This document shows positions 1 to 37,478 of a stretch of DNA of 37,478 nucleotides, in pieces; position 1 is the first letter of the stretch, and each line of letters begins with the position of its first letter. The translations under genes and the position numbers were made by a program. Location of the stretch: positions 63,968 to 101,445 of the forward strand of contig CAXIUT010000037.1 in assembly GCA_964035545.1 (NCBI GenBank), in the 5' to 3' direction. This stretch comes from Bugula neritina. Its lineage: Eukaryota; Animalia; Bryozoa. The notes beneath the pieces were generated by a model. The model was given only the letters and a program-made list of their open reading frames with translations. It did no database searches and had not been told where the DNA came from.

Positions 1-113
1 CCCAACCCCAACCCCAACCCCAACCCCAACCCCAACCCCAACCCCAACCCCAACCCCAACCCCAACCCCAACCCCAACCCCAACCCCAACCCCAACCCCA
101 ACCCCAACCCCAA
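1..113 (+). repeat. Left telomere, (CCCCAA)n
   Basis: Perfect C4A2 tandem repeat at the window start in chromosome 5'-end orientation; C4A2 is the established telomere repeat of Tetrahymena and many other ciliates. Confidence 0.98.
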
Positions 114-208
114 TATCAATATCTTTACTATTACTTCTTATAAGATGCTCTCTTTATTGCTGTTTGATAAATTAGAACATAAATTGAATCATATAAGTAA
201 GTTATACA

Positions 209-3200
209 ATGTCAAAATACAAAAAGCCAGTCGAGCTATCAATTCCTGACAGTTATGAATTAGGTTTCTGTCCTGTCAATCGTCGTTCAGAGTATCCTTT
301 CACCATTTTTAACCCTAATGCTCGTCCTCTTACATATCTCTTCAAATTCACATAATTCGCAGTCAGTCCATCCAAAGGAGTTCTTCTACCTAACACTTAT
401 AGTCAGTTTAAAATAGATTTTGCACCCAAGTAAGCTTCAGTTACAGTTGGAACAGTCATTCTTGAAGTCGAAGGCGAAGAACAGAGAATAATAAAGTTGA
501 GTGCAGTTGGAAAATATCCCTATATTAGTACAAACATGTCATAGATTGATTTTGGAAACGTGTTGGTAACTAAGTCAGTGAGTCGAGAGTTGTTAATTCG
601 AAATAATTCTGAAGTACCAGCATAATTCAGGATATAAAACCAGGGAGGTGATGGATAATACGATGAACAGTTGTTTGGATTTCATCCTGATGTGGGTATT
701 ATTCCTCCTAAAATGACATTTTCTGTAAAAGTAAGCTATACTCCTATATTTGCTGATATTAAGACAGCTGCATCGTTTAAAATAATATGCGAAAGTGGAA
801 ATTAAATACCTATTGGATTGAAAAGTTATAGTCATAGATTTAATGTGTCTTTCAATACTAACTCAATCAATTTTGGATAAATCAAATTGGATAATACTTG
901 TACTAAAGTTTTAACTATTACTAATAATTCAGAAATGAATACTTAGTTTTAATTTTTTACAGATGCAGGAAATATCTTTTTGTTCAATTAAACTAAAGGC
1001 ACTCTGGCAAAAAATACATACACTAAAATTATTATCTAATTTAGACCCAGAAACACAGTTACTTATTATGAAAGAATATATTGCTTGATAAGAAACCATC
1101 TCTTGTGCTATGTAGATCTTTTAGGAACTTGCTATGATCTCCTTATAAGACCCTTGCCTCTTGTCCAGCAGCATGTTGATACCTTCAGAAAGAGAGTTAT
1201 TGAAGGTAGAATTTCAGCTATTGAACTCAAGTATATTGAAAATAATCTGCTTCTTAAACTAGCGAAGAGAAATAGTGAAGATACTGAAGAAAACTTTTAT
1301 CAAACTAATTTACAAATCAGAGAGCATCCATATGTCCTTCAGAAATAACTCTTTCTTGAAGGATATAACAATCAACTTGTGTCAGTTAATCATGATCTCT
1401 TAGATTTTGGATATGCTTAGATACTGACCATGTCTGGACAGAAATAAATAGAAGTAGTTAACAAGATGCAGTGTAAACTAAATATCACTTGGATAACTCA
1501 GAAAAGATAAAACCTGAATGGTTAATATATGACAGTATTCCAGGTTTTTCCTGAAAATGCAGTTCTAAAACCTAATATACCAGTTAGATTTAACGTTTCT
1601 TATCGACCTCTCAAAGGAAATAATTACTATTTCCAACATTTGCAATTCTTTGCCAGTAAACAGGCAAGCAAAATATCAAAAAAAACACTTTAATAATTCT
1701 AATATAGATAACTTAAGGCAAAACCTGAAAGTACTCTTCTCAGAAATGTTAAATTGAACCAGACTGTACAATCTAAAGTTAAATAAGATGTAGAATCAAT
1801 TGAAGTACTACCTCCGATTAGTGGAATTGTGAGATGTGTGGGTCATTCATTTGGTCCTAGTTCTCTGCCATTTATTCCTATTCTTAAAATATTACCTCCA
1901 AAGGTTATATTCAAGCCTTGTCTTAGGGGAAATTCAGTTTATGATAGTATTGAACTGATCAATCAATCTGACACTCCTGTTTTCTTCAAAATAGGAGGAG
2001 ATTCTCAGAGAGTATTCAGAGCTTACCCAAGAATGGGTTTAATATAAGCTAAGGGATTTTCTATAGTTGGACTCTAGTTTAGTCCAAAGTAGTATAAAAA
2101 CTATAAATCATCAATGTCAATTTCTTTAAACGATCTTCCAGGTGCGAATTCTAAGATAGTACTGAATGGAATTTGTACTTAGCCTGATTTAAAATTTGAG
2201 AATAACGGTAGAATATTTTTTGCTCCAACTTTTACAGGAGTTTGTACCAAAAAGAAATTTATAATTGAAAATTTATCAAAAACTAAAGTAACTTATCGGA
2301 TCAAAGTGCCCTAAAAATATGAAGAATAACTAAGCTTTTAACCTAAATAAAAATAACTTTAAGCTAATGAAACATATACCATGAATGTTTTCTTTGCTCC
2401 AAATCAAAAAAGACACTACAAAATTAATGTTCCTGTTGAGGCTATTTAAGACTGCATCTCTCATAATTTATAATTAGGTTATCACAATCCTGGATCAGCT
2501 ATTCATGAATAATCTATGGCCTAACAAAAATGTAAAGAGTTTAATTTAGAAGTTAATGGATAAGGTTCAGATGGAAGTATTCAGATATCTCATGAATAAA
2601 TTGACTTTAAAACAGTTAAAATCGGTTAGCAAAAGAAAATAACTGTAAAACTTAAAAATGAATCAAGTTGTGCCTTTTTTATTGATCTTCAATTCAAAAA
2701 TAACTGTTTTGATGATGGATATAAAATACCTACTTAAGCTCAGATCATAAATGCTTTTAACACTGATTTCAAAGAAGGAATTTTGCCTGTTAATTCTTAA
2801 ATATAAGTTGGTATATTTTTCAATCCTCAAGAAGTACAAATTTATGATTTAAAATTAATAGCAACAGCTAGATAAAAAATACCTACTCATACAGGTATCA
2901 AAGGTAGAGGATAGAGTTCACAAAAATGTAATGTTAGAATAAAAGCTGAAGGAAACTATCCTTTAATGGAAATAATTGATATTAGAAATGATACTTTGAG
3001 TGTTGCTGCTTTATGGTAGAATTTCCAGATAGCTAAGATTAATAGTTAGATGGGATGTCAACTTGATATGAATGAAAAAAAATATTTAGCTGTAGAAACA
3101 CTAACATTTACATAAGCTAAATAATTGGAAAATAATCTTAAACATTATGATTGGAACCTAGGATATGTTTCAACTAAAAATAAAGCTAGACCAAGAAAAG

Positions 3201-4793
3201 TACTAATTACAGTTAAAAATGTAGGAGGGACACCTCTTGATTATGTATTTAAATTCCCTTCAGATAATAAAGTTTAATAAGAACTATGGGCCGATCCTGG
3301 AGAACCAACTTAAGAATAAGCATATTAAAAGGCAATTCTTGAACATAATATCTTCCAAATCAAATCTAAAAGAGGAAGACTTGAAGCTGGCTAAATAAAA
3401 GATATAGAACTGATATATAGTCCTGTTCCTCTTTAAACAATGAAGTCAAGTGGTCATAGCTAAGTTCATTTCTTGCAGGTAGTTTTTCAAATAGCTGGAG
3501 GAAAATCTTTGGTATTTACTCTTAAAGGAACAACTTTGGGTCCAAATGAAGGTTTACTTACAGTTAAAAAAACTCATTATCATCTTCCAGGTACTCCAAT
3601 TGGCTTAATGACTCCTTTGAGATTTCCAATTGAGATGAACAATGTTGGTTCAATCAAGGTAAACTATAAAACTGAAGTCAAGTATGAATAAGGATAATTT
3701 TAAGATGTTTTTAAAATATAAAATCCTAATTATTTCTTGCTTGCTGGTGAGAATCACTATCTTTATTGTCTTTACAAACCTTTAATAGCTAAAATTTATA
3801 ATTTTACTGTGCTTTTGCATGTATTTGACTTCAATAAGGAGATACAAGTTATCTAACTACACTTACAAGGAAGAGGATTTCCTCAGAGCAAAGCTATTAA
3901 GTAACTTTCAGATCGACCTATTCTAGGTCAGAGAAGCACTGTGAGTTAAATTGGTTCTAAGGTCTTTTTCTCAATTGAAGATATTGACTTCCAGGATATG
4001 TGTCCTGAGTAAACCAAATATCGACTTGTCATTCTTTACAATATGTCTAAAGAACATTCTCTAACTTTTGACTTCCCAACTCAATCTTCAATGGCTGCAA
4101 ACAAGCAAGGTCTGACCTGTGGAGATAAATTTCTTATTTAACCTTTCCAGGGTAATCTTTAACCTGGTAAGTTTGTTGAGTTAAAGATCACCTTATCAGC
4201 TGGCATATCTCCAAGTTTCTATTAAGGATAAATTCCATGTCATATTACTTGGTCGAGCAATAAGTACTCGATTGAGGATAATGATCGAACACAAAAAGAT
4301 GTGTTGATGGTTGCCCAAAAGTAATCATTATTTTTGAGGATCAGAAAGGCTCCAAATTTAGCCGTAATATGAATTTTATTTAGGTAAAGAAAAATCTGAG
4401 TACTATGCCTGTATTATCTGATCCAAAAAAATCTTTATTCGACCATATTTTCTAAAGTATATTTAGCAGTGCTCTTAACGATGAATAGATCAATGACTAC
4501 GTAAAAAAGTTATAGAATGAATAATGTCCAATAGCTGATATGATGAATGATGAGTTGCCGATTGGAATAGGATCATAAGTATTTTTTAATTTATATAGGC
4601 TGAAGATAGGTAGGTTGTTGAGGTGAAGAGAGATTATTCTAACTTTTAGTGGATGATGTTAAACGATTAGTTTTTGGATATTACTGAAATAGTGATGTAA
4701 AATACCTTTTTCAATATTATTCAGTAAACAACTCATCAAGAAAATGATTTCCTTCGGGTGGGAAAGAAGTTCATTCAGGCAAACAAATTATGA
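209..4793 (+). CDS. CFAP65: Cilia- and flagella-associated protein 65 (CFAP65/CCDC108), ~1514 aa
   Basis: With TAR=Glu, exon 209-4363 is open for 1385 codons; 20-nt introns at 4364-4383 and 4579-4598. Repeated Ig-like (ASH/MSP-type) segments, motifs ELGFCPV, SAVGKYP, CYVDLLGTC, C-terminal MENTFFNIIQE. Track ORFs at 1085, 1829 and 3473 are all in this frame. Confidence 0.85.
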
Positions 4794-4832
4794 TATATAA
4801 GATTTTATAATCTATATTTATATTCATCAATC

Positions 4833-5417
4833 ATGCCGCCTAAAAAGAAAGTATAAGCTCCTCCTCCACCTCAGCCACCTCCTCCAGAAAAAGTAGCCAA
4901 CACTATCCTTAAAATAATTACATCTGAAGGAAAAGAGTTCAAAGTAAGTTAGTAGTTATTTACTAAATATTCTCAAAAAGGAAAAGATCTTGTTTAGCAT
5001 GCGAAAGACAACATTATTAAGTTAGAGGAAATCGATGGTCAAAGCTTTTAAATAGTAGTAAATTACTTTTAGATGCATAAAGAAAAATAGCCAATGAAAA
5101 TAGTAGTGCCTATCCGAAGTAATCAGAGTTTAAAACACATAATGTAAGAAAATGATGCTTAGCTAGTTTAAAAAATTAGTAGTAATGGTGATCATGCCAT
5201 ATTGAAAATGATGGATACCTGTCTAACTTTATAAATATAGTCTTTGAGGAAAAGATTGGCATGTGCTGTGGCTTTGAAGTTGATGAGATCAACTATTGAA
5301 GATCTAAAAGAAGAGTATAATTTGGGATAATATGGTTTTGATGAGGAAAGTATGCGCAATTCAATGAAACCTTTGATATAAGAGTTGAGAAAAAATAATA
5401 TGGAAGAATAGATATGA
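4833..5417 (+). CDS. Divergent SKP1-family (POZ/BTB) protein, 194 aa
   Basis: MPPKKKVEAPPPPQPPPPEK...LKIITSEGKEFKVSEE...IKLEEIDGQSFEIVVNYFEMHK...RLACAVALKLMRSTIEDLKEEYNL; intronless. Confidence 0.75.
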
Positions 5418-6031
5418 TCAGTTTATTTCTTAAAATTATGTTTATTGGGATTGGACCTAAGGAGTAACTCCATTTACAGAACTAGAGTCTCCAGGCGTTC
5501 CGGTATTAACGTTCCATCCCAAATAGTAATTTAGTCCGAAAAGAACAGCCCAAATTATTGCTAAAATTGCCAATACCCAAGCGAGACATTTTTCCATTTT
5601 TTTAATACCACCCAAGCCTAATTCTTCATCTGAATAAATGAGAAGCAGAGATTGGTTTTTACCAAGTTTATTGTAAACTTCTTGGATCGTGGGACCAGGT
5701 TTTAGCCGAACATACTTTGTTTTTTATTTGACTTAGTGTAGACAAAAGAAGACAAGTCCTTTTGTTTGTATTTGTTCATAAAGCCTAAACATAGCCTGTT
5801 CTATTTTAAGTTATCTTTTGAATAGCATGCTAAATACTAAAGATAATACAACGGGTTTGTTGGTTCTTTTAAAGATTTTGATGCTTCTTTATGTTTTGCA
5901 AAGTAAACGGGAATACAGTCAGGATGTTTTTGTTTTAAAAAACGCATATGTTGTCTTTAATTCTCGATATTTTGTCTTTAATTTTATTCATTTAGTTTTT
6001 ATGTTTATTATTGATTTGCTTCTTTCTCCAT
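5418..6031 (-). CDS. ATG8/LC3-like ubiquitin-fold protein with C-terminal transmembrane helix, 197 aa
   Basis: 20-nt intron 5830-5849; KQKHPDCIPVY (cf. KYPDRIPVI), TIQEVYNK...LLLIYSDEELGLGG, then hydrophobic CLAWVLAILAIIWAVLFGLNYYLGW. Confidence 0.7.
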
Positions 6032-6089
6032 CAATTATCTTTTGATTTATATATATTTAAATTAAATGAGGAATTTGATAATATTACTA

Positions 6090-7732
6090 TCAATCATTCT
6101 TTGGATTTTTATTATTATGACTTTTAGCTAAAATTGAACGATTAAGTGAAGATTCTACTCTTCTGCTTTTTCCTCTGACAAAAACATCTTTTTTCCTGAG
6201 TTCTAATCCTAAACTTACAATATATTCTCGATTTTATCCTCCAATCTTTCTACTTTAAATGATTCCCATCAAAGCTATTGGTTTTTCATGAGTAGCAATA
6301 TCAAAACTATGTTTTTTACACTTAGGTATACTTCTTGAGCTGCCAATTTCCATAAGATAATCTTTGGATGTAACTATTTTGATGAATTCAATTCCTTTAC
6401 CACAAAATAAGTCCATTGATGTGATATATTCGTATTATCCGAAGGTATGATCGACTGTTTGAATATTAGAAAATTGAGTAGGAATTGAAAATGTTTAAAT
6501 AGTCTTTGTTTATTGTTTTAATTCTTTTATTATTTAATTCTCATATATTTCATAGTCAGTTGTCATCGAAAGGACATGTTAATCACTATAAGTAAATACT
6601 AATCTTTTAATTTTATAATTTTTTTCGACAGGTAATTTCGCACTATCATCGAATTATCGATATATTCCTTGTCCTCTACTAAGTCCACGGAATTACTTTC
6701 TGGTTTAAAAGAGACTTCCAGAAGAATGCATCACTTCTTCAGAATATCTAGCTGTTTTTATCGGTTAGAGAGTGTTGAAATTTTTCCTTTATTTTTATTT
6801 AAGTCTGAAAAGCATAATATTACCTTCTTTTTCTTTTCTAGATATTATTTATTTTGTTTATGCTAGTTCTCTCTAAGTAGTTTTCAATTTAAAGCTAAGA
6901 TTGTCTATTTAGTGTTTATTACTTTTATCATTCATTTTTTTAGCAGTTTATAAACTTTTAAACTTCTATTTTAGTTTTTATAGTTATTAGTTGATTACTG
7001 AATCATTATTATTTTTTTCTTTTGACTTTTCAAGAGGTTTAGTAGATATTTTATTTTCAAGACTAAGGATGTGTTCTCTTAAAGACTTGATATTTTTTTC
7101 TAGTTAATCTTATTTCTTTTTTTGTTCTTGTATTTTCTTTTTCATATGAACTATTTCTTAATTTTGCTGCATTATTTTTTGCGTGAGCTATTCTTCTTTT
7201 TTATAGCTATCTGCATTTTTTTATTGTTTATCTAATTTTTAAAAAAGTTTGATTTGAGCTTTAAGATCTTCATTTATTCTTTCTTTTTCTTTGATTTCAT
7301 TTTTAAAACCGTCAATTTTATCCCCATCAAGATATTTATATTTATATCTAAGTTGTTCAATCTATTTTCTTAGAATACCATTTTTTTTTATTTCGTTTTA
7401 TAACTATTTTTTAGTTAAATCAACTCGAAGATCAGCTCCTTTATGCTATTCTTATTTTGGTTTATGTTGCACTTTTTTGAGAACTGAGTTAAGCTGCTCA
7501 TTTAGCTGCTTAAAATCACTTTTAAGAGTTTAATTTTGCTTTTTCTGGCGCTGTATAAGTTTCAACCTTATTAAATCATCTGGTACATTTCAGAGATTCG
7601 ATTCTGGTATTTTTTAATAATTCGACGCGTGCCTTCTTTCGATTCCATCTCAGACTCTACAACCACAATCTAGGAGCGTAGTGATTCGTAAGATGCCTGA
7701 ATCTCCTTATCATTTGTATTTCCTTCTTACAT
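6090..7732 (-). CDS. Coiled-coil protein with C-terminal jacalin-like beta-prism domain, ~540 aa
   Basis: 20-nt intron 7567-7586 restores frame; E/K-rich N-terminal half; C-terminal GQGIYREFDD...EYEYITSMDLFCGKGIEFIKIVTS...PIALMG...YIVSLGLEL. Confidence 0.6.
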
Positions 7733-7954
7733 CAATATAAATAATAAAACATATCAAATCATAACTCATTAAAAATAGAGAAAAAATGACACTATTAAAA
7801 ATCATGGGCAAAAAGAGGAAAAAAGAATAATATCGATCATAACCTCTCTTTAGATATCAGAATATCTAAATAAATAAATTATTGAAATAGCTTAATTAAT
7901 ATAATCTATATTATTTGGTATTCTTTATTTTGATTCAAACTATTGATTCATAAA

Positions 7955-9433
7955 TCATCTTAACATATGTTAGTTGACCTCTTTTTGGTCCAAGATGGAG
8001 TTTTAGAATTCTTTATAAGATTAAAGCTAATCTGTTTGCTCATGAAAGGCTATCATAAGCTACCTGATTGATTCTGAATGCATGAAATATTTTGATTCTA
8101 CAAGTAAATCGGCATTCCACATTAACTTTCTTATATCATCCATCTACTCAGGGAATTGTATTAGATAAAATATCATCATTTCAAGGAAAAAATTCATAGC
8201 ATATTGATTGCTGAAGTAAACTTCAATTATTTCTTTCTTTTTACTTGCAGATAACTAGGTTTTTCCAAACCATCTAAGAAATCTTGAATTTGCTCCTATT
8301 GAGTTTGTTTAGATAAAGCAGAAGAAAGTTGAAGCTTTCTGAAGAATATTTTTGTAGAGATTGAGGATAAAACTAAATTTTATATTCTCAGCTATTTCTG
8401 CCTCAAGGAAGCTATCAACAGTGATTTTAAAGATATTTGCAAGTTAACAGTGTTCAGTATTCTTATAGATTATACTAAGAAGGTTTTCAAAGATTATTTC
8501 ATAATCTTCACTTAATAGCATATGGAAACATTGACTTTTGCGACTTTGCTTTCGAAGAAAATCTAAATAGATAAAAAATTACGAGCTAAGCACGAGTAAG
8601 TAAGCACAAGGTTGAATGGATTAAAATTTTAAGCCTTTTTTATCAAATTCAATCGATCAGCAAAACCTTTAAAAAGAGCATTCAAGAGTTCAAATGAGTG
8701 ACTTTATGATTTCCCTAAGTATTCTTGAAAAAATTCTAAGAAAGAAGTTATTTTTCCTGTTCTGTTAAGCAAAAGTCCTAAATATATTTCATCGTTAATC
8801 ATTTCTCTTTTTTGTTTTCTTATTTCATAAAGACAGTCGAAAAATAGTTCTTGTAGATTTTCATCTTGAGCATGACTTAGATGATGGTCTAAATTAACCA
8901 ATATCATTTTTGATATTTGAATGTCTCCATTTTGAACTTCTTAATCGTATCTTTGATGTTTTATATATCGATAGACTAGTTCAAGTATTGATCCAATTGC
9001 ATCTTATGAAAGTCTTCCCTTCCAACTATCTTTGTTTTCCATCTCAAGATATTCATTGATGATAAAAAGAAAGTCTAGTTCTAATAGTTCATCATCATCA
9101 AGATTGTCTGTCATCATGACAAAACCATGCAGTCGAAATAATTAAAATTATGAAGCTAAAGATCTTTCTTTTAGTTCATTGAAGAAAATTCTTCTTTGCT
9201 CTTTACAGTCAGTGATTTCCACAAAGTGTTTGAGTAGGTTTTAGATGGTGAGTTAGTTGCTTATCATCAAGTTCAATATATTATACCAGTTCAAAATCAT
9301 AATAAGATATACTTACCTCCTTTTTAAATTAGGAAATAATAATAAAATGTATTAATTATCATCTCTTTTCATGGCTTAGATAAGATGTAACTTCCTCATT
9401 ATTTCTATAACAAAAATAAATACTATTTTTCAT
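7955..9433 (-). CDS. Hypothetical alpha-helical protein, ~480 aa
   Basis: Open under TAR=Glu with introns 9405-9423 (19 nt, 5' end uncertain) and 8563-8582 (20 nt); includes track ORF 8704-8907; no motif recognised. Confidence 0.65.
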
Positions 9434-9564
9434 CACTCTAAATTATTTCAAAAATCTTCGAAAATAAAATTGCTCAATAAAAAAAACTTTTAATAGTAAA
9501 AAGGCATTCGTTGTCTTTAGTGTCTATGTAGTTAAAAATAAGTCAAAAAGAGATTTAGAATATT

Positions 9565-9570
9565 AAAAAA
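9565..9570 (-). terminator. Pol III oligo-T terminator of the 5S gene
   Basis: TTTTTT on the minus strand immediately after the 5S 3' end. Confidence 0.85.
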
Positions 9571-9690
9571 GGGCTGTCGTCACACGGACTTCCCAAGCGG
9601 TCCCCCACCTTAGTACTAACCGTGCCTGAAGCCGCTTAACTTCGGAGTTCGGATGGGATCCGGTGCTTTCAGCTTAGTATGGACGACAGC
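9571..9690 (-). rRNA. 5S ribosomal RNA
   Basis: 120 nt GCTGTCGTCCATAC...CCGGATCCCATCCGAACTCCGAAGTTAAGC...TTAGTACTAAGGTGGGGGACC...GACGACAGCCC; terminal helix GCTGTCGTC/GACGACAGC; box A and box C present. Confidence 0.97.
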
Positions 9691-9826
9691 AATGTTTTTG
9701 TTTACCTAACTCTAAATGCTGTTCCCCCACCTCAATTTTTTTATTACCTTTCCTTTCACATTGTTGATTTTTTCCTACTCTTCAACAATGATATATTTCA
9801 ATGATAAGTAAATGAATAAATAATAA

Positions 9827-10764
9827 TCATACAAGAGGATCAAAGAATATGATCTAATCTTCCATTTAATTTAGTTCTTGAGGAGTAATTGTTTTGTTTT
9901 GAATTTTCATAGTATATCTCATTAAAACTACATAAAATAAACTATACTGCGTTGATATCCTTCCTCTATTTTGTTAATCTTCATCTTAACTACTGGATCA
10001 TTTCTGAATTTAATTGTTGCGTTCTCATAAACTGCAAAAGCAGGTTCAAATTATGAACCAAGACCTTCTTATTCTAAGATCTATTCTTGCTCTTTTTCAT
10101 GGTTTCCTAGATCAGTAAGCAACTGAGGATTTTGTGCAAGTTCTTCTTAAGTATATTCGGTTAATTTTTTGAAGACTGATACTTGTTGAAGGTAAGATTC
10201 TAACTTAAGATGATTTATACTTTTGGTGATTTGATTTTGAATGGCAAGGAATTTATCTGTAGTCAAAGATGAGGGGATGTTAACGTTAAAGGTTGGCATT
10301 TTTCCTGATAATGATAGTTGATAATCTCTTTCTTGTTGTTTGACTAAAAAACTGACTTCTTCATTGTCTTGATAAGTTTATAGACTTTTATTAAAGGCTT
10401 CTCCTGAATGAAAACATATTTACCTGTAATACTTTATTTAATGCAGATTTATTAGGTAGCTTTTTATACTTCTTATTTAATTTTAATGGGTGACTATGGT
10501 CCATTGATGAACATTTCAACCATTTGAGCATTGATATTGTTTCTGGTCTGTCTTGCGATATTGAGTGCGAAAGTAGCTATTTGTTTATACATGATATATT
10601 TTTATTTTCTTAGCAATTTTAGAATTTTGATTACTTTTTCAACATTAAGATCTTGTGTATTGCGTTCTTCAAGGATGTTCTTGATGAAAAGACCAGCAAC
10701 ACCTATATTCAAGAGAATTTATACCTGTTGCTACTACACCCACTCCTAATAAGGCGTATTTCAT
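9827..10764 (-). CDS. Hypothetical protein with N-terminal signal anchor, ~291 aa
   Basis: MKYALLGVGVVATGVAGLFIKNILEE...; introns 10703-10724 (22 nt), 10404-10423 (20 nt) and 9928-9947 (20 nt) give a continuous frame. Confidence 0.75.
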
Positions 10765-10973
10765 CGATTGTAAGAATTAATAGTGGTAAAATCAACAACT
10801 GTATTAACTTATATTATTAGAACCAAATAATAAAATATATTAGTGATTAATAATTATGCTAGATTCTAGTTATTTGATTTCTTAATTTCGATATTATAGT
10901 ATTTAAGCTAATTGTTTATGAATGATATTATTTTTCATATTAAATAAGAATTAATATTCAAATGGAGGTACAA

Positions 10974-11446
10974 TCACTGGTAAGCTTTCTTGCAGGCTTC
11001 TTAATAGGTTAGTTTGCTTATTTTTTATGGTTAAAATGACTTATTTGCTCCACTACGATCTATCATCCATCTAAATAATTCAATTGATACTTTGCAGCAT
11101 TAGAAAAGGTGGATACTTTGACTCCACTGATTTTACCTTCTGCCACTTCTTGCTCTTTGATATTATTGGGGTTAACATAGGTATCCTTGGTCGTTGAAGT
11201 GTATTTGATATCATTAGGAAGCTAAATTCCTTTGTTGAAGTTTCCTTTATTGCAATTTTCAGTGATTTTTCCGTATGTTTTAGCATAGAGATTTTCTGAT
11301 TTTACAGCTGGAATATATCCCACATATCCTGGAATATGTGCATCATTTATTTTACCTGAATCTAATGACTCATTAGCTGCTTAGTTTGCTGGCATGTATC
11401 CCATGTATCCAACAATAGGGTTCTTTTTTGATTTAGTATCGATCAT
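10974..11446 (-). CDS. FAM166/CIMIP2-like axonemal microtubule inner protein, 150 aa
   Basis: PIVGYMGYMP and HIPGYVGYIPAVKSENLYAKTYGKIT (PGY-G-P repeats); 20-nt intron 11071-11090. Confidence 0.8.
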
Positions 11447-11503
11447 CTTAAGAAGTTATATATAATTTAGAATAAAAATAATAATAAACAATCATCATCA
11501 ATT

Positions 11504-11589
11504 TTGGGGTTGGGGTTGGGGTTGGGGTTGGGGTTGGGGTTGGGTTGGGGTTGGGGTTGGGGTTGGGGTTGGGTTGGGGTTGGGGTTGG
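11504..11589 (+). repeat. Internal telomere tract (TTGGGG)n, chromosome 3'-end orientation
   Basis: About 14 G4T2 units, two of them G3 variants. Confidence 0.95.
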
Positions 11590-11729
11590 AAAGTGTTGAA
11601 GGCATTTATGGATGAAACATGATGTTAGTTAAATAACTATTTATGATTTTGGCTATTTTGTTTGATTTTTTTTCATCTTTAGAAATTCTGGAATGGTGTA
11701 TAATATTTACAAGCAGGAGTAAATAACGA

Positions 11730-12756
11730 ATGGACCTCGATTTTTTGCTTTTCACTCCACCTAAACGAAAATATTCATTTATGTAATTCTGGGGATAAAC
11801 CGTATTTATTCCTAAAACTCGTAAGAAAACCAAAGGCGAGTCTCACTTCTCCTTTCTTAACTGCTATCAAGCATCAACTAACAATTAGGTACATATGACT
11901 GTTGATGCTGCTTTGCTAGAAACTAAGGGAACTCTTGATTTTGAAACAGAATTGAGTACAGATTCATCTCATCAGGCTCAGGAATAGTTCTAGATTGAAA
12001 AATATATTCCTTGTTTATATTTGAACTCAATGGTCAACAGTAAATATTTGATTTTGTACTTTCATGCTTCAGGGGAAGATATTAAATTATGCAGCAAATT
12101 GCTGGATCTACTTCGAAACCTCTACCAGGTAAAACAGTTTCTATTTAGTGTAATGTTATGGCAATGGAATATCCTGGTTATAGTATATACAAGGGTGATT
12201 TGTCCTCAGAAACAGTTAAAAGTGATAGCTTCTATCTCTATAACTATCTTGTCACAACTCTAGGATTTAAACAAGAAAATATCATTATTGTTGGAAGGTC
12301 TATTGGAACTGGTGTTTCACTTTAACTTATGCAAAAAACAAAACCAGGAGCTCTTGCCCTTATCAGTCCCTTTGCAAGTGTTAAGTCATTGGCTCGCTAG
12401 TTTGCAGGATTTTTTGGACAATTACTCGCTAAAGAGACATATGATAACCGAACAAACATCATGGCAGTTAGTTGTCCTACATTCTTTCTTCATGGAAAAA
12501 AAGATTAGATAATATCAGTATAGAATACAAAGGAACTTGCAAGTATTGGTTATCTTATTTAGAGTTATGTTATCAAAAGAATCAAGTAGTAATGCCTGAA
12601 GAAATGACTCATTCTAATTTCGATTTTTATTCTGATTTAGCTGATCCTTTAAGATAATTTTTGATGACAAATGGTTTTGGGTTTTATGAACCTCAACAAA
12701 ATGGCCCAATAATACCTGATATATTATTCAAATGCCCTGAATAGTATAAATTCTGA
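11730..12756 (+). CDS. ABHD17-like alpha/beta hydrolase, 328 aa
   Basis: ILYFHASGED, MEYPGYS, nucleophile elbow GRSIGTG, LISPFAS, FLHGKKDE, MTH; 20-nt introns 12129-12148 and 12543-12562. Confidence 0.88.
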
Positions 12757-12849
12757 TTTTTAAACTTATTTCTCCTTCTTTCTCAACATCGACTATTTAA
12801 TTTAATCATTTTAACAATATTTATTGTAATAATTCTATTCAACGGTCAA

Positions 12850-13215
12850 ATGGGAAGCAGCCAACCTCAGTAGACTCTCGATCCTAACTTCCAAATGCAC
12901 AAATACCTCAACCAAGGTCTTAATCAAAAACAAATTATGATGATTCGTAGTGCTTTTAATTCCTACGAACCTTCTAACGGATAAATTCCTTTTCAGAAGT
13001 ATAAGGAAGTGATCATGCAAACAGAAGCAAAAGATTTGTTAAATAAAAAATTGCAAAATAGAGAAACTATTAACTTTGACGAGTTTTTTGGAATAGAAAA
13101 AGAAGTATTGTTGAGTCAACTTAAAAAGAATCCAGCTATGGAGATCGACTCAACTCAAGTTTAACCTCCATCCAACTTTTTTTGTCCTTATGCTCAATAA
13201 GTTGTCCGCAATTGA
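12850..13215 (+). CDS. Small degenerate EF-hand (centrin/spasmin N-lobe-like) protein, 121 aa
   Basis: MGSSQP...FQMHKYLNQGLNQKQIMMIRSAFNSYEPSNGEI...ETINFDEFFGI; resembles the centrin GLTEEEVLEIKEAFDLFD...IDFDEF pattern. Confidence 0.6.
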
Positions 13216-13384
13216 TATCAATATAATGAAATAATATTTCTCACTATCATGCTAAAAGGGTTTCTCCTATTTGTTCAGCTATAATCCTTTGATTTAAATT
13301 TGAGCCAGTCATTTTAATGATAGGAATAGATAAGGATTGAATTAAAAAGATTGATTGAGCGGACTAATAATATTTTGATAAGAA

Positions 13385-13750
13385 ATGGAACTGAGTAGAG
13401 AAGTGCAGAACCTGCTATCGCATATCAATCAAACCATCAATTCTCAGAGTAGTGTCTCATCAAAGGTGCAACTTCCTTCTAAAGATCTCTCCATTGGATA
13501 ACTTGCAGAACTTCTTTCAGTACTAGCTAAAGAGTATAATACCACACTTCCTGTTCTGATTCGTAAACTAGACCATGTTTCTGGTGATATTAAAGCTTTG
13601 GATAAGATGTATACTCAAAAAGACTAAAAACTTGAATGGACAGCTGAAGAAGATGAACTTTTGGCAAAGAACCCAGGAATTATGGTAAGATGGAAGGGTT
13701 AAGAGGCTGTAGATCTTCGCAAACGATACCTCAATACTCGTATTAGATGA
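13385..13750 (+). CDS. Stand-alone Rap1 C-terminal (RCT)-like domain protein, 121 aa
   Basis: LSVLAKEYNTTLPVLIRKLDHVSGDIKAL...LEWTAEEDELLAKN...VRWKGEEAVDLRKRYL; intronless, clean ATG to TGA. Confidence 0.65.
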
Positions 13751-13775
13751 TTGTTTTAGCCATATAAGTAATAAA

Positions 13776-14788
13776 TCATTGAATATTATTTGAAATATGA
13801 GAAGAAGATATTTCCTTTGGATTTGAATGAGGAAGTGAAATGATCTAAAGATCGGCTAGTTTTTTCTTTTTATTTATTTTGGCAAATAAGTCATCTTTGG
13901 ATGATTTTTAACTTTACATAGCGAGAGTATTTGTTTTATTTTTTATTGATTGTAGGACTTGAAGCATTGTATTTTTATTATTTTGTTCTTTAGATTCAAT
14001 ATTCAAATTTGTAGTTTATGTTTTTGATCTTTTGGATTTTTAGCTAACTTTATTTGACTTCATTTATATTTTTATTGGATCAATTGCCTTGAATATTTAT
14101 GAATTATTTTTTTTCTATCCTATTTACCTTTTATTTTTATCTGAAAATATAAAAGCATGACAGTAAAGATCGTTATTGACAACTTTGACATTACTTTGAT
14201 ATTATTGGTGGTTTATGAATTCCATTTGTTCTTTTACTGTTTATAAAATTTGAGTAGGTTAGATATTAAGTGTTTTTTGCTGTTTTTTTCTTTTTTATAT
14301 TTAATTCAAAGATTTTTTGAACTTATACTTGATTTGTTTGCCATCTCTAATATATTTGCTGATTCTTTATTTTAAGGAACTATAAGCATCTTTTTTATTT
14401 TATCGACTGTGAACCAAAGGGTTGCTTTATATCTTACTTTGTACCTGAATTGTAGTGATTCAAGAATCCTAGAGTTTTATCTTGAAATATCAATTTGTTT
14501 TCTTTTTTACAAAGGTGATAATTTTTTTTGATACTTAACAGGAGATAAACTATATTTATGTTCTAATTTAGATTCTAATATACTTATATCTGAGTCAATT
14601 TATTAGTTATTGACTTTCAGAGATTCTTGATGATATCTTTTTTCAGTCTATTTAATTTTACTGTTAAACTCTGTTGAATATTCAAGGGAGCTTTTTGTAC
14701 GTTTGATGTTGTCAAGATGTTTTTGATAGTTATTATTTTGCATATAGAGGGAGCTCAGAGTTGGTAGATAGCAATGTTATTTTTTCAT
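13776..14788 (-). CDS. Basic low-complexity protein, possibly CFAP97/Hemingway-like N-terminus, 330 aa
   Basis: 20-nt intron 14425-14444; YQKHLDNIKRTKSSLE and KQIDISRENSRILESL segments; family assignment weak. Confidence 0.55.
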
Positions 14789-14799
14789 AATAATAAATA

Positions 14800-14943
14800 A
14801 TGAAGGGAGGAAAAAATAATAAAAACGATGAAAGCAAAAAGTATTTATATGCCGAGCCAAAGTTTATGATTCCACCAACCTCTACAAAGCTACCAGAACC
14901 TTTTAAATCCTTCTTGAAAAAGTAGTAAAGTCAAAAGAAGTGA
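14800..14943 (+). CDS. 47-aa microprotein with PNRC/Edc1-like decapping-activator motif
   Basis: MKGGKNNKNDESKKYLYAEPKFMIPPTSTKLPEPFKSFLKKEESQKK. Confidence 0.55.
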
Positions 14944-15081
14944 ATGATTGATAAAATTTATCGACCTCTCATGAACATAAATTAAATAGTTGATAGATTT
15001 AGTAGTTTAAATTGATTAGAATCATATAATGAATTCTTTTTGAAATTTCTGATTGTTTTATATTGAGTGATGATGTAATTG

Positions 15082-17901
15082 ATGGATATGGATAATAGTT
15101 ATTATTTTTAAAATGTAATTGTAGCAAGGTTCGTCTTAAAAATTGGTCTTAGAGGTGCTTGTCATGGGGCTAGATCCTGCTCTCACTCTCTTCAAGCCCA
15201 GTTGTAAATATAAACCGATGCCAGTTAGAATAGAAATGGGTTTCAAGTCTGGAATTGTTTACAGATCCACCTAAATAAACCAAAAATAACACTAAACTAA
15301 TCGCACTTACACAAGGAGTCTTTCTCCAGATCGGATTCTGCTAAAAGAACAGACCTCCTGTCTACTAAATTGATTTCGTATCTCAACCTACAGCTGAATG
15401 GATCTCTCTCAAATCCCCTCAATCTTTCAATGAAAGATTTGGTAATCTTATCCTTTGTTATAAAGCTGGCGATAATCCTATATGTGAGCCCTTGACTGAT
15501 ATTGAAATATTGATTACCGAAAGGAAGAGAATGAATGAAGAGAAAGAGGTGTTTATTTTACCAACTGGGTATAAAATAGTTAACAACAATCCTGTTTCTT
15601 CCAACTATTTGATCTACAAGAGAAGTAATTTCTATTTAATATAGTGCGTAGTCCCTTAGAGCAAACTTTTAAAGCTATTTTGCTTGAAAAATATTCAGAG
15701 TAAAGTTCTAAAATATCACTAAATATGTTGCCACTTTTTTGTTTTCCAGAAGGAATACATTTGGCGAAGGAACTTAAAGGTTTTATAAACTTTAACTTCA
15801 TTCTTACAACATAACTAGGCGATAGAATTTATTGCAATTGTCTCTCATTCAAAGAAAATCTTTAAGAAAAATACAAAGAACAATTAGGATTGCCTTTGAC
15901 TGATAGAATTTATTATTAAAAAGCTATTTGTGTTTTATCAAAACATAGATATACAGATGAGTTCAGCGACTGTCTACAACATCTCTATCGACTATCTATG
16001 AGTAAAAATGATATTCCTTTTTATCAAGTAGTAACTGCCTTTGTATAAGGTCTTATTTTACCTAAAGATCTGGGAATAAGTGGAGTTAAGTATGATTATA
16101 GTGGAAGCAATATAACTTTTAATACAAATCCAACATATCCTATTATTTCTGTACTCATATTTTTATCTAGGAAAGAGCAATTTATTGTGTTTTCAAATTT
16201 TTACCTATTCAAGTGATTATTAGTGTCTTTGAGGCTATTCTTCTTGAGAAAAAAATAATTTTTGTTTCTCAGTCAAAGACAGTTCTTGGCTATGCAGTTG
16301 AGGCATTTTTAGCTCTTATTTTTCCTTTCAAATGGGAACATGTTATCATACCTATTCTTCCTTCAACTTTAAAAGAATATTTAAGTGCTCCTGTACCTCT
16401 AATTGCTGGAATAGCACCCAGTATGCTTGACAGAAATATTGAATCTGATGTATTTTTCAAATGATTTAGAGTATTGTCGTATAAATGGATAATGGAAGCA
16501 TACTAAATGATGAAGATTTACCTCCATTACCAGATAAAATGGAAAAATTACTTAAAAAAAGACTGGACAGTTTCTAGCTTTATAATGAAGAGGAAGTTAA
16601 AGAGTATTTATAAAATCCTGAATCAACTTATATTTTCAAAATGCAAGAGGTCTAACATCCTAATTTTCAAAGCCACTTGGTCAGAGACTGTTTTTACTAG
16701 TTTATTCTTACCCTTATGAAAAATTATAAAAAGTTTTGGGTACTTTTTCCTTACTTAGAAAACTCAAAAGTATAAAGATAGTAAAGAAAATAGTTCTATA
16801 GGATTAACTGAACCTCAATTACTTAATGATATTTTTCGTCTTCAAGATTTTCTATCAGATCTAGGAATGACTAAAGTTGGTTCATTTGGATACAAACTAA
16901 CAGAAGGCACCCTTTTTACTTCATTTATCTAGAGAAGACATCAATATTCTGATGATAAATAATTGATTTTTTTCGATCAGAGTATTGATAAAAAGAAGGC
17001 TAAAAAAGATATTAAACTTATTGAAAGAATAATAAATTTAGACTATATTGTTGCAAAACCTCCTCAAAATTAAGATAAAAATATTTATATTTATGAACAA
17101 TTTCCTAGTATATTGTAAAATGTAGCCATAAAATAAGCATAAATCAACTTGCAAATAGACTCAGTTAATGAATAATAGCTATAAATCTTAGAGTAATTTT
17201 TGTAGTCAGAGTTAAGACAAAATAAAAGATTATTTATTGAGCCTTAATCTGAAGATATTGACTATAAAATATAAAGTTTACTTTTATAGAAATTTAGAAT
17301 TAGATATGAATAATATGTAGAACGGGTTGGCATAAATAAAAATGAAACTATAAGAAGTTCTTTAGTTCCAAAAAGATTCAATAGTAGATAAATTTATGAC
17401 AAACTGAGGTAATTCGAAAGATTATATCTTTAGCAGATGAACTATGTTGAGGATCTATTTGCAAGTTGGCCTTATGACTTAGGAAAATCAGGAAAAATAA
17501 AAGAATTATCCAAAAGATAATATTTAAAAAGGTATATGCATGAAGATAACTTCTCAGAAGATTAACTACTTTGTATATATGATGAATACTATGGATATAA
17601 ATATCGAAACTATGAAACGATGGTCCTTAATAATGTGAAAATAACTTTTCTTGACCGTCAGGAGATGAGTATTAATAGTCAAGCTAGTTTAGAGAATTTA
17701 AAGAGTTCTAAAAAGAGAATTAAGTATCAGTATTAAATATATTTTCAGCATTTCAAGTTAAAAAACTTTATAAACAAAATTATACCAGATCAAGGCTGTC
17801 ACTTTTTCAACTTTGCAATCAATAAGATTCAACAGCAAAATGTTTACAACTGGACCCTTTAGACTTTTATCGAATGGAAACAATCTTTAGAAAAGAAATG
17901 A
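15082..17901 (+). CDS. DENN-domain Rab GEF (possibly DENND4-like with N-terminal MABP region)
   Basis: LPLFCFPEG, FILTTELGDRIYCNCLSF, KAICVLS, ILLEKKIIFVS, FPFKWEHVIIPILP, SAPVPLIAGI; introns 15625-15644, 16151-16170, 16450-16469 and others; 5' exon structure uncertain. Confidence 0.85.
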
Positions 17902-17950
17902 TCTAATTATTTTGAAGAGTTAAATCACTTTAAAACAATCTATACATAAA

Positions 17951-18643
17951 TCAGCAACATTATTATTTCTTTTTTTGGATATGATTCCCTAACCGTATTC
18001 CTGTAGATTCATTATATGGATCTATTTATTTATCCTCTATTTTTTTCAGAAGATCTCGAGTAATCATTCTAAAAGACTACTTTAAAAGTCGAATTACTTA
18101 TTCAGTAAGAAAAGTATTTTTAGCTGAGCATTCCATAAAAAGCAGATTATTATCTTTAGCAAAAGCTGAAGCAGCATCAATACTGACTTCTCTTTTTCTA
18201 ACTAGTGAATAAGATACGTGTTTTGCAAATCATTTTTATTTCCTACCAAAAGAATGCTAATATTTTAATTTTTTGAGCTGAATCTGACTTAGTCTATCCA
18301 TTTTTATAACTGATCAAAAGAGGATCGATTGGTAATATCATACATCAAGATGGCAGCTATTGCATTGCGATAATATAAACGAGTAATTGAACTAAATAAT
18401 TATTGTCCTGCCTTGATAAAAGGAAGTTTACAGTATCCCAAAGTTGGATATTTATTTGTTTATCATTGATTTAAAGTGTTTTTTGTCCTATTTCAAAAGA
18501 AACAGTTGTTTTTCCTTCCTAACTAAATTTTCCTTAGAGAAATTGAACAAATAAAGATGATTTTCCCACACCTTTCTAAAATAAACTATACTTGGCTAAC
18601 CTACTAGGATGTATTTGAATAAATATGTATAATTTGCATTCAT
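17951..18643 (-). CDS. Divergent Rab GTPase (Rab2/4/14 group), tandem paralog
   Basis: YLFKYILVGEPSVGKS, WDTAGQE, GNKND, MECSAK, C-terminal CC; introns 18572-18591, 18412-18431, 18198-18217, 18077-18098. Confidence 0.92.
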
Positions 18644-18809
18644 TATTGTTATTATTAAAGGAATCATATCAAAATAACAAAAATATAGACTATGATTTCC
18701 AAGAAAATAATAAAATATCATCTTAGACTATATCCTGTATGAGATGAATTTGTCCTTTATATTCATATTTTCAAAAGAAATCAATTATAAATTTAGTAAA
18801 TGTGAATTA

Positions 18810-19512
<703 letters not shown>

Positions 19513-19670
19513 AATAATATTATATAATGGAGTTTACAATTACTCTGTAAGAATTTAATTATAGTATAAACAGGATAATACAGGTTAAAAACTGCTTTTT
19601 AGATTTTTTTAAGACTTGATTATAATAATATTTCTTATAAGATGAGAAATCCATCATAAGTATTTGATTA

Positions 19671-19740
19671 GGGGTTGGGGTTGGGGTTGGGGTTGGGGTT
19701 GGGGTTGGGGTTGGGGTTGGGGTTGGGGTTGGGGTTGGGT
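19671..19740 (+). repeat. Internal telomere tract (GGGGTT)n, 3'-end orientation
   Basis: About 12 G4T2 units. Confidence 0.95.
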
Positions 19741-20898
19741 AACTTCATGAAGAAAATATGTAACTTGAGAAAACTCTTGACAAAATAACAATATAGACGA
19801 GAAAAGTATATTAATAAGCAGATAAAAGTCTTGAACTTCAAAGTAAAATTCGATCTCTTTCCAAAACAGTTCTACAACTCGGTAAAACTATCATTAGTTT
19901 AAAATATAAAATTTAAGCTCAATAGATCTAAATTGACAAAGTAAATACTCAAAGCAAAAAGATATAAGTTTGAAGAAGTTGAAGTATAAGATAAGAAATA
20001 GTAAAAAGAAGGATCAAATATCGAATAAATATTGAATATATCTCTTCAAAAATTGACTTAAACCAATGATTAAAAGTAGTTAATTAATATGAATTTGAGG
20101 CAATCATATGCAAAGTTGAGAGATTATGAAGTTTAAATACAAATTAAAGATAAAACTATATTAAATCTTAATTCTACTATTGAAGTATTAAAAAATAGAT
20201 CCAGCCAATAGTAACAGAAGAGAATCATTAATAGTTGGAATTTAAGTTAGGATTATGTTAAAAAGGCTCAATAAATGTGTATGAATTTAAACCCAGGCTC
20301 TGAACTTTGTTTGAAAAGAAGAATAAAAGTATTAGAAGAGGAATTAAAAGAAAACCAATATTTATTTATTAACTAGAGAAATATTATTGACCAGCAAAGA
20401 ATAAAGTTATAATAAAAAGAAATGGGATTATTTTTATTTTAGAAAAATTTAAAGGAAAAATAAGATAAGTTATCTCAATCTTATAAACAAGATCAAGATA
20501 GGTTAAGTCAAAAAAAGAAATAATTAGAAAAGGAATATAGAACAAAAATAAAATCAATTGAAGAATTTAGTTCTTCTATAAATGTTGAGTAAAAGATTTA
20601 AAAGTATTAGAAGAATTTATCAAAATTGAAAAGCTAATTGACTAGGTCAATAATGGAAAATAATGAAAAAACAGATGTGATAAATTATATAAATTAAATA
20701 TTAAAAGGTTTAAAAAACTAACATGATTTTTCAATTTAAAAAGCTATTGATGTTTAAATGGCTTATTTCGAAGCATCAATTGCTCTTAAAAAATCTGAAG
20801 TAAAAAACTAAGAGCACAAAAGTAAAATAAAAGAGATGCTAGAAAGAATAAAGAAGAAACTTTAGTAAATTGAAAAACAATTTCAAAAATAAAAATGA
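19740..20898 (+). CDS. Coiled-coil protein, probably 5'-truncated at the telomere junction
   Basis: Frame is open from the junction (ELHEENMELEKTLDK...); one frame change near 19880-19970 (intron or indel); E/K-rich; ends at TGA 20896-20898. Confidence 0.6.
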
Positions 20899-20924
20899 TT
20901 ATTATAATTAACTTCATCACTTCA

Positions 20925-22142
20925 TCATTTCATGTCTAACTTCACATATCTATGTCCTAATAAGAATGATACTTTTCTTTAGTTGCCTTCTTTTTTGTAC
21001 TATTATAAAGCCAATAAAATATATTTTGCACTTTCTGCATGTTTACCCATATTTTCATGTATATTTGCTGCTTTTCATAAATTACGCCTTTATTCATTCC
21101 TTTATGGTTCATAATATAAATGAATTTTCTCATAATCTTCAAGAGCTTATGACCACTTTTCCATTTTTTCTTTTAATCTTGCGCTTTGATATAATAAATC
21201 AATCATCATCTATCCTTGTTAAACTAGTTCCAAACTTCTATCAAGACTTAAAAGAGCTTCAGGATATTTATCTTGTTTTTCTTGAGTAAGACTTAATTGT
21301 TTGTAAATTTGATCAAGCATTTTTTTAACCTTTGGTTGTTTGCTTTTCCTTTAGGCAATTGCTTCTGTAAAATATTTCTAAGCGACAGAATACATTTAAC
21401 AATTGGAATATATATTGGCAATATTAGCCAAAAGAAGAGAGCAATCATAGTTTTTACACGTACTATATGAAGAAATGGCTTAACTAAAAGCATTCATACT
21501 TAATTTTTCACTTCCAAGTTTAGCATAGCAACAACCTAAATTATTAAATATTTGCCCCAACTATTTTGATTCTATCATTTATCTTTATTAAAGAACTTCT
21601 TTATAGTAATCAACCGCTTTATTGTATATTTTTGAACGATAGTAAGAATTAGCTAGAAAAGTTAATATCGATCGATATTATTTTTTGAATGATTGATCTG
21701 TTTGTTATATGGGAAATTGTTCTCTTAGTTCTTCAAAAACTTAAATAGCCTAGCTTATTTAGCCTTATCTATATAGTTTCATTCCTAATTATTTAGGACT
21801 ATTTGGGAGAAGGTTACTACTTAGTTCTGAACCTTCTTATTCTTCTTCTTGTTGGAAAAGACTATATGATTTATTATGAAGTCCAGCTTTGGAAGTTCTA
21901 TAATATCGATCAACAGTGGAAGATTTAGGTCTGCTTTGTGTCATATTAAGATGGGTAAGATTATTTGGGTTTTATATGATGTATGAAATTTCAATCTTTT
22001 TTTCTTCTTTAGGGAGAGGAACTTTACGAAGAAGAATAGTAAATTTATGAATTTCATTTTAGTTGAGAATTTGAACTACTTGTTTAAACATTTATTATTT
22101 TGACATTCCAGATAGTTAGACAATTTAGACTTCTTCTTCCAT
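20925..22142 (-). CDS. TPR-repeat protein, ~405 aa, with one in-frame TGA at 21075-21077
   Basis: FLANSYYRSKIYNKAVDYYKEVL, IFNNLGCCYAKLG, LANIANIYSNCEMYSVAEKYFTEAI, KAANIHENMGKHAESAKY. Confidence 0.8.
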
Positions 22143-22637
22143 TTTTTTCAATTATAATGTTCTATAAAGACTATATTAACAAATAACTTACCAATCTTTT
22201 CTTCAATTAAATATTTATCGAATGAAAAAAAAAATATAGAATAAAATTATAAAACCCTTTCAATATCTCTTTTTAGATATGATTTTGAAAAAGATAAAAT
22301 ATTATAAAAAATTAAAACTAGAATATCAATAGGTCAAATCTGATATTTTGATATTTAAAGTCTTTAAACCCTCATAATATTAACAAATATGAATAAATTC
22401 GGTCTTTAAAAATTTTTATTATATATTTATCCTTATTTATTTCAAGATTTAAAATAATTATTTTAGAAAATATTTTCTCTTTAATAATAAAACAAAAATA
22501 TTCTACTAAATTTTTAATTAAAAGAAGAAAATGACAAAAAGTTCACCTCTTTATCTAAAACAAAGAAGATATTATAAATTATAAATTATGATAAGTGTTG
22601 TTGATTATTATAATATTCAATAGTAATTTTGAAAATA

Positions 22638-23800
22638 ATGGAAACATCGAAATCTCATCGAATGATTGCTTCTAAAAAAAATATATAAGGTCAAGTGATA
22701 AAGGCGCCTTCAAATATTATTCCTAATTTGATTCTTTTTTGTACGAGCTACAGTTAAAAATAGGCAGACAACTATTACAATCTTGTTCATCGAAGTTCAA
22801 CTCAAAATATTTGCTTGATTTGTTTGGAAAGTACTCCTATAGATTAAATAATTTCAATGCCTAAATGTGGGCATACATTTTGTCAATAGTGTCTGCACAA
22901 TTATATGCTATATAAAATCAGGACTGGAGATAAACTTGAGTGTCCTTCTTCAAGTTGTACATAATAGATATTCAAAACAAATCCTGCTTATCATCAACTT
23001 TCTGATTGGTATAAATAACGCAATTAAAAAGTAAAAATATGGAGGCAGAATATGGAGAACGATAAAGAAAGGTTATGTACAAAATGCAAAGGAAAAGTTA
23101 ATTTTAGTGATAATAAGCCAACTTGTGATAGTTGTCGATAATAATATTGCAAAGATTGTAAACTAAAAGAGCATGGTAGCCTTTCATGCGAGTAGGCTTA
23201 TCCTAGTAACTTTTGTATATGGAAAAGATGTCCAACTTGTAGTCATTTTAATGATAAAACTGGTGAAGGAAATAAGATGAAATGTTAAAGTTGTACAACT
23301 AAGTTTTGTGCAGTTTGTAGATCAAATTGGACTGAACATCATATCCAATGTTCTCAGTAAATCGATCCTATGCTAGATCGGGTATATAGCAAGTATCTAT
23401 CTACTTATATAGATCATCCATTATGAAATGTTGTAGTTGCTGGAATATCTTTAAAGGAATCCTTTATATTATTCTATTACCTTTTATCCTAATCTTGGCT
23501 GCTTTATGTATTATTTTGGCCTTTATCATCATAGTTATTGTTGGATTTATACTAAGTCCCTGCTATTCAAGAGCTGAAGGCTATGCTCCTTGGGCGACTG
23601 TGCTTTGTTGTCCTTGTTTAGGAATATACTCAGTTGGTCATTATCTGAATCAATTTTTATGTGAGTCTATTAAAGTAGCTTATGATCACTTAGGGCGATA
23701 TTGCCTAACTATTAGAGCTTTATTTTGTTATTCAAAATCAAATGAACAGTAGTAAACAAAATCAACAAACCAATAAAGTAATGCAATTGAATATATTTGA
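22638..23800 (+). CDS. RBR (RING1-IBR-RING2) E3-ligase-like protein with C-terminal TM segment
   Basis: CLICLE...CGHTFCQEC...CPSSSC; CTKC...CDSC...YCKDC...EH...C; KRCPTC...KCESCTTKFCAVC; 20-nt intron near 23392-23411; hydrophobic tail is track ORF 23423-23752. Confidence 0.88.
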
Positions 23801-23831
23801 TGATTGTTTATATTTAAAATATTACAAAAAA

Positions 23832-24605
23832 TCATAATTTAGGCATTTATTCCCACTAGTCTACTTCAAACCTAGCAAAGGAATCAACTCTAACTGGTTA
23901 ACAATGTTTAAAACTATATTTGTTTTCGATTTTGCCTTACTTAAATGATCTACCTAGTAAGAGATTTAAAACACAGTTGTGTGAAATGATGACTACTTTC
24001 GCACTATTTCCCAAGTTAATTCGATAGTTGATATGTTTCATCATCTTTTTTCTGAATATTTGAATTCTTCTCAGAAATTGAGAATAAGACTAACCTCTGC
24101 CTTCTGATAATAATTGAAGGAATATTTAATTTACTGGCATTTTTCTATTACTAATCTAGTTTAATTATTGTTCAGAGCAGTTTAGAAAATACTGAAACCA
24201 TGCTTCTCCCATTTTGTCCATAAATTTAAAATCAAATTAAGGGTATTCTGCTTTTAGTTGAGAAGTCGTTGTTCCTAATGACCAAGCAGAACTTAATCGA
24301 CTACATAGAAGAGGGTCAACTAATACTGGTAGTCCTCCCATAAGTTTGGAACATTACCGAGCTGTAGATAAGCATCTTCTAAGAGGTGAGCAGATGATCA
24401 AATCTGTTTCACTGAAGTGCCATTGAATTGAATCAACGTTTGATAGCATTTAGATTTCTGGGTCAAGAAGATTGGGATTTAGCCTAAACTGTTTATAGAT
24501 CTATGTCTATTTGTAGTCAGGATTTGATTGTTTTTGTTTGAATTTCTTTTTTTCTACGTTATGAAAACTTTCTGCATGGCGCATAAAAAATAGCTGGTCT
24601 GACAT
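23832..24605 (-). CDS. Histidine phosphatase / phosphoglycerate mutase-like protein, 257 aa
   Basis: LFFMRHAESFHN, IICSPLRRCLST, GESY...RR, VVIISH; intronless. Confidence 0.85.
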
Positions 24606-24682
24606 CAGAGTAAATAATATAATCAAAATAGATTGAGTTAATGATTTTAAATTTATATCCACGTTGTTAATTAATTAAATTG

Positions 24683-26374
24683 ATGGAAGGATAACCTCAA
24701 CCTAAAATCGAGTAAGAACAGAAAAACACTCATTAAAGTAATCCACTGATAAGTTAGAACCTCATAAAAAAGGAGGAGAGCGTTAAAAAAAGCAAAGACC
24801 ATAACGTAAGCAATAATACTAGTTCAATGCTGAGTTGATTGATGAAAATACTGTGATTCCACCTCTTCCAAAGAAGGCTGAAATAATTCCTAAGCCTGAT
24901 ATCAAAGTTTACAAAGAGAAATAAAAGAAAAATAACCTTAGAATTGAAGATATCATTCAAAAGAAGGTACTTTATCCTTTAAATACAGAAAGACATTAGA
25001 GCTTAGAAGTTCAAATTCAACAGAAAAGTACAAGGATAAGGAGATAATAAGCATTCGTCCTTTCAAAATGAAATTGGAGAGGTTCAACAATTAAGAGATA
25101 AACTTGCCTAAGTGAAAGTTGAAAGAAATAAATTGGGAGATGATCTTCATCACAATATCACCAAAGCTAAGGCAAATGTAATATCCATTTAATTGAGAAT
25201 TAAAAATTAAAACAGTACAGAACTGCTCTCAAAGGAAGTCGATAAAATTTTTCATAAAGATTAAGAGAGCTAGAGCATATTCAGATGACTAAACAGTTAA
25301 ATAAAAATTAAGAAAAAGATATTAACAATGAAATAATGATTCTTAACAGAAAAATTAAGGAAGCAGAAAGTTCAGGAAACATTGAAATAAAACTTGAACA
25401 GGCTGAAGACCTTAAGGATGAGCTAGATTAAATCATTGATAACATTAAAAAGCAAAAGTATCCTATTGATAAATAGTATGATGCTATCAAAGAAGAACTT
25501 GAAAAGAAAAATGACTATATCAATGGAATTAAATCAGTAAAATAATTATTATTTAGGAATTAAAAGCAGAAAAAACATAAAAGACTGAAGAGAAAGATCG
25601 TCATGATAAAGAGTATGACAATTGGAAAGATGCTAAAACTAAACGCTTAGATAAATTATAAGCTTAAATCGTTAAGATAAGAGAAGATAATAATAAACTT
25701 TGGATGAGTTTCATGATAAACAAGATAACTATTGAAACAAAAGCAATTAATTGATTGTATTTATTGGCAAAATAGAGTAAAGGATCGAAAGATTCGTGAT
25801 ATTGAAAGAGAAAGAAAAGAATCGAGTATGAAGCAAGAGATAAGCTTAGAGAAAAAGAAGAACAACTTAAAAAGTATATGGGGTAGATTTAACTTATCAA
25901 CTATTGATAACTTATCTAGTCAATCTCAATCTGATACAAAAGTTGAATAATAAAAGAAAGAAGTTAAAGTTAACCCAACTGAGATCAGTGCTAAACTAGC
26001 TGGAGATGCTCAATGGAAAAAATAAAAGGACTTGAAGTTATTGCCTCTAAAAAGTCTAAGAAGAAGAAGAGCCTTAAAAAAATATAAAAAGAAAAATAAG
26101 AAAAAAGAAGAACAAAAAACAGAATAAAAAAAATTCGTTATACCGTTTAGTGTTCAAACATGTTTTAAAATATTAAACTGTTAGCTCCCACTTCTGCCTA
26201 GTAAATCGATGCTAAGATCAAAGAACTCAAGATCAGTGAAGCTTTATTCCAAAGGTTGCACTAGTAGGAGGAAATGAAGAAGAAACAAAACTTGCTGAAG
26301 AAATCAAAGTAGAAAAGCAAAGAAAAGACAATATAGGCCAAAAAAGAGTAGGAAGACGATTTCCTACTATCTGA
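24683..26374 (+). CDS. Long coiled-coil protein, Bfr1/PPI1-like
   Basis: IPPLPK...IIPKPDIKVYKEKE; several ~20-nt introns; C-terminal APTSAEEIDAKIKEL...DDFPTI; needs single-base corrections near 25025 and 26363. Confidence 0.55.
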
Positions 26375-26442
26375 TCATCATTAAGAATATTAAAATATTA
26401 TATCATTGATTATTAAATATCTTTTCTTTTATATACATGAAA

Positions 26443-26526
26443 GGGGGTTGGGTTGGGTTGGGGGTTGGGGTTGGGGTGGGGTTGGGGTGGGGTTGGGTGT
26501 TGGGTTGGGGTTGGGTTGGGGTTGGG
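26443..26526 (+). repeat. Internal telomere tract, imperfect (GGGGTT)n
   Basis: G4T2 units mixed with G3T2, G4T1 and other variants. Confidence 0.92.
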
Positions 26527-27235
26527 CTTCAAAATAAAGAAATTTGGGCTTTATGTTAGTTTAAATAGATTTAGATGAAGGAAAGTATAACTAAGATTGG
26601 AGATTAATCTTTAAGATTCTCCCAAAAGTAGAAACCTAATAGATCTGGTTGGGTATTGTAAATGTAATATAGAGGACAATCATAAGCCTAATATCCTAAA
26701 AGATCTAACTCAAACTTCTTTTGTAAACATGCAGTTTCTATGTTTATGTACATTTGATTGGAAACAGCAAGAAACAATATAGTTTCAATTGAGGCTATTA
26801 TTTTTCTTAAAGCTTAATTATTAGAATAACTTAATTTCGGTAATTTTAATCTTAAAAAAAGATAGCAATAATATTATGTTTATAAGTTCCTTGAGAAAAA
26901 GTCATTTTCCAAAATTAGACTACATTTCAATTGGTATTTTTAAGATAATTCAGCTGATAATCGAGTCAAAGATATTGAAAAACTGACTTAACTGAAAGCT
27001 AGTTTAACTAGACTTGATTTTTAATAGTAAAAAAGTCATAAAATAGTGAAGACTCTCCTGTAATAGGATATCCATTATCATGGATTTGCAAAATGGAAAG
27101 TAAATTACTTTCTAGATTATGTAAATATAAAATTTCTCAGATATTGAATCAAATAAAAGAATATAAGTGAATAATATGACAGAAATGATTCGTAGCAAAT
27201 ATGAGGACATTGAAATATATTAAATTGATAGATGA
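26527..27235 (+). CDS. LRR-like protein fragment, 5'-truncated and noisy
   Basis: Segments such as SHFPKLDYISI-ADNRVKDIEKLTELKASLTRLDF; begins at the telomere junction; frame needs introns or indels. Confidence 0.4.
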
Positions 27236-27429
27236 CCTAAATAAATTTTATGACTCTAAATATCATTAATTTAATTTTTAAAAATAAAGTCACTATTTAT
27301 TTTAGTATAAAGGAAATATATTTTATTGAAAATTGAAACTATTAAAACTCAGATTAAATAACTTAAATTTGTATTTTGTCTTCTATAGTAGAATTTAAGA
27401 TAATAGTAATAAATATTCTTTTATAACTT

Positions 27430-28046
27430 ATGGAACCAGATTCAGTCAAAGTCGTTATTGTTGGAGATGGTGCTGTGGGAAAAACTTCAATGCTTCTGAG
27501 GTAAAAATTAGATAAAGTAGTTACTCTTAAAATAAAATTCCACGAGACTATGAGCCAACCATTTTTGAAAAACAAGATTATTAATGTCAAAATAGATGAT
27601 AAAGTTATAAATCTTGGACTATGGTATTTATTGTTATTATATAGGGATACAGCTGGACAATAGTAATTTGCTAAGTTGCGTCCTCTTGCATATAAAAATG
27701 TAGATATATTTCTCATTGTTTTTTCAATTGATGATCGAAATTCTTTAACAAATGCTTTTAAAAAGGTAGTTTTAAAAATATTTAGTGGTACCCAGAAGTT
27801 CATTCTGTCAACCCAAGAGCTGTTATTTCAATTGTAGGAAATAAAATTGATCTAAGAAATAGAGCAATAAATGACAAGTATTTAATATAAGGAAATTAAG
27901 TTATAGAATAGATTAAAAAAAATGAATTTTAAATGTATTTATAATTAGTGTAGCGCACTAACTCAACAAGGTCTAGCTCAAGTTTTTCAAAAACAATTAG
28001 AAAATGGAGGCAAATAAAACCATAAGTTTGCTGTAATCTTATCTGA
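27430..28046 (+). CDS. Rho/Rac family small GTPase
   Basis: VKVVIVGDGAVGKTS, YEPTIFEN, WDTAGQEEFAKLRPLAY, VGNKIDLR, YNECSALTQQGL, CaaX CNLI; ~20-nt introns; apparent 1-nt indels near 27570 and 27990. Confidence 0.92.
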
Positions 28047-28130
28047 TAAGTTTTTATTTATTATGTTTCAATAAATAAAAAGATAATTTTTTAACATCTA
28101 TGTTTCAGTTAAATTTTTTATTGGTCACTA

Positions 28131-29321
28131 TCAACTATCATTCAATCTATCTAGAGCTAAATTTAGCCAGAAAAGGCATGCTTTTTAGATTATTTCATCT
28201 TTGAAGTTATACCTAGGATTATGTAGAAAGACTTCTTCTTCTTTTACTTTTGTACAAAGAAAAAAAAAGCTCCAGGACATTTTTAGGTATAACATCCGAA
28301 ATCTTCACTAGCTCGAAAAGGCAAAGTCCCAGCACTAACTTTATCTTAGCCAAATAATGCTTTTGCTACTCTGATTACATTATCAGATTATTTCTTTGAA
28401 TTATCATTTTTATTTTGACTTTTTAATTCACATTCAACTTTAAATCCTTCTTTTTATATTTATGAGAGAAGTTCCCTTATTTTAGTGAAAATCAAATCTC
28501 TTGTTTCATCATCAAAGGATCTAAGAGATCCTTCAATAACTGCACTTTCACTGATAACATTAAATCTTTACCCAGCTTGAAAGATAGGTAAAGTACATGC
28601 GAAATTTCTATTTTACTATTTTAGCTGCTTTAAATAGTCCTGAAATTTTGTATAAAATTCCATAGCTTTCCAAATAGCGACTTTTAAGTTTTAAGGAGCA
28701 CTTCCATGGCCTCCTTCTCCAATTATTTTTATCTGAATAACATTCATTCGACTCATTACAGCTCCTTCTTTGCACCATATATCTCCTAATTTACCTACAG
28801 GCCAATTATGAAAGCCATAAACTTAATTTACTTGTTCAAGACATCCCAATTTTGACCATTGTATTAGCTCCATATTAAGGTCCTTCTTCAGAAGGTTGAA
28901 ATAGAAGTCTCACTTTTTTATTATTTGGAATTTTATCTAATTCTTTTAAAAGGAGAGGAACAAAACCAATAAGGCAAGCCATATGTCCATCGTGTCCACA
29001 CATATGAGCAGCACCTACATTTTTAGAAATATAAGGGAGATCTTCATTGAGTTCACACATTGCAAGAGCATCCATATCTGCTCGAAAAGCAACACAGAAA
29101 TTTTATCCCTTAGGTTCAGCTTTTCCTTTGATATCGACAATTAATCCGGTAGGTTATTTGCCTTCTTTGCCAACTTATCTTATTGAATTTTCTGAGACTC
29201 CGAATGAAAGAAGCATATTTTTAAGTCTCTTATGAGTTTAGAATTCTTGAAAAGATATTTCAGGATATTGATGAAGTTATCTTCTGAAAGAAATTATTTT
29301 GTTGAGAAGATCAGCTTCCAT
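28131..29321 (-). CDS. M20D-family amidohydrolase
   Basis: RRELHQYPEISFQE, FRADMDAL, HMCGHDGH, FQPSEEG, GFHNWP, GEGGHGS, SEDFG, LHNPRYNF; no intron seen; apparent indels near 28850 and 28260. Confidence 0.9.
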
Positions 29322-29434
29322 ATCAATTTTGATCACTAAAAATTATTTATAATATTAAATGGATTAGAAAAATGTCGTTTCTTCATTACTTAAATGATAA
29401 ATTATTAAGTAGTAATGGATCATTTAAATTGTTA

Positions 29435-32400
29435 TCAATGATTTTCTTCTTTAGTTTTTCCGGATTACCTATATAGTTTAGCAAAAATAGAGTTTTATTT
29501 TTTCAATAGTTTATCTGGAGTATCAAATTAAGCTATTTGTCCTTTATCAAGCACAAGGATTCTATCAGATTCAACAACTGTGTTTATTCTATGAGCAATA
29601 GTTAAAACTGTTTTCTTAGCAAATACTTTTTTTATTACTTTTTGAATTTTAGAGTCAGTTTAGATGTCAATGCTTGCTGTTGCCTCATCAACTAAGACTA
29701 TTTGTTTAGGATTTATCAGTGATCTTGCTATATTTAAAAGTTGCTTTTCTCCTGCACTTAAATTATCTCCCCCTTCAGTCACAGGACTATTGAGTCCGTC
29801 AGCTGCTTAAAACTGTTACCATATTCCACATAAAGTTAAAGCTTTTATGACTTAATCATCAGAATAGCAGTTTGTAGGGTCAACATTTTATCTAACTGTG
29901 CTGTAAACATGAAATGATCTTGAAGAATGATATTGATATTAGATCTAAGTTCTTACAGGCCTATCGATGCAATGTCTATTCCATCAATAATAATTCTGCC
30001 TGAAAAAGCTTAAAGAATTCTTAAGATACCTAACATCAAAGAACTTTTTCCGCTTCCAGTACGGCCTACTATCCCTATCTTTTACCCAGCTCGAATAGTA
30101 AAATTTAGTCTTTTGAGAACATCATCTAGATCAGGCTTATATCTTAGAGAATAATGAATAAAAATAAGTTATCCTTTAGGAAAAATATTGTTTTTAAAGT
30201 TTATCTTTTAAAAAGATTTATCTTATTTCCAATTTTGATTTAAAAATTGAGAAAATCCTTTTTAAGTTTAAAGAATAGTTAGTTGTTCACATTTTCCTAG
30301 AGATTATATTCTGGGTGCAAAAGCAGCAAGACTGAGATGCAATCTCATTAGACTATCTTAAAGGGCAAAATAGTTAAAAATAACAAAGATGGCATATTAT
30401 TTAAATCCCTTATCAAAGAAAGTTAAAGTAAGAATATTAGATACTGCAAGTAAATTTGTAGCAATTAAAAGTATTAGTTTGACTCTGGCATCAACAGTAT
30501 GACAAATAAAGGCTGACATTGAGAATTGATTCATTTTTATCCAAAAGTTGTTTATTATTTCTTTTATTTTTTTATATGCTCTAATTGTTGGTAATCCATC
30601 TAACATCTCACTGTATTTACTATTAATTGGAACTATTAGTTCACTTTTATAATTTGTTGGTTTAAATGCTAAGGCTAAAAATTATATAAAAAAGTAAAGG
30701 GTAACTAATGCAGCAATTATGAAAAAAATCATATAGAAGAAGTTTTTAAAAAGGATGTAAACATAAAATATACCAAAGAGATGTGAGAGAAATATTTGTG
30801 CATTAGTTAGTAAGAAGACAAATTAAGTAGTAATGATTTTGTCATTGATGCTGAGATCATTCGATAGTCTGTTTATTATTTTTTAAGAAGGCACTTTTTA
30901 AAAATAACTTAAAGGAGAAAAGAGTAAACTTTTAGTCATATCATCATGTATGGTTTGGAATAGTTTAGATACATGAAGAAAGAGTGCTAGTAACAGTGTA
31001 AGAATTACTTTAATTCCATTGAGCATCAATTGAATATATATATATTTGCTGCTAGCTGCAGAGGTGCTCAAAGCCCATTTATTAAAGTTGATCAAAGTAT
31101 TTGCTGTTACTGCACCTAAAATAATTAAAAATAATATAATTATTGATAAGAAAATACATCCTCCGTTTCTTCTTATGTAGACTTTAAATGAATCTAAAGG
31201 ACTTATTTCTTCTTCTATATATTAGACTGGTTTGATTATGTGTTATTCTTTTCTCTTAAATTAAATTGGATTCGATAATAATGTTTTATATTAACGACTT
31301 TATCTGAGTTTAGATGATTCTATTTTATTAAGAAGAGGAACATTTTTCATTGTATTATAATTTCCTTAAGCTTTTATTTTACCATCTTCAAAAAGCATGA
31401 TTCGATTCGCATAAGCGACATAATAAAGAGAATGAGTGATTAAGATAATTGTTTTCCCTTTCAAGTATTTTCTGATAGCCATAGAAAATAAAAAAGCACC
31501 AACATGAGCATCAACTGCACTCAAAATATCATCAAGAATATAGATATCTGCATTAGAATAAAGAGCTCTAGCAAAAGAAACTCTTGCCTTTTGTCCTCCT
31601 GAAAGAGTTGACCCACGTCTACCTATCATTTCTAAGTCTTTATTTGAAAAAAGTTAAGATCAGTTTCAAGAGAAGCATATTTAATTACATCAGAATATCT
31701 TTTAGTATTATATTCATTGCCAAAGAGAATGTTATTTCTAATTGTATCGTTCATAATCCAAGGAACTTGACTGGCATAAGCTATAGATCCATTAATTCTA
31801 AGTTAAGAATTACCTTATTTACTCATTTATCCTAAAAGACAATTGACTAATGATGTTTTTCCTGCTCCAAATCCACCAATAAGAGCTATTAGTTCACCTT
31901 TTTATATTTTTAGATTGATATTTTTGAGGTGTAAATAATTATTTTACATTAACATATCATTATTGTTGTTAATTTAAGCTGTTTACCAGTGAAAATTACC
32001 ATCCTTTACTTAAATAGAGCTATTTGAAAAGTTATTATCAGAATAGGTAATATGTGAGAAATCCATTTATTTTTATTTGAAAAAATTCTAAATATTTTTG
32101 AGTGAAACTTGAATCATGTCTAAATAAGCAAGGGCATTGAGAACCATTTGAATGCTAATGACTACCATACATAGAGTTACTGTTAGAACTGTTTCCTGAT
32201 CAATCTATTTCCCTTAAATTATTATTAATTTTATCATCAAAACTAAAATCAAAGGTTTTGAAACCATGACTATTATATTTTGAACTATTTATAAAAATAA
32301 TTTGGTTTTAAGGTAAACTATCTATGCTATTCGAAGCTATCTTAGTTTATTGAAATAGCATGCTTCTAATGCATTAGCTTTGATAAATTTTATTATATTA

Positions 32401-33284
32401 AAGACTTAAATAGTTGTTTTTACTCTTTAGCGAGTGCATTAATTTAGTGATTATTCTATTTTTGTAATCACATTTTTAAAACAAAGTCTAATCATAACAT
32501 TGGATGTAAGTAAAAGAATTCCTACTAGTCCTGGAATACCTGAAACATATATGATACTTGCTGATAAAAGTAGAAATCCTATGGTATTTTCCATAATAAG
32601 AGAAATTTTGTTGGATAGAGAAGGAGTATAGCGCAATCTGAGTCCATCATTTTCGACATTTCAGTTATAGATATATTTTTGTTGGAAAGAGGTGAGCATT
32701 TGAATGTTTTTTTAACTATTGCATTCGATATAAGTCTATACATCTTTAAACCCACCTTATTTTGTAAAATTTAGCCATAATAGCAACAAATTATTCGAAA
32801 TAATCTGGTTATTAAAAGTAATCCAATTAATGCGATGCTGGAAAAATTGTGAACCTAGTTTTCAGCAATTTTTTTGAACAAATAATAGAGGATAATGGGA
32901 GTCAGATTGTTACAGGTGCTTCCAAATATAGAAAGGAAAAAAGAAAATATGACTTATTCTGTATAAATATATATTTACTTCTAAAAACTTTGAAAATAGA
33001 ATGTTCTAAAGGATTTTTTATTTATTCTTTGACATTTTCTTAAAATTATTATATCCATTTATCATAGATTTATTCTTATTCTTCAAGAATATGTTAGAAA
33101 TCTTATGGTTTATTTTGATTGTAAATAAATTACTTTTTTTGTTATTTGATGTTGTACATTGAATACTAAATAATAAAAAATAAACCTTTATTTAACTATT
33201 GGATAGACAGGTTGTTCCCATGCAACTTTGTTACTTTAGAATATCGTAAGTACAATATTAATCCTTCGTAGGCTGCTAAAACAT
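29435..33284 (-). CDS. ABCC/MRP-type full ABC transporter (TMD-NBD-TMD-NBD)
   Basis: Walker [31 protein letters not shown]; NBD2 [35 protein letters not shown]; two 20-nt introns near the 5' end; apparent 1-nt deletions near 32607, 31655 and 29901. Confidence 0.93.
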
Positions 33285-33568
33285 TGATTTTCGATTGTAT
33301 AATCTTAATATAAATAGAATATTATGAAGATATTTTATAGTGACAATATAAACAATATTAGTTAAAATAAATATGATAATTCTATAGTTAAGAGTTTATC
33401 AATATTTCAATAATTTTATTCTTTATTTCATATTTAATATATCATCTGAATTAGAATTTAGGTAAAAATCATTTCAAGATCATTTAGTTTAAAGAATTTA
33501 TTAATTTAAATATAGTTGAATATATTTAAGATTTATGTTTTAATATTTAGAATTATATCATATAATCA

Positions 33569-35432
33569 ATGTCTTGCGGTCAAAAAGTGCGGTTGTTCTA
33601 CTTAGATTCGTCCAATAAGTGGAATCATTATCTCTATGGCTATCTTACTCTATCCATCCAGGATGTCCTTTCATATCTAAATGTACTATCTATCTTCATT
33701 CAGATAAGATTAAAATAAAAAATAGCATAAAATCTTTTGTATATCATCCCCAACATTCATCTTTTCTCCAAAGATAGCAACACAATCTCAATCGATATTG
33801 ATAACATCTCTAAGATGTAAAAATTGGGTATTGATTCATTTATTCAGGAGATAATGTGATAGCTATTTAGCTGGAGGAGTGGAATCGGATATTAGCTATT
33901 AGTTTTAGAAATGAAGAGTATTGTTAGATGGTGGAAGAGCAAGTGGAATTACAACTTGGGGAAAAAAGTAAACTTCCTTGTAAGGAAGAAGAACTTGTCC
34001 AGTATGTTGGATAGCAAGTCAACTATTATTTATTTAGATGGAAAACATACCTTTGTTCGTTGATGTCTTTTTTAATAATGAAGTAGTCCTTTCAGCTTTT
34101 GCTCAGCAATCTCAGTCATTTCAGAAGGAATAAGGCAGAAAAGTGATGTTTAAGGCAATAAAATGGCTTTTGTTGAGGGGAGATAAAAATATTTTGAGGA
34201 TGATGTTGAAGTAAAGTTGTTATAACAACATTCTTTTGTGTCTATCATGTATCAATATCAATAAGTAGACAACCACTAGTTTGGAGATAGAACCATTTTT
34301 TATCCTGAATAATACAAAAAAGCAGCTATTTGTTCTAATGTACTTGAAATTGATGATATTCTTGTTAGAGAAAAGTATTCTTAAATAATTAGAATAAGAT
34401 TCTTAACGAATGTGGTTATTTCTATGTTTATCTAGCCTATCATTGAGGCTGTTTTCAATGAAGTAATCATTGTTTTAAATAGATGATAAGTGAAAATTCT
34501 TTGACAGTTATCAAATATATAGGTGAAAAAAGTCACTATTTTTAAAAAATGAATCTTTTTGCATAGAAAAATCCTTCTAAGTTTATTGAACTTTTTTCAT
34601 AAGTATGGGAAATGTTTAAATCTGTAGCTGTATTAAATGTATTATTTAGGATGATATCAATAGTAGTGTAATTAAAAAAACTTTAAGACAGAATTTTATT
34701 ATTGAAGGTACTTTGAGAACAAGTTTAAAGACAATAAAGTCATTATGTGAATTAGGTCAGGGAAATGGTCGTATATTTCAGTTATTTTTGTAAGGTTTGA
34801 ATCCTTTCTTAAGCTATAATTGGATTTAATCTCAAGCTTTACTTTTAAATTTGAAGTAATCATAAAATTAAAGTGATTTACTTGAGATATTGATTCTAAT
34901 TTTATCAGTGGGAGACTATAATAGTAAGGTATTAGTCCTTCTTTTCGCTAAAAATTTAATATAAATAACTGAAAACAGACCAACAATGAAACAATCATTT
35001 TTAAATTATTACTACAATTCTTTTGTATTCAAGATTATTTCTTATTTCAAAACTACTGAGGAATTATAAATTTTGATAGACTATATAATTAAAATATATA
35101 AAATGGACATCCTTAGAACAAGAAGAGCTATAATTGAGGGATAATTATTTTAAAAACTTTAGAATAAGATTGGTAATAAATATATTCTAATGTTGGTATT
35201 AAAATTTTTAAGGTCATTATTGTAATCTAAAAATGAAGGCATTTTTGAATATTTGAAAAGGCATGAGTTATTCAAAGATGTACGTAACAAATATTTCGAA
35301 ACAAAGAAATATAGTCCGAATGGAGTACTTTATTCATTATTTTTGGGTTTGATACAAGATGTCAAGAAAAGTAGTAATATAGCTGGTGTGTAGTACGTTT
35401 ATAAAATTCTTATAGGATAAGAAATTAAATGA
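33569..35432 (+). CDS. Divergent PP4 regulatory subunit 3 (SMEK/Psy2)-like protein
   Basis: KVRLFYLDSSNKW (EVH1-like start), ILAISFRNEEYC, KAIKWLLLRGDKNILRMMLKE...LLCLSYNH, EKYSEIIRIRFLTNVVI; multiple 19-20 nt introns. Confidence 0.65.
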
Positions 35433-35503
35433 TGATATATATCTATTAATAAATATTTATTGAATACTATAAATCCATAGAATATAATAGTTAAATCTGT
35501 TAA

Positions 35504-36841
35504 ATGTAGTAATTAAATTATCCTTTCTTGCAGAGAGATCATCATGAAAATAAATAGTAGTATCATCAAGATAGAAATTATCAAGAAAAAAATGTAGTCA
35601 ATGATTATTATTCTTTCAATCAATGTCGTAACTATGCTGGAACTAATGGTTTTAATTCGGAATCAGTTAATACTTATAGAAGCGATAATAGAAATAATTA
35701 GTTGATAAATAAATATTCTTCTTTGAATAAACAGCTTAATTAGGTAAGAGGGGAGGAACTTAAAATTCTTTTGCTTTAAGAAATTTAATAAAACTAACAA
35801 AAATCAAAATTAAACCATGATTTAACATTTCAGTTAGAAATATTAAAGTAAGAACATCATATATTATAAAAATCTTTAGAGAATAAACGTTAAACTATTC
35901 GAACTTTGTGCGAAACATAAACTCGTAATTTAAATCTGATTGAATACCTTTAACGGAAAGCAAAGAAGACTAAAAATAAAGAGTATTACTATGATAAATA
36001 TCAATAGCTAGAGAGATATTTGTCATAATATATTTTAAGCAATAAATAAGCTCAATAAGGATTTATTGCTAAAATATGTTCTTTAAAGATAGAAAAATAA
36101 AAACTTGAATTAGATAATAACAGAGTAAGACATGAACTTTTCAAGATAGATAAATAGGTTAAGACACTAGGTTATATAGAAAGAGGAAAAAATGTATAAA
36201 TAATAGATGAATATAAACAAAATTAAAGAGATCTTGTTCATAAAATAACTCTACTAGAAGAAGAAAATTATTTATTAAAGAAAGATGTTGAAACTTTAAT
36301 AGAAAGTATAAAAAATTACTAACAATTTGAAATCGATATAAATAGAGATAACAAAGAAATATCAAGTTCTTTATAATTTTTACGATAAAAAATTAATACA
36401 ACATTTAGTGATAAAATAGATAAAGGTCATAAGTATAGTACTGAAGAAAATTCATTAGAGCTGAGAGATAAAATCTATAGGTTAGAATAATAAAAGTAAA
36501 AATAAAGGCTTTAACACCAATCATTGATACAAGACTATCAACAACTATGTGTTAAAGTTGAGACACTGTAAAATAAAAATAAAATGCTATTATCTTAAAT
36601 AGAGTAAAGAAATGGATAAATAAAGATCTTTAAGATGGAAATAGATATACTGAAAAGATCGACAAAGCTTTCTCGTAATTAAAGTGGGCTTTTTGGAGAG
36701 AAATCTCAATTTGATAGTTTAGATCAGAGTGGTAGTAAAATTAGACGATCTTTGATAACTGATAGTAATGAATAAAAAAAAATTAATACTTGGAAAGTCT
36801 ATCAATCTGAATCTAAAGATATAAATCATCTTTAAAAATGA
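35504..36841 (+). CDS. Hypothetical coiled-coil protein
   Basis: E/K-rich heptads under TAR=Glu; at least one frame break near 35920; ends at TGA 36839-36841. Confidence 0.55.
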
Positions 36842-36920
36842 TATGTATATTTCTTAATATTCAATATGATAACTTTTATCATTAATATTTAGTTTTAAAT
36901 ATATTTGATTTGATATTTTA

Positions 36921-37478
36921 TCATTTTATGGTACCTTCTAAGAGTATTTTCGTTACGAAGTTCATCAATTATTCTCTCTTTACTTCTCCATTTTAAATTA
37001 TTACTTTAAGGAGATTAATCATTGGTTCAAAGTTAAAGCCAACCATTGCTTTTTTATCTGCTTATAGATATTTCAAACTTCTTGGTAAAAATTATAGATT
37101 TTCAATCATATTAGAGGACATTTTTAAACTCTATAACTTTTTAAGTTTAGAAAAGTCAATTGTTTTTATTTAGTTATCATTAATTTAAAGATTATTTAGT
37201 GATTTAAGATTTGAAACATCTAATTATTAAAGTTTGTTTTAAAACAAAAATAATTCTTCAAGATTTGATAGCTTTGAAAGGTCAACTTTTGTAAATTCAT
37301 TATTAGCTAGATCAGCAAAAATAAGATTTGAATTACAAGATAAATCAATATCAGTGAGTCGATTAGAACCAACTTAAATTCTTTAAAGAGCTGTGAGTCT
37401 TGATAGATTAATAGATGATAGTTTATTATTCCAAAAGGAAAGGCTTGTTAAATTTGGTGATAATAATTACTTATTAAC
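36921..37478 (-). CDS. Leucine-rich repeat protein (3' part; runs off the window)
   Basis: 21-aa repeats, e.g. LEELFLFENKLEELDVSNLKSLNNLEINDNEIKTIDFSKLKK; one frame break near 37090. Confidence 0.8.

What the first reader, a model, noticed from the sequence alone, without database searches (positions are those of the whole stretch)
5418..6031. ATG8-like protein with a genetically encoded membrane anchor
Seen: an ATG8-like ubiquitin fold ending ...IYSDEELGLGG followed by a ~22-aa hydrophobic helix and a short polar tail, in the error-free segment. Established: canonical ATG8 is cut by ATG4 after a C-terminal (F/Y)G and lipidated through ATG7/ATG3. Here the aromatic before Gly is replaced by Leu. 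Inference: either a lipidation-independent membrane-tethered ATG8 or a membrane-bound precursor released by ATG4. I recall TM-containing ATG8s being reported in fungi but know of none in ciliates.
Basis: partly seen in the sequence, partly recalled or inferred. Interest (0 to 1): 0.72.

Follow-up and report, generated by a model that had tools for sequence, protein, structure and literature searches.

The report
Ciliate ATG8-like protein with transmembrane anchor
A ciliate whose DNA contaminates a moss-animal genome assembly has a small gene for a protein shaped like the autophagy tag ATG8 that carries its own membrane-spanning helix instead of relying on a lipid anchor; it belongs to a conserved family I found no description of, and is a natural test of what ATG8 does when fixed to a membrane.

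Summary
On the minus strand, 6031-5418, lies a 197-codon gene read in the peritrich code (TAA/TAG = Glu). It has one 20-nt intron at 5849-5830, not the splice the raw frames suggest.

The protein has four parts:
- an acidic N-terminus;
- a ~100-aa ubiquitin-like domain;
- a conserved G-[ML]-x-G and KMEK linker;
- one strongly hydrophobic helix (residues 142-164) followed by a variable polar tail.

About 35 unannotated homologues share this layout: metagenome fragments and one transcript-derived ORF. Eight full-length models could be built from genomic loci; in all of them the intron sits at the same site.

Pfam's ATG8 model does not detect the family. Deeper methods do:
- Profile-profile comparison aligns it to GABARAPL2 over 95 columns (86% probability, about 10 SD above shuffles).
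- An AlphaFold model of a homologue (pLDDT 85) matches only ATG8-family structures among its top 50 Foldseek hits.
- The family's first Gly aligns with ATG8's lipidated Gly, preceded by Leu/Met/Ile rather than Phe/Tyr.

The linker after that Gly is as conserved as the fold itself, which favours a permanent anchor over a discarded propeptide. ATG4 release is not excluded. No RNA evidence exists for this locus. I rate it a new variant of a known kind.

The parts
5850..6031 (-). Exon 1: ATG at 6031, codons 1-60 plus two bases of codon 61. Codons 1-28 (6031-5948) are an acidic, variable N-terminus with 6 TAA=Glu codons. From codon 29 come the conserved helix and strand 1, with the motif HPDCIPV.
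   Evidence: The exon-1 piece aligns with the N-terminal pieces of 6 homologues and with transcript-derived P0014.
5830..5849 (-). 20-nt GT..AG intron, phase 2. Its removal gives ...PTNP-F-MLFKRELKIEQAM...
   Evidence: The same site and phase, 20-22 nt long, is seen in loci L012, L014, L015 and L019-L022. The intronless transcript ORF P0014 reads SPFILFGKHLKIEQAM across the site. The second genomic copy keeps both boundaries but has 3 changes inside. No RNA reads are available for this locus.
5421..5829 (-). Exon 2: last base of codon 61 through codon 197.
   Evidence: Continuous frame. It is matched end to end by family fragments that run from the Ubl through the TM helix without a stop.
5616..5947 (-). 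ATG8-like ubiquitin-fold domain, residues 29-132 (interrupted by the intron), ending at G132, which aligns with ATG8 G116.
   Evidence: hhalign: 70.8% with the tool and 85.8%, E 5.4e-6, locally, against shuffles of 12.9+-2.7. AF2 model of homologue P0014, pLDDT 84.9. Foldseek top 50 all ATG8 family. VIA-align Z 12.7 to GABARAP. ESM Atlas nearest clusters are ATG8/APG12.
5589..5618 (-). Conserved linker, residues 132-141 (G-L-G-G-I-K-K-M-E-K). Family pattern: G-[ML]-x-G-[ILM]-x-x-[ML]-[EQ]-K.
   Evidence: Alignments. Mean pairwise identity of region 129-141 is 54%, against 56% for the Ubl domain.
5520..5588 (-). Transmembrane helix, residues 142-164.
   Evidence: Kyte-Doolittle 19-mer maximum 2.69. 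All 8 full-length family models score 1.8-2.7, with K/R on the N-side and almost none on the C-side. Mean identity is 41%, with a conserved mid-helix Trp.
5421..5519 (-). Variable polar tail, residues 165-197, rich in S/G/T/N/E; predicted to lie on the lumenal or extracellular side.
   Evidence: 15% identity across the family; tail length 14-35 aa.
5418..5420 (-). TGA stop, the only stop codon in this genetic code.
   Evidence: It abuts the TGA of the convergent ORF 4794-5417.

Best explanation
The gene encodes a 197-aa single-pass membrane protein of a peritrich ciliate. Its cytosolic part is a divergent ATG8-fold ubiquitin-like domain. Its C-terminus, just past the position of ATG8's lipidated glycine, continues through a conserved linker into a transmembrane helix and a short variable tail on the other side of the membrane. 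I propose that the helix permanently replaces the phosphatidylethanolamine anchor. On that view the protein is inserted like a tail-anchored protein and displays an ATG8-like surface on one particular membrane without needing ATG4, ATG7 or ATG3. There it would act as a fixed docking platform whose partner set differs from that of canonical ATG8, because the LIR-docking pocket is remodelled.

Shown: the gene model by comparative evidence, the fold (on a homologue), the hydrophobic helix, family conservation, and the register of the Gly.

Inferred: topology, absence of cleavage, the docking role and the membrane it marks.
For: Gene model and genetic code.

Family: about 35 homologues share the Ubl-linker-TM layout, with continuous ORFs across the junction.

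ATG8 fold:
- hhalign gives 70.8% and 85.8%, score 40.9, against shuffles of 12.9+-2.7 with a maximum of 25.4.
- The AF2 model of homologue P0014 has pLDDT 84.9.
- The Foldseek top 50 are all GABARAP, GATE-16, LC3 or Atg8, with TM-scores of 0.65-0.73.
- VIA-align gives GABARAP Z 12.7 and LC3B Z 12.2, against 9.4 or less for non-autophagy Ubls.
- The nearest ESM Atlas clusters are ATG8/APG12.

Anchor rather than propeptide:
- The 13 residues around and after the aligned Gly are as conserved (54%) as the Ubl domain (56%), and the TM helix is 41% identical with a fixed Trp. Established knowledge is that canonical ATG8 propeptides are short and unconserved.
- The residue before the Gly is L/M/I/V/T, never F/Y.
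- The same ciliate's canonical ATG8 keeps ...TFG followed by 2 residues.

Topology: K/R lie on the Ubl side of the helix in all 8 models, the N-terminus is strongly hydrophilic with no signal-like stretch, and the tail is 14-35 aa.

Selection: the second copy differs by 8 synonymous and 3 non-synonymous changes.
Against: - There is no RNA or protein evidence for this locus. The runs that hold it are DNA contigs.
- The fold was predicted for a homologue (53-72% identical to the window's own pieces), not for the window protein itself.
- Pfam ATG8 and APG12 HMMs do not detect the family.
- The Gly that aligns with G116 is nearly invariant and is followed by Met or Leu, as LC3B's is by Met (from memory). 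The ciliate has two ATG4 genes. Cleavage is therefore chemically plausible.
- A conserved linker could equally be a regulated cleavage site.
- Nothing identifies the target membrane or the partners.
Confidence: 0.55

Rival explanations
1. Membrane-bound precursor. The protein is inserted through its helix, then cut by ATG4 after G132. This releases a soluble ATG8-like modifier, which may then be lipidated or conjugated, and leaves a small TM peptide behind. The anchor would serve to store or localise the precursor.
For: The Gly aligning with ATG8 G116 is nearly invariant in the family. It is followed by M/L, as in LC3B (from memory). Two Peptidase_C54 (ATG4) genes lie on ciliate contigs of the same assembly. 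The F-F pair in strand 3, which from memory is needed for ATG4B recognition of LC3, is kept as YFF/VFF.
Against: The residues after the Gly, and the helix itself, are conserved far more than a discarded propeptide should be. There is no aromatic residue before the Gly. The canonical ATG8 of the same organism keeps TFG. No family member was seen that ends at the Gly.
Confidence: 0.27
2. A ubiquitin-fold membrane adaptor with no link to autophagy. The domain descends from the ATG8/ATG12 lineage but now works like other membrane Ubl proteins (MUB/UBL3, Herp, TMUB), for example recruiting an E2, p97 or a trafficking factor.
For: The LIR-docking residues are changed in the hhalign register: F60 to Ala, P52 to Lys, and K46/K48/R67 are not basic. 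ATG12 structures score almost as well as ATG8 (Z 11.9 against 12.7). The ATG8 HMM fails.
Against: ATG8 matches cover the N-terminal helix and have higher identity (19-23% against 13-14%) than ATG12. The ATG8-specific (K/H)-(Y/H)-P-D-x-I-P-V motif is kept. All 30 nearest ESM clusters are ATG8/APG12.
Confidence: 0.13
3. Gene-model artefact. The Ubl and the hydrophobic segment are not made as one protein, for instance because the mRNA ends or is spliced before the helix, or the locus is not expressed.
For: There are no RNA reads for this locus. The only transcript-derived homologue, P0014, ends at ...GINKM.
Against: ORFs run unbroken from Ubl to tail in at least 15 independent fragments and 8 loci, with protein-level conservation across the junction. 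Substitutions between the two genomic copies are biased to synonymous changes.
Confidence: 0.05

Closest known systems
ATG8 / GABARAP / LC3 family (Pfam PF02991)
   Same: The same fold, including the helix before strand 1. The (K/H)(Y/H)PDxIPV motif, the F-F strand, the L-x-(I/V)-Y-S-D strand and a Gly at the G116 position are all present. Figures: hhalign 86%, Foldseek TM 0.70-0.73, VIA Z 12.7.
   Different: It is not detected by the Pfam HMM. It has a 7-8-residue hairpin insert after strand 3. The LIR-pocket residues are changed. The residue before the Gly is aliphatic instead of aromatic. The chain continues into a conserved linker and a TM helix instead of ending or carrying a short disposable propeptide.
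ATG12 (Pfam PF04110)
   Same: Same clan and fold, with Z 11.9 and 10.7. It also ends in a Gly used for conjugation.
   Different: ATG12 matches start only at model residue 9-10, so they lack the N-terminal helix. Identity is 13-14%. The PF04110 scan misses the locus. ATG12 is never membrane-embedded.
Apicomplexan ATG8 (Plasmodium, Toxoplasma)
   Same: Another alveolate ATG8 that sits constitutively on one organelle membrane and has non-autophagic roles (abstracts of PMC9973341, PMC4626856 and PMC4206529, listed).
   Different: It is still attached by lipidation of a terminal Gly through ATG7/ATG3. It has no TM helix.
Hfl1-dependent, lipidation-independent recruitment of Atg8 to the vacuole (yeasts; PMC8176713)
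   Same: Atg8 acts on a membrane without PE conjugation, held there by a transmembrane protein.
   Different: In yeast the anchor is a separate protein that binds Atg8. Here the anchor is encoded in the same polypeptide.
Membrane-anchored ubiquitin-fold proteins, MUB/UBL3 (PMC4996978); also Herp and TMUB (from memory)
   Same: A ubiquitin-fold domain held permanently on the cytosolic face of a membrane as an adaptor.
   Different: MUBs are ubiquitin-type folds anchored by C-terminal prenylation. Herp and TMUB are ubiquitin-type with hairpin or multiple TM segments. None has the ATG8 fold.

Membership tests
ATG8 (Pfam PF02991) | Match to the family HMM above the gathering score (27 bits) | tested here: not met
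   There was no hit for the window's pieces, or for P0014, P0016, P0021, P0005 and P0003, even at E<=10. The six-frame PF02991 scan of the whole assembly finds the ciliate's canonical ATG8 but not this locus. The joined window protein itself could not be submitted.
ATG8 (Pfam PF02991) | Beta-grasp fold with an N-terminal helical extension packed on it | tested here: met
   This was tested on homologue P0014, not on the window protein. AF2 pLDDT is 84.9, with secondary-structure order H-E-E-H-E-E-H-E. The Foldseek top 50 are all ATG8 family, aligned from about residue 1. VIA Z is 12.2-12.7.
ATG8 (Pfam PF02991) | Glycine at the end of the fold (G116/G120), the site of ATG4 cleavage and PE attachment | tested here: met
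   In hhalign the family's G of [LIMV]-G-[ML]-x-G (window G132) aligns with G116. It is present in all 8 full-length models.
ATG8 (Pfam PF02991) | Aromatic residue (F/Y) immediately before that Gly | tested here: not met
   The window has Leu131 and its second copy has Ile. The family has L/M/I/V/T.
ATG8 (Pfam PF02991) | LIR-docking site: hydrophobic pockets HP1/HP2 and flanking basic residues (GABARAP numbering, from memory) | tested here: inconclusive
   In the hhalign register, I21, P30 and L50 are kept (L32, P41, L63). However F60 becomes Ala, P52 becomes Lys, and K46/K48/R67 become N/F/Q. This rests on a remote alignment, not on a structure of the window protein.
ATG8 (Pfam PF02991) | Processing by ATG4 and conjugation to PE by ATG7/ATG3 | not testable with these tools
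   Only the presence of two ATG4 genes in the ciliate contigs was shown.
ATG12 (Pfam PF04110) | HMM match; fold without the N-terminal helices; C-terminal Gly conjugated to ATG5 | tested here: not met
   The PF04110 scan misses the locus. ATG12 structures align only from model residue 9-10, with 13-14% identity.
Single-pass, C-terminally anchored (tail-anchored-like) membrane protein | One hydrophobic helix near the C-terminus, no N-terminal signal sequence, a short lumenal tail, and positive charges on the cytosolic side | tested here: met
   The Kyte-Doolittle maximum is 2.69 at residues 142-160, with no other window above 1.6. The N-terminal windows score -2.2 to -2.7. There are 1-3 K/R before the helix and none after it in 7 of 8 models, and tails are 14-35 aa. 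Tested by hydropathy only; no dedicated TM or signal-peptide predictor was available.
Peritrich nuclear genetic code (NCBI table 30) | TAA and TAG read as Glu, with TGA the only stop | tested here: met
   DTAGQ-TAG-TAA-F occurs in a Rho-type GTPase ORF. Family columns with TAA/TAG pair with E/D 32 times and Q 7 times. The gene ends at TGA.

The most novel reading that the evidence does not exclude
Peritrich ciliates have hard-wired an ATG8-type protein into a membrane through its own transmembrane helix. This would create a conjugation-independent ATG8 system beside the canonical one, with its own remodelled docking surface. It would permanently mark one organelle, for example phagosomal, contractile-vacuole or stalk/secretory membranes. 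That would be the first natural case showing that ATG8's membrane function can be separated from ATG4, ATG7 and ATG3.
Probability: 0.5. Interest if true: 0.75.

Novelty: new variant of a known kind. Interest (0 to 1): 0.62.

Why it matters
The ATG8 family is defined by reversible covalent attachment to membrane lipid, and much of the field's debate concerns what ATG8 does once it is on a membrane. Researchers have had to build artificial membrane-tethered ATG8s to address this.

A natural, conserved ATG8-fold protein with a built-in anchor, sitting beside a canonical ATG8 and two ATG4s in the same organism, is an evolutionary experiment on that question. It shows which parts of the fold are kept when conjugation is no longer needed, and which parts change, here the docking pocket. 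It also adds an ATG8-type member to the small set of membrane-resident ubiquitin-fold adaptors.

The Pfam ATG8 and APG12 models do not detect the family, and I found no name for it. Its members exist only as fragments in metagenomes, because the peritrich genetic code breaks standard gene calling.

Tried and rejected
- **Pieces alone.** Stop-free pieces of the window gene gave nothing in Pfam or PDB: only noise such as PPI at E 0.18 and HIV protease at E 0.3. They are too short to be informative.
- **Profile against PDB sequences.** A profile of the family gave 0 hits at E<=10.
- **My first splice guesses.**
  - A 23-nt intron at 5837-5815 and the 13/16-nt alternatives were rejected, because homologues read F-(K/G)-(K/R)-x-L-K-I-E-Q in the frame that guess removes.
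  - An 18-nt 'intron 2' (5732-5715) was rejected because the insert it would remove is conserved as protein in P0017 and others.
- **First AlphaFold job.** With alignment A4, which lacked N-terminal rows, it gave pLDDT 59 and meaningless Foldseek rows. MAFFT had misplaced the N-terminal pieces in A2 and A3. A smaller set (A6) aligned them correctly and gave the usable model.
- **RNA evidence.** No RNA run holds the locus. The four holders are contigs with no joints, so the splice and the transcript end remain unconfirmed here.
- **GPI-anchor signal.** Rejected: there is no N-terminal signal sequence, and 14-35 polar residues follow the hydrophobic stretch.
- **Ubiquitin-style LRLRGG diglycine precursor.** Rejected as the family rule: the window's GG is not conserved (the family has G-[ML]-x-G), and the fold matches ATG8 better than ubiquitin or SUMO.
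- **Word-index search with P0014.** It found only itself.
- **ESM Atlas feature search.** A query with the exon-2 piece of a homologue (L022, 123 aa, Ubl C-half plus TM) gave no usable hit.
- **Literature.** Four full-text searches for a natural TM-bearing ATG8 found none. A search for the transcript accession prefix found nothing.

Full report
**Where this comes from.** The window is G000:C46:63968-101445 of a 216-Mb assembly.

The window itself is not bryozoan. It begins with C4A2 repeats (1-113) and has G4T2 blocks near 11,494-11,590 and 26,445-26,525. It is AT-rich and its genes are full of in-frame TAA/TAG. A Rho-type GTPase ORF (27337-28374) reads DTAGQ-TAG-TAA-F where DTAGQE is universal, so TAA/TAG encode Glu, the peritrich nuclear code. 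The finding lies on an ~11.6-kb two-telomere minichromosome (1-11,590) of a contaminating or epibiont peritrich ciliate.

**Gene model.** On the minus strand an ATG at 6031 opens a frame that reaches ...HPDCIPVYFAKH...EPTNP. A second frame carries ...LKIEQAM... through ...IYSDEELGLGG, a hydrophobic stretch and a polar tail, down to TGA at 5420-5418.

My first splice guess (23 nt) was wrong. Homologues showed that F-K-R-E-L-K belongs to the protein. The only GT..AG that restores it is the 20-nt intron at 5849-5830, which gives P-F-M-L-F.

Three things support this intron:
- Seven homologous genomic loci have an intron at the same codon and phase, 20 nt in five of them and 21-22 nt in the other two.
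- A transcript-derived ORF from EukProt (P0014) reads straight across the site.
- The second genomic copy keeps the boundaries but carries 3 of its differences inside these 20 nt.

The product is 197 aa, with 13 TAA/TAG codons.

Searches used stop-free pieces by reference. The joined sequence was built only inside local scripts, for translation, hydropathy, MAFFT and hhalign.

**It is a real, conserved gene.**
- An exhaustive phmmer search with the 88-aa piece 5723-5460 found 20 true relatives. A profile search added 14 more.
- All are unnamed or 'hypothetical'. They come from metagenomes, Logan assemblies and EukProt, and are fragmented exactly as expected when TAA/TAG are read as stops.
- From seven fetched loci I built full-length models of 171-200 aa.
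- In these loci TAA/TAG columns pair with E/D 32 times and Q 7 times, so the family as sampled is peritrich.
- A second copy 8.8 kb upstream on the same contig (G000:C46:60654-60980) is 98.3% identical. It differs in the CDS by 8 synonymous and 3 non-synonymous changes. This is the locus of the earlier first-reader note s1-439969.
- Contigs from four public runs in three studies carry the gene. None is RNA.

**Is the domain ATG8-like?** Sequence-to-profile methods say no:
- Pfam gives no hit for the pieces or for P0014.
- Six-frame scans of the assembly with PF02991 and PF04110 miss the locus, though they find the ciliate's canonical ATG8 on C188.
- A family profile finds nothing among PDB sequences.

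More sensitive methods agree that it is:
- hhalign of the family against 25 GABARAPL2-type proteins gives 70.8% probability, E 3.8e-5. With the full-length local alignment it gives 85.8%, E 5.4e-6, score 40.9 over 95 columns.
- Two hundred column shuffles gave 12.9+-2.7 (maximum 25.4), and the reversed alignment gave 12.0.
- All 30 nearest ESM Atlas clusters for P0014 are ATG8/APG12, with score 0.91 and 187-194 shared features.
- AlphaFold on P0014, using an 18-row alignment that covers the N-terminus, reached pLDDT 84.9 and pTM 0.75.
- Its top 50 Foldseek PDB matches are all GABARAP, GATE-16, LC3, Atg8 or LGG-1, with TM 0.65-0.73 and rmsd 1.6-4.0 A over ~112 columns.
- An independent aligner ranks GABARAP (Z 12.7, 12.5), LC3B (12.2) and LC3A (11.5) first. 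ATG12 follows at 11.9 and 10.7, and other ubiquitin folds score 9.4 or less.
- The nearest ESM Atlas model is an ATG8/APG12 cluster, TM 0.76.

ATG8 matches begin at model residue 1, so they include the helix before strand 1, and share 19-23% identity. ATG12 matches begin at residue 9-10 with 13-14% identity.

The caveat is that the fold was predicted for a homologue, not for the window protein.

**What is kept and what is changed.** In the hhalign register:
- Kept: the (K/H)(Y/H)PDxIPV motif, the hydrophobic strand with F-F, the L-x-(I/V)-Y-S-D strand and the terminal Gly.
- Window L131-G132 falls on F115-G116.
- The residue before the Gly is L/M/I/V/T across the family, never aromatic.
- Residues that I recall as forming the LIR-docking site are partly kept (L32, P41, L63) and partly replaced: F60 to an invariant Ala, P52 to Lys, and K46/K48/R67 to non-basic residues.
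- A 7-8-residue hairpin is inserted after strand 3.

**The anchor.**
- Residues 142-164 form the only hydrophobic segment, with a 19-mer Kyte-Doolittle mean of 2.69.
- All eight full-length relatives have one such segment (1.8-2.7). K/R lie on the Ubl side and almost none on the far side. A polar tail of 14-35 aa follows, and the N-termini are strongly hydrophilic.
- This predicts a tail-anchored-like topology with the Ubl domain in the cytosol.
- Mean pairwise identity among the eight models is 56% for the Ubl domain, 54% for the 13 residues around and after the Gly (G-[ML]-x-G-[ILM]-x-x-[ML]-[EQ]-K), 41% for the helix with a fixed central Trp, 15% for the tail and 27% for the N-terminus.

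**Mechanism.** Canonical ATG8 propeptides are short and unconserved. That is established knowledge and was not tested here. In this family the post-Gly segment is as constrained as the fold, and the aromatic residue that ATG4 normally reads is missing. The same ciliate's canonical ATG8 keeps ...TFG plus two residues. I therefore favour a permanent, conjugation-independent anchor (0.55).

Release by ATG4 remains a serious rival (0.27). The Gly is nearly invariant and is followed by Met or Leu, and two ATG4 genes lie on ciliate contigs C101 and C96.

A third reading is a non-autophagic adaptor role for a fold that has drifted away from ATG8 function (0.13). It differs from my best reading mainly in which partners are expected.

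An artefactual fusion is unlikely (0.05), given unbroken and conserved ORFs across the junction in many independent sequences.

**Comparison and novelty.** I found no report of a natural ATG8-fold protein with its own TM helix. The nearest concepts are:
- Hfl1-mediated lipidation-independent recruitment of Atg8 (PMC8176713);
- constitutively organelle-bound apicomplexan ATG8 (PMC9973341, PMC4626856);
- prenylated MUB/UBL3 proteins (PMC4996978).

I file it as a new variant of a known kind: ATG8-like by fold and remote homology, but not a member by Pfam's criterion. The held library misses most subscription journals, so prior description cannot be excluded.

Noticed in passing
window 1-113, ~11494-11590, ~26445-26525: The window is a chain of ciliate minichromosomes inside a bryozoan assembly contig. 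The first unit has C4A2 on the left and G4T2 on the right. The second and third units start directly after the previous G4T2 block, with no C4A2 of their own. This is either an assembly join through telomeres or a real head-to-tail arrangement.
   Followed up: partly
window 5684 (run X1, record 2): A 73-nt Logan unitig (depth ~32, against ~90-110 for the locus) joins GGGGTT repeats directly to position 5684, inside exon 2 of this gene. The orientation is wrong for a normal left telomere. It could be alternative fragmentation, a chimera or a graph artefact.
   Followed up: no
G000:C46:60654-60980 (L018), 2.8-3.4 kb before the window start: A second copy of the whole gene and its flanks, 98.3% identical over 3.3 kb. 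It lies at a different distance from its chromosome end. It reads I instead of L before the Gly and has 3 changes in the intron.
   Followed up: yes
G000:C188:66040-66362 (L003) and G000:C126:23351-23647 (L009): The same ciliate has a canonical ATG8 ending ...PTFG-TV-stop, next to a G4T2 telomere. It also has a weak ATG8-like gene (25 bits) that ends ...YANTAPF-stop with no terminal Gly.
   Followed up: partly
G000:C101:9173-10018 (L027), G000:C96:11754-12440 (L028): Two ciliate ATG4 (Peptidase_C54) genes, 176 and 149 bits, with 12-14 in-frame TAA/TAG codons. The bryozoan's own ATG4 genes are on C5 and C2.
   Followed up: no
window 188-4372 (+): A ~1395-codon ORF with CFAP65-type Ig and MSP domains (PF24507 at 31 bits, PF00635 at 24.6 bits on pieces). 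It is a ciliary protein gene on the same minichromosome.
   Followed up: partly
window 4794-5417 (+) and 6090-7589 (-): Gene packing is extremely tight. The convergent 208-codon ORF ends at 5417, abutting this gene's TGA at 5418-5420. The upstream 500-codon coiled-coil ORF ends 58 nt before this gene's ATG.
   Followed up: no
window 27337-28374 (+): A Rho/Rac-type GTPase ORF whose switch II reads DTAGQ-TAG-TAA-F. It is a compact diagnostic for the TAA/TAG = Glu code.
   Followed up: yes
L012, L014, L015, L019-L022 (metagenome and Logan contigs): The homologous genes range from 37% to 53% GC and come from several metagenome projects. All have the same tiny intron (20 nt in five, 21-22 nt in two) at one conserved site, so intron position is stable across diverse peritrichs.
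   Followed up: partly

Follow-up and report, generated by a model that had tools for sequence, protein, structure and literature searches.

Does a small open reading frame at positions 13385 to 13750 of the stretch of DNA analysed here (37,478 nucleotides, hereafter the window) encode a Rap1 C-terminal (RCT) domain that stands alone, and could such a protein belong to the telomeres of a ciliate? The characterised telomere proteins of ciliates bind the single-stranded overhang or the protein that binds it: TEBP alpha/beta, Pot1a, Tpt1 and Pat1 (PMC3204076, PMC8653790, PMC10813129). None of these three papers names a duplex-telomere binder or a Rap1 in ciliates, and we found no published ciliate Rap1 or free RCT protein in the open-access literature, where absence is no proof. 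RCT domains are six-helix bundles that bind their partners mainly via helices 1 and 2 (PMC8653790). A conserved gene for a free RCT would be the first testable handle on the coat of the double-stranded ciliate telomere.

The 121-codon gene and its genomic setting

The assembly that contains the window comprises 216 Mb in 321 contigs, and its contig C1 is 35.6 Mb long. On this contig, the strongest Myb_Rap1 match and the sole Rap1_C match of the assembly are found on a single strand, 3.7 kb from each other and in the order expected:

C1:5595914-5596015 and C1:5599695-5599808, same strand: Myb_Rap1 and Rap1_C matches (loci L004, L001, L017 and L018), from a Pfam scan of the assembly; 33-35% G+C

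Judged by its sequence, this is the canonical, intron-containing RAP1 of the host animal, and the assembly therefore mixes animal with ciliate DNA. The window itself reads as ciliate because only TGA closes its long frames, its G+C content is ~30% and it carries G4T2/C4A2 tracts; we take it to be a passenger in the assembly of an animal, a bryozoan. The first-pass annotation had placed the gene in a ciliate genome, which has to be corrected to an animal assembly carrying ciliate DNA, given the canonical host RAP1 on C1. A search for partners in the proteome of such a mixed assembly is incomplete by construction.

The telomeric tracts of the window are distributed as follows:

1-111, minus strand: C4A2 telomeric tract, the sole tract of this kind, at the start of the window
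11506-11587, 19671-19738 and ~26440-26530, plus strand: G4T2 telomeric tracts, internal to the contig

Inside the contig the G4T2 tracts recur every 7-8 kb in one orientation, and the same is seen on contigs C10, C11, C14 and C15. Unique sequence stands directly after each tract, for example GGGGTTGG followed by AAAGTG at 11587-11592. This pattern is unlike that of whole two-telomere chromosomes joined end to end; the internal tracts could be genuine, could result from nested alternative fragmentation or could have arisen in assembly as an artefact.

Read with the ciliate code (table 6), in which TAA is decoded as Gln, the plus strand of 13385-13750 yields 121 sense codons, from an ATG at 13385 to a TGA at 13748-13750, with an in-frame TGA 9 nt before the ATG. 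With the standard code, the frame is broken by three TAA codons (at 13499, 13625 and 13700):

13385..13750, plus strand: complete intronless gene, 121 codons plus TGA stop in the ciliate code, matched by the family profile
13499..13501, plus strand: in-frame TAA read as Gln (residue 39), aligned with Glu in homologues
13625..13627, plus strand: in-frame TAA read as Gln (residue 81), aligned with Asp or Glu in homologues
13700..13702, plus strand: in-frame TAA read as Gln (residue 106), aligned with Glu or Gln (WKGE/WKGQ) in homologues

The coordinates and ciliate-code translation of the 121-residue frame agree with those given in the first-pass annotation. The peptide quoted there is correct in all residues but one: the residue after WKG is encoded by TAA and is Gln, so that the segment reads WKGQEAV and not WKGEEAV.

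Since TGA is the sole stop, the AT-rich window abounds in frames of 80-200 codons that are open by chance, and an open frame of 121 codons is by itself no evidence of a gene. That the frame arose by chance and is no gene would fit this background, however, we give that reading practically no credence, since it is already refuted by the family, by the substitution pattern and by the start and stop. More than 150 homologues exist and conservation extends across the domain. When a profile of 69 family members (A2) was searched against the assembly, it matched the window frame at 149.6 bits (E 3.8e-42), reading through the three TAA codons; against the table-6 translation the score was 153.9 bits and the match spanned positions 5-98 of the 100 in the profile. 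The conserved N-terminus of the homologues, M-E-(L/I)-(T/S)-(R/K)-E-V, coincides with the ATG at 13385. Comparison with orthologous loci from other samples gave nonsynonymous change (pN) of 0.17-0.39 per site against synonymous change (pS) of 0.76-0.94, which is saturated, with start and stop conserved, and the RCT-gene family is under strong purifying selection. DNA and protein searches found one copy of the gene in the assembly. Because the profile match, the low pN beside saturated pS and the alignment of TAA with Gln or Glu all point the same way, we regard the frame as a real, single-copy ciliate gene, known here from sequence comparison.

The protein family and its stand-alone architecture

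Homologues were sought with the stop-free pieces of the frame (13385-13498, 13502-13624 and 13628-13699) as queries. Compared by HMMER, with no word filter, against 1.84 billion cluster representatives, the 41-residue piece 13502-13624 recovered 13 small proteins resembling it. Bacterial LysM-repeat proteins (P0001, P0006, P0010, P0011 and P0013) also stood at the top of this search; we discarded them as no relatives because their scores are the sum of many weak repeats (Y-N-T-T-V-x-x-I-K-x-L-N, with a Y-N-T-T-type motif). LysM repeat matches of this sort are a trap for short queries.

A word-index search from P0003, a full-length match, and the alignments A1 and A3 yielded ~150-180 distinct proteins of 57-135 residues; the family is thus one of more than 150 small proteins, about 97-135 aa in length. 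All come from metagenomes or run assemblies, and they are unnamed and carry no precomputed Pfam domain; no homologue bearing the name of a ciliate species, model ciliates included, was among the matches to P0003, A1 and A3. One member, P0022, is filed in NCBI nr under a Bdellovibrionales MAG, and its source is most likely a mis-binned ciliate contig, since the family is otherwise confined to ciliates. The window translation is 75% identical to P0023 over the whole length, 74-75% identical to P0024, P0021, P0020 and P0027, and 89% identical to the truncated P0040, while identity within the family ranges from 45-75% across many ciliate lineages. Across 69 sequences, 12 invariant and 16 nearly invariant columns are distributed over all six helices of the predicted domain; each helix contains invariant residues, as do the two tight turns T-T-L-P and V-S-G-D. 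Shorter members of the family (97-103 aa) lack the N-terminal helix only.

That the protein would carry no BRCT or Myb domain and its RCT would stand alone had been proposed from the window sequence, and both points are borne out. The predicted protein consists of an N-terminal helix, a linker and one helical domain of ~88 residues, so the BRCT-Myb-RCT order of RAP1/TERF2IP orthologues is not found in this protein of 121 residues, which has neither BRCT nor Myb. In five of the five different gene neighbourhoods examined, the RCT gene is separate from its neighbours; in the window and in locus L006 the upstream gene is set apart by another frame and a TGA. Further, the filter-free search of 1.84 billion representatives with the 41-residue piece returned no long protein carrying the RCT domain of this family. 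The neighbours that matter here are the following:

12850-13215, plus strand: upstream neighbour in the window; its first residues, M-G-S-S-Q, may be an N-myristoylation site, and the stretch N-F-D-E-F-F resembles an EF-hand
L006:1981-3942, same strand as the RCT gene: complete Ku70 gene by domain content (Ku_N, Ku, Ku_C and a SAP-like tail)
L006:4001-4369, same strand as Ku70: RCT family member (L006 is contig JBFTWQ010000894.1 of GCA_041192925.1)

In the window and its close relatives (L009-L012), the upstream gene encodes a small protein of N-myristoylation type with EF-hand-like features. This neighbour also precedes the RCT gene in a related species, as seen in the read-through product P0075, and the pair is thus syntenic among close relatives. 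In L006/L007, the former from a more distant ciliate with 43% G+C, the upstream neighbour is the Ku70 gene, whose TGA lies 58 nt before the family member, in another frame of the same strand. We considered this adjacency as a functional hint and read it as coincidence, because it is not repeated in the four other contexts. The neighbours in L014/L015 are pieces of 14-3-3 and ABC-transporter genes, and a CFAP61-like gene lies nearby in L013. No consistent hint of telomeres emerged among the neighbouring genes across the contexts examined, as would be expected if the protein were an RCT- or UBA-like docking module working away from telomeres, for instance as a small subunit of a complex that acts in transcription, modifies histones or handles ubiquitin.

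Sequence and fold evidence for an RCT domain

Rap1_C (PF11626) is the Pfam family matched most often by members of the ciliate family, by 58 of the 69 in profile A2 at E <0.1 (best E 1.7e-4) and by 27 of the 33 in A1 at E <1. The match in P0023 (15.7 bits) and P0003 extends from position 3 to position 84 of the 84-position profile. The gathering threshold of Rap1_C is 24.2 bits, a score reached by none of the 69 members, the best of which lies at about 20 bits. The comparison with Rap1_C suggested in the first-pass annotation has thus succeeded in part: Rap1_C is the commonest family, but never above its gathering score. Scanned with Rap1_C, the whole assembly yielded the RAP1 exon of the host as its sole match, and the window frame was not picked up. 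When the stop-free pieces of the frame were used, Pfam gave only a 14-residue Myb match and the PDB sequences gave chance or Myb matches only; HMMER with profiles A1 and A2 found no RAP1 chain among the PDB sequences at E up to 10. In a language-model search, the TERF2IP/Rap1_C cluster was nearest, at 0.84 for the whole protein and 0.77 for the domain alone, values below the 0.9 level at which the tool is reliable, and a fungal Rap1_C cluster ranked second. Conversely, when the ciliate family HMM was applied to the 424 translated pieces of the host RAP1 locus, the RCT exon came out on top, though weakly (E 0.06). Taken alone, this sequence evidence is weak, being consistent with an RCT domain and not sufficient for one.

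The second commonest Pfam family is Myb_DNA-binding, found in 9 of the 69 members over the first 14 profile positions (W-T-x-E-E-D-x-L-L), at 15 bits (cut-off 24.4). This match, the weak Myb matches in the PDB and an alignment of the last three helices to Myb domains at Z about 3 are what a degenerate nucleic-acid-binding protein of Myb/SANT type would give. We judge such an origin very improbable, as only the first Myb helix is matched in sequence, Pfam finds Myb in 9 of 69 members against Rap1_C in 58 of 69, and Myb falls far below RCT in both structure searches described here. No UBA model was among the repeated Pfam matches.

For the fold, we modelled P0023 with AlphaFold, as the closest full-length homologue (75% identical, with one extra linker residue), and mapped the result to the window. 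A model from 33 sequences was poor (pLDDT 61.5), whereas one from 69 sequences reached pLDDT 76-81 in the domain (mean pLDDT 70). Both models have an N-terminal helix, a linker of low confidence and then six helices, which map as follows:

13391..13438, plus strand: N-terminal helix (residues 3-18), tentative at pLDDT <60; found in forms of ~120 aa and missing from those of 97-103 aa
13478..13735, plus strand: RCT-fold domain (residues 32-117), the range aligned to 3k6g_A, mapped from P0023
13493-13534, 13547-13576 and 13589-13618, plus strand: RCT helices 1-3, mapped from the P0023 model
13643-13669, 13673-13693 and 13700-13741, plus strand: RCT helices 4-6, mapped from the P0023 model

In an exhaustive VIA search, the model was aligned to each of 48,161 representative PDB chains. 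With the second model, three chains of the 48,161 reached Z >=5, and all three are Rap1 RCT domains:

3k6g_A (human RCT): Z 11.1, 86 of 93 residues, rmsd 3.2 Å
4bj5_C (yeast RCT): Z 7.8, 92 residues, rmsd 3.1 Å
3cz6_A (yeast RCT): Z 7.5, 94 residues, rmsd 3.8 Å
Next best, a UBA domain: Z 4.6, 49 residues, rmsd 2.5 Å

The first, poorer model again placed RCT on top (Z 9.8, 6.5 and 6.3), followed by UBA domains at 5-6. Foldseek against the PDB with the second model returned Rap1 RCT domains as the top seven matches, with a program probability of 0.99-1.00 and E-values of only 0.08-0.17; these were chains A and B of human 3K6G and the yeast structures 3OWT, 4BJ5, 4BJT and 3CZ6. The matches to human 3K6G had a TM score (by target) of 0.69-0.71 and an rmsd of 2.4-3.1 Å. 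A fold search of the ESM-Atlas gave nothing above TM 0.4.

The first-pass annotation had named Myb/SANT and UBA-type domains as competing structural matches for its RCT. The best matches are RCT domains (Z 11.1, 7.8 and 7.5), against at most 4.6 for UBA and at most 3.1 for Myb, and the partial matches divide the bundle between them, UBA domains covering only helices 1-3 and Myb domains only the last three helices. Among the PDB matches, the full six-helix arrangement was found in RCT only. The model, made for a homologue with 75% identity and at pLDDT 76-81 in the domain, thus predicts a six-helix bundle whose closest structures are known RCTs, and it supports an RCT fold for the domain of the window protein. 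The RCT identity first proposed from the sequence is borne out above all by this fold, together with the sub-threshold Rap1_C matches, although Z ~11 for a small helical bundle is no proof of common descent.

The half-length matches bear on the reading in which the protein docks in a complex away from telomeres, since many UBA/CUE domains superpose on its helices 1-3 at Z 3-6. In ECOD, RCT belongs to the same homologous group as UBA and RuvA-C (PMC11836899). This explains the partial matches, so that "UBA or RCT" is no true alternative. Speaking against the non-telomeric reading are the facts that Rap1_C is the only repeated Pfam match to set beside the fold, with no UBA/CUE model repeatedly matched, that full-length structural matches are to RCT only, and that the loop after helix 1 (E-Y-x-T-T-L-P), read by eye in the alignment, is unlike the usual hydrophobic loop of UBA domains. 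RCT identity need not imply telomeres, however, as the RCTs of yeast and mammalian Rap1 serve non-telomeric partners too, through Sir3, Rif proteins and TIP60-linked functions. Overall, we hold a purely non-telomeric docking module to be unlikely, though deserving of serious attention.

A longer RCT protein, the proposed role and known systems

The A2 profile found a second ciliate-type locus in the assembly, at C223:4739-5029 (58 bits, E 6e-20), with four in-frame TAA codons. It belongs to a longer gene:

C223:4187-5032 of the assembly (G000; L020:949-1794), plus strand: gene of 281 codons in the ciliate code, 846 bases with the stop codon; 29% G+C

Its product aligns with the family over the last ~100 residues, between L-P/V-P-K-K at the start and R-K-K-Y-L at the end. 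The two proteins are alike in genetic code, base composition and a related C-terminal RCT; they differ in that the C223 protein has ~180 extra N-terminal residues and is far more divergent from the family consensus. About a third of the residues are identical between the two RCTs, which have the signature L-D-x-V-S-G-D ... W-x-x-E-D-E ... R-K-K-Y-L in common. By eye, the N-terminal part of the C223 protein appears to hold a Myb-like stretch (Y-x-L-Q-E-D-L-E-L-L ... S-R-Y-Y-E-C-L); the stop-free pieces of this region matched nothing in Pfam or the PDB. A scan of metagenome loci found no relatives of the C223 protein, and comparing it pairwise with the host RAP1 locus gave no significant match. 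On these sequences, the C223 protein would be a better candidate for "the" ciliate Rap1 than the window gene. Given that the C223 protein also ends in a related RCT, the window gene is probably its minimal paralogue, and much the more conserved of the two.

Taking the evidence together, we consider it probable, though by no means assured, that the window holds a real single-copy gene for a free RCT that is remotely homologous to the RCT of RAP1/TERF2IP, is a paralogue of the 281-residue protein and serves as a docking module. The protein is predicted to fold into a six-helix bundle, with its first three helices UBA-like, that follows one helix and a linker. Like known RCTs, it would have no enzymatic or DNA-binding role, and would instead hold a partner protein by a short helical motif, thereby bridging or regulating a chromatin-bound complex. 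As it has no other domain, it would either serve as a bridge or compete with its longer paralogue. For bridging, the N-terminal helix of the long forms might provide a second contact.

The second of these options would make the free RCT a decoy or regulator that competes with the 281-residue C223 protein for one partner motif and so tunes the complex. Both genes are found in the same ciliate and their RCTs carry a common signature, as this would predict. We find it improbable nonetheless, because the 60-75% identity of the small protein across many species far exceeds the need of a mere competitor and because two RCTs with only about a third of their residues identical would be expected to have distinct partners.

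In the preferred reading of the free RCT as a docking module, the gene and its family, constraint, stand-alone architecture and fold are what the data show, whereas its partner, its location and a link to telomeres are inferred. The likeliest complex, and the most specific hypothesis, would be one on duplex telomeric DNA; we nonetheless treat the telomere link as a tentative possibility and lean against it, since RCTs also serve non-telomeric partners. A more novel proposal is an undescribed Rap1-type duplex-telomere module of ciliates, in which a C223-type protein with Myb and RCT would work with a free RCT that links the duplex binder to end-protection factors, and this we think rather unlikely. 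If it were true, shelterin-like bridges would have a greater age and a wider distribution than a picture of ciliate telomeres with Pot1/TEBP alone suggests.

The free RCT and the longer RCT-bearing paralogue are two concrete candidates for the duplex-telomere side of ciliate telomeres. Should both act at telomeres, the docking module of Rap1 would be older than the divergence of alveolates from opisthokonts, and its study could turn to organisms whose chromosome ends are extremely numerous. If they are not telomeric, the family still shows that the RCT fold occurs as an independent module outside Rap1 and that the Pfam Rap1_C model misses a whole clade.

How, then, does the window protein compare with known systems? 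Helices 1-3 (model residues 34-83) superpose on the three-helix N-terminal domains of UBA, CUE and EF-Ts type at Z 3.5-5.9, but these span only half of the ciliate domain, and no UBA/CUE sequence model matched. The RCT of Saccharomyces cerevisiae Rap1 (3CZ6, 4BJ5, 4BJT and 3OWT) has its core fold in common with the ciliate domain (Z 7.5-7.8 over 92-94 residues, 20-22% identity) but is larger, at about 150 residues with extra helices. Yeast Rap1 RCT binds Sir3, Rif1 and Rif2, and we know of no ciliate counterparts of these three proteins. In human RAP1, the partner of the RCT is TRF2. The human RCT (3K6G, PF11626) is likewise a six-helix bundle, on which 86 of 93 residues superpose, and the motifs W-x-x-(E/D)-D-x-x-L and G-x-x-x-V-x-x-R-x-x-(Y/F) of PF11626 are equally placed in the ciliate protein in an end-to-end, sub-threshold match. 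Identity in the structural alignment is only 15-18%, and the human RCT is attached to a BRCT and a Myb domain whereas the ciliate RCT is free. Since the ciliate protein lies below the Pfam threshold and lacks the BRCT-Myb-RCT architecture, we do not class it as a RAP1 orthologue; it is a stand-alone variant of the RCT kind.
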